Under the pieces are notes generated by a model. That model was given only the letters and a program-made list of their open reading frames with translations, ran no database searches and had not been told where the DNA came from. Of a stretch of DNA of 64,000 nucleotides, positions 1 to 64,000 are shown piece after piece (position 1 is the stretch's first letter; the number at the start of each line of letters is the position of its first letter). This DNA is from Candidatus Eiseniibacteriota bacterium (lineage in GTDB: Bacteria > Eisenbacteria > RBG-16-71-46 > CAVPCR01): the NCBI GenBank assembly GCA_963823555.1, contig CAWGMA010000001.1, forward strand, positions 1,952,001 through 2,016,000. The letters are read 5' to 3'. Both the position numbers and the translations under genes were made by a program.

Positions 1-20
1 ATCTTCCATTTCCCCGCCAT
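1..20 (-). CDS. 5' end of a gene running off the left edge (MAGKWK...)
   Basis: GGGAG followed by ATG (20-18) just after the era stop; only 6 codons visible. Confidence 0.3.
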
Positions 21-31
21 CTCCCTGCCGT

Positions 32-955
32 CTAGAGTCCCAGCTCCCTGAGGATTCGATCGTCCTTGCGCCATTCCTTCGCGACACGGACCTCGAGCTC
101 GAGAAACACCGGCCGGCCCAGCAGCACCTCGATCTCCTGTCGGGCCTCGGACCCGACACGCTTCAAGGCACGGCCACCCTCCCCGATCAAGATCGCCTTC
201 TGCGTGTCGCGCTCGACGAGGATCTCCGCCTTCACATAGACCTTCGGCCGGCCAGGGTCGTCGACGAACTCGGCGATGCGAACCGCCGTGGCGTACGGCA
301 CCTCTTCGCGGTACCGGCGGAAGACCTTCTCGCGCACGAGCTCAGCGGCAAAGAAGCGTTCCGGGCGATCGGAGAGCGTGTCCGGAGGGTAGAAGGGCGG
401 GCTCTCGGGCAGCCGTGCGGCCAGCTCGGCCTCGAGGCGTTCGACGCCATCACCGCGCAGGGCCGAGAGCGGGATGATCGCGGTGAACTCGCCGAGCGCG
501 GTGATCTGTGCCATCAACGGCAAGAGCTTCGGCTTCGCGATGCGATCGATCTTGTTGAGGATGGCGAACAGCGGGCGACCCCCGGCGCGCGATAGAAGAT
601 CTCGCAGGAGCTCGACTTCGCGGTCGCGGAGCGGATCGCGAGCCTCCACCAGGGCAACGAGCAGATCCGCATCCCCGACCGCCGCCAGCGCCTGTTCGAC
701 CATGCGGCGCTGCAGCTCGTACCTCGGTTCGAGCACCCCCGGCGTGTCGAGAAAGACGATCTGGTAGGAAGGGCGAGACAGGATCCCCACCACTCGCTGG
801 CGCGTGGTCTGCGGCGCGGCGGAAACGATGGAGAGCTTGTGATCGAGCAGCCGATTGAGGAGCGTCGACTTGCCGACATTGGGCCGGCCGAGGATGGCGG
901 CGTAGCCGGCACGAAAGCCCGCGGGGGTTGGCGCGCCGGCCGGGGAATCGCTCAT
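32..955 (-). CDS. era: GTPase Era
   Basis: GRPNVGKS, QTTR, DTPG and NKID G-motifs; C-terminal KH domain (EEVPYA, ILIGEGG). Confidence 0.97.
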   Translation of the reverse strand: MSDSPAGAPTPAGFRAGYAAILGRPNVGKSTLLNRLLDHKLSIVSAAPQTTRQRVVGILSRPSYQIVFLDTPGVLEPRYELQRRMVEQALAAVGDADLLVALVEARDPLRDREVELLRDLLSRAGGRPLFAILNKIDRIAKPKLLPLMAQITALGEFTAIIPLSALRGDGVERLEAELAARLPESPPFYPPDTLSDRPERFFAAELVREKVFRRYREEVPYATAVRIAEFVDDPGRPKVYVKAEILVERDTQKAILIGEGGRALKRVGSEARQEIEVLLGRPVFLELEVRVAKEWRKDDRILRELGL

Positions 956-1902
956 CCCTGCCCGGCCCGAGCCGCCTCCGACTCCTCGAACAGGGCATCG
1001 GCAAACGCCTTTGCCGAGAAGGGCACCAGGTCATCGATACCCTCGCCCACCCCAACCAGAACCACCGGCAGCTTGAGCTCGTTGGCGATCGCGACCACGA
1101 CGCCGCCGCGGGCGGTGCCGTCGAGCTTGGCGAGGACGAGCCCGCTCACGCCCGCCGCGGCGTCGAAGAGGCGAGCCTGCCGGATGGCATTCTGTCCGGT
1201 CGTGGCATCGAGGCAGAGCAGGACCTCATGAGGGGCGCCAGGCAGGCGGCGGGCCACCACTCGGTGCACCTTCTTGAGCTCCTCCATGAGGTGCGCCTTG
1301 TTGTGAAGGCGCCCGGCCGTGTCGAGCAGCAAGACATCCACCCCGCGCGCTTCCCCGGCTGCGACCGCATCGAAGGCCACCGCCGCCGGATCGGCCCCCG
1401 AGCGCTGGCGCACGATCTCCACTCCCGCGCGTTCGGCCCAGGCCTCGAGTTGCTCACCCGCCGCCGCGCGGAAGGTATCGCAGGCACCGATCAGAACGCG
1501 CCTCCCGGCATCGACTTCCCGCTTGGCGATCTTCCCGATCGTCGTCGTCTTGCCGACTCCGTTGACGCCGACCAACATGATCACGTGCGGTCCGGGACCT
1601 CGTTTCGGGTCGGAGGATCCTGCCATGGAGGCTGATTCGAGAAGAGCCACGATCTCCGTCTTGAGCGCCTCTTCGGCGGCGACCGGATCGCTGATGCGCT
1701 CGTCACGGACCCGCTGGCGGAGGTTCTCGATCAAGGTCTCGGTGGCCTCGACACCACAGTCAGCAGCGATCAGGAGCCGCTCGAAATCGGCGAACAGCTC
1801 CTCATCCACGCGGCCGCGATCGAGAGCCCCGCGGAACCCGGCGGCCAGGTTCTGTCGCGTGCGGGCCAGGCCCTGCCGGAGCTTGTCGAAGATGGAAGGC
1901 AT
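952..1902 (-). CDS. ftsY: SRP receptor FtsY
   Basis: GVNGVGKTTT, DTFRAAA, DTAGR, KLDGTARGG motifs. Confidence 0.97.
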   Translation of the reverse strand: MPSIFDKLRQGLARTRQNLAAGFRGALDRGRVDEELFADFERLLIAADCGVEATETLIENLRQRVRDERISDPVAAEEALKTEIVALLESASMAGSSDPKRGPGPHVIMLVGVNGVGKTTTIGKIAKREVDAGRRVLIGACDTFRAAAGEQLEAWAERAGVEIVRQRSGADPAAVAFDAVAAGEARGVDVLLLDTAGRLHNKAHLMEELKKVHRVVARRLPGAPHEVLLCLDATTGQNAIRQARLFDAAAGVSGLVLAKLDGTARGGVVVAIANELKLPVVLVGVGEGIDDLVPFSAKAFADALFEESEAARAGQG

Positions 1903-2008
1903 CGTCCCTCACGGTTACGGCTGCTGGGGGAAATCGACCGCGAGCATTCTAGACCACCTGAGGCGCCGGCGCCAGCCACTCCCCGCGGGCGCGAACGTGC
2001 CGAGTGGC

Positions 2009-2037
2009 TTGCCGCACGGCGCGGCGCGCGTTAGCAT
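2009..2037 (+). promoter_or_regulatory. sigma70-like promoter for yqgE/algH (likely leaderless transcript)
   Basis: TTGCCG-17 nt-TAGCAT, ending 7 nt before the GTG at 2045. Confidence 0.55.
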
Positions 2038-2044
2038 CGCCCGC

Positions 2045-2611
2045 GTGAGCACACAGGTCCTTGCCGCTGGCTCCTTCTTGATCGCCAGTCCCACCCTTCG
2101 CGATCCGAATTTCGCACGGTCCGTCGTGCTCTTGTGCGAACACAGCGACGAGGGCTCGATGGGGTTGATCGTGAACCGACCGAGCGATCGGAGCGTGGCC
2201 GAGGCGCTTCGCGGTGTCGAGAAGCTCCCCCCTCCCGAGGAACGCCTCTTCCTCGGCGGGCCGGTGCAACCCGAGATCCTCCTGGTCCTGCACCGGCTAG
2301 CCGCTCCAGCACCCGGCGCTCAGCCCATCACCGATGGGATGGGACTCGGCGGCGACATGCAGGCGCTCGTGGACCTTCTCGCCGCCAAACGCTCGCCGGA
2401 GGATCGCCTGCGCGTCTATGCCGGCTATGCCGGCTGGGGCGAAGGCCAGCTCGGAGCGGAGATGGATTCCGGAAGCTGGTTCACGCGACCCGCCAGCGCT
2501 CATTTCGTCTTCGATGTCGAGCCCGAGGCCATGTGGGCCGAGGTGATCCGATCCCTCGGCCCCGAGTACGAGCACTACATCACCATGCCCACCGATCCGC
2601 GGGTCAACTAG
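2045..2611 (+). CDS. YqgE/AlgH (DUF179) family protein
   Basis: LIASPTLRDPNFARSVVLLCEH, GLIVNRP, GGPV, GYAGWGEGQL; GTG start inferred inside ORF 1319..2611. Confidence 0.92.
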   Translation: MSTQVLAAGSFLIASPTLRDPNFARSVVLLCEHSDEGSMGLIVNRPSDRSVAEALRGVEKLPPPEERLFLGGPVQPEILLVLHRLAAPAPGAQPITDGMGLGGDMQALVDLLAAKRSPEDRLRVYAGYAGWGEGQLGAEMDSGSWFTRPASAHFVFDVEPEAMWAEVIRSLGPEYEHYITMPTDPRVN

Positions 2612-2693
2612 GAACCGTGCCGACCGCCGTCGGCGCCAACGCGGCGCCACCGCATGAGCATGTGAGGGGCCCACGCCAGGGAGCGAACGCCGG

Positions 2694-3905
2694 ATGAAAG
2701 CAGACAGCAATTCGATCCTGATCGGCATCGTGGTGGGGACCGCCGCGGCCTTCGCCGGCGTGCTCCTCTTCGGGCCGGAGATGGTGCGCTTCGAGTTCCT
2801 CGGCACCTTCTTCCTCAAGGCCCTGAAGATGATCATCGTGCCGCTGATCGTGGCCTCGATCGTCGTCGGGATCTCCGGCCTCGGTGATGTGCGCGCCATG
2901 GGACGCATCGGCGGCCTGACGCTCGCCTACTACGCGCTCACGACGGGCGTCGCCGTCGCTCTCGGCATCCTCATGGTGAACCTGATCCAGCCCGGGAGCG
3001 GGGTCGAGCTCTTGGCGGGCGGAGTCGCGCCGGACGTGATCGCCGGACGCGAAGCCACGGGCTTGAAGGAGATCCTCCTCTCGTTCGTCTCCGACAACAT
3101 CGTCAAGGCCATGGCCGATCTCGACATGCTGCCCATCATCGTCTTCTCGCTGTTCTTCGCCTCCGTGCTGACGACCGTGGGTGATAAGGGGCGCCCGGTC
3201 ATCGCCTTCTTCGAGGGTCTCAATGCGGCCGTCATGAAGATGGTGCACCTGATCATGTTCCTGACCCCGATCGGCGTGTTCGGTCTGATCGCTGGACGAT
3301 TCGGGAGGGCAGGCGACCTGGGAGCCCTGATCAGCGGGCTGGGCAAGTACATGGCCACGGTCCTGATCGGCCTCGGCATTCATGCCGTGGTGATTCTGCC
3401 GTTGATCCTCTGGTTCTTCGGTCGCCGCAACCCCGCTCGCTACGCCGTCGGCATGTCGCCGGCCCTGCTCACAGCGTTCTCGACCGCATCCTCGTCGGCG
3501 ACTCTGCCGCTGACGATCGAATGTGTCGAGGAGCGCAACAAGGTGAAGCGCAAGGCGGCCTACTGCGTTCTCCCGGTCGGAGCGACCATCAACATGGATG
3601 GCACCGCGCTCTACGAATCGGTTGCCGCCATCTTCATCGCCCAGGCCTACGGCATCGACCTCACCGCCATGCAACAGGTCGTGATCTTCCTGACGGCCAC
3701 CCTGGCGGCCATCGGTGCTGCCGGGATCCCCGAGGCCGGGCTCGTGACCATGGTCATCGTTCTCGGGGCGGTGGGCCTGCCGCTCGAGGGCATCGGGCTG
3801 ATCCTGGCCGTGGACTGGCTCCTGGACCGCTTCCGGACCGCCGTCAATGTCTGGGGAGATGCTTGCGGCGCTGCGGTGATCGCCCGGGCGATGCCTCCCG
3901 GGTGA
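2694..3905 (+). CDS. dicarboxylate/amino acid:cation symporter (GltP/GltT family)
   Basis: FSTASSSATLP, GATINMDGTALY, DRFRTAVNVWGD motifs. Confidence 0.95.
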   Translation: MKADSNSILIGIVVGTAAAFAGVLLFGPEMVRFEFLGTFFLKALKMIIVPLIVASIVVGISGLGDVRAMGRIGGLTLAYYALTTGVAVALGILMVNLIQPGSGVELLAGGVAPDVIAGREATGLKEILLSFVSDNIVKAMADLDMLPIIVFSLFFASVLTTVGDKGRPVIAFFEGLNAAVMKMVHLIMFLTPIGVFGLIAGRFGRAGDLGALISGLGKYMATVLIGLGIHAVVILPLILWFFGRRNPARYAVGMSPALLTAFSTASSSATLPLTIECVEERNKVKRKAAYCVLPVGATINMDGTALYESVAAIFIAQAYGIDLTAMQQVVIFLTATLAAIGAAGIPEAGLVTMVIVLGAVGLPLEGIGLILAVDWLLDRFRTAVNVWGDACGAAVIARAMPPG

Positions 3906-3923
3906 TCAGGGACGCGGCCATAG

Positions 3924-3950
3924 CCCCGCCGTGATGCTCAAGCGGCGGGG
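3924..3950. terminator. GC-rich hairpin between convergent symporter and smc
   Basis: CCCCGCCG...CGGCGGGG inverted repeat; no U tract. Confidence 0.35.
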
Positions 3951-3962
3951 ATGGGAGTCGCG

Positions 3963-6900
3963 CTAGCCGAGAGCCGGCTCGGGCGTGGCGTCACCGTCGA
4001 GGACCTCGCCCCCCGACCCGTTGCCACCACCGGCAACCGCCAGCTCCGCCTCGCCCTGTCCCTGATCCGCGTCCGCCGCTGTCTCGACCACGTCCTCCCC
4101 CTCGGACAGCTCGCCGTGATCGAGTCGCACCGAGACCAGCTTCGACACCCCCGGCTCCTCCATCGTCACCCCGTAGAGGCGCTCGCATGCCTCCATCGTG
4201 CGCTTGTTGTGGGTGATGACGATGAACTGTGTGTCACGCTGGAACTGACGCAGCAGCTTGACGAAACGATCTACGTTGGCATCGTCGAGCGGCGCATCCA
4301 CTTCGTCCATGATGCAGAATGGGCTGGGCTTGACCAGATAGATCGAGAACAGGAGTGAGATGGCAGTCAGCGCCCGCTCGCCCCCCGACATCATGCGGAT
4401 CGAACGCAGAGCCTTGCCCCGCGGGCGGGCCATGATCTCGATGCCGCCGTCGAGATCGTCGCCGACCAGGGAGAGCTCGGCCTCTCCGCCTTCGAAGAGG
4501 GTGGAGAAGACGCGCCGGAAGTTCTCCTTCACCTGGCCGAAGGTCTGACTGGAAGAGCTCGGAGGCGGTCTGGTTGATCTTCTCGATCGCCTGCGAGGAG
4601 CTCCTCCCGGGCAGCCACCAGGTCGTCACGCTGCTTGGTCAGGAAGTCGAACCGCTGCTTGACCTCTTCGTACTGCTCGATGGCAAGGAGATTCACCGGA
4701 CCGATCCGGCGTAGCCGCTCCTTGAGATGGTTGAGCTCGGCCAGGGCCTCACCGGATCCTGCCCTTCGGCCAGCACTTCGTTGGTCTCGAGGAGCTCAAT
4801 GTCGTACTCCTCACGGATCCGGGCAGCGATGGCCTCGATCTCGCCGCGAGCGCGTTCCAGATCGAGCTCGTCCTTGTGCACGCCTTCGAGCAACCCGTCG
4901 AATCCGTGTCGAGCTTCGCGCGCCGCCTTCTCTTCGGCGACAACCTCCGCCCGCGCTTCACCCTCGGCGGTCTCGAGCGCGCGCACCCGGACCTCCTTCT
5001 CCTCGCGAGCCAGCATCGCCTCGGCGATCTGGGTCTCGTGCTCGGCAATCGATGCGGCCAGGTTCGCCAGTAGCGTGTCTCCGTTCTCGATCTCGGCGGT
5101 CAGGCGAGTCATCTCGCCTTCGATGTCCGCCAGCTCGCCGCCCAGGCGCTCGTGCTCGTTCCGTACCTCGGCGAGTCGGGCGGAAAGCGTGGTCCACGCA
5201 ATACGGCTCTCCTGCTCGGCGGCCAGGCGGAGATCACGCTCTTCCTCGAGTCGAGTCACCTCGGTCTCGAGATCGGCACAGTCGGCGGCAAAGGTCTGGC
5301 TCTCGCGATGGGAATCATCGAGCGCCGTCCCGAGTGCCGATTCACGAGCCCCCAGATGCTCGAGCTCGACGGCAAGGGCCGAGACGGCCCCCTCGAGATC
5401 GACGATCACCTCGGCCTTGATCTGGGCGGCCAGAGCCTGCTCGGCGTGCGCCTTCTCGCGGGCGAACACCGCTTCGCGCTCCACCTCATGACGGCTCCTG
5501 AGCTCGCGCTGAGCCCCGGCGCTCGCCTCGCGCTCAGCCCTGAGCTCGGCCTCCTCCTGTCTGAGGGCGGCAATCTGCGTCCTGAGGGGCACCAGTTCCT
5601 CCTCGGTGGCAGCGATCTCCTGCTCCCGGGACAGGACGCTGGACCCCGTACCGTCGCCGCCACTGATCGCGCCCGCTCGCGTCCATAGCTCGCCCTCGAG
5701 GGTGACTACCCGATACCCGGCCGCCTCGGGTCGCTCGATGAGCGAGCGGGCACTCGCCCGGTCGCTCACCAGGATGACATCGCCGAGCAGGTAGTGGATC
5801 GCGCCTGCGAATCGCGGTTCATGCGCTTCGACGAGATCGCTGAGGCGACCGAGAAGGCCATCGCCGGTGGGAATGTCACCGTCCGTTCTGGCTGCGATGC
5901 CGGCGAGCGGGAGGAACGTGGCCCGACCCCCCTCGCTCTGGCGCAGATGATCGATATGGCCGGCCGGGGCGTCGCGATCGTCGATCACGATGGTGCCGAC
6001 GCCGGATCCCAACGCCGTTTCCACCGCGTCGACCAGCTCGGCTGGTACGCGCATCAGCTCGGCGACCGTACCGTGAATGCCCGATGGCCGGCCACCTGCG
6101 AGCAGTGTCTGCACGCCCCGCGCGAAACCCTCGTAGCGGCGGCGGAGATCGAGGAGCACGGCAAGGCGCGACTCATGGGCCGCTGCGCTCTCGCCGAGCG
6201 CCATCAGCTTCTGGCCTGCCTGTTCGGCAGACAGGGTGAGTGCGATGGTGCGCGCCTCGATCTCATCGAGCTCGGACCGGGTCGCATCACAGGCGGCACG
6301 GGAGGTGGCGAGCTCGGTGGCCGCCCGGTCGCGCTCGGCCTCAGCGCGCTCCTTCTCAGCGCGTACCTGCTCGAGATCTGCGGCGATACGGTCACGCCGT
6401 CCGGAGATTTCCTCCTGCTTGCGTCGAGTTTCGGCCAGCACCGTACGGCGCTCGACATGGTCCTCGACCAGCCCCAGGTTGAGCTGCTTCTTCTCGGAGA
6501 GCTCGATGCGGCGCTGCTTCCACATCCGCTCGATCTCGCTCCGCGCCTCCTCCCGCGAGCCGAGCTCAGCCTCGCTCGCCGCCGCCACCGCGCTCAGCCG
6601 CGAGAGCTCTCCGGCCGCCGTCTCCTCCGCCGCTGCAACGATCCCCCGCCGTTCGTCCAGCCGCGTGAGCGTCGCGCGGGCCTCGCTGGTGCGGGTCTGG
6701 GTCGCCAGGTCTCCGCTCGCGCAGCACCCGCACCTCACTCGACCACTCGGCTACCAGGCGATCGTGCCGATCCAGCTCCTCCTGCGCGACCCTGAGCTCG
6801 CGCTCGAGATCGGTCTGGCGGAGGCGCCGCTCCTCGACGGTCAGCTCGTAGCCGGAGATCCGCGCGCGCTCGCCCTCGAGATCGGTTCGCGATCCGGCCA

Positions 6901-7642
6901 GCCGCTCGGCGAGTTCGTCGCGCCGGGCCGCGAGTTCGTGCACGCGCTGGCGGCCCAGGGCCAGGTCCAGATGGCGAATGCGCTCGATGGTGCGCTTGTA
7001 GCGGCGGGCTCGCCCCACCTGCCGGCCAAGCGAGTGAGTCTCGCGCTCGACCTCGCTGATGATGTCGGCAACGCGCACCAGATCGGTCTCTGTCGCCTTG
7101 AGCTTGAGCAACGCCTCGTGCTTCCGCGCCTTGTACTTGGTGATTCCGGCGGCCTCTTCGAGGATCTGCCGGCGCTGTCCCGAGTCATCGGAGAGCACCG
7201 ACTCCACCATCTCCCGGGCAATCAGCGAGTAGCCGCTCGATCCGATCCCGGTGTCGAGAAGCAGGTCCCGCACGTCGCGAAGGCGACACGGCTTGCGGTT
7301 GAGCACGTAATCGCTCTGCCCGGAACGGAACAGCCGGCGGCCAACGACCACCGTGGAGTACTCGACCGGAAGGAGGTTCTTCGTGTTCGAGAAGGTGAGA
7401 AAGACCTCGGACATCCCCAGCGGCTTGCGGGTCGCGGTCCCGTTGAAGATCACGTCCTCCATGGAGTGCCCGCGGAGGAGACGCGCCGACTGCTCGCCGA
7501 GAACCCAGCGGATGGCGTCGGAGAGGTTCGACTTTCCGCACCCGTTGGGCCCGACGATGCCGGTTACCCCTGCCCCGAAGCGCAACGTGAGCTTGTAGGG
7601 AATGGACTTGAACCCGAAGATCTCGAGCTTCTCGAGGAACAT
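3963..7642 (-). CDS. smc: chromosome segregation protein SMC (about 1225 aa, broken by four apparent frameshifts)
   Basis: N-terminal GFKS and GPNGCGKSN; hinge region; GPVNLLAIEQYEE; MSGGE and DEVDAPLDD. Frame changes near 6712, 4751, 4597 and 4551. Confidence 0.93.
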
Positions 7643-7747
7643 CAGCCCTCCTGGCAGATGCCGGCAGGTGAATCGATCAGCACCCTGCCGGAATGTCCCG
7701 GCGCGCCTCCGGCGCACCGGTGGGTCGGACGAGAAATCGAATCGCGT

Positions 7748-10345
7748 CTAGCGCGGGATCCTCTGCACTTGCGCCGCGGGCGAGAGCTGGTCGGCCCGAA
7801 CCGTCTCCATGACACGGCTGGCCTCGCTCTGGCTCGAATACGGTCCGAGGAGAACGCGTTGCCACGTCCCCTTCCCCGGGATGTCGACGCTGACGATGAC
7901 ACCCTGATAGCCGAGAGCCTGATAGTTGCCCAGGTCCTCTTCCGCCTTGGCCAACGTGCGGAAGGAGCTGACATGAACGCCATAGGTTCCCGTGCCTCCC
8001 GGAACACGTGGGGCCACACTCGCATCCGCGCGAGTCTGCGGCGGGGCCACCTGCGGCCTGCTCTCGGCAGGACGGGTCACGGGCTCAGCCGCTCCAGCCG
8101 GGGCCGGCGCAGCCGCTGCCGGCTCCTGCGACACCGGCTCACTCGACCCCCCATCGCCACCGACGGCTGAGGTCACGGCATCGCCCGGAGGAGATGCCTC
8201 CTCACCCAGCTCGGATGCGGGTGGTGCGGTCGCGGGCGCCTCGGTGCTTGCCGGCTGCGGCAGCCGGCGCTCGAGGCGAATGACACCGCTCTTGTACGCC
8301 CAACCGAGGATCAGCAGGACGCCGATGAGCCCACCGATGACGAGGATGCGCCACGGGGTATGGTTCGGCCGCTCGACCACAACCTCCTCCCGCGGGATGA
8401 GCTCTTCCTCGAGCTCTTCGATGACTGGACCGACTCCTTCCGGTGCCTCGAGCACCGTGCTTGATGCTGCAGGCAGATCAGCGAAGGTCGGGGGCCACGG
8501 CGCGTCTTCCGCTTCCTTTTCCTTCTCCGATTCCTGAGAGTCGCCGCCAATCTCCGCGGCAGGTGGGCCGGAGACCTCGTGTGTGATCTCGCCCCAGACC
8601 GGTGCCGCCGCCTCGGGCTCCACCACCTCCGGCTCCGGCTCCCAGGCCGGTGCCGCCGCCTCGGGCTCCACCACCTCCGGCTCCGGCTCCCAGGCCGGTG
8701 CTGCCGCCTCGGGCTCCACCACCTCCGGCTCCGGCTCCCAGGCCGGTGCCGCCGCCTCGGGCTCCACCACCTCCGGCTCCGGCTCCCAGGCCGGTGCCGC
8801 CGCCTCGGGCTCCACCACCTCCGGCTCCAACTCCCAGGCCGGTGCCGCCGCCTCGGGCTCCACCACCTCCGGCTCCGGCTCCCAGGCCGGTGCCGCCGCC
8901 TCGGGCTCCACCACCTCCGGCTCCGGCTCCCAGGCCGGTGCTGCCGCCTCGGGCTCCACCACCTCCGGCTCCGGCTCCCAGGCCGACGCCGCCGCCTCGG
9001 GCTCCACCACCTCCGGCTCCGACTCCTTCTCGGAATCCTCCGGCTTCGGCTCTCCTGCAGGCTTCCCGGGTGCACTCCTGGTCAGGCGATCCCACGCCGC
9101 CTCGAACGAGCGCGCGAAATCCTCTCCCCCGAGGCTGGGGGGGCTCGCCGCAGCGCCACCCGTTCCCGTCCCGTCCCCTACAGCCTGAGCTTCTGCGCTC
9201 TCTTCACCGGGCTCAGCGGGCTTCGCGACATTCTCCACGGATTCCACGGAAGGCCCGGCGGGCGGCGGCGATGCCAGATCCTCGGGGGGCGAGGGGGGCC
9301 TGGACCTGGTCTGGCTTGCGAACGGGGTCACGCCGATGGGCGTGGCTCCGGGGCCTCGCAACCGCGCCACTTCGGCTGCCCACAGGGATGCTGCGGTCTC
9401 ATCCACTTCGCTGGTCTCGCGGATCACGACTTCCGCCTGGTCCTCCAGATCGAACCCAGGTACGCGATCCGCGGCCGACGAGGTCAGGAACTTGTCTGCC
9501 CAGTCGGCATCGAGCGCGGGGGGTGCGGCCCCCTGGGGCTCGGAATCCGCTTCGCTCGTGCGCTGCCCGGCGACCGATGCCTCTCCGGCCGGGGGCTGGA
9601 CCATGCGATCTGCGGTCAGCGGCCCCTCGGTCACGAGGCCGAGGATCGGGGCATCCATGTCCCACAGCGTGAGGTAGCTCCGGCGGATCGCATCGCGCGC
9701 CACGGCGTGGAGACCGTAGGCAATGATGATCGAATCGAGCCGGCGCGTGATCATGCTGAGGATCGCCGTCGGCAGTCCGCTCGTGGTAGTGATGAGCGTG
9801 AGGTCGGAATGCTGGCGCAGGGCGCCGAGCACCCTTTCCCATTCATCACCGTGAATCGGCTCCCCGGACCACGGATGCGACCCGGCCGTGATGATCCGGA
9901 CCCCGGAGATCCCGCTCTCCGCGGCCACGGCGGCGTAGGAGCAGCCGTAGAGCAGCATGTCGATGAGCCCCTCGCGCTGGCTGCGCGGAGCGTTGAGTGC
10001 CGGGTGCCGGAGCTCGGCTTCGACGATCGTCACGCTCCGCCCGCGCCTTGCCAGGCGCGCCGCCAGATTGGCCGCCAACCGGAAGCGCAGGGGATCCTCG
10101 TCGAGACCAAGGCAGGCAAGCAGCTTGAGCGGCATGTGCTCGGCCAGGAGGTCGATCCGCCCGATGATCGGATCGTAGGCCTCGCTCGCATCGACGAGGT
10201 CCATGATCGAGAACGGGGGGGCGATCTCGGACTCGGTGCGCGCCAGCGCGCCGAGCAAGGAGACGTTCAAGTCACCTGCCACCTGGGCAGGTGACTCGTA
10301 GTGGTCCGGCTCACCGCGTCCCATGGCCGGAAGGGGAGATTGCAT
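7748..10345 (-). CDS. bitopic membrane protein: degenerate ParA/BY-kinase-like N-domain, acidic tandem repeat, TM helix, C-terminal SPOR domain
   Basis: [49 protein letters not shown]-like YGVHVSSF...WQRVLLGPY; start uncertain. Confidence 0.75.
8594..9025. repeat. 9 x 48-bp coding tandem repeat ([16 protein letters not shown])
   Basis: units start at 8594, 8642, 8690, 8738, 8786, 8834, 8882, 8930 and 8978; near-identical, no spacers. Confidence 0.95.
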
Positions 10346-10477
10346 CCTGACTCCTGCTCGTCATGACCATAACCAAGTGAAGACCGTCGGCTCGCCCCGG
10401 CGACCTGCAAGCAACCGCTCCCACGATGCTCGCGGGGCCGCCGATCGCAGCCGTGATCTGCCGTCTCCCACCACCAC

Positions 10478-11914
10478 CTATTTCCCCATATCACAAAGAT
10501 CGGTCGCCAGGTCGTCTAACTTGGGCTTCACGGTCAAAGCACCCACAATCAGCTCGGCATCGCCCGGAAGAAGGGTCCGGACATCGAGGAGAAGTTGTCC
10601 CCCTTCGATACGTCCAAGCACGGCCGGATGGCCGCACCTCAGGCCGGTCTCCAGATCCTCCACGCTCCCCGCACCGGGACGCGGGCTCAAGCCGACGGCG
10701 ACCGATGGGATCGCCGCCATCGGCAGGGCGCCGCCACCTACCCGGCTCGTCGTCTCCACCACGCCCACTTCGAGATCGGCCCGAACGGCCGTGATGGCCG
10801 CGGCCAGCGCCGCCGCCTCCGCCCCGAGATCCTCCTTCGAACGCGCCAGCAGCCTCAGAGTCGGAATCTCCACCCACGCGCGCTCGGGCTCCAGATAGGC
10901 GCGGAGCGTCGCCTCGAGGGCTGCGATCGAGAACTTGTCGAGGCGCATGGCGCGTGCCATCGGATCCCGCGCGAGGCGGCGGATGAGCGATGCCGATCCG
11001 ACCATGATGCCCGCCTGCGGCCCTCCGAGCAGCTTATCACCCGAGAACATGACGATGTCGGCCCCGCATGCAAGGCTGTCCCCGACGGTTGGTTCGTGAC
11101 CGATCCGAACTCCCAGGGCAACCAGTGCTCCGCTTCCCAGATCATGGGCGACTTGGAGCCCACGCGACCGGCCGAGAGCGACGAGCTCGGCCAGTCCCGC
11201 CTCGGCAGTGAACCCGTCCATGACGAAGTTCGAGCGATGGACCTTCAAGATGAGCCCGGTGCTGGGTCCAATCGCCTTCGCGTAGTCTTCCAGGTGCGTC
11301 TTGTTGGTCGTTCCAACCTCCCTGAGCCGGGCCCCAGACCGCGCCATGATATCGGGGAGACGGAACGAGCCGCCGATCTCGATGAGCTCTCCGCGGGAAA
11401 CCAGGACCTCGCGACCTGACGCGAGCCCCCCCAGCGTGAGCAACACGGCCGCCGCGCAGTTGTTGACGGCAAGCGCGTCCTCCGCGCCGGTGATCTCGAT
11501 CAGGAGATCGCGGATGGTGTCGAGCCGCGATCCGCGTTCACCCCGCTCGAGGTCGAACTCGAGGGTCGAGTACCGGGCCGCCGCATCGTGCACCGCCTTC
11601 TGCGCCATCTCGGAGAGCACCGACCTGCCGAGATTGGTGTGAATCACGACACCCGCCCCGTTGATGACGGGCCTGAGCCCCCGGCTGGCCAGCATCCGGG
11701 CCCGGGCGGCGGCGCGTGCGGCCAGACGATCGACGTCGAGCACCGCCGCGGCCTGGCGGTCTGTCTCCGATTCGCGGGCCAGATGCTCCCGCGCCCAGGC
11801 CAGCACTTCACGAGCCGCTCGCCGCCTGAGGGCGCGGGGAGCGTCCACGTGAACAAGATCGGGATGGGTTAGCAGGGCCTCGACGGCCGGCAGCTGACGA
11901 CGCCGGTCCGGCAT
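10478..11914 (-). CDS. selA: L-seryl-tRNA(Sec) selenium transferase
   Basis: INGAGVVIHTNLGRS, VNNCAAA, SRGELIEIGGSFR, EVGTTNKT, DLGSG, FSGDKLLGGPQAG (PLP Lys); start inferred at MPDRRRQLP. Confidence 0.96.
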   Translation of the reverse strand: MPDRRRQLPAVEALLTHPDLVHVDAPRALRRRAAREVLAWAREHLARESETDRQAAAVLDVDRLAARAAARARMLASRGLRPVINGAGVVIHTNLGRSVLSEMAQKAVHDAAARYSTLEFDLERGERGSRLDTIRDLLIEITGAEDALAVNNCAAAVLLTLGGLASGREVLVSRGELIEIGGSFRLPDIMARSGARLREVGTTNKTHLEDYAKAIGPSTGLILKVHRSNFVMDGFTAEAGLAELVALGRSRGLQVAHDLGSGALVALGVRIGHEPTVGDSLACGADIVMFSGDKLLGGPQAGIMVGSASLIRRLARDPMARAMRLDKFSIAALEATLRAYLEPERAWVEIPTLRLLARSKEDLGAEAAALAAAITAVRADLEVGVVETTSRVGGGALPMAAIPSVAVGLSPRPGAGSVEDLETGLRCGHPAVLGRIEGGQLLLDVRTLLPGDAELIVGALTVKPKLDDLATDLCDMGK

Positions 11915-12076
11915 GCATGATCTCTTGACCCGCGGTCCGCTCTCCCGGCCGGCAACCACGGGTAGCTGGGCGAGAGTCTGTTCCGCGCAAGCGGCGTCGA
12001 AACTCCCGTGTTTCACGGATACGGATCCGGGAGGGGCGGGGCACTCACACCTTGCACTCGCGGGGCCGGGATACGA

Positions 12077-12802
12077 TCACCCTCCGAGGTAGGCGCTCTT
12101 GACCTCCTCGTTGGCGAGGAGGTTCTCCCGGGTATCGGACAGGACGATGCTACCTGTCTCCATGACATAGCCGCGATCCGCGACGCCAAGGGCCATGTGC
12201 GCATTCTGCTCGACAAGGAGAATGGTGACTCCCTGGCGACTGATCTCGGCAACTGTCCGGAATATCTCACGGACGAGGATCGGTGCCAACCCCAAAGAGG
12301 GCTCATCCAGGAGCAAGAGGCGGGGACGCGACATGAGTCCGCGGGCGATGGCGAGCATCTGCTGCTCACCCCCGGACAGGGTTCCCGCACTCTGCCGCGC
12401 CCGCTCCCTGAGCCGCGGGAAGACGGTGAACATGCGCTCGAGATCCTCCCGGATCTGGGCCCGGTCGTGACGGAGATAGGCGCCGAGCTCGAGATTGTCC
12501 CTGACACTCAAGTTGGCGAAGACGATCCGGCCCTCGGGAACCTGGGAGATGCCGAGACCGACAATGCGGTGGGCCGGGAGGCGGGTGAGCTCCCGACCGT
12601 CGAAACGGATCGAGCCCTGGCGGGCGGGTTCCAGACCGGAAATCGCCCGCAAGAGAGTGCTCTTGCCCGCACCGTTGGCACCGATCAGGGTCACGACCTC
12701 ACCGCAGGCCACGTCCAGGGAGACACCCCGGAGCGCCTGCACGGCGCCATAGTAGACATCCAGGTCGCGGACTTCGAAGAGCGGCGCCCGGGGACTGCTC
12801 AC
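12077..12802 (-). CDS. livF: branched-chain amino acid ABC transporter ATPase
   Basis: GANGAGKST, LSGGEQQM, DEPSLGLAP, VEQNA. Confidence 0.93.
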   Translation of the reverse strand: MSSPRAPLFEVRDLDVYYGAVQALRGVSLDVACGEVVTLIGANGAGKSTLLRAISGLEPARQGSIRFDGRELTRLPAHRIVGLGISQVPEGRIVFANLSVRDNLELGAYLRHDRAQIREDLERMFTVFPRLRERARQSAGTLSGGEQQMLAIARGLMSRPRLLLLDEPSLGLAPILVREIFRTVAEISRQGVTILLVEQNAHMALGVADRGYVMETGSIVLSDTRENLLANEEVKSAYLGG

Positions 12803-13572
12803 TCGCGCTTCACCTCCTCACCCAGGTAAGCCTCGATCACCTTGGGATGCTGGCGAATCTCCTCGGGCTGCCCGGTGGCGATCTGGCGACCGTAGTCGAG
12901 AACGCTGATCCGCTCGCAGATCCCCATGACGACGCGCATGTCGTGTTCGATGAGGAGAACCGTCATGTCATAGCGATCACGGATCCAGCGGATCAGATCC
13001 ATCAGCGATTCCGACTCCGTGGTGTTGAGCCCGGCCGCTGGCTCATCGAGGAGCAGCAGCCTGGGGCCGGTCGCCAGCGCCCGGGCGATCTCCAGTCGGC
13101 GTTGCTCCCCGTAGGGCAACTCGCTGGCCCGCCGCTCCGCCACCGCCTCGAGGTGGAATTCGCCGAGCAGCTCCCGCGCCGAGGCGGCGATCTCGGCCTC
13201 GGCGCGCCGGGCGGAACCGCTTCCCAGAATGGAAGCGGACAGACGCGGCTTGTGCTTGGTGTGCAACGCCGTGCGCACGTTGTCGAACACGGTCATGCTG
13301 CGGAAGAGGCGTGACGTCTGGAAGGTCCGGGCCACACCGCTGCCTGAGATGCGGTGGGCCGGACGCCCGCTGATGACCGAACCTCCGAGCCGGATCGTGC
13401 CCTCGGTCGGCGCGTAGACCCCCGTGATGAGATTGAAGACAGTGGTCTTTCCGGCGCCGTTGGGACCAATGAGCCCGAAGAGCTCACCCTTCTCCACGGA
13501 CAGCTCGAGTGAATCGACCGCCTTGAGACCGCCGAAGCAGTGAGTCACTCGATCGAGGATCAGGAGCGCCAT
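12799..13572 (-). CDS. livG: branched-chain amino acid ABC transporter ATPase
   Basis: GPNGAGKTT, LPYGEQRRLEIARAL, DEPAAG, IEHDM. Confidence 0.93.
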   Translation of the reverse strand: MALLILDRVTHCFGGLKAVDSLELSVEKGELFGLIGPNGAGKTTVFNLITGVYAPTEGTIRLGGSVISGRPAHRISGSGVARTFQTSRLFRSMTVFDNVRTALHTKHKPRLSASILGSGSARRAEAEIAASARELLGEFHLEAVAERRASELPYGEQRRLEIARALATGPRLLLLDEPAAGLNTTESESLMDLIRWIRDRYDMTVLLIEHDMRVVMGICERISVLDYGRQIATGQPEEIRQHPKVIEAYLGEEVKRE

Positions 13573-13576
13573 TCCC

Positions 13577-14581
13577 CTACTCCGCCGGTCTCGGCGCCGC
13601 TCCCCGCCCCCGCAGGCGGGCGAGGAGGGCGCGGGGATCCAGCTCGCGCATCCCCATGAGGCCCTGGGGACGGGAGATCATGAGCAGGATGAGGAGGAAG
13701 GAATAGAGGACCATGCGGTAGTCCTTGACGGGGCGGAGCACCTCGGGCAGCAGGGTGAGGATGATCGCCGCCATGATCGAGCCCGTGATCGAACCCATCC
13801 CGCCCAGCACGACCATGATCACGATCTCGATCGACTTGATGAAGGTGAAGCTGTTCGTATGCACGTAGGCCAGATAATGCGCGAACAGGCCGCCCGCCAC
13901 TCCGGCGAAGAAAGCGCCGACGACGAACGCGATCACCTTGTAACGAGTCGTATCGATGCCCAGGGCTTCAGCCGCAATCTCGTCCTCGCGTACGGAGATG
14001 AAGGCTCGGCCGTGCGTCGAGTGCACCACGTTCCAGACGACCGCGATGGTGACTGCGGTCCAGAGCAGGACCCAGGTCAGATTCGACCATGAGGGAATAT
14101 CCGAGAACCCGCGAGCAGCACCGACCGCCTCGATGTTGAGGATGATGACGCGAATGATCTCACCGAAGCCCAGGGTCACGATGGCCAGGTAATCGCCGCG
14201 GAGCCTCAAGCTCGGAAGTCCCACCAGGAACCCGACCACGGCGGCAACGATCCCCCCCAGGAAAAGCGCCGCCAGAAAGAGCGCCGCCACCGCCAGGAAC
14301 TCCGGCACCCCCCACGTGGTCAGGGCCGCCGACCAGTCACGGGCCAGGTAGAAGGTGAAGGCTGCGGATACGTAGGCGCCCACCGCCATGAACCCGGCGT
14401 GCCCCAGCGAGAACTGCCCGGTGAATCCATTGATCAGGTTGAGCGAGACCGCAAGGATGATGTTGACGCCGCAGAGCGTGATGATCTGCAGCACGTACGG
14501 ATTGACGACCTCGGGCAGGAGGCGACCCACGGCGAAGATCGCCACCGCCATCACCGTGAGGCCCAGGAGCCGCTTCCCCAT
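13577..14581 (-). CDS. livM: branched-chain amino acid ABC transporter permease
   Basis: GQFSLGHAGF, LRLRGDYLAIVTLGFGEI; start at MGKRLL. Confidence 0.92.
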   Translation of the reverse strand: MGKRLLGLTVMAVAIFAVGRLLPEVVNPYVLQIITLCGVNIILAVSLNLINGFTGQFSLGHAGFMAVGAYVSAAFTFYLARDWSAALTTWGVPEFLAVAALFLAALFLGGIVAAVVGFLVGLPSLRLRGDYLAIVTLGFGEIIRVIILNIEAVGAARGFSDIPSWSNLTWVLLWTAVTIAVVWNVVHSTHGRAFISVREDEIAAEALGIDTTRYKVIAFVVGAFFAGVAGGLFAHYLAYVHTNSFTFIKSIEIVIMVVLGGMGSITGSIMAAIILTLLPEVLRPVKDYRMVLYSFLLILLMISRPQGLMGMRELDPRALLARLRGRGAAPRPAE

Positions 14582-15480
14582 CACACCTTCTCCACGTCGG
14601 GCTTGCCGAGGATGCCGCCAGGCTTGAAGAGCAAGATCAAGATGAGGATGGCGAACGCGATCGCGTCCCGGTACGTGGGGGCCAGATAGCCGACCACCAT
14701 GGTCTCGGCGATCCCCATGACGAGGCCGCCCACCATGGCACCAGGAATGTTGCCGATACCCCCGAGCACGGCCGCCACGAAGGCCTTGAGGCCCGGAATG
14801 AGTCCCATCAGGGGATCGACCCGCGGCAGGTAGAGCCCGACCAGAACACCCGCGGCAGCGGCCAGGGCCGAGCCGATGGCGAAGGTGAAGGCGATGACCG
14901 AGTCGGTCGGAATGCCCATCAGCTTTGCCGCATCCGCCGAGAAGGAGACGGCACGCATGGCCTTCCCCACCCGCGTGCGGTGCACGATGACCTGGAGCAA
15001 TCCCATCAAGGCGATGGATACGCCGAGCACGAGGAGCTGGTGGCTGCCGAAGACGATGGATCCGATCTGGACCTTGGTGCTGCGGATGATCTCGGGAAAT
15101 GCCCGCGGGCGGGCGCCGAAGATGACATTGCCCAGGTTCTCGAGCAGGAGAGAGACCCCGATCGCCGTGATCAACGAGACCAGTCGGGGCTGACGGCGGA
15201 CCGGGCGGTAAGCAGCCCGCTCGATGATGATCCCGAGCAGAGCGCACACCACCATGGCGATCAGAAGGACGAGGAGCGCCTTGGGAACCGAGGGGGTCAG
15301 ATCAGCGCCGATCCAACCGGCGGCGAAGAGAGCCGTGTAGGCGCCCACCATGATCACGTCCCCGTGGGCGAAATTGATGAGCCGGAGGACGCCGTAGACC
15401 ATGGTGTAGCCGAGGGCGATCAGGGCGTAGATCGACCCCCAGGCAATACCGTTGACGAGCTGCTGGAGGAACTCCTGCAC
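14581..15480 (-). CDS. livH: branched-chain amino acid ABC transporter permease
   Basis: GSIYALIALGYTMVYGVLRLINFAHGD, KAFVAAVLGGIG. Confidence 0.93.
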   Translation of the reverse strand: MQEFLQQLVNGIAWGSIYALIALGYTMVYGVLRLINFAHGDVIMVGAYTALFAAGWIGADLTPSVPKALLVLLIAMVVCALLGIIIERAAYRPVRRQPRLVSLITAIGVSLLLENLGNVIFGARPRAFPEIIRSTKVQIGSIVFGSHQLLVLGVSIALMGLLQVIVHRTRVGKAMRAVSFSADAAKLMGIPTDSVIAFTFAIGSALAAAAGVLVGLYLPRVDPLMGLIPGLKAFVAAVLGGIGNIPGAMVGGLVMGIAETMVVGYLAPTYRDAIAFAILILILLFKPGGILGKPDVEKV

Positions 15481-15523
15481 CGGATATCCGCCGGGCTGGC
15501 CCGAACCGCCTTTCTGGTCTTAT

Positions 15524-16798
15524 CTAGGGTTCAATCGTGGTCACGTACTTGTAGCCGCTCGGCTCGACCGCAAGAACCACCGCCGACTTGACCGCGTTTC
15601 GATTCTCGTCAATCGAGATACGGCCAGTGACGCCGACCAGATCCTTGACTTCCGCCAGCCGGTCGCGGAGCTTGGCTCGCGCCGCCGCCCGCGCCTGAGC
15701 CTTGCCTCCGGCCGGGGCCGGTCCGGCCAGATGCGCGAAGGCCTCGGGGTCCTCGGCGGCGAGTTGCCGGAGACCCGTGACCAGGAGCTGGGCCGCATCG
15801 TATCCGAGCGCCGCCAGGGCGTCCGGCCTGTCCCCGAAACGCGCCGCGAAGGACTGGACGAAGTTCTGCACGTTCGGACTCTGATCCTCGGTCGAGTAGT
15901 GGTTGGAGAAGAACGTGTTGGCGACCGCGTCACCCCCGAGCTTGGTGAGGTCCGGAGAGTCCCATCCATCACCGCCGAGGAGCGGGACCGTGAGGCCCAT
16001 CTCCCGGGCCTGCCGGATGATGAGGCCAACATCGTTGTAGTAGCCGGGCACGAAGATGGCCTCGGGATTCGTTCCGCGCAGGGCGGTGAGCTGCGGGCGG
16101 AAATCGGTGTCCCCCTGGCTGTAGGACTGGTCGCCGACAATCTCACCACCCAGCTCGGTGAAGGTCTTGATGAAGAAGTCGGCGAGACCCATCGAATAGT
16201 CGCTCCGCACGTCACGCAGGATGGCGGCCCGGCGCACCCCCTTGTTCTCGTAGGCGAAGCGGGCCATCACCGTTCCCTGAAAGGGGTCGATGAAGCAGAC
16301 ACGGAAGATGTAGTCTCCGGTCTCGGTCACCTTGGGGTTGGTGGAGGACGGGGTGATCATCGGGACCTTGGCTTCCTGACAGATGGGGGCGGCGGCAAGT
16401 GAGTTCGAACTCGGGATATCGCCCAGAACCGCGATGACGCCATCCTGGCTGATGAGCTTGCGCACGACCGTGGCCGCCTCCTCGGGCCGACTCTGGTCGT
16501 CCTCGATGGTCACCTTGAGTTGCATGCCGCCGATCCCGCCGGCCGAGTTGACTTCGTCGACGGCCATCAGGATCCCGTCTCTCGTCGATTGCCCGAAGGT
16601 AGCGGTGTTCCCGGTGAGACCCATGTAACCGCCCACATAGATCTCGTTCTGCTCACCTCCCCCGCCACAACCGTGAATCGCCACGAGGCCGGCGAATGCG
16701 AGGGCCAGGGACAAGAGGCGATCAGCTCTACTGATTCCAGACCGCGCGGAGGAGCGGCGGTGGGTGAGAACGACATGAGGGCGGCTGAGGGGGGCCAT
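15524..16798 (-). CDS. branched-chain amino acid ABC substrate-binding lipoprotein (LivK/LivJ-like)
   Basis: Peripla_BP_6 pattern (EDDQSRPEEA, FRVCFIDPFQG); lipobox-like IHGC; SD GGAGG before the ATG. Confidence 0.9.
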   Translation of the reverse strand: MAPLSRPHVVLTHRRSSARSGISRADRLLSLALAFAGLVAIHGCGGGGEQNEIYVGGYMGLTGNTATFGQSTRDGILMAVDEVNSAGGIGGMQLKVTIEDDQSRPEEAATVVRKLISQDGVIAVLGDIPSSNSLAAAPICQEAKVPMITPSSTNPKVTETGDYIFRVCFIDPFQGTVMARFAYENKGVRRAAILRDVRSDYSMGLADFFIKTFTELGGEIVGDQSYSQGDTDFRPQLTALRGTNPEAIFVPGYYNDVGLIIRQAREMGLTVPLLGGDGWDSPDLTKLGGDAVANTFFSNHYSTEDQSPNVQNFVQSFAARFGDRPDALAALGYDAAQLLVTGLRQLAAEDPEAFAHLAGPAPAGGKAQARAAARAKLRDRLAEVKDLVGVTGRISIDENRNAVKSAVVLAVEPSGYKYVTTIEP

Positions 16799-16839
16799 GG
16801 ACTTACCTCCCGAGGCTCGAATATCGACCAACTCTTTCT

Positions 16840-19389
16840 ATGACAAGCAAAAGCGGCTGCAATCTAGCATGGGGCAACGAAAGGGGTCAACTCGTGCCAG
16901 GACTGCGCGCAAGAACGAGTCCGGCGGCCCGCGGCCGCCGGCCATCCATCCTCGGCGCCACGAGTGCGGCGCTCTTCCTCCTCGGACTGGCCTGCGCCAA
17001 GCAGCCCGTGACGCCGACCACCAGCACGCTCGAGGCTGAGGCTGCGCGCGCCTATCGCTCGCTGGTGGAATCCCTCGGCATCGACCCCGGTCCCGTGCGC
17101 GGGCGGGTGGTGGTTCTCGATCCTGGACATGGGGGCGGATATCGCGGCGCTTTGGGTCAGAGGGGAACCGCCGAGGCCGACGTCAACCTGGCCGTGGCGC
17201 TCTTCCTGTGGGGACTCCTCGATGACGCCGGTGCCGAGGTCTATCTGACCCGCACGGCCGACCGGGACTTCGTGGGCGGAGAGCTCCATCCCCCCGCGAT
17301 CCAGACCCTGCCGCGCGAGGGAAGCACGGGAAGCATGGTCCCCCACCCGGCCGCGAACACCGCCGCCCCACCCGATTCGCTGCGCTCCGATCTCGCCGCC
17401 CGGATCGCGGCCGCCAATACCTTGAACGCCGATCTCTTCCTCTCGATCCACCACAATGCGGACGCCTCGGGCGATACCACGAGAAACCAGACCCAGACCT
17501 TCTATCGCCTCGGCGATGCCGGCCCCTCGCTCGATGCCGCCCAGGCCATCCACCGCCATCTCATGCGCAATCTGGGCACCGCGCGCGGCCAGGTCCAGCC
17601 CGGGAATTACTACGTGCTGCGCTCCTCGAACGCGACCGCCGCCGTTCTCGGTGAGCCATCCTTCCTCACCAATCCCCTCTTCGAGGAGAAACTCGTCCGC
17701 ATCGATCGCGTCGAGCTCGAGGCCGTCGCCTACTTCCTCGGCATCGTCGACCATTTCGCCCGTGGCGTGGCCCGGGTAGCGGTCCTGGCCCCACGGGACA
17801 CCGTGCTCGATGCGGCGACAACGGTGCTCCGGGCACGCTTCAGCGGAGATCCGATCGATCCCGCCACCGTGGCGCTCACCCTCGACGGCGCGCCGCTCAC
17901 GGTGCGCCCCCATGTCGAGGGTGGGCCAGGTGCGGCGATGGATTTCATCGCCTTCCCGCCGGAGCCCCTCGCCAACGGCCGCCATGTGCTCACCGCACGT
18001 GCCCGCACCTTCGGTGGCAACGGGGCCGCCCCCGCCAGCGCTTCCTTCGTCATGCGCCGCCCCCCGGCCGAGTTGAGCGCCGAACCATGGCCGCTGTGGA
18101 ACGGAACGAACGGGTACGGGCCATTGGGGCTCGTGGTCAGCGTGCGCGACCGATTCGGGCTGGCCGTCGCCGACTCGACGCCTGTCGACCTGACAAGCCC
18201 CGTCCGCGGTCGCCAGTTCACCACAGACGGCCAGGCCTGGTTCCGGCTCGAATCCAGTCCCGCCCCGGAAGCGCGGTGGACCGTCGAATCGGGCCCTGCC
18301 GCGGCAACCTTGCCGGTCATGACGGAAGGCGCACCACCCCATCTGTCGGGTTCGGTCGTCGACCGTTCATCGGGCCGCGGGATATCGGGCGCCGAAATGG
18401 CGATGCGTGATGGCAGAGACTTCCGCGGCCGGACGAATCTTCATGGGGAATATGCGATCTCGCTCCCGACGGATCTTGCGAGCAGCTTGCCAGCCGTTCC
18501 CGGCGAGCTTCGCATCACCGCCCCGGGCTATCTCCCCAGGTCGATGGCTCATGCCCGCGACGCAACGCGGATCGAGCTCGATCCCGTTCTGGGTGGAGTC
18601 CTGCACGGGCGGCGGGTGGCGGTCGATCCGGCCGGAGGTGGCGCCGACCCCGTCGCAACCTCCGCCACCGGGGTGCGCGCCGCGGATACCGCGCTCGACA
18701 TCGCGCTCCGCCTGGCATCGGATCTCGAGCGATCGGGGGCGACGGCCACGCTCCTGCGCGCCGAGGATCGGACCATCCCCGACCTGGCCCGCGTGGAGGC
18801 CGCGGAGCAGGCGGCGGTGGATCGTTACATTCGCATCGGCGCCGATCCGGCCCCGCGCATTCGCCACTACCCGGGCAGCCGGCGCGGAGTGGAGCTGGCA
18901 CGCGCCGCTGCCAGGGAGATCGCCCGGGAGAGCGGACTTGCCCTCGAGGTTCGAGCCGAGGTCACCCCCGTTCTCTTGACGACCAGCATGCCGGCGGTGG
19001 AGATTCTCCTGCCCGCCCCGGCCGGTCCGGCCGGCGAGGATGCCCACCTCGACCCGGATTTCCGCCGGCGCGTGGCGCGCGCGATCCTCCTGGCCGCAGC
19101 CGCCGAGTCCGGTCTCGACCTCGATCGCCAGGCGACCGTGATCCTCAAGTCGGACGCGCCGCACCTGCTCGTGGATGGCATGTTCATCGTCCAGGTAAAT
19201 GACGGGCAGGGCCGGGCACGCGGTATCGATCGCGGCACCGAGCACGAGGTCCTGCCGCTGGCAGAGGGGATGGCGGCTGGACCCCAGGTCACGCGGTTCA
19301 GGGTGGCGGCCCCTCCTCCCGACACCATCACGGTCACGGTGCCCATGAATCCAGCGGCCCCGGCCCCGACCGGTCGAGCCCACGAATAG
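16840..19389 (+). CDS. N-acetylmuramoyl-L-alanine amidase, multidomain, probable lipoprotein
   Basis: VVLDPGHGG...EADVNL, FLSIHHNA, YYVLR...AVLGE; second degenerate amidase domain (VAVDPAGGG); LGLAC lipobox; start uncertain. Confidence 0.85.
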   Translation: MTSKSGCNLAWGNERGQLVPGLRARTSPAARGRRPSILGATSAALFLLGLACAKQPVTPTTSTLEAEAARAYRSLVESLGIDPGPVRGRVVVLDPGHGGGYRGALGQRGTAEADVNLAVALFLWGLLDDAGAEVYLTRTADRDFVGGELHPPAIQTLPREGSTGSMVPHPAANTAAPPDSLRSDLAARIAAANTLNADLFLSIHHNADASGDTTRNQTQTFYRLGDAGPSLDAAQAIHRHLMRNLGTARGQVQPGNYYVLRSSNATAAVLGEPSFLTNPLFEEKLVRIDRVELEAVAYFLGIVDHFARGVARVAVLAPRDTVLDAATTVLRARFSGDPIDPATVALTLDGAPLTVRPHVEGGPGAAMDFIAFPPEPLANGRHVLTARARTFGGNGAAPASASFVMRRPPAELSAEPWPLWNGTNGYGPLGLVVSVRDRFGLAVADSTPVDLTSPVRGRQFTTDGQAWFRLESSPAPEARWTVESGPAAATLPVMTEGAPPHLSGSVVDRSSGRGISGAEMAMRDGRDFRGRTNLHGEYAISLPTDLASSLPAVPGELRITAPGYLPRSMAHARDATRIELDPVLGGVLHGRRVAVDPAGGGADPVATSATGVRAADTALDIALRLASDLERSGATATLLRAEDRTIPDLARVEAAEQAAVDRYIRIGADPAPRIRHYPGSRRGVELARAAAREIARESGLALEVRAEVTPVLLTTSMPAVEILLPAPAGPAGEDAHLDPDFRRRVARAILLAAAAESGLDLDRQATVILKSDAPHLLVDGMFIVQVNDGQGRARGIDRGTEHEVLPLAEGMAAGPQVTRFRVAAPPPDTITVTVPMNPAAPAPTGRAHE

Positions 19390-19577
19390 CGGCCGGGGAA
19401 TCGCTTCTTGCCCCCAGGAAAGAGCAAGGAACCTCTTCACCTGCTGTGGGTTGTTCTTTTACAATGTTTTACCGGTCTTGCCCCCATTTCGACCGTATCC
19501 TCTACTGGCTGGAACTGGCGACGGCAAGAGCCCACCATCCCCCCACAAAGCCCCTGAGTCGAGAAAGGGTCGTCCCG

Positions 19578-20234
19578 ATGAATCCAGGGCAGTCGACATC
19601 CGGCCGCGCATCGGCGTCCACCAGCCGCCGCCGCGGTGTTTTCCGCGAAGCCGTGGTCATTGTTCTCTGCGGAACGATGCTCGGTCTGGTAGCCAACACC
19701 ATCTCGCCGCGCGGCATCCCGCTCATCGGTGACTTCTCCCGGGGGGCGGCCCTCGCCAATCGCAGCGCGGAGGAGCTGGCAGCGCTCCCAGCCGAGATCG
19801 AGCTGGCAGGCGTCCAGCGCGTGGTCGAAGCCCTCGCAGCGCGATCCGCAGACGAGGATTCAGCTCCGGCCGATGCCGCGAGCGACAACGGGAAGGCGAG
19901 TCCAGCGGAGGCGGGCGGCGACCTCGAGGACGCTCTCCTGTCCCAGGCCGTTCTGATTGATGCCCGCTCTCCCGACATGTATACCTCGGGTCACATCCCG
20001 GGAGCGCTCAACCTGCCGGTGTCCGATTTCGACGCCGCCTATCCCGAGCTCAAGTCTCAGCTCAAGACCGCTTCCCTCATCGTGGTCTACTGCGATGGTG
20101 GCGACTGCGAGCTTTCGCATGATCTGGCCACCATGCTCAAGGACCTGGGACACGGCCCGATCCAGCTCTTTGCCGGCGGATTCGATGCCTGGATGGAAGC
20201 AGGGCACGACATGCGCGCGGGGCAAGAACCATGA
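19578..20234 (+). CDS. membrane-anchored rhodanese-like domain protein
   Basis: N-terminal TM followed by NTISPRGIPL; LIDARS...GHIPGALNLP; VVYCDGGDC; FAGGFDAW; stop overlaps next start (ATGA). Confidence 0.9.
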   Translation: MNPGQSTSGRASASTSRRRGVFREAVVIVLCGTMLGLVANTISPRGIPLIGDFSRGAALANRSAEELAALPAEIELAGVQRVVEALAARSADEDSAPADAASDNGKASPAEAGGDLEDALLSQAVLIDARSPDMYTSGHIPGALNLPVSDFDAAYPELKSQLKTASLIVVYCDGGDCELSHDLATMLKDLGHGPIQLFAGGFDAWMEAGHDMRAGQEP

Positions 20235-20701
20235 TCTCGCGCTCCCTCCTGGCGCGGCTCCTGGGCATCGCACTGGGCGCCATCTTCCTGTATGCGAGCG
20301 TATCGAAGGTCATCGATCCGGCGGCCTTCTCGCGCACCGTCTACCACTATCAGCTCCTGCCGCCGGCAGCCGTGAATCTGGTCGCCATCGTCCTGCCCTG
20401 GATCGAAGCGCTGGTCGGCGCCCTTCTCATCTTCGGGCTCAGGGTGCGGGGCGCATCGCTGCTCGCCGTGATCACGCTCATCTTGTTCCTCGGCGCCATG
20501 AGCTCCGCTCTCGCCCGCGGCCTCAACATCGACTGCGGGTGTTTCAAGGCCGAGGGCACCAAGCTCGGACTCGACCGCATCATCGGCGACCTGGTCCTGC
20601 TTGCAGCCGCGTTCTTTGTCTATCGGGAATCCGCCCGCGTTCCCCAGCCGGGACGGGAGGCTTCCGGGTTCATGCCATCTAGCGTCAAGGAGTCCTCATG
20701 A
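20231..20701 (+). CDS. MauE/DoxX family membrane protein with CGC motif
   Basis: IFLYASVSKVIDP, VLPWIE, ARGLNIDCGCF; four hydrophobic segments; ATGA overlaps on both sides. Confidence 0.9.
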   Translation: MISRSLLARLLGIALGAIFLYASVSKVIDPAAFSRTVYHYQLLPPAAVNLVAIVLPWIEALVGALLIFGLRVRGASLLAVITLILFLGAMSSALARGLNIDCGCFKAEGTKLGLDRIIGDLVLLAAAFFVYRESARVPQPGREASGFMPSSVKESS

Positions 20702-22059
20702 TCCGTCGTGTCGCGTTTCTCCTCATTCTCTTGTTCGCCGCGGCGGCGAGCCTCATGCTCGCTGGCCGCCCGGGCCCAGCGGCCGGGGAGAACGAGATCG
20801 TCGTCCTCGCCACGGCATCGAACCGCGGCGAGGTCGACCCCTGTGGGTGAAAGTCGGCCCGCAAGGGAGGGCTGGCCCGGAGGGCTGCCCTGATCGACTC
20901 GCTCCGCCGCCTCAATCCGAACGTTCTCGTTGTCGATGCCGGCGGCATGATCAACCCGAACAAGGCGAAGAGCCCGCGCTATGACCAGTTCGTGTTCAAG
21001 GCCATGAACCGGATGGGGTACAACGCGGCGACCGTCGGCCAGCTCGAGCTGGATCGCGGGACCGAATACGTCCGGGAGCTCGCACCGCAGCTCGACTGCC
21101 CGGTCGTGGTCTCCAATGCCAAGGCCACGGCCGGTGAGACCCCATGGCGGGAAACAGCGATCGTCACGGTTGGCGGTCGCAAGTTCGGGATCCTCGGCCT
21201 CGTGAGCCAGGACTTCGGTTCCGGCAAGGAGGCGCTCGAGGATGCCGGGTGGACCATCGAGGATCCGATGGCCGCCGTGGCGCGACTGCTACCCGAGCTC
21301 GAGAAGCAGTCCGATGTCACGATTGCCCTCGCTCATCTCCAGGCCGCCGACCTCGATCGCCTGGTGCGCGAGGGAAAGGGCATCGATCTGGTGATCGCCG
21401 GCCTCAACCCGCATCCGATGAATACCCAGCCCGACGATGCGGTGACGGCCATCCTGCGTCCCGGACAACGAGGCGAATACATCGGTGTCGCTCGTATCAC
21501 ACCGGGTGCCGGCGGCGGACCGGTCACGGTCGATGGGCTCGAAGCGGTCATGCTCGAGATGAACAAGTACCCCGACGATCCGGAACTGGCCGCCGAGCTC
21601 GAGGCCTTGAAGAAAGAGGTCGACGCGGAGACCCGCAAGGCGCAGATCGAGCGCGAGCTCAAGGCGCAGGATGGGCTCATCCTCGGTCAGGATCGCTATC
21701 TCGGCAACGAGACCTGTGCCCGTTGCCACTCAGGCGAGATCGACTGGTGGAACTCGGACCCTCATGCCAAGGCCTTTGCCACCCTCGAGAAGGAGGGCAA
21801 GCAGTCCGATTCAGCCTGTCTCCGCTGCCACGTGACCGGGTACGAGCAGCCCGGCGGATTCGGTGGCATCGGCACCACCGCCAACATGAAGAGCGTCCAG
21901 TGCGAGTCCTGCCACGGGATGGGGACTCTGCACGACTGGACGGGGAAGTCGGCGTCGGTGCCGGGGGAGGCGACATGTCGCGCTTGCCATGTCGCGGAAT
22001 GGAGCCCTGATTTCGAGTATGGGGCCTACTTGAAGCGCCTCGGACACGGCACCAAGTAG
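20698..22059 (+). CDS. predicted selenoprotein: UshA-like (CxU) domain fused to tetraheme cytochrome c (c554-like), 453 aa
   Basis: ATG 20698 MIRRVAFLLILLFAAAAS signal peptide; ...GEVDPCG-TGA(20848-20850)-KSARKGGLARRAALID...VVDAGG continues in frame into ORF 20947..22059; CARCH, CLRCH, CESCH, CRACH. Confidence 0.88.
20851..20899 (+). promoter_or_regulatory. candidate bacterial SECIS element
   Basis: hand fold: lower stem AGUCGG/UCGACU; upper stem AGGGC-(U bulge)-GGCCC, loop GGA, GGGCU-GCCCU; G-led loop starts 28 nt after the UGA. Confidence 0.65.
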
Positions 22060-22112
22060 TCGAGCTCGAGGGCTGGGGAGAGCAGCGCCGCGCTGCCCTC
22101 CCCCGCCCTCCC

Positions 22113-23624
22113 CTATCGCCTGGACCGGATCGGCACGATTCCCGCTTGCGACAGACGCAGGAGCTGCACCTCGGCAAGATCGGGGGGGACATTGAGGATG
22201 CCGGACCCGGGGCGGGCTCTGGCGGCGAGGGCCTGGCGAATGTCCGCGCTCGACCCGAGGTCCCCGCTCATGGCCTGGGCCACCAGAGTGGCGGAGACGT
22301 AACCGCGGATCGCGTTCACGTCGGCATCCCGCCTGTACTCGCCTCGAAACCGCTCGGCGAAGGTCTCTCCACCGAGCGCCGGCGCGCCGTAGTAGCTGGC
22401 CGCGAAGACCGCCTCATCGAGATACTCGTCGGCCACGTCGGCCACCTCTTTCATGGCCATTTCCTCGAGCGCGAGAAGACGGGCCCCGACCTCGTAATAC
22501 GTGAGCTGCGGGATCACGCTCATCAGCTCACGCGGAGATCCAGGCATGAAGACCGCATCCGGAAGCAGCTCGCGCAGACGCTCCAGCGGCGCACCGAAGT
22601 TGACGTCGCCGCTCCGGTAGACCTCGCGCCCGACGACCGCGCCACCCTGTTGCCCGACGGTGGCGGCAAAGCGATCGGCGAGGGCCTGGCCCTCCGGAGT
22701 GTCCGGCGTCAGGACCGCCAAGCGCTGATAGCCGAGATCCCGGACGGCGGCGCGGGCCAGCGCCTCCGCCTGGAGCTCGCGCGGGGGTACGGCCTGGAAG
22801 ATGCCGGGACCGATGCTTCCAAGATCGTCCCGGCCTGCGGCGGGGGTGACGAGCGGAATGCCCGCGGCCGCCGCCGCGGCGGCGGCCGATACCGTTGTGG
22901 TCAAGAGGGTAGTGCCGCACATCGCCCCCACACCATGGCGCGCCAGCTCTCCTGCGGCGCGCGCACCGACGATCGGATCCCCCTGCGTATCCCCGATCTC
23001 CAGCATGAGGGGAAAGCGTGCGTCCCGGTTGTGCTCGGCAATGGCAAGGGCCGCTCCTGCGGCGAACGATTCGCCTTGGAAGGCCATCCGGCCGTTGATG
23101 GGCGCCAGCACACCAATCGTGTAGAGCGCCAGTGGGCGAGGCGGGATCGGCATGCCGGCAACCGCGGCAACGGCCGCCGAGTCCGCTCCCAGAGCCCGAG
23201 CGGCAGCGAGAAGATCATGCGTGACGGGCCGGCCTTCCCGGTGGGCGTACTGCCCCAGGGCGAGCAATGCGGGCGCGGTCCCCGAACCACGCGCGGTGGC
23301 CTGGCAACCGAGATAGAGGAGCTCCCCGTCGCTCAATCTGCGGGGTGGGAGCTGGGTCATGAGTTCCGCCGCGCGCGGATCCGGGATGCCCTCACCTCCT
23401 TCTGCCAGGTAGAGCGCCCATTGCGCCGCACGATAGGTGAGACCGGCGTCCAGGAGGGATTGCGCGTAGCGGGCCGTGGCATCCGCCCACGCCCGGTCAT
23501 GACGCGCCGAGAGCGCGACGGCCGGCGGCTCGGAGGCAGCCGTAGGCGCATAGGAGACCAGGATGACACCCCAGATGGCGGCCCCGGCCCAGGCGCCGCA
23601 TCGGCGGAAGACTGCACGTATCAC
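22113..23624 (-). CDS. periplasmic-binding-protein type 1 fold protein (LpoA/LppC- or LivJ-like)
   Basis: IGVLAPING, DTQGDP, RLAVLTPDTPEG, PDAVFMPG; signal peptide. Confidence 0.7.
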   Translation of the reverse strand: MIRAVFRRCGAWAGAAIWGVILVSYAPTAASEPPAVALSARHDRAWADATARYAQSLLDAGLTYRAAQWALYLAEGGEGIPDPRAAELMTQLPPRRLSDGELLYLGCQATARGSGTAPALLALGQYAHREGRPVTHDLLAAARALGADSAAVAAVAGMPIPPRPLALYTIGVLAPINGRMAFQGESFAAGAALAIAEHNRDARFPLMLEIGDTQGDPIVGARAAGELARHGVGAMCGTTLLTTTVSAAAAAAAAGIPLVTPAAGRDDLGSIGPGIFQAVPPRELQAEALARAAVRDLGYQRLAVLTPDTPEGQALADRFAATVGQQGGAVVGREVYRSGDVNFGAPLERLRELLPDAVFMPGSPRELMSVIPQLTYYEVGARLLALEEMAMKEVADVADEYLDEAVFAASYYGAPALGGETFAERFRGEYRRDADVNAIRGYVSATLVAQAMSGDLGSSADIRQALAARARPGSGILNVPPDLAEVQLLRLSQAGIVPIRSRR

Positions 23625-24154
23625 GACGTCATGTCTCCTGGTTCCTCCAGCTCGCGGTGCCCCCGCGCCAGATCGATGTAGTGTGCGGCCGACTCGCGGA
23701 ACCCCTTGAGCACGCTGTCATCGAGATTCCGCACGACCTTGGCCGGAACACCGGCGACGAGCGAATGCGCTGGAATGCGCCGGCCTTCGAGCACGACCGC
23801 CCCGGCGGCAACGATGGACCCGGTGCCGATCACGGCCCCATTCAAGATCACGGCGCCCATTCCAATCAGGCACAGGTCCTCGACCGTACAGCCATGAAGG
23901 ATGACCCGGTGGCCGACCGTCACCTCGTCCCCCACCCGTGTCGGCCATTCACCGTAGTCGACGTGGACGATACACCCGTCCTGGATGTTGGTCCGCCGGC
24001 CGATGCGGATCCAGTTGACGTCCCCCCGCACCGTGGAGTGATACCAGATGCTCGAGTCCTCGCCCAAGGTCACATCGCCAATGATCGCGGCATCCGGGGC
24101 GATGAAGGCCGCGCGCACCACATCTGGGATCTTGTCGCCGTAGGGACGGATCAT
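23621..24154 (-). CDS. gamma carbonic anhydrase family (YrdA-like)
   Basis: hexapeptide repeats; RGDVN, NIQDGCIVH, VTVGH, ILHGC. Confidence 0.93.
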   Translation of the reverse strand: MIRPYGDKIPDVVRAAFIAPDAAIIGDVTLGEDSSIWYHSTVRGDVNWIRIGRRTNIQDGCIVHVDYGEWPTRVGDEVTVGHRVILHGCTVEDLCLIGMGAVILNGAVIGTGSIVAAGAVVLEGRRIPAHSLVAGVPAKVVRNLDDSVLKGFRESAAHYIDLARGHRELEEPGDMTS

Positions 24155-24165
24155 GCGCCGTTCGC

Positions 24166-24669
24166 CTAGAGCTGGAACTTCCCGAAGTCCTCTGGATTGA
24201 GCTTCTCGAGATGGCGCCTCAACTCGTCGGCCTGCTCCTCCTCGGTGAGCGGGCGCACCCCCTCAGCCTCGGGCTTCTCGCCAGCCCCGCCGTCGAACAG
24301 CTTCTCGGACACGAAGATCGGCGACTTGGCCCGCAAAGCGATCGCGATCGAGTCACTCGGCCGGGCGTCAACGGCCAGCATCTCGGAATCGACCTGGATC
24401 AGGATGGTGGCGTAGAAGGTGTTTTCACGGAGCTCGGAGACCACCACCTTGAGCACGCTCCCGCGCATGCCCTTGATGATGGTGACGAGGAGATCGTGCG
24501 TGAGGGGGCGCTGGAACTTCTGCCCGGTCATCTCGAGGGCGATGGCATTGGCCTCGTTCTGTCCGATCCAGATCGGCAGAATCCGCTTGCCATCGACTTC
24601 CTGGAGGATCACCACCGGACTCTTGGTCTTTTCGTCGATGGCAAGTCCGCTGACTTGAACCTCGACCAC
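24166..24669 (-). CDS. bifunctional nuclease family (DUF151)
   Basis: LPIWIG, RPLTHDL, DARPSDSIAIALR; GTG start inferred after GGAGG. Confidence 0.92.
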   Translation of the reverse strand: MVEVQVSGLAIDEKTKSPVVILQEVDGKRILPIWIGQNEANAIALEMTGQKFQRPLTHDLLVTIIKGMRGSVLKVVVSELRENTFYATILIQVDSEMLAVDARPSDSIAIALRAKSPIFVSEKLFDGGAGEKPEAEGVRPLTEEEQADELRRHLEKLNPEDFGKFQL

Positions 24670-24736
24670 CTCAGGACCTCCATGCAATCGCCGGCTCGAC
24701 GATCGCGCTGCACGCACTCAAGCGCTCAGTGGCGCG

Positions 24737-26014
24737 CTAGGGTGTCTGGGATCCAGCCTCGGCCCCCTCTCCTGCTCCTGGCTCCGCGGCCGGCAGTGGG
24801 GGCAACGGAGAGTCCATATTCTTGAGCATCCACCTGGCCGAGTCAACCAGTTCCGAGTCCGGATAGCGCTCGATCACCTGCTGCAACGCAATACGTGCCC
24901 TGTCCTTTTCGCCGAGCTCATCGGCATAGACGAAGCCAATCATGAACTGAGCCTTGGCGGCGAGCTCGCTCTCGCCGTATTCGGCCACGACCTGTTCATA
25001 GATGGCGACACGTTCCCGGGGATCCTCGGTGCGCTGCGCGCGATCGAAGAGCTCCTTGGCTGTATGCTCGGTCAACCCCTCGCCGTAGAGCGCCTCCTTG
25101 TTGACCTCCACCTTGTACGCCGCGCGCATCGAATCGACGAGACTCTGGCCGATCGTCTTGAAGTTCTGCGCCTGCAGGCGGCGCTCCAGAGATGGCCGAA
25201 CAGCCTCCAGGTCGCGGACGCGCTCGGGCTCGCGGGTCTCTACCTGGACAACGTGCCACCCCTTGTCGGTGTGGATGGGCATGGAGATCTCACCCTCCGG
25301 GATCTCGAGCACTTGAGCCGCAAACGCGTCGTTGACTCCCAGCCCACGCACGGGTTGCCCCATCGCCACGATGCCGAGTGCTCCATCCAGGTTCTTGGTC
25401 TGGACATCGATCGAGCGCCGGAGCAGCGACTTGAAGGGGGTGCCGGCCAGCAGCAGACCATGCACATCCATCGCCTCGCTCTGCGTGGCCGTCACGATCT
25501 GGCGCGCGCCGACACGCGCCTGGACCCGGAATTCTTCCGGGTGTTCCTCGTAGTAGCGGGCCACCTCGGCGGAATCGGGCTGGGCGCGGGGAACGAGCAC
25601 CTTGTCGCTGTAGAAGGCGCTCAAGAGCTGGGTCTTCACCTCCTCGAGGTACTGCTGGTACTCGGGATCCTGATCCAGCTTCTCGGCCTCCGCCGCCAGT
25701 CGGAGCAGCTTCTGGTCGATCATCTGATTGAGGAGCACTTCCTTGCGCTCGGGGTCGTCCAGCGTGGTGCGCGCCCCCTCCGGGAGCTGGGCGATTCGCC
25801 GCTCGAGATCGGCCCGCGTGATCTCGTAGGGCCCTACCTGCGCCAGCGCCTCGCCTGCGGGGGAGTCCGTCTTCGCCGGCCCCCGCCCGCAGCTGGTCGC
25901 GAACAAGCCGAGCACGGCGCACACGAACAGATCCCGAAGCTCGAAGCGCAAGCGAACGCGACCTCGACGCATGGTGTCCACTGGCATCCCCACTGACTGC
26001 GACATTCTCGACAT
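24737..26014 (-). CDS. PpiC-type peptidyl-prolyl isomerase lipoprotein with C-terminal TPR
   Basis: ARQIV, GEISMPIHTDKGWHVV; FATSC lipobox; AAKAQFMIGFVY TPR-like segment. Confidence 0.85.
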   Translation of the reverse strand: MSRMSQSVGMPVDTMRRGRVRLRFELRDLFVCAVLGLFATSCGRGPAKTDSPAGEALAQVGPYEITRADLERRIAQLPEGARTTLDDPERKEVLLNQMIDQKLLRLAAEAEKLDQDPEYQQYLEEVKTQLLSAFYSDKVLVPRAQPDSAEVARYYEEHPEEFRVQARVGARQIVTATQSEAMDVHGLLLAGTPFKSLLRRSIDVQTKNLDGALGIVAMGQPVRGLGVNDAFAAQVLEIPEGEISMPIHTDKGWHVVQVETREPERVRDLEAVRPSLERRLQAQNFKTIGQSLVDSMRAAYKVEVNKEALYGEGLTEHTAKELFDRAQRTEDPRERVAIYEQVVAEYGESELAAKAQFMIGFVYADELGEKDRARIALQQVIERYPDSELVDSARWMLKNMDSPLPPLPAAEPGAGEGAEAGSQTP

Positions 26015-26066
26015 CCCTGTTCACTCCCGGTGACGCTGGTAGCTCCGGACGCCGCGGCACGACATC

Positions 26067-26513
26067 CTAGGCCATCTTCTCCACCCAGACCTTGATCTCA
26101 CCGATCACGCCCGCACCGAGCCGGACGCCGACAGTGTAGACGCCGGTCTGCTTGATCGGCTCCTCGAGCTCGATCGCCTTGCGGTCGATGGCATGACCCT
26201 TCTCGGTCAGCGCGAGCGAGATCTCGCTCGATGTCACCGAACCGAAGAGCTTGCCTTCTTCTCCCGCCTGGGCGTGGATATGGACTTCGACGCCGCGCAG
26301 CGTGGCCAGCAGGGCCTCGGCGGTACGGCGATCCTTGAGCTCCCGCCGCTCACGGGTACGAATAGCCTCGCGGAAGATGGCCTCGCCAGCTCCGCTCGCG
26401 TTGACCGCCAGGCCACGAGGAATGAGGAAATTGCGCGCATAGCCATTGGCCACTCGAACGCGATGTCCGCGCTCGCCCAGGCCTTCGACATTCTCGAGCA
26501 GGATGATCTCCAT
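26067..26513 (-). CDS. rplI: 50S ribosomal protein L9
   Basis: MEIILLENVEGLG...GYARNFLIP, GKLFGSVT. Confidence 0.97.
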   Translation of the reverse strand: MEIILLENVEGLGERGHRVRVANGYARNFLIPRGLAVNASGAGEAIFREAIRTRERRELKDRRTAEALLATLRGVEVHIHAQAGEEGKLFGSVTSSEISLALTEKGHAIDRKAIELEEPIKQTGVYTVGVRLGAGVIGEIKVWVEKMA

Positions 26514-26514
26514 G

Positions 26515-27363
26515 TCATGACCCTCCACCACCGGACCCGTTGCCTTCTTCGCGAGGCGCGAGCAACCGGCGAAAGTCGAACCACTGATCGAGCAACCCAA
26601 TCACGATGACGGCCAAGGTGATCGGTGCCATGACCAGGGCAAGAACCGCAAGGATGAGTAGCATGAGCCCGGGCATCGCCCGCAGCGTCAGCAGTTTCCA
26701 GCCCACAGCCAGTCCTTGCACGAAAAACGCCGCCCCATGCACCATGGCCAGATTCGCCCCTGCCAGGAGGAGCCCGTCGAGCCTCAGACCGCGGCCAACG
26801 GCGCACATGAGGAGTGCGACCGCAAAACTCCATACGACCCAGAACGGCAGCACCAGGCTTCCCATCGGCCCGAGACGTTGGACCTCGAAACCGAATCGGG
26901 GTAGCCACCGCATCGCCACCGCGTAGGCCACGAGGACGAGGAGAAACGAGACCAAGGCGGCACTCGCCGGCACCAGTCCGAGCAGCCAATGCGCCATATC
27001 CGCCCGGAGTTCCGGCGTGAGGGCGGCACCGGCTTCGCGCTCGACCCACGTGGCGAGTTCCGCTTCCAGCACCGGTCGTTCGATCGTGAGCGCACTCGCC
27101 GCGAAGACCGCAGCCAGCGGCAGCGCTGCGAACAGGAGAGCCCACCCGGTGGGAAGGCGTCCGCGCGCCCCGAAGGCGAGCGCCACCCCGGCCGCGGCCA
27201 CGGCGCCCGCGGCCGCGGCCGCATCCCAATCCGCGCCCCCGGTCACGGCAAGCACCGCCACCACCAACAGACCGATCACAAGACCGGCTGAAAGCGAACG
27301 CAAGGTCGCCGCCATGACCAGCACGACGACCAGAACGATCGCCGGGATGAGCACTACGCCCAT
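26515..27363 (-). CDS. DUF2232/YybS family membrane protein
   Basis: polytopic; FFVQGLAV and GLLDQWFDFR; usual position between rpsR and rplI. Confidence 0.8.
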   Translation of the reverse strand: MGVVLIPAIVLVVVLVMAATLRSLSAGLVIGLLVVAVLAVTGGADWDAAAAAGAVAAAGVALAFGARGRLPTGWALLFAALPLAAVFAASALTIERPVLEAELATWVEREAGAALTPELRADMAHWLLGLVPASAALVSFLLVLVAYAVAMRWLPRFGFEVQRLGPMGSLVLPFWVVWSFAVALLMCAVGRGLRLDGLLLAGANLAMVHGAAFFVQGLAVGWKLLTLRAMPGLMLLILAVLALVMAPITLAVIVIGLLDQWFDFRRLLAPREEGNGSGGGGS

Positions 27364-27447
27364 GCCCTCTCCACCGCTTGAGTCCGGCCCGGCGTCAGCT
27401 GCTTGGCTCGCACGCCATGGCCCGACCCCGCCTCAAGACACCTCGCC

Positions 27448-27693
27448 CTAGCGAACTTGGTCGGCGGTGAAGGGCAAGAGCGCGAGAACTCGCGCCCGCT
27501 TCACCGCCAACGTGATCTGCTTCTGATGTCGAGCGCAGGTCCCAGAAATGCGGCGCGGCACGATCTTTCCGCGATCCGTGATGAACCGCCCCAACCGGCG
27601 ATCATCCTTGTAATCGATGCGATCGACCTTCTCAACGCAGAGCTTGCAGACCTTCTTCTTGATCTGCTTGGGTTCTTTGCTCCTTATCGCCAT
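27448..27693 (-). CDS. rpsR: 30S ribosomal protein S18
   Basis: CKLC...IDYKD...[16 protein letters not shown] (Zn-binding type). Confidence 0.97.
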
Positions 27694-27730
27694 TTTCCTA
27701 CCTTCTCTAGTTGATGCTTGGACGCCGGGA

Positions 27731-28369
27731 CTAGGATTCGCTGCTCGTCTTCTCTTCGCCCGGTGCCGACGCCGCGCTCGCCGAATCCGGAGCCGCCTCG
27801 CTGGCAGGAGCCGCCTCCTTGCCGGAAGGGGCCATCTCGCCGGCCGGATGCGGGACCACCTCGGGGGCCGGGGCCGCGGACTTCTCGACGGCAGGGCGCA
27901 CCTCCGTGGCCGGGGCCGCGGACTTCTCGACGGCAGGGCGCACCTCCGTGCTACGCGGGCCTTCGGCGGCACCGCGATCGCCGAAGCGATCCCGACCGTG
28001 GCCTCGGCCCTCGCGCCGGTCGCCATAGCTATCGCCACGGCGGTCGTGATGACTGAATCCCTCGCTCGAAGGCGGGGCGGACGGGCCCATGCTGTGCACG
28101 GTCTGATAGCGAAGCAGGGATTCGCTCAGGCTGAATCGCCGCTTGAGCTCGGCCAGCACTTCGCGCTCCGACTTGAAGCGGATGAGCGAGTAGTTGCCCT
28201 CGCGCTTCTTGCGCACCTCGTATGCCATGCGTCGCCGGCCCCAGCGCTGGACCTCGATCACCTCGCCGCCACCTTGATTGATGACGCTGCTCACCGCCTC
28301 GATCTCTTGCTCCACCCGCGCGTCATCGAGCGCCGGGTCGAGCACGATCACGGTCTCGTACTCCCTCAC
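27731..28369 (-). CDS. rpsF: 30S ribosomal protein S6 with long C-terminal extension
   Basis: [12 protein letters not shown]...[10 protein letters not shown]; roughly 115-aa low-complexity tail. Confidence 0.95.
27866..27949. repeat. 2 x 42-bp tandem duplication in rpsF tail ([14 protein letters not shown])
   Basis: direct repeat starting at 27866 and 27908. Confidence 0.85.
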
Positions 28370-29025
28370 TGCTTACCTCCTCTCAAGTCCTCAGCTCCAC
28401 CACCCTCGCGGGTGGCGTCACTCGATCGGCTGGCACCGGTCAACGGAATCTCGTCGTCGGCCTCCGGTGCATTGAAACGGTTCATCGCCACGTCGATCCC
28501 CTGGCTGAGCACGGTATCGATGACCCTCATGGCCTGGTCGATGGCGGGGCCGACCTGTTCCTCCTCCCCGCTGGTGAAATCCTCGAGCACCCAGTCCTTC
28601 ATGTCGCGGCCCTCCGGTGGACCGCCCACGCCAAAGCGGAGCCGCGCGAAGGCAGTGTGGCCGAGAGCATCGATGATGGATCGGAGCCCGTTGTGTCCCC
28701 CATCTCCACCCTGCTTGCGCAGGCGCAGGCGCGCGAGCGGCAGGTAGACGTCGTCGACGACCACGAGCAGCTCATCCGGCTGGACCCGCTCCCGCCGCAT
28801 GAGATCGACCACGACGTCGCCCGAGCAATTCATGAACTCGACCGGGCGGGCGAGGAGCAGAGGCCGGCCGCGACGCCGACCGCGTGCCACCTCGGCTCCG
28901 GCCGTCGTCACGAAACGCTCGAGCCCCGCCAGCTCGCGGTACGCCGCCGCCACGCGGAATCCGATGTTGTGGCGGTTCCTGGCATAGGACGCCCCGGGAT
29001 TGCCCAGGCCCACGACGACCAGCAC
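28366..29025 (-). CDS. pth: peptidyl-tRNA hydrolase
   Basis: VGLGNPG, RHNIG, FMNCSG, GGHNGLRS. Confidence 0.96.
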   Translation of the reverse strand: MLVVVGLGNPGASYARNRHNIGFRVAAAYRELAGLERFVTTAGAEVARGRRRGRPLLLARPVEFMNCSGDVVVDLMRRERVQPDELLVVVDDVYLPLARLRLRKQGGDGGHNGLRSIIDALGHTAFARLRFGVGGPPEGRDMKDWVLEDFTSGEEEQVGPAIDQAMRVIDTVLSQGIDVAMNRFNAPEADDEIPLTGASRSSDATREGGGAEDLRGGKQ

Positions 29026-29028
29026 TGG

Positions 29029-29703
29029 TTAGTCCTTGCCCTCGGTGCCCTTGCCCTCATCCTTGGCCTCGGTGCCCTCGGCAGGAGCGCCCTCGGCCAG
29101 GGCAGCCGCCTCGGCTGCCACTTCGGCCTCGGTCTTCATGACCCGCGGCGCGCTCACCGTGACCACGACCATCTCCGGCTCGCTCAGCAGATCGAATCGC
29201 TCCATATCAAGGGGCAGATCCCGGACATGAATCGCGTCCCCGATACTGAGGCTCGAGATGTCGACCGTGATGTGATCGGGGATGTCGCCAGGCAGGCACT
29301 TGATCTCGAGGTGCCGCAGCGGATACTCGAGAACACCGCCCTCCTTGACTCCGGGAGCTGTGCCCTGGATGTGCATTGGCACCTGGACGTGGACCTTCTC
29401 CTTGAGCGAGACGCGCTGCAGATCGATGTGGATCACACGCCCTGTGATCGGCTGCCGCTGGAGCTCGCGGATCACCGTCAGCCGGCTTTCGCTCTCGTCG
29501 CCGGCGACCTTCAGGTCGATGATCACGGTCCCGGTGCGGTGGCGGAGGAGGGCACTGAGCTCCGAAGCCGGAATCGCCACGGTCTCCGGGGTGAACCCGT
29601 GCCCGTAGATGATGCCGGGAACCTGGCCCGTCGCTCGCAGGCGACGGGAAGGCCCCTTGCGGCCCACCTCTCTCCGCGACGCATTGAGTGTGATGGTCGC
29701 CAT
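29029..29703 (-). CDS. rplY: 50S ribosomal protein L25/Ctc
   Basis: RRLRATGQVPGIIYG, HIDL, GVKEGG. Confidence 0.95.
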   Translation of the reverse strand: MATITLNASRREVGRKGPSRRLRATGQVPGIIYGHGFTPETVAIPASELSALLRHRTGTVIIDLKVAGDESESRLTVIRELQRQPITGRVIHIDLQRVSLKEKVHVQVPMHIQGTAPGVKEGGVLEYPLRHLEIKCLPGDIPDHITVDISSLSIGDAIHVRDLPLDMERFDLLSEPEMVVVTVSAPRVMKTEAEVAAEAAALAEGAPAEGTEAKDEGKGTEGKD

Positions 29704-29762
29704 GGTCGTTTACCTCTCCTTGCTGGTCTCGAAACAGCTTTCGTCTGGGAGCAAACCGGGTC

Positions 29763-30689
29763 CTAGACGAAAAGCGAGCTGAGCGAGCGCTCCTCGTGGA
29801 TGCGGCGGATGGCCTCACCGAGGAGCGTTGCCACTGACAGCACGGTGAACTTATGGCCCAGGTCTCCGTGCGGAATCGTATCCGTAACGATGACTTCCTT
29901 GATCGGCGATGCGTTCAATCGATCGAGAGCGTCCGCTGACAGCACGGCGTGGGTCGCGCAGGAATAGACGGACCGCGCGCCAAGACGCAGGACGGCTTCC
30001 GCCGCCTCGCAGATCGTGGTCGCCGTGGAGATCATGTCATCGAGAATGAGAATCGTCTTGCCCTCAGGATCCCCGATCACGTGGATCACCTCGGCAATGT
30101 CGGGACGCGGACGCCGCTTGTCGACCACGGCCAGATCGGCGCCAAGACGCTTGGCGAACGCGCGGCCGAGCTTGGCGCTGCCGATGTCCGGCGAGAGGAT
30201 GCAGAGATCCTTCCAGTTGCGCGACTTCACGTGCTCCAGGATGACCGGCGCCGCGAACAGGTGATCGAACGGAATGTCGAAGAACCCCTGAATCTGTGCC
30301 GAGTGCAGGTCCATGGTCAGGACGCGATCGGCTCCCGCGGCCGAGATCATGTTGGCCACGAGCTTGGCCGTGATCGCCACTCGCGGCTGGTCCTTGCGGT
30401 CCTGCCGGGCGTAACCGAAGTACGGAATCACCGCCGTGATCCGCCGCGCCGAGGCCCGCCGGGCCGCATCCAGCATGATGAGGAGCTCGAGAATGTGATC
30501 CGCCGGCGGAAAGGTCGGCTGGAAGACGAAGACATCGTTTCCACGGATGTTGGCGTTGATCTTGACCGAGATCTCGCCGTCGCGAAACCGACTGACCTCG
30601 GCATCACCCAGTTCGATGCCCAGATACGAGCAGGTCCTCCTGGCCAGAGACTGGTTCGCTGTCCCCGAGAAAACCATCAACCGATCCAC
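29763..30689 (-). CDS. prs: ribose-phosphate pyrophosphokinase
   Basis: PYFGYARQDRK, DLHSAQIQGFF, DDMISTATT. Confidence 0.97.
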   Translation of the reverse strand: MDRLMVFSGTANQSLARRTCSYLGIELGDAEVSRFRDGEISVKINANIRGNDVFVFQPTFPPADHILELLIMLDAARRASARRITAVIPYFGYARQDRKDQPRVAITAKLVANMISAAGADRVLTMDLHSAQIQGFFDIPFDHLFAAPVILEHVKSRNWKDLCILSPDIGSAKLGRAFAKRLGADLAVVDKRRPRPDIAEVIHVIGDPEGKTILILDDMISTATTICEAAEAVLRLGARSVYSCATHAVLSADALDRLNASPIKEVIVTDTIPHGDLGHKFTVLSVATLLGEAIRRIHEERSLSSLFV

Positions 30690-30953
30690 CTTAGAGACTC
30701 CCCCCTCCGCCAGAGGCGGATTGGACCTCCCATTCCCAACGGCTCAACCCGGCCCGGCCAGCCACCCGAGAAGCAAAAGCAAAGAGCCCGGCGAACGAGA
30801 CCCATGTGGACAGGCCCTCCTCGAGGGCCTGCCTCCTCGGAACCCCATCGCGGGCGAGGAGGATGGTTTCGCGGGCTCGTAGCGCTCTCGGTGTTCTGTG
30901 TCGAGCAAACCGGACGACTAAGTCTTGGCGATTTCTCCTGTTCCCGCCCGAGC

Positions 30954-31027
30954 TGGCTGGGGCGGGAGGATTCGAACCTCCGGTGCGGGATCCAAAGTCC
31001 CGAGCCTTACCACTTGGCCACGCCCCA
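30954..31027 (-). tRNA. tRNA-Gln (TTG)
   Basis: cloverleaf; anticodon arm CGGGA-CTTTGGA-TCCCG; GGTTCGAATCC; encoded CCA. Confidence 0.95.
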
Positions 31028-31056
31028 GCACATCGGCGCCTCCGGGCCGGCGAGCG

Positions 31057-31356
31057 TCAGGCTTGGCTCCCGTGGCGTGCCGCCTCTCGCTCGAACTCGG
31101 CGAGGACGATGTCCTCCATTTCCCGGCGCGTCTCGATGTTGATGGGATGGGCGATGTCCTGAAACTGACCGTCCGGCCGGCGCCGGCTCGGCATCGCCAC
31201 AAAGACCCCGTTCGTACCCTGGATGATCTTGAGCCCGCGGATGACGAATGCGTTGTTCAAGGTCATCGTCGCGAAGGCCTTCAACCGGTCGTGCTTCGTG
31301 TCTTCACAGAGCGTGACCCGGACCTCCGTGATCACGAGCTTGGCATCCGTCGCCAT
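31057..31356 (-). CDS. spoVG: SpoVG family protein
   Basis: ITEVRV, LKAFAT, FVAMPSRR, DIAHPIN. Confidence 0.93.
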   Translation of the reverse strand: MATDAKLVITEVRVTLCEDTKHDRLKAFATMTLNNAFVIRGLKIIQGTNGVFVAMPSRRRPDGQFQDIAHPINIETRREMEDIVLAEFEREAARHGSQA

Positions 31357-31394
31357 CCGCTATCACCCTCCATGCGATATGCGATGGCCTCTGG

Positions 31395-32396
31395 CTACCG
31401 GAGGCCCGATGCTGCCCCGACCATTCCGCTCGCGGGGAGAATCTGGCAGCCTGAGCGGAACGGACGACACACGTGGACAGGGTGATCCCGGCGATTCAGA
31501 GCATCGGCGAGCCGACGCGCTTCCGCTTCGCTCACGACCAAGGCGTAAGCCGCGGAGCCGCTTCCGCTCATGCGCGCTCCGATGATGTCGCCGGTTCTGA
31601 GTTCCTCGAGAACCCCCGCCACCACCCCATAGCGCCGAGCCACAACCTCCTCGAGGTCGTTGACCAGACCGCGCGCGATCCGGGAGCAACTTCGCTCACG
31701 AATCGCGAACTCGAGGATGCTAGACGAGGCGCCCTGCGCTGTCAACTCCTCCTCCGCCCTAGCCTCGTATGCCCATTGCGTTTCCACCGCCACCCCGGGA
31801 GCGACGAGGACGATCCAGAGGGGTGGGAGCGGGGGCAGGCGACGCAGCTCCTCCCCCCGCCCCGTGGCGAGGCAGGTGCCGCCAACCAGGAAGAAGGGGA
31901 CATCGGAGCCGAGCTGGGCCGCCAGCTGCCCGATCTCGCTCGAGCCCAGGGGGCAGCCCATGAGGTGGTTGAGGCCGGCGAGAACCGCTGCGGCATCGGC
32001 GGAGCCGCCGCCGAGTCCGGCCGCCACAGGGATTCGCTTCTTCAGGTGCATCGAGACCCGGTACCGGCCCGCGAGCACCTCCCGCAGGCTCCCCGTCGCG
32101 GCGGCCCGCGCGGCCCCCCGGGCGCGAATCGCTTCGAGTACCAACTCCGCCGCCCGAAAGGCCAGGTTCGACCGGCCGGCGGGAAGCTCGGCCCCCTCCA
32201 CCGCCACCGTGATCCCCTCCCCCCGCTCGAGGGTTATCGCGAGCTCATCGGCGAGATCGATCGCCTGCATCACAGTCTTGACGTCGTGATAGCCATCGGC
32301 TCGCCGGCGCAGGATTTCGAGCGTCAAGTTGATCTTTGCCGGCGCGCGCACCACCACCTGGGCGGACAGCGCCCCCGGCACCGGTTCCTGCTGCAT
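31395..32396 (-). CDS. ispE: 4-diphosphocytidyl-2-C-methyl-D-erythritol kinase
   Basis: APAKINLTL, KRIPVAAGLGGGSADAA, LGSDVPFF, MSGSG. Confidence 0.96.
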   Translation of the reverse strand: MQQEPVPGALSAQVVVRAPAKINLTLEILRRRADGYHDVKTVMQAIDLADELAITLERGEGITVAVEGAELPAGRSNLAFRAAELVLEAIRARGAARAAATGSLREVLAGRYRVSMHLKKRIPVAAGLGGGSADAAAVLAGLNHLMGCPLGSSEIGQLAAQLGSDVPFFLVGGTCLATGRGEELRRLPPLPPLWIVLVAPGVAVETQWAYEARAEEELTAQGASSSILEFAIRERSCSRIARGLVNDLEEVVARRYGVVAGVLEELRTGDIIGARMSGSGSAAYALVVSEAEARRLADALNRRDHPVHVCRPFRSGCQILPASGMVGAASGLR

Positions 32397-32422
32397 GGCT
32401 GGTCGTTTGCTCCCGTCCGGAG

Positions 32423-33310
32423 TCAGCCGAGATAGAGGATGATACCGATGGCAGCGAGCCAGAGGACGATGTTCATGAGCAACGGGCCGTCGGTCAAGAG
32501 GACCTCGGTCGGGTTCCCGCCCGATCGCCGCTCCAGCACGAGATAGGCATAGCGGAAGACGCCGTAGACAACGAACGGCACGGTATAGACGAGTGAGGGC
32601 GACTGGAACTTGGCCACCGTCGCCGGGGCGATCGTGTACGTGGCGTAGGCAATGACGGTCGCCGCCGTCATCACGCCCATCATCAGATCCAGAAGTCGAG
32701 GGGAGTACTCCGCGAGCGTGCGGCGGTGGACAGCGGCTCCGCTCTCCAGCAGGACCAGCTCCTGATGGCGCTTTCCGGTGGCGAGGAACAGCGCCAGGAA
32801 GAGCGTACAGACCTCGAGCCATGGCGAGATCTGGGTGGCTGGATCCACGGCCCGGACCACCTCGACTCCCGCGATCGCGCGCAGGACGAATCCGATCGCG
32901 ATGGCCAGCACGTCGAGGATGATCACCCGCTTCAGGGCGAGCGAGTAGGCGAAGATCAGGAAAGTGTAGGCGGCAGCCGTGAGCGCAAACCCGGCTCCCA
33001 GGCGGGTGGCCACGCTGAGACCGACGAGGATCAGCACGGCCGCTGCGGTCAGACCGACCATCGGCGGCAAGGCACCCGACGCCATCGGCCGCTTGCATTT
33101 CTCGGGGTGCATCCGATCGCGCTCGAGGTCGAAGAAGTCGTTGATCAGATAGGACGCGCTCGAGATGGCGCAGAACACGAGGAATCCAGCAACGACTCGC
33201 AGGAACAGATGCGGATCGAGAGCGTTCTGCGAGAAGATGAGACCGGCGAACAGCACGCCGTTCTTCACCCATTGCCGGGGCCTCATACTGGTAATGAGTG
33301 CATTGAGCAT
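32423..33310 (-). CDS. UbiA-family decaprenyl-phosphate phosphoribosyltransferase-like protein
   Basis: MRPRQWVKN, YLINDFFDLERDRMHPEKCKRPMASG, KRHQEL. Confidence 0.88.
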   Translation of the reverse strand: MLNALITSMRPRQWVKNGVLFAGLIFSQNALDPHLFLRVVAGFLVFCAISSASYLINDFFDLERDRMHPEKCKRPMASGALPPMVGLTAAAVLILVGLSVATRLGAGFALTAAAYTFLIFAYSLALKRVIILDVLAIAIGFVLRAIAGVEVVRAVDPATQISPWLEVCTLFLALFLATGKRHQELVLLESGAAVHRRTLAEYSPRLLDLMMGVMTAATVIAYATYTIAPATVAKFQSPSLVYTVPFVVYGVFRYAYLVLERRSGGNPTEVLLTDGPLLMNIVLWLAAIGIILYLG

Positions 33311-34929
33311 CACGATTCTCGCGCGTGTTGTTTCGGCTCCAGTGCCGGGACGGATTCGGCGGAACGGCGGCGTTCGCCAAGCTCCGCGGTGGCCCGGGAT
33401 GCCTCGTCGAGCCGGGGAATGGACGTTGCCACCGCACGCTCCTTGATCTGGTGCGCCGGCTCGGCAGCCATCCCCGCCCCCAGCACCTCGGGTCGCGAGT
33501 AGAGGAACCGCCGTGCTCTGCTGGCGGCGCCCAGTGCGAAGCGCCAGTAGCTCCACGGCATGGCGACGATCAGATGGGCAGCCAGGCGTCGGAAGTGCTC
33601 GGGGACGTCGGCGAAGATCTCGGTGCCGTCGGTCTCGAGCTCCTCCAGCCGCGGTGCCACACGCCGCCAGCGGTCACGTTTGACACCGCCGAAAAGGGCC
33701 CGGAGTAGCCGGGGGATGCTCCGGATCAACCCCGGCCGGCCGCGGTCATAGAGGCCCAGCTCCCGCACGTACGGCGCATGGAAGATGGGGTCCATGTCCA
33801 CCTCGATCACCCAGGTCATACCATGATTCAGTAGTCGGTCCCCGTCGGCCGCGCCCCGCTCCTCGACGGGAGCGCGATCCTCCCGCCGGGCCAGCTGCCG
33901 CCCATGTCGTGCCGCCTGCGGCCGCGTGGTCAAGCGCGTGTAGTCGTACCAGACTTCGCGATAATGCACGTCCCCGACCACCCACTCCAGCCGGCCGGCG
34001 TCGGTGCCATCGGCTCGCACCCAGCACTCGACCCGCTCCCAATCCCGTTCCCAGAACTTGTGGAGTTCCCCCGGGACGAGAGTGACGAATCGCCACACCC
34101 AGTATCGCCGGCCCTTGAGCCAGTAGGGAGCATGCCCGCGCGCCGCGTAGGGATAAGCGGGGTTACCGGGCTCATTGACGTAGAGGAAGAGCGTCGGGGG
34201 CAACCCCCGCGGAATGATGAACCACTCGACCAGAAAGAAGAGGACCACAAACCCGAGCGAGAACAGAATGAGCCCCGGGATCGACTCCGGCAGCTGCCAC
34301 AGATGACGGAAGGCGACGATCGGAAGGGGGGCGACCAGCGCCGTCACTGGATCGCGCAAGAGCCCGAGCAGGATGATGGCGAGCAGAACGTAGAGCGCGC
34401 TCGACACATGCTCGCCCAGCGGAGCCAGGAAGTCGAGGCGGGTCAGATACGGCAGCAAGCCAAAGGAGATGGCGATCGCCAGCAGTCCGGCCAGGAGCAA
34501 TTTGTAGGTGGGGTAGAAGAGACTCACCTCGCAGCGGGAGGCGCGGGGATCGATCAGATCCTCTGCGATCGGCTGGGCATCCAGGACCGCCCGTACCCGG
34601 CCCGGAGCCGCCGGCTCGACCACGAGCCGGTGCCGGCTGATCACTTCATCGACCGGGTGACCCAGACGCTGAGCGCGACCGTGGAACAGCCGCATCAGGT
34701 CATAGACGACCCGATAGGGCAAGAGCACCGGGAGGAAGACGAAGGCCAGGATGTAGTAACGAAGCTGCGGCAATCGCGTCCGCGGGCGATCGACGGCCCG
34801 CCTGAAGTGGCCGAGAGTCAATCTCCCATCAGCCACGACGGCAGGCGACACGATACCCGCCAGATTGAACACGCTGGCCCAGTAGTCGCAATAGAGGAAC
34901 GGGCCGAGCCCGATGCCGAGTCGAAACAC
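33310..34929 (-). CDS. hypothetical membrane protein (539 aa)
   Basis: long ORF with several TM segments and an aromatic-rich soluble domain (ERDWERVE); stop overlaps next start. Confidence 0.7.
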   Translation of the reverse strand: MFRLGIGLGPFLYCDYWASVFNLAGIVSPAVVADGRLTLGHFRRAVDRPRTRLPQLRYYILAFVFLPVLLPYRVVYDLMRLFHGRAQRLGHPVDEVISRHRLVVEPAAPGRVRAVLDAQPIAEDLIDPRASRCEVSLFYPTYKLLLAGLLAIAISFGLLPYLTRLDFLAPLGEHVSSALYVLLAIILLGLLRDPVTALVAPLPIVAFRHLWQLPESIPGLILFSLGFVVLFFLVEWFIIPRGLPPTLFLYVNEPGNPAYPYAARGHAPYWLKGRRYWVWRFVTLVPGELHKFWERDWERVECWVRADGTDAGRLEWVVGDVHYREVWYDYTRLTTRPQAARHGRQLARREDRAPVEERGAADGDRLLNHGMTWVIEVDMDPIFHAPYVRELGLYDRGRPGLIRSIPRLLRALFGGVKRDRWRRVAPRLEELETDGTEIFADVPEHFRRLAAHLIVAMPWSYWRFALGAASRARRFLYSRPEVLGAGMAAEPAHQIKERAVATSIPRLDEASRATAELGERRRSAESVPALEPKQHARES

Positions 34930-34980
34930 GTGTGATCCGCCGACCTTCAGTTCTGGTCGCTCTCGCCGCCGCGTCGCGGA

Positions 34981-35436
34981 CTACTCGCCACCCGTCGCAT
35001 CGAGACCTTCATCGCCGCCCGCCACGGCCGGCGCAGTGACCGCAGGGGACTTGGTTGCATCTTCGCTCGGGGTCGCGCTCGAAGCAAGCAAGGCCACACC
35101 GCAGCAGATCACGCCGACTCCGAGCATGCGCATGACGCTGATATGCTCGCGCAGGAGCAGCCAGGAGAAGAACACGACAAGAACGTAGCCCATGCTGACC
35201 AACGGATAGGCCAGGCTGAGCGGCAGCTTGCTCAGGATGAAGAGCCAGAACAGGGAGCTCACGCCGTACATGAGGAAGCCCAGGAGCACGATCGGCGTCG
35301 TGAACAGGCGGACGTAGTAGCCAATCGGCCCGGTCTCCTCCATGCTCAGGTTCATCCGCCCGATGGCGTACTTGAGAATGAGCTGACCTGCCACTGCCGG
35401 AGTGACGCTACAGAGAACCAGAAGAATGCTTCGCAT
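34981..35436 (-). CDS. SMR/EamA-like small membrane transporter (ArnE/F-like)
   Basis: GQLILK, LSKLPLSLAYPLVS, LREHIS. Confidence 0.82.
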   Translation of the reverse strand: MRSILLVLCSVTPAVAGQLILKYAIGRMNLSMEETGPIGYYVRLFTTPIVLLGFLMYGVSSLFWLFILSKLPLSLAYPLVSMGYVLVVFFSWLLLREHISVMRMLGVGVICCGVALLASSATPSEDATKSPAVTAPAVAGGDEGLDATGGE

Positions 35437-35439
35437 GAC

Positions 35440-36135
35440 CTAGGATCTCCCGGAACGCGACGGAACGCGGGGAAAGAGCACGGCTTCGATGCTGGCACAG
35501 AAGAGATGTCCCAGGAGCAAATGGACTTCCTGGATGCGGGCTGGATCGATGGTGGGCACAACGAACCCGAGGTCGCACGCGTGGGCGAACTCCGCACCAC
35601 GCCCCCCGGTAAGCCCGATGGTCTTGACCCCGATCCGGTGCGCTGTCTCCACCACGCGGCGGATGTTCGGCGAGGCACCGCTCGTAGAGAGAGCGACCAG
35701 AACATCCCCGGCCCGCGCGACGGCCAGGAGCTGTCGCGAGAAGACATGCTCATAGCCGTAGTCATTGGCGATGGCAGTGAGCGCTGGCACATTCTCGGTG
35801 AGCGCGTGGGCGCGCAGCGGCTCGCGATCGATGTAGAAGCGGCCCGATAGTTCGGCGGCCAGATGGAGCGCCTGGGCGGCGCTGCCGCCATTGCCGCAGA
35901 AGACCACCTGGTTCCCGCCGCGGAGGGCTTGGACGGCGAGATCGACCGCCGCCGCCAGCGGCTCGGCATGGTCCGCAGCACCCGCGGCCAGGCGCGCCGA
36001 CTCGGCGATGGTGGCACGCAAGGCGGCGACGAGGGGGCCGGTGGTTGATGCGGCGCGAGTCTTCCGCCGCGCACTCGACTCACCGGAGCCCGCTCCATTC
36101 CTCACCCTGCGCCCGATCGTCCTCCTCGTAGTCAT
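35440..36135 (-). CDS. gmhA: phosphoheptose isomerase (SIS domain)
   Basis: CGNGGSAA, TAIANDYGY, STSGAS, IQEVH. Confidence 0.92.
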   Translation of the reverse strand: MTTRRTIGRRVRNGAGSGESSARRKTRAASTTGPLVAALRATIAESARLAAGAADHAEPLAAAVDLAVQALRGGNQVVFCGNGGSAAQALHLAAELSGRFYIDREPLRAHALTENVPALTAIANDYGYEHVFSRQLLAVARAGDVLVALSTSGASPNIRRVVETAHRIGVKTIGLTGGRGAEFAHACDLGFVVPTIDPARIQEVHLLLGHLFCASIEAVLFPRVPSRSGRS

Positions 36136-37019
36136 GCACTCCCCTCGCGGCGCCTGGTCGTGGCCGCGACGCCCGGGGCCCGGGCGGCACGCGCGGCGAT
36201 GTGATCGGCCAGCGCCTCTTCCCAGCCCCTGAGCCGGCCCCCGGTGAGACGGGCGAAGCGTTGGCAATCGAGCACCGAATTGGCCGGCCTCTGGGCAGGA
36301 CGACCGATCCGGGCGCGCGTCGTGGGCTTCACCCTCTCCGGATCGCCACCGGCGAGCCGCAAGGCCGCCCGAGCCAGTTCGAAGCGGCTTGCCCAGCCGG
36401 TGTTGGCCACATGCACGATGCCCGCAGCACCGGCGGTGATCAGAGCAACGAGGCCGTTGGCCAGATCGCCGGCCCGGGTCGGGCTGCCGCGTTCATCGGT
36501 GACCACCTCGAGCGCGGTGTCGCTGGCCGCTCGCTCGAGGATGGCGTCGATGAAACCCTTGCCGGGACCGTACAGCCAACCGCCGCGCACGATCAAGCAG
36601 TCAGGGACGACCGACATCGCCGCCATCTCCCCGCCGAGCTTGCTGCGAGCATACGTGGAACCCGGCCGCGGCGGGTCGTCTTCCTCGTAAGGTTCGCCCT
36701 TCTCCCCATCGTAGACGTAGTCCGTGCTCATATAGAGGAGGCGCGCGCCGCAGGCGCGGGCTGCGCTGGCGACATGGACGGTGCCGGCGATGTTGACGAG
36801 CGCAGCGACCTCCGGTTCGTGCTCCGCATCGTCGACGCGGGTGTACGCCGCGAGATGGATGACCCACTGAGGACCGGCCGCGGTCATCGCCCGCATCACG
36901 CCCTCGCGATCGCGGATATCCACGCGCTCGCCCCCCACCACTTCATGGCCGTTCTGGACGAGGAGTGGCCCGACCGCGCCGCCGACGAGACCACCGAGTC
37001 CGGTCACATAGATCAGCAC
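36132..37019 (-). CDS. rfbD: dTDP-4-dehydrorhamnose reductase
   Basis: AAYTRVD, STDYVYDG, YARSKLGGE, GSPT. Confidence 0.93.
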   Translation of the reverse strand: MLIYVTGLGGLVGGAVGPLLVQNGHEVVGGERVDIRDREGVMRAMTAAGPQWVIHLAAYTRVDDAEHEPEVAALVNIAGTVHVASAARACGARLLYMSTDYVYDGEKGEPYEEDDPPRPGSTYARSKLGGEMAAMSVVPDCLIVRGGWLYGPGKGFIDAILERAASDTALEVVTDERGSPTRAGDLANGLVALITAGAAGIVHVANTGWASRFELARAALRLAGGDPERVKPTTRARIGRPAQRPANSVLDCQRFARLTGGRLRGWEEALADHIAARAARAPGVAATTRRREGSA

Positions 37020-37072
37020 GTCGATCTCCCCGGGATCGCCGGCCGCCAGCGACTGGCTACGGGCCCCAGCAC

Positions 37073-38137
37073 TCAGACCTCGATCTCGCAGGAATCCCCG
37101 ATCATGAAACGGCTGGCGCGAGGTCGCCCCTGAGCCCGGGTGATGCGGACGTCCTTGCCGATCAAGCTCGACTCGACACGGGCATCGAGCTCGAGGATCT
37201 GGCTGCGCTGGAGGACGATGGAATGCTCGATCTCACTGCCGCGAATGGCCACTTCATCGCTGATCGCGGTGAAGGGTCCGATATAGGAATCGGTGATCAT
37301 GCAGCGATCACCGACGATGAGCGGCCCGCGCAAGATGCTCCGCACCACCTGAGTCCCGGATCCGATCACCACATGCCCCTCGATCCGGCTCTCCGCATCG
37401 ACATCACCGCGAATGTCGCGGACGATGTCCGTGAGCATGATGCGGTTGGCCTCGAGAAGATCGGCGAGCTTACCGGTGTCCTTCCACCACCCGCTGATGA
37501 CATGAGAGCGTACATCCAGCCTGTCGTCGATCAGCTTCTGGATCGCATCGGTGATCTCGAGCTCGCCACGCCAGGAAGGCTTGATGGAACGAACCGCCGC
37601 GAATACGTGACGGTCGAACATGTAGACCCCGACCAGCGCGTAGTCGCTCTTCGGATGCTTCGGCTTCTCTTCGAGACCGATCACATGATTCTGACCGTCG
37701 AGCTCGGCCACGCCGAACTGACTCGGATTCGGCACCTTGGCGAGCAGGATCTGGCAATTCGGCCGTTCGCGGCGGAAGGCATCCACCAGCGAGACGATGC
37801 CATCGCGGATGCAGTTGTCTCCCAGGTACATCACAAAGGGGTCATCGCCGATGAACGCCTCTGAAATGAGCACCGCATGCGCCAATCCGCGAGGTGCGTC
37901 CTGCGGGATGTAGGTCACGCGCACGCCAAAGGCGCTGCCGTCGCCGACGGCGGCGCGAATCTCCGCCGCCGTGTCGCCGACCACGATGCCGATATCGCTG
38001 ATGCCGGCATCACGCACCGCCTTGATGGCATGGAAGAGGATCGGCTGATTGGCCACCGGCACCAGCTGCTTGGCGCTGGTGTGGGTGATGGGACGGAGCC
38101 GCGTGCCGCGTCCTCCGGATAGGATGAGGCCTTTGAT
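37073..38137 (-). CDS. rfbA: glucose-1-phosphate thymidylyltransferase (long form); probable ATC start
   Basis: KGLILSGGRGTRLRPITHTSAKQLVPVAN lies upstream of the ORF-track start; GELEITD, WKDTG; C-terminal beta-helix. Confidence 0.92.
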   Translation of the reverse strand: MKGLILSGGRGTRLRPITHTSAKQLVPVANQPILFHAIKAVRDAGISDIGIVVGDTAAEIRAAVGDGSAFGVRVTYIPQDAPRGLAHAVLISEAFIGDDPFVMYLGDNCIRDGIVSLVDAFRRERPNCQILLAKVPNPSQFGVAELDGQNHVIGLEEKPKHPKSDYALVGVYMFDRHVFAAVRSIKPSWRGELEITDAIQKLIDDRLDVRSHVISGWWKDTGKLADLLEANRIMLTDIVRDIRGDVDAESRIEGHVVIGSGTQVVRSILRGPLIVGDRCMITDSYIGPFTAISDEVAIRGSEIEHSIVLQRSQILELDARVESSLIGKDVRITRAQGRPRASRFMIGDSCEIEV

Positions 38138-38193
38138 GATCGCCCTCCGCGTTGGACTTCGCTGGTCGCGAAACTAGAGCAACTTCACCGGCA

Positions 38194-40857
<2,664 letters not shown>

Positions 40858-40956
40858 GGATCTCCTTGGAACGGCCTCGGGGCGCGGGTTTGCTCTCTGG
40901 GTCCGGCTCGGTCCGGAAGCAAGCGGCTCCCGCCGCTGGCAGGATCACCCTGCTCT

Positions 40957-41487
40957 CTAGGAGCGATCCCCCTCGAGGCTCCCGGCCTCACGCCGCGGGA
41001 GAGCCGCCGCGATCGCGCTGGACGAGAACCCGAGCCGGCGCAAAGCGGCGATCGAGCGACGGCGGGCGACCTCCGGACTGAGCTTGGCCCAGCGGTACTC
41101 CCGCCGCCTCAGGGCGTCTCGCGCGAGGGTTGCTTCATCGGTTGTGGCCGCGACCTCGCGCAAGACCTCGTCCACCACCTCTCCGGCAACGCCGCGCGTG
41201 GTGAGTTCGCGCCGCATGAGTGCGAACCCGCGTGGCCCCAGCCGGAAACGTCGGCGGACATAGCCTTCGGCGTAGGCGCGATCGTCAAGGAGACCGACTT
41301 CAACGAGACGTTCGATCACCGCCGCCCGAACATTCGCCGGAAACCCCCGGGCGGTGAGCTTGCGATCGAGCCCGACGCAGGTGCGCGGCTGCGCAGCCAG
41401 CAGCCGCAGCGCCGTTTCGTGCGCTGCGGCACGCCCTTCGTCCCCTGCTGGACGTCCTGGCCTCCTCACTGTCGGCCTCCTCGCCAT
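40957..41487 (-). CDS. recX: recombination regulator RecX
   Basis: ALRLLA, GLLDDRAYA, ELTTRGV, LRRLGF; downstream of recA; start uncertain. Confidence 0.88.
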   Translation of the reverse strand: MARRPTVRRPGRPAGDEGRAAAHETALRLLAAQPRTCVGLDRKLTARGFPANVRAAVIERLVEVGLLDDRAYAEGYVRRRFRLGPRGFALMRRELTTRGVAGEVVDEVLREVAATTDEATLARDALRRREYRWAKLSPEVARRRSIAALRRLGFSSSAIAAALPRREAGSLEGDRS

Positions 41488-41538
41488 CGGCCGGGCAGCG
41501 AGCATAGCACGTGGCCCGGGCGACTTGCCCCCCTGGCG

Positions 41539-42780
41539 CTAGCTGCGGCCGCGGCGCGCCGCCTGGGCCACGCGATCGCCGCGACTGGAGCTCCGGCCAT
41601 CGCCGGGCTCACGAGTGGCAACGGCCACCGCACCCGTCGCCCCCGATCGCTGGGCACCCGGCTCACCCCGCGCTCCGGTAGCAGACTGACCATTGCCGGA
41701 TCCCGGGGCCGCGTGCGCGCCGGGCGTCTGCGTGCCGGCGCTGTCGGGGGTGCCTGCAGCCACGACCGCGGCACCCATGGCGACCTCGGCCCGCCGGCGG
41801 ATCTCCGCCTTGATCCCCGCGGTCACGTCGGGATGCTCCTGGAGGAAGACCCGCGCATTCTCCCGTCCCTGCCCCAGGCGGTCCTCGCCATAGGAGAACC
41901 AGGTGCCCGACTTCTTCACGATGTCCTTCTCCACGGCGAGATCGAGGAGCTCGCCCTCGCGGGAGATCCCGGTGTTGTAGAGCACGTCGAACTCGGCCTG
42001 CCTGAACGGCGCCGCCACCTTGTTCTTGACGACCTTCACCCGCACCCGGTTTCCGATGACCTCCTCGCCTTCCTTGATCGATCCGATGCGCCGGATGTCG
42101 ATTCGAACCGACGAGTAGAACTTGAGGGCCTTGCCGCCGGTCGTCGTCTCGGGGTTTCCGAACATGACACCGATCTGCATGCGGATCTGATTGATGAAGA
42201 TGACGCAGGTACGCGACTTGGCGATGGCCGCGGTGAGCTTGCGCAGGGCCTGCGACATGAGCCGCGCGTGCAAGCCCATATGGGAATCGCCCATCTCGCC
42301 TTCGATCTCGGCCTTCGGAACCAGGGCTGCCACCGAGTCGATGGCAACCACGTCCACGGCTCCCGAGCGCACCAGGGTCTCGGCGATCTCGAGCGCCTCC
42401 TCGCCGGTATCGGGCTGGGCGACGTGAAGATTGTCGATGTCCACACCGAGACGCTGGGCGTAATGGGCATCCAGCGCATGCTCGGCATCGATGAACACGG
42501 CATGACCGCCGAGCTTCTGAGCCTCGGCGATGATCGAGAGGGTCAGGGTGGTCTTACCGGAGGACTCGGGGCCGAAGATCTCGATCACTCGCCCGCGCGG
42601 GACCCCGCCCACCCCGAGCGCCAGATCGAGACCCAGCGATCCGGTCGGAATGGCCTCGGTGCGCACCTTGGCCGACTCGTCACCGAGCTTCATGATGGCG
42701 CCTTTGCCGTGCTGCTTCTCGATCTGAGCGATCGCCAGCTCGAGTGCCTTCGCCTTCTCCTTCGACAGCTCCGTTGCCAT
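41539..42780 (-). CDS. recA: recombinase RecA with low-complexity C-terminal tail
   Basis: [30 protein letters not shown]. Confidence 0.98.
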
Positions 42781-43024
42781 GATCTCGCTCCCTCTCTAGG
42801 GGCCGGGGGGTGCTGGCCGGACCCGCGCGATCGGCGGTCGGGCTCCGGTTCGTCGTTTCCTGGGCCAGGGCGAGGCGCTCCCTCCAAACCCGGCGAGGCT
42901 CGTGGAGTGAGAGCCGGTTCCAGGCCGCTGGTTTTTGCGCCCGTCCAGTGTCTCTAAACCAATACGCATGAGTAGTCAACAAAATTCTGGCCCCGGGGGC
43001 CTCATCCAGTCTGCTGGGCCCTTC

Positions 43025-43651
43025 CTAGGCCGGCTCGGCATCCTCGCCGTGCTTCGCCCCCAGGATACCGCGATGGAGATCCTGGTAGTGCGGCCCCCGG
43101 GGAGAGAGACGGCTCTCCACCACCACCACCTCGCTCACCTCGAACACCCCCGGTTCGAAGACCGTGGCCCCGATCGCCGCGCGCATGGCGGCGGTTGCCT
43201 GCAGGGGCACGGGTCCTGTCTGGCTCCCGCGGCGGGCGTTGGGATCCCGTACGCGCCCCAGGGTCAAATGAGGGGCAAACGGCCGATCACCCCGCCCCAG
43301 ACCGACTCGGACGAACTCCTCCTCCAGGCCCACGGCGAGCTGCTTGAGTTCATCCCCACCCTGCGCGATGCCCGCCCAGATCACCCGCGGGCGCCCGCGC
43401 TCGGGGAAGGTACCCAGACCCTCGATCCGCACAGCAAACGCCGTGGTCGCAGCCGTCACCGTCGTGACCGCCGCGGCCACCCGGGCCATCGCGCCCGGGT
43501 CGAGCTCACCGAAGAAGCGCAACGTCAGGTGGAGGTTCTCGGTCTCCACCCACTTGACGTCGGCCAGAGCCCGGTCGAGCGCTCCTTGCACACTGGCGAT
43601 CTTCTCGGCCAGGAAGGCGGGAAGACGCACTGCCACGAAGACCCGTGCCAT
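43025..43651 (-). CDS. thpR: RNA 2',3'-cyclic phosphodiesterase
   Basis: two HxT motifs (LHLTLRF, PHLTLGR); start MARVFVAV. Confidence 0.92.
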   Translation of the reverse strand: MARVFVAVRLPAFLAEKIASVQGALDRALADVKWVETENLHLTLRFFGELDPGAMARVAAAVTTVTAATTAFAVRIEGLGTFPERGRPRVIWAGIAQGGDELKQLAVGLEEEFVRVGLGRGDRPFAPHLTLGRVRDPNARRGSQTGPVPLQATAAMRAAIGATVFEPGVFEVSEVVVVESRLSPRGPHYQDLHRGILGAKHGEDAEPA

Positions 43652-43830
43652 GGATCCCCCACTCCCCCGTCGACGCCGACTTGCAAGAGCCGCGCCGAGC
43701 CTTCCTCGGCACGGCCCCGGCCTTGAGGCGTCATGCGGACCGATGTTATCGTGAGGTGTTCGCCGCCACGAGTCCCATTTCAAGATCCAGCCGCCAAACC
43801 GATCCCAGCCGCGACCGGAGAACCCGAGTG

Positions 43831-46317
43831 ATGACTGCCAACCGCACTTGCCGCACCACACCACCCAGGACGTGGGCCTCTTTCCCGTCCGACAACCGCG
43901 CGGCGACCTACCGGAGCGTGTCGCATCCGCCGGCCATCGCGTGGCCTCTGGCTCTCGCGGCCTCGATGCTGGCCGTGAGCCTTGCGGGGGCCGTGCCCAT
44001 CGGCGATCTCCATCAGAACGACGCCAGTGGCGTGCCCGCCGCACCGTACACGATCGGTACACCGGTGACCATCTCCGGGATCGTCACGGCGCCGGATACC
44101 GTGTTCAACAAGTTCTCAACCGCCATCCATGTCCAGGACGAAACGGGCGGCGTCTACGTGTTCCAGTCGGGAGGCGTCTTCCAGTGGAACTTCGATCTCG
44201 GTGACACGGTGACCATCACCGGATCGATCGCGCAGTTCCTCGGGATCACCGAGGTCACGAGCCTGTCGACGGTGACCATTCATGAGCGCGGACGACCTGT
44301 GCCCTCTCCGCTCACGCTCACGTGCGCCCAGGTGAACGCCACGTTCGATCCCGCGACCTTTCGCGAGGTGAACGAGTCGCGGCTCATCCGCATCGACAAC
44401 GTCTCGATCGTGGCCGGAAGCTGGCCGGTCACCCCCGGTGGCAACGCCGCGCTCACGATCTCCGACGGCACCGGCACCACGACCCTCCTCATCAACCAGA
44501 ACTCCGAGCTCAACGGCTCACCGGCGCCGCCCACCGTGTTCTCGGTGATCGGCGTCCTGCAGCAGGAGGACTCGACCTCGCCCTACACGTCGGGGTACAG
44601 GATCCTCCCGCGCTACCTTGCCGATATCACCGGTCAGGGGCCATCCATCACCTCCGGGCCGACCGTGGTCGACCTGACACCGACCTCGGCTCGCATCATC
44701 TGGACCACCAACATCGAGTCCTCGAGCCGGGTCGAGTACGGGCCCACCACCGCCTATGGCGGCACCGTCAGCGACCCGACACCGGTGACCGATCATGAGA
44801 TCACCTTGAGCGGAATCGCCGATGCCTCCTACTGGAACTACCGCGTGAGCTCGACCGACCCGGAGGGCACGACCTATAGCGGCAATCACACGTTCGTCAC
44901 GCCGCCCGCCACCGACGAGGCGATCATGGTCTACTTCAACAAGTCGATCGAGCCCGAGTACGCAGCGGGCAAGGTGGCGGCCGGGAACGTTCCGCTCGAC
45001 GAGATCCTGATCTCGCGCATCAGCGCCGCTCGCTTCTCGATCGACTGCGCCATGTACAGCTTCACGCTGCCCAACGTCGCTGACGCGCTCATCGCCGCCC
45101 ACCAGCGCGGGGTCCAGATCCGGGTGATCCGGGAATGGGAGACCTCGGCCACGCAGTACAACCGGCTCCTGGCCGCCGGCATTCCGGCGATCGACAGCCA
45201 CTTCGGCGGCAATCACGCCTCGACCGGGCTCCACCACAACAAGTTCTTCGTGTTCGAGGCCCGGGACAACTCCTCGACCCTCGATGACTGGGTGCTCACC
45301 GGATCGTGGAACCCGACCTTCCAGGGCACGAACGACGATCCGCAGAACGTGGTCGAGATCCGGGACACCGAGGTGGCAGCCGCCTACACCATCGAGTTCA
45401 ACGAGATGTGGGGCTCGGATACCAACGTCCCGGACGCGGTGCAGTCACGCATGGGGACCGAGAAGTGGAACAACACCCAGCACCTCTTCACGGTCAACGA
45501 CATCCCGGTCGAGGTCTACTTCGCCCCCTCGGATGGCCACGAGAACATCATGCTGGCACGCATCGGAAACGACGCCGACCATCAGACCTACTTCGTGACG
45601 CTCACCATCACCCGCGATTCGATCGAGGGCGCCATGAAGTCGAAGTGGGACAACATCCCCGGCTTCGAGGTGCGGGGGGTATTCGACCGGAACCTGGATC
45701 CGAACACCCGCTACTACCAGATGATCGGACAGGCACCGCCGGCCTGGTCGCCGCCGGCGGACGTCCATCTCGGGAACTACTCGCCCGGCTTCCTGCACCA
45801 CAAGACGATGATCATCGACGTCGGCTATCCCGATTCGGACCCTCTCGTCATCACCGGCTCGCCGAACTGGAGTGCCAACGCCCGCAACTACAACGACGAG
45901 AACCAGGTCTACATCCACGACTATTCGATCGCACGCCAGTACCTGCAGGAGTTCGCCGCCCGCTACCATGCCGCGGGCGGCACCGGGTCCCTGGGCGAGG
46001 GCGCCGGCATCCAGGATCCCGGGGCGGCCCCGGAGGCACCGGGCATCCAGCTCTGGGCCTCTCCGAGCCCGTTCGATGAGTCGACGGCGCTGGGATTCAC
46101 GCTCCCCGCCGCCGGTCCGGCTTCACTCGCGATCTACGACGCGGGCGGCCGCCGCGTGCGCCATTTCGAACTGGGCGAGCGGCAAGCGGCGACGCGGCAC
46201 ATGATCGCCTGGGACGGGCGCGACGACCGGGGGCAAGAGCTCGCCAACGGCGTGTATTTCTCCCGGCTCGAGGCCGGAGGCGCCACCGCGACGCGCGCTC
46301 TCATCCGCCTCCGCTGA
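43831..46317 (+). CDS. secreted PLD-family (HKD) nuclease/phospholipase with OB-fold, FN3 and C-terminal FlgD-Ig domains
   Basis: HHNKFFVFE and HHKTMIID; VTISGIVT/GDTVTITG; IIWTTNIESSSRVEYG; WDGRDDRGQELANGVYF; start uncertain. Confidence 0.85.
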   Translation: MTANRTCRTTPPRTWASFPSDNRAATYRSVSHPPAIAWPLALAASMLAVSLAGAVPIGDLHQNDASGVPAAPYTIGTPVTISGIVTAPDTVFNKFSTAIHVQDETGGVYVFQSGGVFQWNFDLGDTVTITGSIAQFLGITEVTSLSTVTIHERGRPVPSPLTLTCAQVNATFDPATFREVNESRLIRIDNVSIVAGSWPVTPGGNAALTISDGTGTTTLLINQNSELNGSPAPPTVFSVIGVLQQEDSTSPYTSGYRILPRYLADITGQGPSITSGPTVVDLTPTSARIIWTTNIESSSRVEYGPTTAYGGTVSDPTPVTDHEITLSGIADASYWNYRVSSTDPEGTTYSGNHTFVTPPATDEAIMVYFNKSIEPEYAAGKVAAGNVPLDEILISRISAARFSIDCAMYSFTLPNVADALIAAHQRGVQIRVIREWETSATQYNRLLAAGIPAIDSHFGGNHASTGLHHNKFFVFEARDNSSTLDDWVLTGSWNPTFQGTNDDPQNVVEIRDTEVAAAYTIEFNEMWGSDTNVPDAVQSRMGTEKWNNTQHLFTVNDIPVEVYFAPSDGHENIMLARIGNDADHQTYFVTLTITRDSIEGAMKSKWDNIPGFEVRGVFDRNLDPNTRYYQMIGQAPPAWSPPADVHLGNYSPGFLHHKTMIIDVGYPDSDPLVITGSPNWSANARNYNDENQVYIHDYSIARQYLQEFAARYHAAGGTGSLGEGAGIQDPGAAPEAPGIQLWASPSPFDESTALGFTLPAAGPASLAIYDAGGRRVRHFELGERQAATRHMIAWDGRDDRGQELANGVYFSRLEAGGATATRALIRLR

Positions 46318-46570
46318 TCCAGCAAGAGACCGCTCCCGCTCGAGCAGACCGTTCGCTGCGGCTGGCGACCGTTCGGTCCCGGTCGATCGATTGGTGCGCT
46401 ATTTCTCTATAATCAATTATCAGGCAAATACTTACGATGATCGGTCGATATTCGACCGCTGTTCGCTTCATTCCTTTAAGCGCCGATCACAAAACAAATT
46501 ACCGCGGAGACCGGGCGTTTCCTGCGGAGCCGCTTCAGGCAGAGCTCCCAAACTGCTTGAAAGTTGGGGA

Positions 46571-46599
46571 TTGACGACGGCGCGTCGCCGCTCTAGCTT
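46571..46599 (+). promoter_or_regulatory. sigma70-like promoter upstream of OMP gene
   Basis: TTGACG-17 nt-TAGCTT. Confidence 0.6.
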
Positions 46600-46890
46600 C
46601 CCGCCCGAACTTCCCGACGGGGCTCGGTTCAATCCCCCGGAAGATGGGGAGTCGAAAGAGAGAATCACGGTTTCACCTGCGTCGCCCGCGATGTGCGGTG
46701 ATGCGCTGGCGGGACGAAGCGGGGAACCGCAAGAGTTCCCAGCGCAAATCCACTGGGTGGGCGCTCGGATACCAGGGTCCTGAACCCTTGCTCCACGAAG
46801 TGCTGGGCTGGTGACCAGGGAGGCCAGTGCCCCGGCCCCCAGCGATGGTGTCCGCCCTCGCAGGGTGGGTCCTAACCAGGAGGTTCGTCC

Positions 46891-47376
46891 ATGTTCAGGA
46901 GTGCGCTCCTCGCTTCAATGTGTGCTTTGCTCGTGGCCTCGGTCGCCATGGCCGACGCCCCTTCGAGCCTGATGGGTGGTAACTGGTCCCTGGGCTTCAA
47001 CGCCGATGCCAGCGAGGCCATCGCTGTCGGCTACCAGCTCAGGGATATGATGAAGGTCGGAGGCCAGGTCGGCGTTGCCAGCACCGATCCGGGGGATACG
47101 GCCTGGAGCGTCGGCGTCCTGGCGCACTGGTACCTGGCCAGCCTCTCGAACCAGTACTTCTCGCCCTTCGTTGGCGGCGAGTTCGGCTGGTCGGATTCCG
47201 GGCGCGAGGGGTCGGACGGAACCCTCAACCTGAACGCCCGGTTCGGCGGCGAGGCCTTCCCGGTCCCGCCGCTGTCGGTCGGTGGCTACATCGGCTTCGG
47301 GTGGCGGGAACTGGACGCCGATACCGACTTCTTCGGCACGCTCCGCTCGGCGTTCTTCGTCAACCTGTACTGGTAG
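46891..47376 (+). CDS. small outer-membrane beta-barrel protein
   Basis: SD AGGAGG; signal peptide; amphipathic aromatic strands; terminal FFVNLYW. Confidence 0.8.
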   Translation: MFRSALLASMCALLVASVAMADAPSSLMGGNWSLGFNADASEAIAVGYQLRDMMKVGGQVGVASTDPGDTAWSVGVLAHWYLASLSNQYFSPFVGGEFGWSDSGREGSDGTLNLNARFGGEAFPVPPLSVGGYIGFGWRELDADTDFFGTLRSAFFVNLYW

Positions 47377-47405
47377 ACCACTCGGTCACGTTGACGGCGT
47401 GATAC

Positions 47406-47443
47406 GACCGGGGATGGCTCGCGCCATCCCCGGTCTCTTCTTT
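47406..47443 (+). terminator. rho-independent terminator
   Basis: GACCGGGGATGGC-TCGC-GCCATCCCCGGTC followed by TCTTCTTT. Confidence 0.85.
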
Positions 47444-47462
47444 GGGCCGGGCAGAAATTCCG

Positions 47463-48716
47463 CTAGCGAGCGATGTCCAGCGAGACTCGACGCACCAGAT
47501 CGAGGGCGAGAGTGGCCGCCCGCTCGCGGACCTGCTGGCGATTCCCCGGGAGCAAGAAGCGGCGGGCGACCGGGGCACTTCTCCCGTTCGAGGCGACGGC
47601 GGCGTAGACGAGCCCCACCGGCTTCTCGGAGGTCCCGCCTCCAGGTCCGGCAATTCCCGTGACGGCGAGACCCAGATCCGATGCGAACCGGGCGACGGCG
47701 CCCCGCGCCATCGCCGCCGCCACCTCCGCGCTCACGGCGCCGTGCACGGCGAGGAGATCGGCCGGAACCCCGAGCAGCCGCTCCTTCGCCTCGTTCGCAT
47801 AGGCGACCACCCCACCGCTGAAGTAGGCCGAGCTCCCCGGAACCTGCGTCACCCGATAGCCCACGAGCCCCCCCGTGCAGGACTCGGCGAGCGCCAGCGT
47901 GAGCTTCCGCTCGAGCAGAAGGCGGCCGACCACCTCCTCGATCGACTCCTCGCCGCGCGCGTAGACCTGCGCGGGGAACGAGCGAGCGATGGCATCGGCG
48001 ACGCGCGCCACGGCCGGCCCCTCCTCGGGAGCGAACCCGGTGATCCGCACGTCCACACCCCCCGGGCCGGGGAGATAGGCGATGACGACGGGGGACCGAT
48101 CGATCCCGTCCTTCTCCACGCGCTCCGCGATCTCGGATTCCGGGATACCGGTCGTTCGCACGGTGGCCGCCGGCAGAACAGCGAGCCCGGGGAAATGGGC
48201 CTTGAGGCGTGGGAGAACGACCTCGCGCGTCATCGCCTCGAGCTCGCGCGGGATGCCCGGAAGCGCACAGAGCACCGTCCCCCCGCGCTCGAACCAGAGC
48301 CCGGGGGCGAGCCCGATCGGGTTCTCGAGCTGGACCATGCCGGAGGGCAGGAGCGCCTGGCGCCGGCCGACCGGACCGAGCTCGCGGCCGAGGCTCGCAT
48401 GGCGCGCCGCGATTCGCTCGAGCACCGCCGGGTCCTCGACCAGGGGGACGCCGGCGAGCTCCCCCAAGCAGTCGCGCGTCACATCATCGGCGGTGGGACC
48501 GAGCCCGCCGGAAACAAGGATGATCTCCGAATCGGCGCCGGCCATATCGAGCGCGGCGAGGATCGCCGCGCGATCATCGCCCACACTCAGATGGCGGTGC
48601 ACCAGGACCCCGGCGGCGCCGAGCGCCCGCGCCAGGAACCCGAAGTTGGTGTCGAGCGTACGCCCGGAGAGGAGCTCGTTGCCGATGGTCAGGACCGTGG
48701 CCCGGGTCATCGCCAC
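47463..48716 (-). CDS. cinA: competence/damage-inducible protein CinA (NMN deamidase domain)
   Basis: IGNELLSG, GGLGPTADD, AESCTGG, TGIAGPGGG. Confidence 0.95.
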   Translation of the reverse strand: MAMTRATVLTIGNELLSGRTLDTNFGFLARALGAAGVLVHRHLSVGDDRAAILAALDMAGADSEIILVSGGLGPTADDVTRDCLGELAGVPLVEDPAVLERIAARHASLGRELGPVGRRQALLPSGMVQLENPIGLAPGLWFERGGTVLCALPGIPRELEAMTREVVLPRLKAHFPGLAVLPAATVRTTGIPESEIAERVEKDGIDRSPVVIAYLPGPGGVDVRITGFAPEEGPAVARVADAIARSFPAQVYARGEESIEEVVGRLLLERKLTLALAESCTGGLVGYRVTQVPGSSAYFSGGVVAYANEAKERLLGVPADLLAVHGAVSAEVAAAMARGAVARFASDLGLAVTGIAGPGGGTSEKPVGLVYAAVASNGRSAPVARRFLLPGNRQQVRERAATLALDLVRRVSLDIAR

Positions 48717-48729
48717 CTCGGCCGCGGCG

Positions 48730-49245
48730 TCAAGCCGCCCGCGCCATCAGGGCCAGCATGACGCGCACCGCGAGATTGGCGTAGATCCCGGCGACGACAT
48801 CATCGGTCACGACGCCGAACCCTCCCGGGAGCTTCTCGGCGCGCCGCCCCGGGAAGGGTTTGAGGACATCGAAGACCCGAAAGGCGAAGAAGGCGAGAAC
48901 CGCCGTCTCGCGGCCCGCGGGGAGGGCGAAGAGCGTGGCCGCCATGCCCGCACCCTCGTCGATCACGATGTGCCGCGCGTCATGACCCCACACCCTCTCG
49001 CCCCGGCCTGCCGCCCACACCGCGATCGGGGTCACGGCGAGGAAGATGAGCGCATCGACCACGGGGGCGAGCGGAGGCAGGAAGGCGTAGCCGATGGCGA
49101 TGGCAAGGCTCGCCACCGTCGCCGGCACGAGCGGAGAGAACCCGAGCGGTCCAAGCGAGGCCAGGATGAGCGCGACCCTCGTGATGGCCGGAACGCCGGC
49201 GTGGTGCTCGTCCTCCGGACCCCCTATCGGGCCTTCAGGCTTCAT
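48730..49245 (-). CDS. pgpA: phosphatidylglycerophosphatase A
   Basis: IVIDEGAG, FRVFDVLKP, GVVTDDVVAG. Confidence 0.92.
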   Translation of the reverse strand: MKPEGPIGGPEDEHHAGVPAITRVALILASLGPLGFSPLVPATVASLAIAIGYAFLPPLAPVVDALIFLAVTPIAVWAAGRGERVWGHDARHIVIDEGAGMAATLFALPAGRETAVLAFFAFRVFDVLKPFPGRRAEKLPGGFGVVTDDVVAGIYANLAVRVMLALMARAA

Positions 49246-49889
49246 CGCGGCACCGCGCTGGCCGCACGCCCCGCGCCCGCAGCGGCCCGCGCCGCGACGC
49301 GAGCCGCCGCTCCGTCTTCGAGGGAACGCAGCACCCCGCGGCAGCAGGCCTTGAGGGTCTCGACGACGCCGTTCCCGTCCTTGGCCACTGCCTCGAAGGC
49401 CGGCGCGCCGTGCGTGTTGAGAAGAGCATCGAGATGAGCCACCGGCACCGCACCCGGCAGGTCGCGCTTGTTCCACTGCATGACGAGCGGGATGCGGTCG
49501 AGACCGAGGCGGTCCTGGCGGAGATTCTTGACCAGATCGTCGAGGCTCTCGAGATTCTCGAGCAGGCGCCGGCGCTGCGAGTCCGCGACGAAGACGATAC
49601 CGTCGACGTCGCGCAGGATGAGGCGCCGAGAGGCCGCATAGTATCCCTGGCCGGGAACCGTGTAGAGATGGAAACGCACACGGAAGCCGCGCACCTGCCC
49701 GAGATCGATCGGCAGGAAATCGAAGAACAACGTGCGTTCGTTCTCGGTGGCGATCGAGACCATGCGGCCTCGTGCATGATCGGGAAGACGGCCGTGGATA
49801 CGAAGCAGATTGGTGGTCTTACCACCCAGTCCGGGGCCGTAGTAGACGATCTTGGCGTGGATCTCCCGGGACGGGTAGTTGATGAGCAC
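49242..49889 (-). CDS. mglA: MglA-type small GTPase
   Basis: KIVYYGPGLGGKTTNL, ERTLFFDF, YTVPGQ, NKRD. Confidence 0.92.
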   Translation of the reverse strand: MLINYPSREIHAKIVYYGPGLGGKTTNLLRIHGRLPDHARGRMVSIATENERTLFFDFLPIDLGQVRGFRVRFHLYTVPGQGYYAASRRLILRDVDGIVFVADSQRRRLLENLESLDDLVKNLRQDRLGLDRIPLVMQWNKRDLPGAVPVAHLDALLNTHGAPAFEAVAKDGNGVVETLKACCRGVLRSLEDGAAARVAARAAAGAGRAASAVPR

Positions 49890-49897
49890 GCGATTCC

Positions 49898-50401
49898 CTA
49901 ATCACCGAACAGGCCATCCAGCTCCGCTTCGGCGGCCTCGGCAAACCCCGCGCCGATGACCGGCTCCATCTCCTCGACGCCGCCAGCCTGGATCTTGGCG
50001 AACAAGCTGTCGAGGATGGCCTCGAGGCGCGTCGCCACCTTCTTGGCCTGGAAGCGGACGAGGCCGAGCGTCGTGGTCTTGTCGTAAACGGCGGCGAGGA
50101 TGACGCGATCGGCCATCATCTGGAGGTAGAGGCCGGAATCGGCGCCTTGATGCACCAGGGTCTTGAAGTCGGTCTCCCCGACCAGGGCCGCCAGCTCGCG
50201 ATTGGCGGCGAAGTCGGCCGCGGCGAGAGAGGCGAAGGCATCGAGATCGAACTCGGGAAACGCGCCCACCGTCGTGATGAGCTGTCCGGTCTTGTCGATC
50301 AGCGCCACGCCACGACAGTAAGAACCCGAGAGGAAGCGATCGAGGGCTTCATCGATGCCCCAGAAATCTTCCTCGTACAAGGCCCAGTTTCGTCCGACCA
50401 T
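49898..50401 (-). CDS. mglB: MglB roadblock/LC7 protein
   Basis: LYEED, LIDKTGQLI, TTLGLVR; adjacent to mglA. Confidence 0.88.
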   Translation of the reverse strand: MVGRNWALYEEDFWGIDEALDRFLSGSYCRGVALIDKTGQLITTVGAFPEFDLDAFASLAAADFAANRELAALVGETDFKTLVHQGADSGLYLQMMADRVILAAVYDKTTTLGLVRFQAKKVATRLEAILDSLFAKIQAGGVEEMEPVIGAGFAEAAEAELDGLFGD

Positions 50402-50760
50402 GGGCAGCTCCGGTTTACCGGCGGAGATCCGGTCTGGTAAGGCCCGGCGCCACGTGGGCGGCGATTCAGGATGATTCCGCCAGGCTGCCTGTGCGCGAGT
50501 GCCTGTCGGGACCACTTCTTGGCCCTGCAAGACCCCCCGCAGGAACGCGGTTCCGGACCGCATTCTGGACGGCGACGCTATCAGGCGACCAAAAGCCGGT
50601 CAATCGGAAATGACGATTCGGTGCGAACATTCGGGCGCGGAGGGGTCCGAGAAAGGCCGGATCGGAGCCCCGGGGGCTGCCGGCCTGTGGGGATCGCCCC
50701 CATCCCTCCCGCAGAGACCGGGATCTCGCCCGCGCGGGATCTCGCCCCGGGAGATCCCGC

Positions 50761-51378
50761 CTAGATCTCCCGGCGCCCCGCCAGGGCGCTGGCCAGGGTC
50801 GATTGATCGGAATACTCGAGATCGGATCCCACCGGCACGCCCCGCGCGATCCGCGTCACCCGAATGCCGAGCGGAGAGATGAGGCGGCTCAGGTAGAGCG
50901 CCGTGGCCTCGCCGGCGGCGTTGGGGTTGGTGGCGATGATGACCTCGTCCACGTGCCCGCTCGAGAGCCGAGCGATGAGCTCCTTCACCCTGAGCTCGTC
51001 GGGACCGATCCCGTCCAGCGGCGAGATGGAACCGCGAAGCACATGGTACTTGCCGCGGAACTCGGCGGTGCGCTCGATGGCGAGCAGATCGGAGGACTGC
51101 TCGACAACACAGATCACCGCCGCGGTCCGGTTCTGGTCGCGGCAAATCGTGCACGACTCGTCCTCGGTCAGATGGCCGCACACCCCGCAGAAGCCCACGC
51201 GCTCTTTGACCGTGACGATGGCCTCGGCCAGGCGCTCCGCCTCCTCGCGGGGCATCTTGAGGATGTGAAGAGCCAGGCGCGTCGCGGTCTTCTGCCCGAT
51301 CGAGGGCAAACGGGTCAACTCCTCGACCAGTCGCCCCACCAGATCCGAACCAAACTCCATCCGTAGTCTCCCACTCAC
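50761..51378 (-). CDS. recR: recombination protein RecR
   Basis: LPSIGQKTA, C4 Zn finger, Toprim domain (YHVLRG, GEATALY). Confidence 0.96.
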   Translation of the reverse strand: MSGRLRMEFGSDLVGRLVEELTRLPSIGQKTATRLALHILKMPREEAERLAEAIVTVKERVGFCGVCGHLTEDESCTICRDQNRTAAVICVVEQSSDLLAIERTAEFRGKYHVLRGSISPLDGIGPDELRVKELIARLSSGHVDEVIIATNPNAAGEATALYLSRLISPLGIRVTRIARGVPVGSDLEYSDQSTLASALAGRREI

Positions 51379-51704
51379 ATGAGACCGCCGAGACCGCCCA
51401 GTTCCATCCCGCCGGTGGCCTTCTCCATCTCGGCCTTGACCGCGGCGGCGGCCACTCGCTGCGCCTCGTTGACCGCACTCAGGACCAGGTCCTCGAGCAA
51501 ATCCACCTCATCGGCGACGACGACCTTGGGATCGATCTTGATCGACTTGAGCTCGTGGCGACCATTGACCACGGCTTCGACCACACCGCCACCCGCCGTG
51601 GCCGAGAACTCCCGGCTGGCCGCCTCCTCTTCGATCTGGGCGATGCGGTCCTGCATGGCCTGGGCCTGTTTCATGAGCTTGCCAAACTGCCGGTTCATCT
51701 TCAT
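51375..51704 (-). CDS. ybaB: YbaB/EbfC nucleoid-associated protein
   Basis: MKQAQAMQ, AGGGVV, LEDLVLSAVN. Confidence 0.93.
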   Translation of the reverse strand: MKMNRQFGKLMKQAQAMQDRIAQIEEEAASREFSATAGGGVVEAVVNGRHELKSIKIDPKVVVADEVDLLEDLVLSAVNEAQRVAAAAVKAEMEKATGGMELGGLGGLM

Positions 51705-51765
51705 CGAACACTCCCCTCGAGCAGGGCGCGATCGGCACCCCGGTTCATCGCGTCACCGGGCGAGC

Positions 51766-53593
51766 CTAGTCCAAAATGATCCCGTCGAACCTCTCGACGA
51801 CCTCCTCGACTCCCGCCGAGAAGCGCGTCGGAGGTGCGGCCTTGGGCCTCGGCGCAGCCTCGACGCGAGGCGCTGGGCCCGGAGCGTGCCCGCGCCCGAC
51901 CTCGATCCGCACGCCATCGCCAAAGACCGAACGGACTTCCTCGGCGACGATGGCCATGTTCCTCGGCTCGAGCACCTTGCCGCGGTAGAAGCTCTGGCCC
52001 GCGGCGAAACCCAGCTGGAGGACACCCTGGGCGAATCCCACCTCGCGCGCCTCGGCGAGCAGGCTGGCGAGGGAGGTCTTCCGCACCTTGACGCGCTCGA
52101 TGACCTCTTGCCAGCGAGGATCCTGGGCCGGACCGGCATCGACAGCGATCGCGTTCGAGTCCACCTCCCCGGCATGGCCTGGATCGCCCCCCACCTCGGT
52201 CTCGTTCTCGATCGCAGCCCCTTCTTCCGCCTCCCCCGCGCCGGGTGCTTCGGCGATCATGGCGGCGGGCCCCGCCGACTCCATGCTGTAAAGGGGCCCT
52301 CGCGCCAGTTCGGTGGGACGTGATGCCGCGCTCGGCGCCATGCTGGTCCGACGTGACTTGCCGGTAGAGCCGCCACTCCCCTGCGTCCCGACCGCCGATG
52401 CCCCGCGAGAGCCCGTGGACGGGGCGCCGCCCCCGGCCCCTCGTTCCGCTCCTCCCACCCCGAGGGCATCGAGGCGCCCGAGGAGAGCACGGAGATCGGC
52501 AGTGGAACTGAGCTCCGCCATCTCGACCAGGGCCAGCTCAAGGTAGACCCGGGGGAACTCGCTCCGCCGCATCTCCCGGACGGCACCCAGGGCCAGACCC
52601 AGGATGCGAGCCACATCGCCCTTCGTCCAGGACTCGAGTTGCGTCGTAGTAACGACCTACCAGATCGTCGGTTAAGCCTGTCGTCGAGGCCAGGTCGTGG
52701 GATACGGCGAGCAGCAGGAGATGGCGCAGGTGCTCGATCAAACCGGTGGCGAACTCGCCGATGTTGGCCCCCTCGGCCAGCACGCTGTCGAGAAGGGCGA
52801 GCGCCCCCTGCCCGTCATGCGCGGCAATCCGCTCGGTGAGCGCGAGGAAGGTATCGACGCCGGTGAGCCCGAGCAAGCGCTCGACCCCGGCCCGGTCCAG
52901 ATCGCCATCGGCGGCGGCCACCACCTGATCGAGAAGCACCTCGGCATCGCGGAGCGAGCCCTGGGCGCGCTGGCTCAGGATCCGGAGCGCCCCGGGGTCG
53001 ACCCGGAACTTCTCCTGCTTGACGATCTTCTGGAGCTGGTTCTCGATGTCGACGACAGCAAGGCGGCGGAAATCGAAGCGCTGGACCCGAGACACGATGG
53101 TGTCCGGGACCTTCTGCACCTCGGTCGTGGCGAGGACGAAGACCACGTGCGCCGGCGGCTCCTCGAGGGTCTTCAGGAGCGCGTTGAACCCATGGGCCGT
53201 GACCTGATGCACCTCGTCGATGATGTAGAGCTTGAAACGCCCCCCACTCGGGGCGTAGCGCGCGTTCTCCCGGAGCTCCCGGACTTGATCGATCCCGCCC
53301 GATGAGGCACCGTCGATCTCGAGCACATCCAGACTGCGCCCGGCCGTGATCTCGCTGCAGACGTCACACTGGTTGCACGGCGCCTGTTCCGGACCCCGCT
53401 CGCAATTGAGCGCCTTGGCCAGGATGCGGGCCGTCGATGTCTTGCCCACCCCTCGCGGACCGGTGAACAGATAGCCATGCGCCACACGCTGGGTGGCCAC
53501 GGCCCCGGCGAGAACGCGCGTGACATGCTCCTGGCCGATGACTTCGGCGAAGGTCTGGGGCCGATAGCGACGAGCAAGGACCTGGTATGCCAT
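51766..53593 (-). CDS. dnaX: DNA polymerase III gamma/tau (one apparent frameshift near 52620-52650)
   Basis: LARRYRPQTF, GPRGVGKT, IIDEVH, LLKTLEEPP; C-terminal part continues in ORF 51766..52614. Confidence 0.93.
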
Positions 53594-53665
53594 CGAGCTA
53601 CTGGGCTCCTGGGACAGGCCCTTTCGAGCCCGCCCCGGCTTCGGGCGCCGGTCCATTGGCGGCCA

Positions 53666-53778
53666 GCGCACCGGGCCAGGGTGACCCACGGCACATCACA
53701 CGATCTGCTTACCGCTGCTACCTTCCGGTCCTGACGGGGTTCACAGGGTGCAATTGCGTGGGGCCTGACCCGGTGCGC
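53666..53778 (-). ncRNA. ffs: SRP RNA (4.5S)
   Basis: CCGTCAGGACCGGAAGGTAGCAGCGG domain IV; closing stem GCGCACCGGG/CCCGGTGCGC; upstream of dnaX. Confidence 0.92.
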
Positions 53779-53846
53779 GGGTCGCAGGCCGGCGTCATCC
53801 ATGCGAAAGCGCCCGACCGTGGCGGTAGCGACGGTCGGGCGGTCAA

Positions 53847-53922
53847 TGGTGGAGATGAGCGGGATCGAACCGCCGACCTCCTCGTTGCGAACGAGGCGCT
53901 CTCCCAACTGAGCTACATCCCC
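53847..53922 (-). tRNA. tRNA-Ala (CGC)
   Basis: GGGGATGTAGCTCAG; anticodon arm CCTCG-TTCGCAA-CGAGG; CCA. Confidence 0.95.
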
Positions 53923-53955
53923 GAGATCGAGGGATACCGCGCGCGGCGTGCCGGC

Positions 53956-53984
53956 AATGTAGCACGCGCCGCGATGAGGGTCAA
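53956..53984 (-). promoter_or_regulatory. sigma70-like promoter for tRNA-Ala/ffs
   Basis: TTGACC-17 nt-TACATT with extended TG. Confidence 0.65.
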
Positions 53985-54012
53985 CGTGGCGCCGGCGGGA
54001 GACTTGGGCCTC

Positions 54013-55029
54013 CTATCCCCCACCCCCGTCCGCTTCCGGGTCCTCTTCCGGCTCATCGTCTCCAGGGGGCTCGCTCGTCCCGAAGAAGGCCAGGATCTCG
54101 CGGACCACCGTGGAGTCGGTGGGAACCCCGTCGAGCAAGTAGAAGGTCCGCCCATTCAACGGCATGGGGCCATCGACCCCGAGCTGGACATTGGACCAGT
54201 TGAGGAATCTCCCGGAACTCCCCCCGAAGAATACCTGGCGTGCGTGCCCGATGCGCAGCGGGTAGTTCTCGACGCGCGGCTTGTGGCTGGCGACGATGAT
54301 ATCGACCCCGGGAACTTCCTCGGCGATCGAACGCACGGCCAGGTAACGAGCATGGGCGAAGCAGACCACGAGGCCGGCCCGGCGTCGCATCTCCGGCATG
54401 AGGGCGACGAGGGCGGCATTGGGCGGCAGCACCTTGACTCCGGGCTGAGACGCGGCCTGATCCTGCCACACCTCCGGTTCGAGAATGCTCGTGAACGCGA
54501 TCATCGTCTCGCCGGCAGGTCGCAGCACATAGGGTTTGAACAGCGGCTCCCGCGTCGTGGCGTCGACGATATTGGCCGAGACCCAGGCGAGATCGGCGTG
54601 CGGAGCGATCAGGTCTTCCAGGTAGCCTCGACCCCGCGCGAGCTCCACCTCCCCCACGCCGAGTGCGGAGTAGCCGAGCTTGGCGTGCATGGCGATCAGG
54701 AAGGCCTCGACCTGCGGGTCGGGATCCCCGGACGGGAGGAGATCACCGCCGTCGGCAGCCTCGACGAAGGCGGCCGTATCGCGGCTCGCCTCGATGATCG
54801 TCGCTCTCCGCCCCAGGCCCCCGGCCTTCTGCTTGCAGCGACCGCAGGGCAGCATCTCCCCGTGCGTCGCCGCCGACAGGATCAAGTTGAGGTGCTGGAC
54901 ACGGGATGCCGCTGGACCCGGCGGCTCGCTCTGACTCACCCCGGTCGCCAGTCCGCCGCCGGCCAGGGCGCACGGAACGATCACCATCAGGGCGCTCCAC
55001 GCGAGGGGCCGCTCCGGGCGGCGATGCAT
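54013..55029 (-). CDS. exported UshA-like protein, Cys-type paralog (PCGRC) of the selenoprotein, no heme domain
   Basis: HGEMLPCGRCKQKAGGLGRRAT...DGGD...LGYSALGVGEVEL...WVSANI; start uncertain. Confidence 0.8.
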   Translation of the reverse strand: MHRRPERPLAWSALMVIVPCALAGGGLATGVSQSEPPGPAASRVQHLNLILSAATHGEMLPCGRCKQKAGGLGRRATIIEASRDTAAFVEAADGGDLLPSGDPDPQVEAFLIAMHAKLGYSALGVGEVELARGRGYLEDLIAPHADLAWVSANIVDATTREPLFKPYVLRPAGETMIAFTSILEPEVWQDQAASQPGVKVLPPNAALVALMPEMRRRAGLVVCFAHARYLAVRSIAEEVPGVDIIVASHKPRVENYPLRIGHARQVFFGGSSGRFLNWSNVQLGVDGPMPLNGRTFYLLDGVPTDSTVVREILAFFGTSEPPGDDEPEEDPEADGGGG

Positions 55030-55104
55030 GCCTGCTCTGGGGTTTGGCAACTCTGATCGAGCCTGGGGAACCTGGACCGGACCTAACAGGATGATGAGGG
55101 AAGA

Positions 55105-55195
55105 TGGCGGAGAGAGAGGGATTCGAACCCTCGAGACGGTCTCCCGTCTACACGATTTCCAATCGTGCACCTTCGACCAGCTCGGTCATCTCTCC
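55105..55195 (-). tRNA. tRNA-Ser (GGA)
   Basis: CACGA-TTGGAAA-TCGTG; long variable arm; CCA. Confidence 0.95.
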
Positions 55196-55254
55196 GCAAG
55201 GACGGGCCACCTGCGACGCGGAAGAACAGCGGCGGCCACCCGCGGGCGCGCGCC

Positions 55255-55824
55255 TCACTCCCCGTCGGATCCGTTGCCGCCGTTCGAACCGGCCGCGTTG
55301 CGCCGCAATTCGTCGAAGAAGGATCGTATCAGGAAGCTCGATTCCTCGGCAAGCAGCCCGCTCTGCACCACCGCACGGTGGTTGAGGCGCGGATCCCGCG
55401 GGATATCGAACAGCGACCCGCAGGCCCCGGCCTTCGGATCATCGGCCGCATAGACGACACGGGAAATGCGGGCCAGGACAATCGCCCCGCTGCACATGAC
55501 GCAAGGTTCGAGGGTGGAATAGAGCGTGGCCCCCACCAGACGCGGTTCGCCGACGGTCGCGGCGGCGGCTCCGATGGCCAGGATCTCGGCGTGCGCGGTG
55601 GGATCGCCGAGGGTCTCGATCTGGTTCTTGCCCTTTCCCAGCAGACGACCATCGAGGACGACGACGGCACCGACCGGGACCTCACCCTGCGCTCGGGCCT
55701 CGCGAGCGAGCTTCAAGGCCTCGCGCATCCACCGCGCATCGCTGTTGAAGAGGTCCGGCCCCTTGCCGCCATCCGCCTCACCCCCCTCACCACGCGGCCC
55801 TTCGTCTTCTGGAATCATCGCCAT
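55255..55824 (-). CDS. tadA: tRNA adenosine(34) deaminase
   Basis: GEVPVGAV, DPTAHAE, TLEPCVMC, FFDELR. Confidence 0.93.
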   Translation of the reverse strand: MAMIPEDEGPRGEGGEADGGKGPDLFNSDARWMREALKLAREARAQGEVPVGAVVVLDGRLLGKGKNQIETLGDPTAHAEILAIGAAAATVGEPRLVGATLYSTLEPCVMCSGAIVLARISRVVYAADDPKAGACGSLFDIPRDPRLNHRAVVQSGLLAEESSFLIRSFFDELRRNAAGSNGGNGSDGE

Positions 55825-55879
55825 GCGTCTGGATGCTCTCTGGAGCGGTCCCCCTTCGTGAGCGGCCCGCAGGTCACAC

Positions 55880-56599
55880 TCACGGGATGCCGTAGACGAG
55901 GCTCGTTGCCACGTCCTCGGCCACATCATTGATGGGAGGCGCCGGCGGCACGATCTTGCTCCCACCGCGCTGGATGCCGAGATCGTCCACGACACCGGTC
56001 TGCGCCCGCGGGTCGTGGAACTGGCTCTTCACCTCGATGCGATCATGGGCTTCATAGACGAGCTTTCCTGTCTGTCCCGAGAAGATGCGGATCTCGGCGC
56101 TGACCTCGGAGTGCGAGTAACCCTCGACGTTCCATTCCACCTGTTCCGAATGCCACTCCTTGAGCTCGCCCTCGAGGTAATAGGAAAGACCGAGCTCGGT
56201 CGAGAATCGGCTCAACATCTCGGGATCGACCTTCCGCTCCTGCTTCCAGCGTCGGGAGAGCGCCTCCAGATCCGCCGCGAGCCCCTTCTCGGCCGCATCG
56301 CCCTCGAGCTGGTAGCGATCGATGAGAATGAACCCGGGCTTCTTCGCCCGGAGCGCGTTATCGAAGAAGGGAAAGAACCCGTCCAATGCATCGACGTTGG
56401 CCGACGTGTTGGTGAAGTTGATGGCAATGCGGTTCGTACCCTGCGGAGCGAACGTCGAATCGACGAAGACATAGGTCGGGTGTCCCTTGGGCGGCTTCTT
56501 CGTCTTCTTCTTCTTGTCTGCGGCGAACGTCGGATCGATGACCGCTGAGGCGACAACGAAAGCGATGAGCGCCAGGATCGCCAGGGTGGATCTCTTCAT
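55880..56599 (-). CDS. hypothetical exported protein
   Basis: SD GGAGG; MKRSTLAILALIAF signal peptide; globular-looking mature domain. Confidence 0.75.
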   Translation of the reverse strand: MKRSTLAILALIAFVVASAVIDPTFAADKKKKTKKPPKGHPTYVFVDSTFAPQGTNRIAINFTNTSANVDALDGFFPFFDNALRAKKPGFILIDRYQLEGDAAEKGLAADLEALSRRWKQERKVDPEMLSRFSTELGLSYYLEGELKEWHSEQVEWNVEGYSHSEVSAEIRIFSGQTGKLVYEAHDRIEVKSQFHDPRAQTGVVDDLGIQRGGSKIVPPAPPINDVAEDVATSLVYGIP

Positions 56600-56774
56600 A
56601 TTGGTCCTCCCGCCACACCGTTCCTCAAGAGGAACTGTTTCCCGGCCAGGGGCAAAGGCCAACGAGCCAGAGGAGCCGGAGGCTGGCAGCGCGGAAGCCG
56701 GCAACCGAGGGCCTGCCGGTCGAAGCCCTGTCCGGCGGCGGGGAGTCGCCAGACAGAACGCTTCCTCAAGGAGA

Positions 56775-56851
56775 TGGTACGCCCAGGAGGATTTGAACCC
56801 CCAACCTTCTGGTCCGTAGCCAGACGCTCTATCCAGTTGAGCTATGGGCGC
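56775..56851 (-). tRNA. tRNA-Arg (ACG)
   Basis: TCTGG-CTACGGA-CCAGA; CCA. Confidence 0.95.
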
Positions 56852-56866
56852 ACCGAACCCATTCGA

Positions 56867-56895
56867 TAGGTAGCACAGGGTTTGCGAGCTGTCAA
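56867..56895 (-). promoter_or_regulatory. possible promoter for tRNA-Arg
   Basis: TTGACA-17 nt-TACCTA with extended TG. Confidence 0.45.
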
Positions 56896-56945
56896 ACCTG
56901 TCGGCCCTGACGCGTTCGACAACCACCGGACAGGGCGTGCGGACC

Positions 56946-57039
<94 letters not shown>

Positions 57040-57151
57040 ACCGTGTCCGCTCACCCTGGTGGGCCGAACTCGCCGCACCCAACCAGGTTGATGTATCTCG
57101 ATTTCGTGCTTCTGCCCAGACCGGGCCGGACTGCGAGCCAGCCATCAATCG

Positions 57152-57237
57152 TGGCGGAGGGAGTAGGATTCGAACCCACGGACCTTTCGGTCTGCGCCTT
57201 TCAAGGGCGCCGCCTTAAACCACTCGGCCATCCCTCC
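57152..57237 (-). tRNA. tRNA-Ser (TGA)
   Basis: GCGCC-CTTGAAA-GGCGC; variable arm; CCA. Confidence 0.95.
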
Positions 57238-57331
57238 AGAGGCTTAGGACCGCGCTCCCCGGAGCGCCAGGATAGATGCAGCGCTTCGGACTTCCTCGCC
57301 CGACGCGCCTGAAACCGGTCCAAGGCCAAGG

Positions 57332-57361
57332 ATTACAGCATGCGGGCCGGGGCCAAGTCAA
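57332..57361 (-). promoter_or_regulatory. possible promoter for the tRNA-Ser cluster
   Basis: TTGACT-18 nt-TGTAAT with extended TG. Confidence 0.5.
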
Positions 57362-57370
57362 ACCCCCGGG

Positions 57371-58468
57371 CTAGAGCCTGGCGGCGATCAGCCCCCCCGC
57401 GACCACCCGCTCACCGTCGTAGAGAACGCCCGATTGTCCTGGGACCACCCCCTCGAGCGCTGCCCTGAAGCGGAGCGTGCCCGCGGGCCCCTCAACGTCT
57501 GCCGGAACCGTTTCGATCCGGCCCCTTACCGGGACCGCGCTCGAGCGCACTTGCATGCAGAGCTCCTCGTTCTCCACCAGCGGCTTCCGGCGCTGCCTGT
57601 TCACGCGTTCGAGGACGAGCCCGTCGGTGGCCAGATCGGTGCGCGCCCCCACGTGCACGATCGCTTGGACCGGGTCGATGGCGGTCACATAGCGAGGACC
57701 ATCGGCGCCGAACCCCAGTCCGCGTCGCTGTCCGATCGTGAAATGGACGATGCCATCGTGGCGCCCCACGACCGAGCCTCTTTCATCGACGATGAATCCG
57801 GCACGAATCGCACCGGCCGACTCCGGGCGTGACTTGACAAAATCGGCATAGCGCCCTCCCCTCACGAAACAGATGTCCTGGGAATCCGGCTTCCGGGCCA
57901 CGTCCAGACCGAGCTCCGCGGCCCGCGCCCGCACCTCGGCCTTGGCGATTTCCCCTACCGGAAACAGGACCCGGGAGAGAACGGTCGGTTTGACCCCCCA
58001 CAGCACATAGGATTGATCCTTGGCGTGGTCGGCTGCGCGCGCGATCGCCGGCTCACCGTCGGGGCCGTCCACCCGTCGCGCATGATGACCGGTGGCGATG
58101 AACTCGGCGCCCACCTGGTCGGCAATGGCGGCAAGCTGTCCGAACTTGAGGTGGGTGTTGCATTCAACGCACGGGTTGGGCGTACGCCCCGCCAGATAGT
58201 CCCTGACGAAGGGAACCACCACTTGCTCCTCGAAGCCGCCGGAGAGATCGAGGACGAGGTGACGGATGCCGATGCGCGCCGCTACCCGGCGCGCATCGGC
58301 GATATCCTCGAGCGAGCAGCAGGTCTTACCGGAGGGAGCGGTCTCGCCATAGCACCAGAGCTTGAGTGTCGCCCCGACCACCGTGAACCCCTGCTCGCTG
58401 AGGAGCGCCGCGGCAACCGAACTATCGACGCCACCCGACATGGCGAGAAGAACGGTGCCCTGGCTCAT
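57371..58468 (-). CDS. mnmA: tRNA 2-thiouridine(34) synthase
   Basis: AMSGGVDSS, TPNPCVECN, KDQSY, DSQDICF, TIGQRRGL. Confidence 0.96.
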   Translation of the reverse strand: MSQGTVLLAMSGGVDSSVAAALLSEQGFTVVGATLKLWCYGETAPSGKTCCSLEDIADARRVAARIGIRHLVLDLSGGFEEQVVVPFVRDYLAGRTPNPCVECNTHLKFGQLAAIADQVGAEFIATGHHARRVDGPDGEPAIARAADHAKDQSYVLWGVKPTVLSRVLFPVGEIAKAEVRARAAELGLDVARKPDSQDICFVRGGRYADFVKSRPESAGAIRAGFIVDERGSVVGRHDGIVHFTIGQRRGLGFGADGPRYVTAIDPVQAIVHVGARTDLATDGLVLERVNRQRRKPLVENEELCMQVRSSAVPVRGRIETVPADVEGPAGTLRFRAALEGVVPGQSGVLYDGERVVAGGLIAARL

Positions 58469-59625
58469 CGCTCACTCCGCGACCCGCGCGCGCGTTCGAC
58501 GGCGGCACCCAGGACGGTGAGCGCCTTCTCGATCTCCTCCGCCGTGGTCTCCGGCCCCAGCGATAGGCGCAGGGTCCCCCGCGCCCAGTCCGGAGCCAGC
58601 CCCATCGCTGACAGCACATGAGAGACACCCTCGGCGCCGGAGAGGCAGGCTGACCCGCGCGAGACCTGAACACCGGCCAGGTCGAGGGCGAGCACGAGGG
58701 CGCGCGCATCCGTTCCGGGAAAGGCGATCGACAGAGTGTTGGGCAAACGCGGCACCGATTGGCCATGCACCCGAGCATCGGGGAATCGGGCGACGAGCGC
58801 GGCGGCGAGACGATCTCTCAATGAAGCCGCCTGGTCCATGGCACGCAGCCGTTCCGGCGCCCTCGCGGCGGCGGCGCCGAGACCCACAATGGCAGCCACC
58901 GCATGCGTGCCGCCCCTGAGCCCGTTCTCCTGCGTCCCCCCGATGATGGGTTGCAGGTGAGTGCCCTGGCGCACGATGAGTGCCCCCACTCCCTGCGGGC
59001 CACCGAACTTGTGCGCCGAGACGGCGAGAAGGTCGACACCGAGATCGTCGCGTGTGAAGGGGATCTTGCCCACCGCCTGAACGGCATCGGTAAGGAAGGG
59101 AACCCCCTTGATCCGGAGCTCGCGCGCGACCTCGGCCACGGGCTGCACCACGCCCGTCTCGTTCGAAGCCAGAATGAGCGCGGCGATCGCGGTGCCGTCG
59201 CCCGCTTGCGCCAGGAAGCGTCCGGGGTCGACTCGCCCATCCGCCTCGGGTGGCACCCGGACGACCTTGAAATCGAGCTTTTCCAGCAGTTCTCCCGCCG
59301 TCAGGATCGCCTCGTGCTCGATCGCCGAGACCACGACGCGGCGTCCCTGGTCACGCCGCGCCAGCGCGCCGCCAACGAGGGCCAGGGTATCCGCCTCGCT
59401 CCCAGAAGCGGTGAAGACCACCTCCACGGGGCGCACGCCGACAAGGCGCGCGACCTGGCTGCGCGCCTCCTCGACCGCGGCACGCGCCTCCTGGCCCCGG
59501 ACATGAGAGCTGGCCGGGTTGGCCTGACGCGGCCCGAGCCAGACATTCATGGCGGCGGCGACTTCGGGCACGACCGGTGTGCCGGCGTTGTGATCGAGAT
59601 AGATCAAGTGACTCCGGGACCTCAT
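58465..59625 (-). CDS. iscS: cysteine desulfurase (IscS/NifS)
   Basis: YLDHNA, NPASSH, DAVQAVGK, SAHKFGGPQG, GSAC. Confidence 0.92.
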   Translation of the reverse strand: MRSRSHLIYLDHNAGTPVVPEVAAAMNVWLGPRQANPASSHVRGQEARAAVEEARSQVARLVGVRPVEVVFTASGSEADTLALVGGALARRDQGRRVVVSAIEHEAILTAGELLEKLDFKVVRVPPEADGRVDPGRFLAQAGDGTAIAALILASNETGVVQPVAEVARELRIKGVPFLTDAVQAVGKIPFTRDDLGVDLLAVSAHKFGGPQGVGALIVRQGTHLQPIIGGTQENGLRGGTHAVAAIVGLGAAAARAPERLRAMDQAASLRDRLAAALVARFPDARVHGQSVPRLPNTLSIAFPGTDARALVLALDLAGVQVSRGSACLSGAEGVSHVLSAMGLAPDWARGTLRLSLGPETTAEEIEKALTVLGAAVERARGSRSER

Positions 59626-59722
59626 TCCAACCGAGTCCGGGCCCGACGGCCTGGCGGCCGTCGTGAACGCCTGGACGTACCCATCGCCGCGCGCCAGCGT
59701 GGCGACGTGGATTCGCTCGCCG

Positions 59723-60892
59723 CTATTCCTCGGACTCGGCTTGCTTGCGCTTGCCCTCGGCGATGCGGATCAACTGATCGAGTCGCTTGAGCTGCGCCGA
59801 CGCCGCCTCGCCCCACTGCGAATCCCCGAGGACAGGTTGCAGCTTGGCTTCGGCGAGCCGGTAGCTGGCCACCGCATCCGTGAACTGCTCGGCTCCGACC
59901 TGCGCCAGACCTCGTTTCTCGAGCAGGCGCGCCCATGCATACTGCAAGCAGGGATCGTCCGGCCGCTTCGTGGCCCAGCCTTCGACCACCCTGAGCCCCT
60001 CTTCCCACTTACCCGAGTCCTCGTAGAGGAATGCAATCCGGCAGTCGACCGTGGCGGCGTCGTCGGGCCGGAGCTCGCGGTACGTGTTGAGCCGCTCCAG
60101 CGCCTTTCCATACAGCTGGCACTTCTGATAGAGCATCCCGAGGTTCAGGAGATCACCCGGGTTCGATGCATCGAGGGCGATGACCTGTTCGTACACCTCG
60201 ATCCCGCGATCGCAGGACTCGCCCTTGTAGAGCAAGAATCCAAGGTGGCGTAGAGGCTCGACGTTGTCGGGCTCGAGCACCGACCAACGCTCGTACACGG
60301 CCACGGACTGCTCGATCATCTCGTTTTGCTGGCAGAGCTCACCCACGGTGCGAAGGATGGAGACATCCGTGGGATCGATCTCCAGCGCCCGCTGGTAGGC
60401 CATCACGGCCTCCACCGGGCGGTCCTGGCTCTTCAAGATATAGGCATAGCCGACCATCGCATCCTTGTCGTTCGGTCGCTTCTGCAACAAGGCCTCGTAG
60501 CTGGACAGCGCGGCATCATGCTGCCCGGCCGAGGCCTGGGCGAAGGCGAGGGCGTTCAAGAGATCGCAGCGCACTGAATCGCTGGGGCTCAGGGTCAGGG
60601 CATGCTCATAGGTCTTGGCCGCCTCCGACCATTGCCGGAGCTCCGACTGGCAGTAGCCGAGCTTGACAAAGGCCTCCAGATGCTGCGGAGCCAGCTTGGT
60701 GACCTCGCTGAAGTTCTCGACGCACTCCACCCACTGCCGGTTGGCGATGGCGTCCTGCCCCTCGTTCCAGGCCTTGGTGGCCGCTTCGGGCAAGCGATCG
60801 GGTGTGGCCCCACCCCGGCCGGCGCCGAGAGCCGAAGCAAGGATCACGAAGACCAAGGCGGTGAAGGCATGGCGCAGGCCGGTTCGCTGCAT
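59723..60892 (-). CDS. exported tetratricopeptide-repeat protein
   Basis: signal peptide plus multiple TPRs; SD AAAGGAG. Confidence 0.85.
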   Translation of the reverse strand: MQRTGLRHAFTALVFVILASALGAGRGGATPDRLPEAATKAWNEGQDAIANRQWVECVENFSEVTKLAPQHLEAFVKLGYCQSELRQWSEAAKTYEHALTLSPSDSVRCDLLNALAFAQASAGQHDAALSSYEALLQKRPNDKDAMVGYAYILKSQDRPVEAVMAYQRALEIDPTDVSILRTVGELCQQNEMIEQSVAVYERWSVLEPDNVEPLRHLGFLLYKGESCDRGIEVYEQVIALDASNPGDLLNLGMLYQKCQLYGKALERLNTYRELRPDDAATVDCRIAFLYEDSGKWEEGLRVVEGWATKRPDDPCLQYAWARLLEKRGLAQVGAEQFTDAVASYRLAEAKLQPVLGDSQWGEAASAQLKRLDQLIRIAEGKRKQAESEE

Positions 60893-61038
60893 GGCGCATG
60901 CTCCTTTCGTGCGGCGGCTGGCCGCACTGGTCCGGCGCGACCCCAGGTGCCGCACCGACCGCATCGTAACTCAAGCCACGGGACCCTACCTCAGTGTTCA
61001 GCCATGATCGGCGTCCAGGCGGTGCACTCGCTGCGGAC

Positions 61039-61311
61039 CTACACCGCCTCGACCCGCTGGATCTCGGGCACATCCTCCCGGATGATACGCTCGAGGCCCT
61101 GCCTCAGGGTCAGCTGCGACATCGGGCAGCCGCCACAGGCCCCGACCAGCCTGAGCTGGACCACTCCGTCGCGCACATCGACCAGCTCGCAGTCACCCCC
61201 ATCGGCGACGAGCGCAGGCCGCATGCGGTCGATGGCCGCCTCGACCCGCGCGATGAGGGCTCCATCCGCCGCATGAGCGGCAGCTCCGTCTTGCATTCTC
61301 TCTTCGCTCAT
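61039..61311 (-). CDS. NifU C-terminal domain (Nfu) protein
   Basis: RPALVADGGD, GACGGCPMS. Confidence 0.92.
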   Translation of the reverse strand: MSEERMQDGAAAHAADGALIARVEAAIDRMRPALVADGGDCELVDVRDGVVQLRLVGACGGCPMSQLTLRQGLERIIREDVPEIQRVEAV

Positions 61312-61344
61312 CCCGCCCCCCTGGCCCGAAGGCCCCATCCGAGT

Positions 61345-62898
<1,554 letters not shown>

Positions 62899-62958
62899 TT
62901 ATGACAACTAGGGACGAGTCAAGGCAACTCACCCTGGACGGCAGGCTCGCCCTTCCCC

Positions 62959-63900
62959 CTACCCATTGATGCGCAGCGGGACCGGGGTGAAGCAGATGAG
63001 GAGCAGGATCAAGGCGGCGGCACCAAGAACCCAGTCACGGCGGCGGAGGGAACGGTGCGGGTTCTGGAGCGGAGGGTGGCGGAGACCGAACAGGATCGCG
63101 AGCAGGCACCAGACAATCCAGCCGGGCCAGAGAAAACTCATGCCCAGCATGATGCCGATCGCGGGGAGCGCAATCCAGCGACTGCGGCGCCCGAACAACG
63201 CGTAGGCGACGTGGCCGCCGTCGAGCTGGCCCAGCGGTAGCAGGTTGAGCGCCGTGACGAGAATTCCGGCCCAGCCAGCCAGGCCCACGGCGTTCAGCAG
63301 GAGGTCTTGACCAGGGGGTAGCGAGCCATGAATGAGCCGGATCAGCCCCTTCATGAGCAGCGATTCACCGAGCTCGAGGGTGGCCTCCGGCGGCACCTGG
63401 GTCACCACCGAAGTGGATATGCCGATCCACAGCACGGGCAGCGCGACCAGGAAACCCGCGATGGGGCCGGCCGCACCGATGGCCAGGAGCGCCCGCCGGT
63501 CCGTGATCGCCGAGCGGATTCGAATGAAAGCGCCGAACGTGCCGAGCAGCGTGGGGGCCGGGATGAAATAGGGCAGTGTGACCTCCACCCCATGGCCCCG
63601 AGCCGTCAGGTAATGCCCCATCTCGTGCACGAACAGGATCGAGAGCAGGGCTGCCGCGAAGGGAACGCCGCGCAGGAGCGCCCGCGGTCCATCGAGATCG
63701 GCCCCCTCGTGGAGAGCACCGACCAGGAGCGTCGATCCGACGGTGAAGACGAAGAGCCCGATCTGAATGAGGCTGGGTCGGATCGGCGGCAGCGGCCGGC
63801 CCATGGCCTCCGGCTGCCGGTCCGGAACGCCCCAGCCTGGGGCGCCCTCCGGATCGAGGACGGACCGACCATGCTCCCGAGTCCTTGGATCCTGAGCCAC
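62959..63900 (-). CDS. site-2 protease (M50) family membrane metalloprotease
   Basis: HEMGH, AGPIAG, NLLPLGQLDGGH; GTG start inferred after AAGGAG. Confidence 0.92.
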   Translation of the reverse strand: MAQDPRTREHGRSVLDPEGAPGWGVPDRQPEAMGRPLPPIRPSLIQIGLFVFTVGSTLLVGALHEGADLDGPRALLRGVPFAAALLSILFVHEMGHYLTARGHGVEVTLPYFIPAPTLLGTFGAFIRIRSAITDRRALLAIGAAGPIAGFLVALPVLWIGISTSVVTQVPPEATLELGESLLMKGLIRLIHGSLPPGQDLLLNAVGLAGWAGILVTALNLLPLGQLDGGHVAYALFGRRSRWIALPAIGIMLGMSFLWPGWIVWCLLAILFGLRHPPLQNPHRSLRRRDWVLGAAALILLLICFTPVPLRING

Positions 63901-64000
63901 CGAATCGACTCCTTCGCCGCGGTCCAGCCCCGCCAACCCCGCTCGCGAATCCGAGCGAACCATCGATCGTAATCGAATGGCGGCCAACAACAAAGGGCCG

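Follow-up and report, generated by a model that had tools for sequence, protein, structure and literature searches.

The last gene of a three-gene operon in the window (the whole 64,000-nucleotide stretch of DNA that was analysed) contains a single in-frame TGA codon which is almost certainly read as selenocysteine. The UshA-like gene is therefore a real selenoprotein candidate, held in databases only as a truncated 370-residue cytochrome. Its product would carry a Cys-Gly-Sec loop on a nucleotidase-type scaffold fused to a four-haem domain of the cytochrome c554 type, and for its activity we tentatively favour oxidoreduction of sulfane sulfur, at somewhat less than an even chance. The analysis adds a lost hydrolase motif, a probably open haem and sulfur-transfer neighbours, which give a short list of candidate activities, together with a partition of haems and metal site between paralogues in the host genome.

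Results

Reading frame and operon structure of the UshA-like gene

The frame runs from an ATG at 20698 to a TAG at 22057–22059 and is open save for one TGA at 20848–20850, around which the sequence GEVDPCG-TGA-KSARKGGLARR continues in frame into the downstream ORF. When read through it encodes 453 residues with CxxCH motifs at residues 340, 374, 402 and 427, confirming the frame put forward in the original prediction, in which an ORF carrying four CxxCH motifs was extended upstream to an ATG overlapping the stop of the MauE gene (ATGA). An AAGGAG sequence is present at 20687. A basic stretch followed by a hydrophobic one makes the N-terminus, by eye, signal peptide-like, in keeping with the export signal that had been proposed, and the structure predicted for the 453-residue protein begins with a helix at residues 2–20. 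The three genes, encoding a rhodanese, a MauE/DoxX protein and finally the UshA-like protein, are coupled by ATGA overlaps at their junctions (Table 1), and a search for sigma-70-like promoters returned two sites as against 0.5 expected in shuffled sequences. As had been anticipated of standard gene callers, the UshA-like gene is truncated in annotation: the public protein collection holds solely a 370-residue form from this contig (P0002), and our own simple gene caller produced the identical truncation. Elsewhere in the window, smc (4693–7717, minus strand) is broken up between two or more reading frames (ORFs 6566–7717 and 4693–6738), probably through a frameshift or an assembly indel.

Table 1. 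Features of the UshA-like gene, its operon and the nearby selA gene (positions are those of the window).
Feature	Position	Strand	Basis or remark
Sigma-70-like promoter match, weak, 9/12	19436–19465	+	Upstream of three-gene unit; consensus match only
Membrane-anchored rhodanese-domain protein, YCxGGxC loop	19578–20234	+	Pfam Rhodanese E 1e-16; likely start ATG 19578
MauE/DoxX membrane protein, DCGCF motif	20231–20701	+	Pfam MauE E 1e-27; ATGA overlaps both ends
UshA-like predicted selenoprotein with c554-type tetrahaem domain, NF041198-like, 453 residues	20698–22059	+	
Signal peptide-like N-terminus, end approximate	20698–20787	+	Sequence; model helix 2–20
Cys49-Gly50-Sec51 (TGT GGG TGA)	20842–20850	+	Sequence, conservation
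SECIS-like hairpin, loop GGA, first loop G 29 nt after UGA	20868–20891	+	
5'-Nucleotidase/SoxB-type metallophosphoesterase fold, degenerate metal site	20788–21639	+	Structural match, motif mapping
Cytochrome c554-like domain	21685–22056	+	CxxCH at 21715, 21817, 21901, 21976; plus conserved His356, His412, His450
selA (selenocysteine synthase), near but outside operon	10478–12016	-	528 bits vs TIGR00474

Evidence that the in-frame TGA encodes selenocysteine

The selA gene had been noted about 9 kb away and was found there (Table 1); selB, selC (tRNA-Sec) and selD, named originally as genes to look for, also scored over their cut-offs, as did selA, in the host genome (G000, 92.5% complete), and the host selD itself carries an in-frame TGA. 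Among 140 distinct related genes, drawn from 136 loci with a search pattern that demanded Cys or a stop at codon 51, this codon reads TGA in 107 (74 four-haem, 32 haem-less and one cut gene) and TGC or TGT in 33 (20 four-haem, 12 haem-less and one cut), so the Cys or TGA expected of homologues at this position was observed. Because of the demand made by that pattern, an unfiltered set comprising the best 150 profile-search hits (158 aligned stretches) was also examined. In the 105 of 158 stretches covering the site, Cys49 was present in 98 and Cys51 in 101; the region around codon 51 was absent from 53 of the 158, as truncation would cause. On a quick tree the Sec and Cys states need at least 12–14 switches, and the same TGA is found in an orthologue from the same genus and in a paralogue within the host genome.

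In the bacterial SECIS consensus, a hairpin whose loop begins with G follows closely on the UGA. In the family studied here a G opens the hairpin loop at +26 or +29 after the UGA, and both stem pairs that are free to vary synonymously remain intact in 104/104 TGA genes as against 5/16 Cys genes, counts which include kin and hence are not independent. This comparison was confined to genes coding for the peptide GGxARRA, with three TGA and 17 Cys genes lacking it excluded. Across the 104 TGA genes one pair is C-G in 95 and T-A in nine, the other G-C in 66, C-G in 25 and of other composition in 13, and the identical 24-nt hairpin occurs in a 44%-identical paralogue (G000:C1:418353). Folded alone, the 50–113 nt after the UGA were no more stable than shuffled sequences (z -0.65 to 0.88), so that only the comparative test is informative on the hairpin; Rfam gave no match within window positions 16000–24000.

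The originally predicted read-through is thus upheld by the Cys/TGA pairing, by the covariation of the hairpin and by the presence of selA, selB, selC and selD. That the TGA is instead a true stop or a sequencing error (within a pseudogene, or in place of a Cys or Trp codon) is extremely improbable: the split smc gene indicates that the assembly may carry errors and the isolated hairpin is no stabler than shuffles, but the TGA is shared with the same-genus orthologue, the paralogue and most of the related genes, the compensatory hairpin is specific to TGA genes and the selenocysteine machinery is complete. Contigs from four DNA runs consisted of short pieces from relatives, two of which span 20848 with no difference there, a sample too thin to carry weight. 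A noisy genome-wide survey returned further in-frame TGA candidates at G000:C4:69366, C4:74539, C1:1632372, C2:668598, C2:649882, C4:717067 and C3:333396, in motifs reminiscent of known selenoproteins (putatively HdrA-like, thioredoxin/peroxiredoxin-like, glutaredoxin-like and PrdB/GrdB-like).

Relationship to family NF041198

The best family match of the 453-residue protein is NCBIfam NF041198 (253.9 bits, E 2.7e-75). This score is below the curated cut-off of 275, and the protein, in which both the PCG(U/C) motif and the NF041198 domain architecture are present, is a divergent homologue falling short of formal membership of a family already catalogued. Model positions 4–266 match the N-terminal domain and positions 359–518 the haem domain; consequently the UshA-cytochrome fusion, which is real and includes a c554-like haem domain, is part of the catalogued family and cannot be claimed as a novelty of this gene. 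The earlier statement that CxU-containing UshA-like selenoproteins are known from surveys holds good, this being the NF041198 family (the COG0737 CxU selenoprotein family), which passages of three publications (PMC2398784, PMC9312934, PMC13188914) list as CxU without giving a function; the ocean survey among them places the UshA-like family with its 20 main selenoprotein families (PMC2398784). UshA is absent from the main text of PMC13326102 and bioRxiv 2022.07.06.499078. Literature searches joining selenocysteine, nucleotidase and c554 found nothing, although the original family description, NCBI's text for NF041198 or the supplements may already note the haems; those joining MauE, DoxX, rhodanese and periplasmic also found nothing, and those on UshA terms returned only surveys, reviews and unrelated papers, with no function given.

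NF041198-type matches are present in 142/151 genomes of the phylum (a tally that includes genome G039), with a copy over the cut-off in 46/151. Named relatives are mostly from Candidatus Eisenbacteria, the group in which the host genome probably falls, with haem-less forms in Chloroflexota; a natural Cys homologue, P0009, is 56% identical to the window protein. Atlas clusters of the same architecture are found in Verrucomicrobiota, Planctomycetota, Acidobacteriota and others; the 4,625 clusters obtained at 50% identity and E up to 1e-30 may include related nucleotidases. Among 30 longer homologues, five have weak DSBA-like domains (P0066, P0070, P0072, P0196, P0209), six have DUF1573 Ig-like domains (P0078, P0100, P0120, P0160, P0190, P0206) and P0066 carries two UshA-like domains.

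The N-terminal domain resembles a degenerate nucleotidase scaffold

The predicted structure of the whole protein has a pLDDT of 78.5 and a pTM of 0.68, with pLDDT below 50 in the CGU loop (residues 48–54). Its N-terminal part matches the 5'-nucleotidase 2z1a (VIA Z 31.3, rmsd 2.5 Å, 278 residues) and has SoxB as a fold neighbour (Z 27.3). Metal-site positions in the window copy read S41, R43, G83, Q115, L116, H213 and L236, so that of eight phosphoesterase metal or catalytic positions, which in active enzymes form the DxH, GD, GNH, H and GHxH motifs, one (His213) is kept; the positions were mapped on nucleotidase and SoxB sequences. None of the 140 related genes keeps more than four of the eight: the Asn of the GNH motif and the catalytic His are found in none, and the His of DxH in two. 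There is no match to PF02872, the C-terminal substrate-binding domain of the nucleotidases, the region corresponding instead to PF13435, and the SoxB model TIGR04486 scored 37.6 against a cut-off of 550. Cys49 and Sec/Cys51 are, by comparison, family-specific and near-invariant. These sequences indicate that the scaffold is likely inactive as a hydrolase, and the metal site offered originally as one option for the Cys/Sec centre is unlikely in the window copy. The four second-metal positions (83, 115, 213 and 236) nevertheless covary (z 8–11; 264 sequences, Meff 227) and read D-E/N-H-H in 32/140 genes and 54/150 representatives, so some members may still bind a single metal.

Paralogues divide the haems and the residual metal site

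Two close haem-less paralogues are encoded in the host genome. One, at G000:C1:418353-419267 (L022, L157), is a Sec form with a SECIS-like hairpin and an intact DEHH quartet which occupies a slot in the order lptD-like, HU, this gene, cbs (cystathionine beta-synthase), cgl (cystathionine gamma-lyase-like); the other, at G000:C3:713597-714508 (L023), is a Cys form without the hairpin, and it too keeps D-E-H-H. Sec and haems are both present in the window copy, whose quartet instead reads G-Q-H-L. Since orthologues of the same gene order in the lptD-like/HU/cbs/cgl slot have Sec, DEHH and haems together, and the host paralogues divide those parts, the data suggest a partition following duplication in which the window copy kept the haems and lost the residual metal site, the opposite of what happened in the Sec paralogue. 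Among tRNA genes at window positions 54013–55170 (minus strand) there is also a more remote UshA-like paralogue, the third without haems, which has a C-G-R-C motif (26% identity, NF041198 E 3e-35).

The C-terminal domain resembles cytochrome c554

In addition to the four CxxCH motifs, three His residues are conserved among four-haem genes, His356 and His412 each in 94/94 and His450 in 93/94, and no eighth conserved His, Met, Cys or Lys was found within the haem domain in the unfiltered set. Seven conserved His for eight axial sites suggest that one haem likely has a free axial site. When modelled alone (pLDDT 90.7) the domain has cytochrome c554 1bvb as its best fold match (Z 11.6, rmsd 2.9 Å, 124 residues; next Z 6.3), bearing out the tetrahaem cytochrome c part of the original prediction. 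Foldseek returned nothing at E up to 0.001, its top hit being 1ft6 at 1.8e-3, and the NF043010 score was 37.9 against a cut-off of 400. By homology to c554 we infer that the free site would be that of haem 2 (C374-H378), the haem described in bioRxiv 10.1101/641308 as the active site of cytochrome c554. Haem-less copies make up 44/140 related genes, a few of them cut or frameshifted, and being so common they indicate that the CGU domain can exist without haems of its own. Cytochrome c assembly proteins were matched four times in the host genome, where 26 open frames have at least three CxxCH motifs. It contains an open frame with 36 CxxCH motifs (G000:C2:492972-495803, minus strand) and a multihaem cytochrome gene cluster adjoining a cytochrome c assembly gene (G000:C4:289623-301985).

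Gene neighbourhoods

Downstream of 43/70 Sec four-haem genes, on the same strand and no more than 3.5 kb away, there is a cbs gene or a gene of the cystathionine gamma-lyase/synthase family; for 33 of those 43 the distance is within 300 bp. The genes counted had flanks of 1 kb or more, 18 being dropped for short flanks, and the count represents synteny within one phylum in which kin are not independent. The cbs neighbour was over the TIGR01137 cut-off in 2/2 cases tested, and cbs/cgl genes are downstream of 0/18 Chloroflexota genes. The window copy does not adjoin cbs/cgl; it closes the rhodanese-MauE operon, and rhodanese and MauE neighbours occur together in 5/136 loci, which fall in no fewer than two distinct regions of the tree. 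In Anaerolineae/Chloroflexota a haem-less Sec gene is found upstream of aspartokinase in eight loci (L085, L103, L120, L127, L131, L141, L149, L151).

Discussion

A proposed sulfane sulfur oxidoreductase

The function we tentatively prefer, while rating it a little below an even chance, is oxidoreduction of sulfane sulfur in the periplasm by a Sec/Cys-haem enzyme comparable to MccSep, with a housekeeping or detoxification role likelier than a respiratory one. It is favoured because nothing is retained throughout the family except the Cys-Gly-Sec/Cys loop and, in members that have it, the seven-His tetrahaem arrangement, and because MccSep offers an experimentally solved parallel: this enzyme is described as reducing polysulfide and selenite, its haem 2 being ligated by His and Cys and having Sec beside it (PMC13510729). 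In the window protein electrons would pass between the Cys-Gly-Sec loop, borne on a nucleotidase scaffold that is probably inactive, and the four-haem c554-type domain, the likeliest chemistry being the making or breaking of S-S bonds in polysulfide or persulfide. Attached to the linker helix at the point where nucleotidases carry their substrate domain, the haem domain may close over the CGU loop, which would allow Cys49 to approach or ligate haem 2 (C374-H378) at an axial site left free as in c554. Sec51 would then attack the S-S bond and the haems would re-reduce or re-oxidise the Se-S centre, with the operon's two membrane proteins, rhodanese and MauE, possibly supplying sulfur or electrons. 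The gene is near-universal in the phylum, whereas dsrA is over its cut-off in 1/31 genomes and haem-copper oxidase family genes are common (25/31 genomes, with none found in G000), which argues against dedicated sulfur respiration.

Contact between the loop and haem 2 is conjectural, given the low pLDDT of the CGU loop and the pTM of the model; between the two domains our own covariation analysis, on the 264 sequences mentioned above, yielded buried-residue noise and no credible contact. The sulfane sulfur model itself is weakened by the haem-less copies, by linkage to lptD-like genes, by the lack of cbs/cgl genes beside the window copy, by the confinement of cbs/cgl synteny to a single phylum and by the four-residue metal site kept in a third of relatives. 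A bolder version is possible but doubtful: that the UshA-like selenoproteins constitute a second, independently evolved Sec-Cys-haem sulfur oxidoreductase, assembled from a defunct nucleotidase and a c554 domain, in which Cys49 caps the open haem 2 and Sec51 attacks sulfane sulfur, an ancestral enzyme with Sec loop, single metal site and four haems having split here into a haem-bearing and a metal-bearing paralogue that perhaps function together. If these proteins are polysulfide or persulfide oxidoreductases, Sec-haem sulfur chemistry would be far wider than MccSep suggests and would include bacteria that do not respire sulfur.

Alternative activities

The metal-site quartet bears on an unlikely though substantial alternative, a remodelled metalloenzyme with a single metal on Asp/Glu/His/His, Cys/Sec as ligand or nucleophile and electrons from the haems. 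Such an enzyme might be a SoxB-like sulfur-oxyanion hydrolase or an oxygenase, the window copy then being a partner subunit or a degenerate member. Covariation of the quartet, its retention by both close haem-less host paralogues and by the same-order orthologues, and the SoxB fold are consistent with this, but the window copy has G-Q-H-L, the quartet is found in 0/20 Cys four-haem genes and is absent from 49/74 Sec four-haem genes, and neither the first metal site nor the catalytic His survives anywhere in the family; the SoxB profile score is far below its cut-off. A single-metal enzyme fits the relatives and paralogues better than it does the window copy.

Improbable too is a haem-coupled protein thiol-disulfide oxidoreductase replacing DsbA/DsbB, for instance in maturing the LptD-like protein encoded upstream of most orthologues. 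DsbB was found in 0/31 and VKOR in 6/31 genomes as compared with selA in 29/31, so the phylum apparently uses selenocysteine without the usual disulfide-forming membrane enzyme; G000 has neither DsbB nor VKOR and no DSBA match, these absences being from a genome that is 92.5% complete. An lptD-like gene lies upstream in 39 loci (not de-duplicated), nearly as often as cbs/cgl genes downstream, and the two LptD-like proteins examined have two Cys motifs in common. MauE is tied to the disulfide maturation of methylamine dehydrogenase, a further point in favour, as are the weak DSBA-like domains fused in 5/30 long homologues, but those inspected carry a single Cys motif. Nor was there an even-cysteine bias among 401 exported Cys-containing proteins, crudely predicted from home-made gene and signal-peptide calls (0.449 observed as against 0.447 expected); counting zero-Cys proteins gave a z of 4.4 that was driven by the Cys-free proteins.

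The near-universal distribution of the gene is what would be expected of a housekeeping role, and would suit a protein that scavenges peroxide or NO in the periplasm, or that senses redox state, one in which Sec meets the oxidant and the open haem and haem chain recycle it. An open c554-type haem, and a c554-type haem protein from the homologue search with an AhpC/TSA domain (P0061), point the same way, but no peroxidase-type family matched and the neighbours indicate sulfur transfer rather than oxidative stress, making this reading quite improbable. Binding or reduction of soft metals (Cu, Hg) by the CxU pair is very unlikely, since the heavy-metal P-type ATPase (12 loci) and cupredoxin (seven loci) genes that would favour it seem restricted to a single subclade, do not adjoin the gene and are missing from the surroundings of the window copy.

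Comparison with known systems

The window protein has the PCGU motif of NF041198 (UshA_like_PCGU, 'UshA-like (seleno)protein') and both domains match this model, but it is shorter (453 residues against 519 model positions) and is without the D-E-H-H quartet, which roughly one in three of its relatives retains; the survey passages dealing with the family make no mention of haems. MccSep (ExtKL, GSU2937-2936) of Geobacter sulfurreducens is likewise a multihaem c-type selenoprotein of the periplasm, a location predicted for the window protein, and family profile searches gave no MccSep/ExtKL match for the latter. MccSep, whose activity is demonstrated, is described as a tetramer with five haems and with Sec in a C-terminal Ig-like domain (GUP motif; PMC13510729), whereas the window protein would have four haems and an N-terminal Sec. 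With the 5'-nucleotidases (UshA, CD73) and SoxB it shares the N-terminal metallophosphoesterase fold and the linker helix (Z 27–31), but it has lost the di-metal ligands and catalytic His of these enzymes, and a cytochrome stands in place of the C-terminal substrate domain of the nucleotidases. The tetrahaem fold and motif order are those of cytochrome c554 (CycA) of Nitrosomonas europaea; c554, however, is a stand-alone carrier of 211 residues, whereas the domain of approximately 125 residues described here aligns to c554 residues 1–182 and is fused to a Sec domain.
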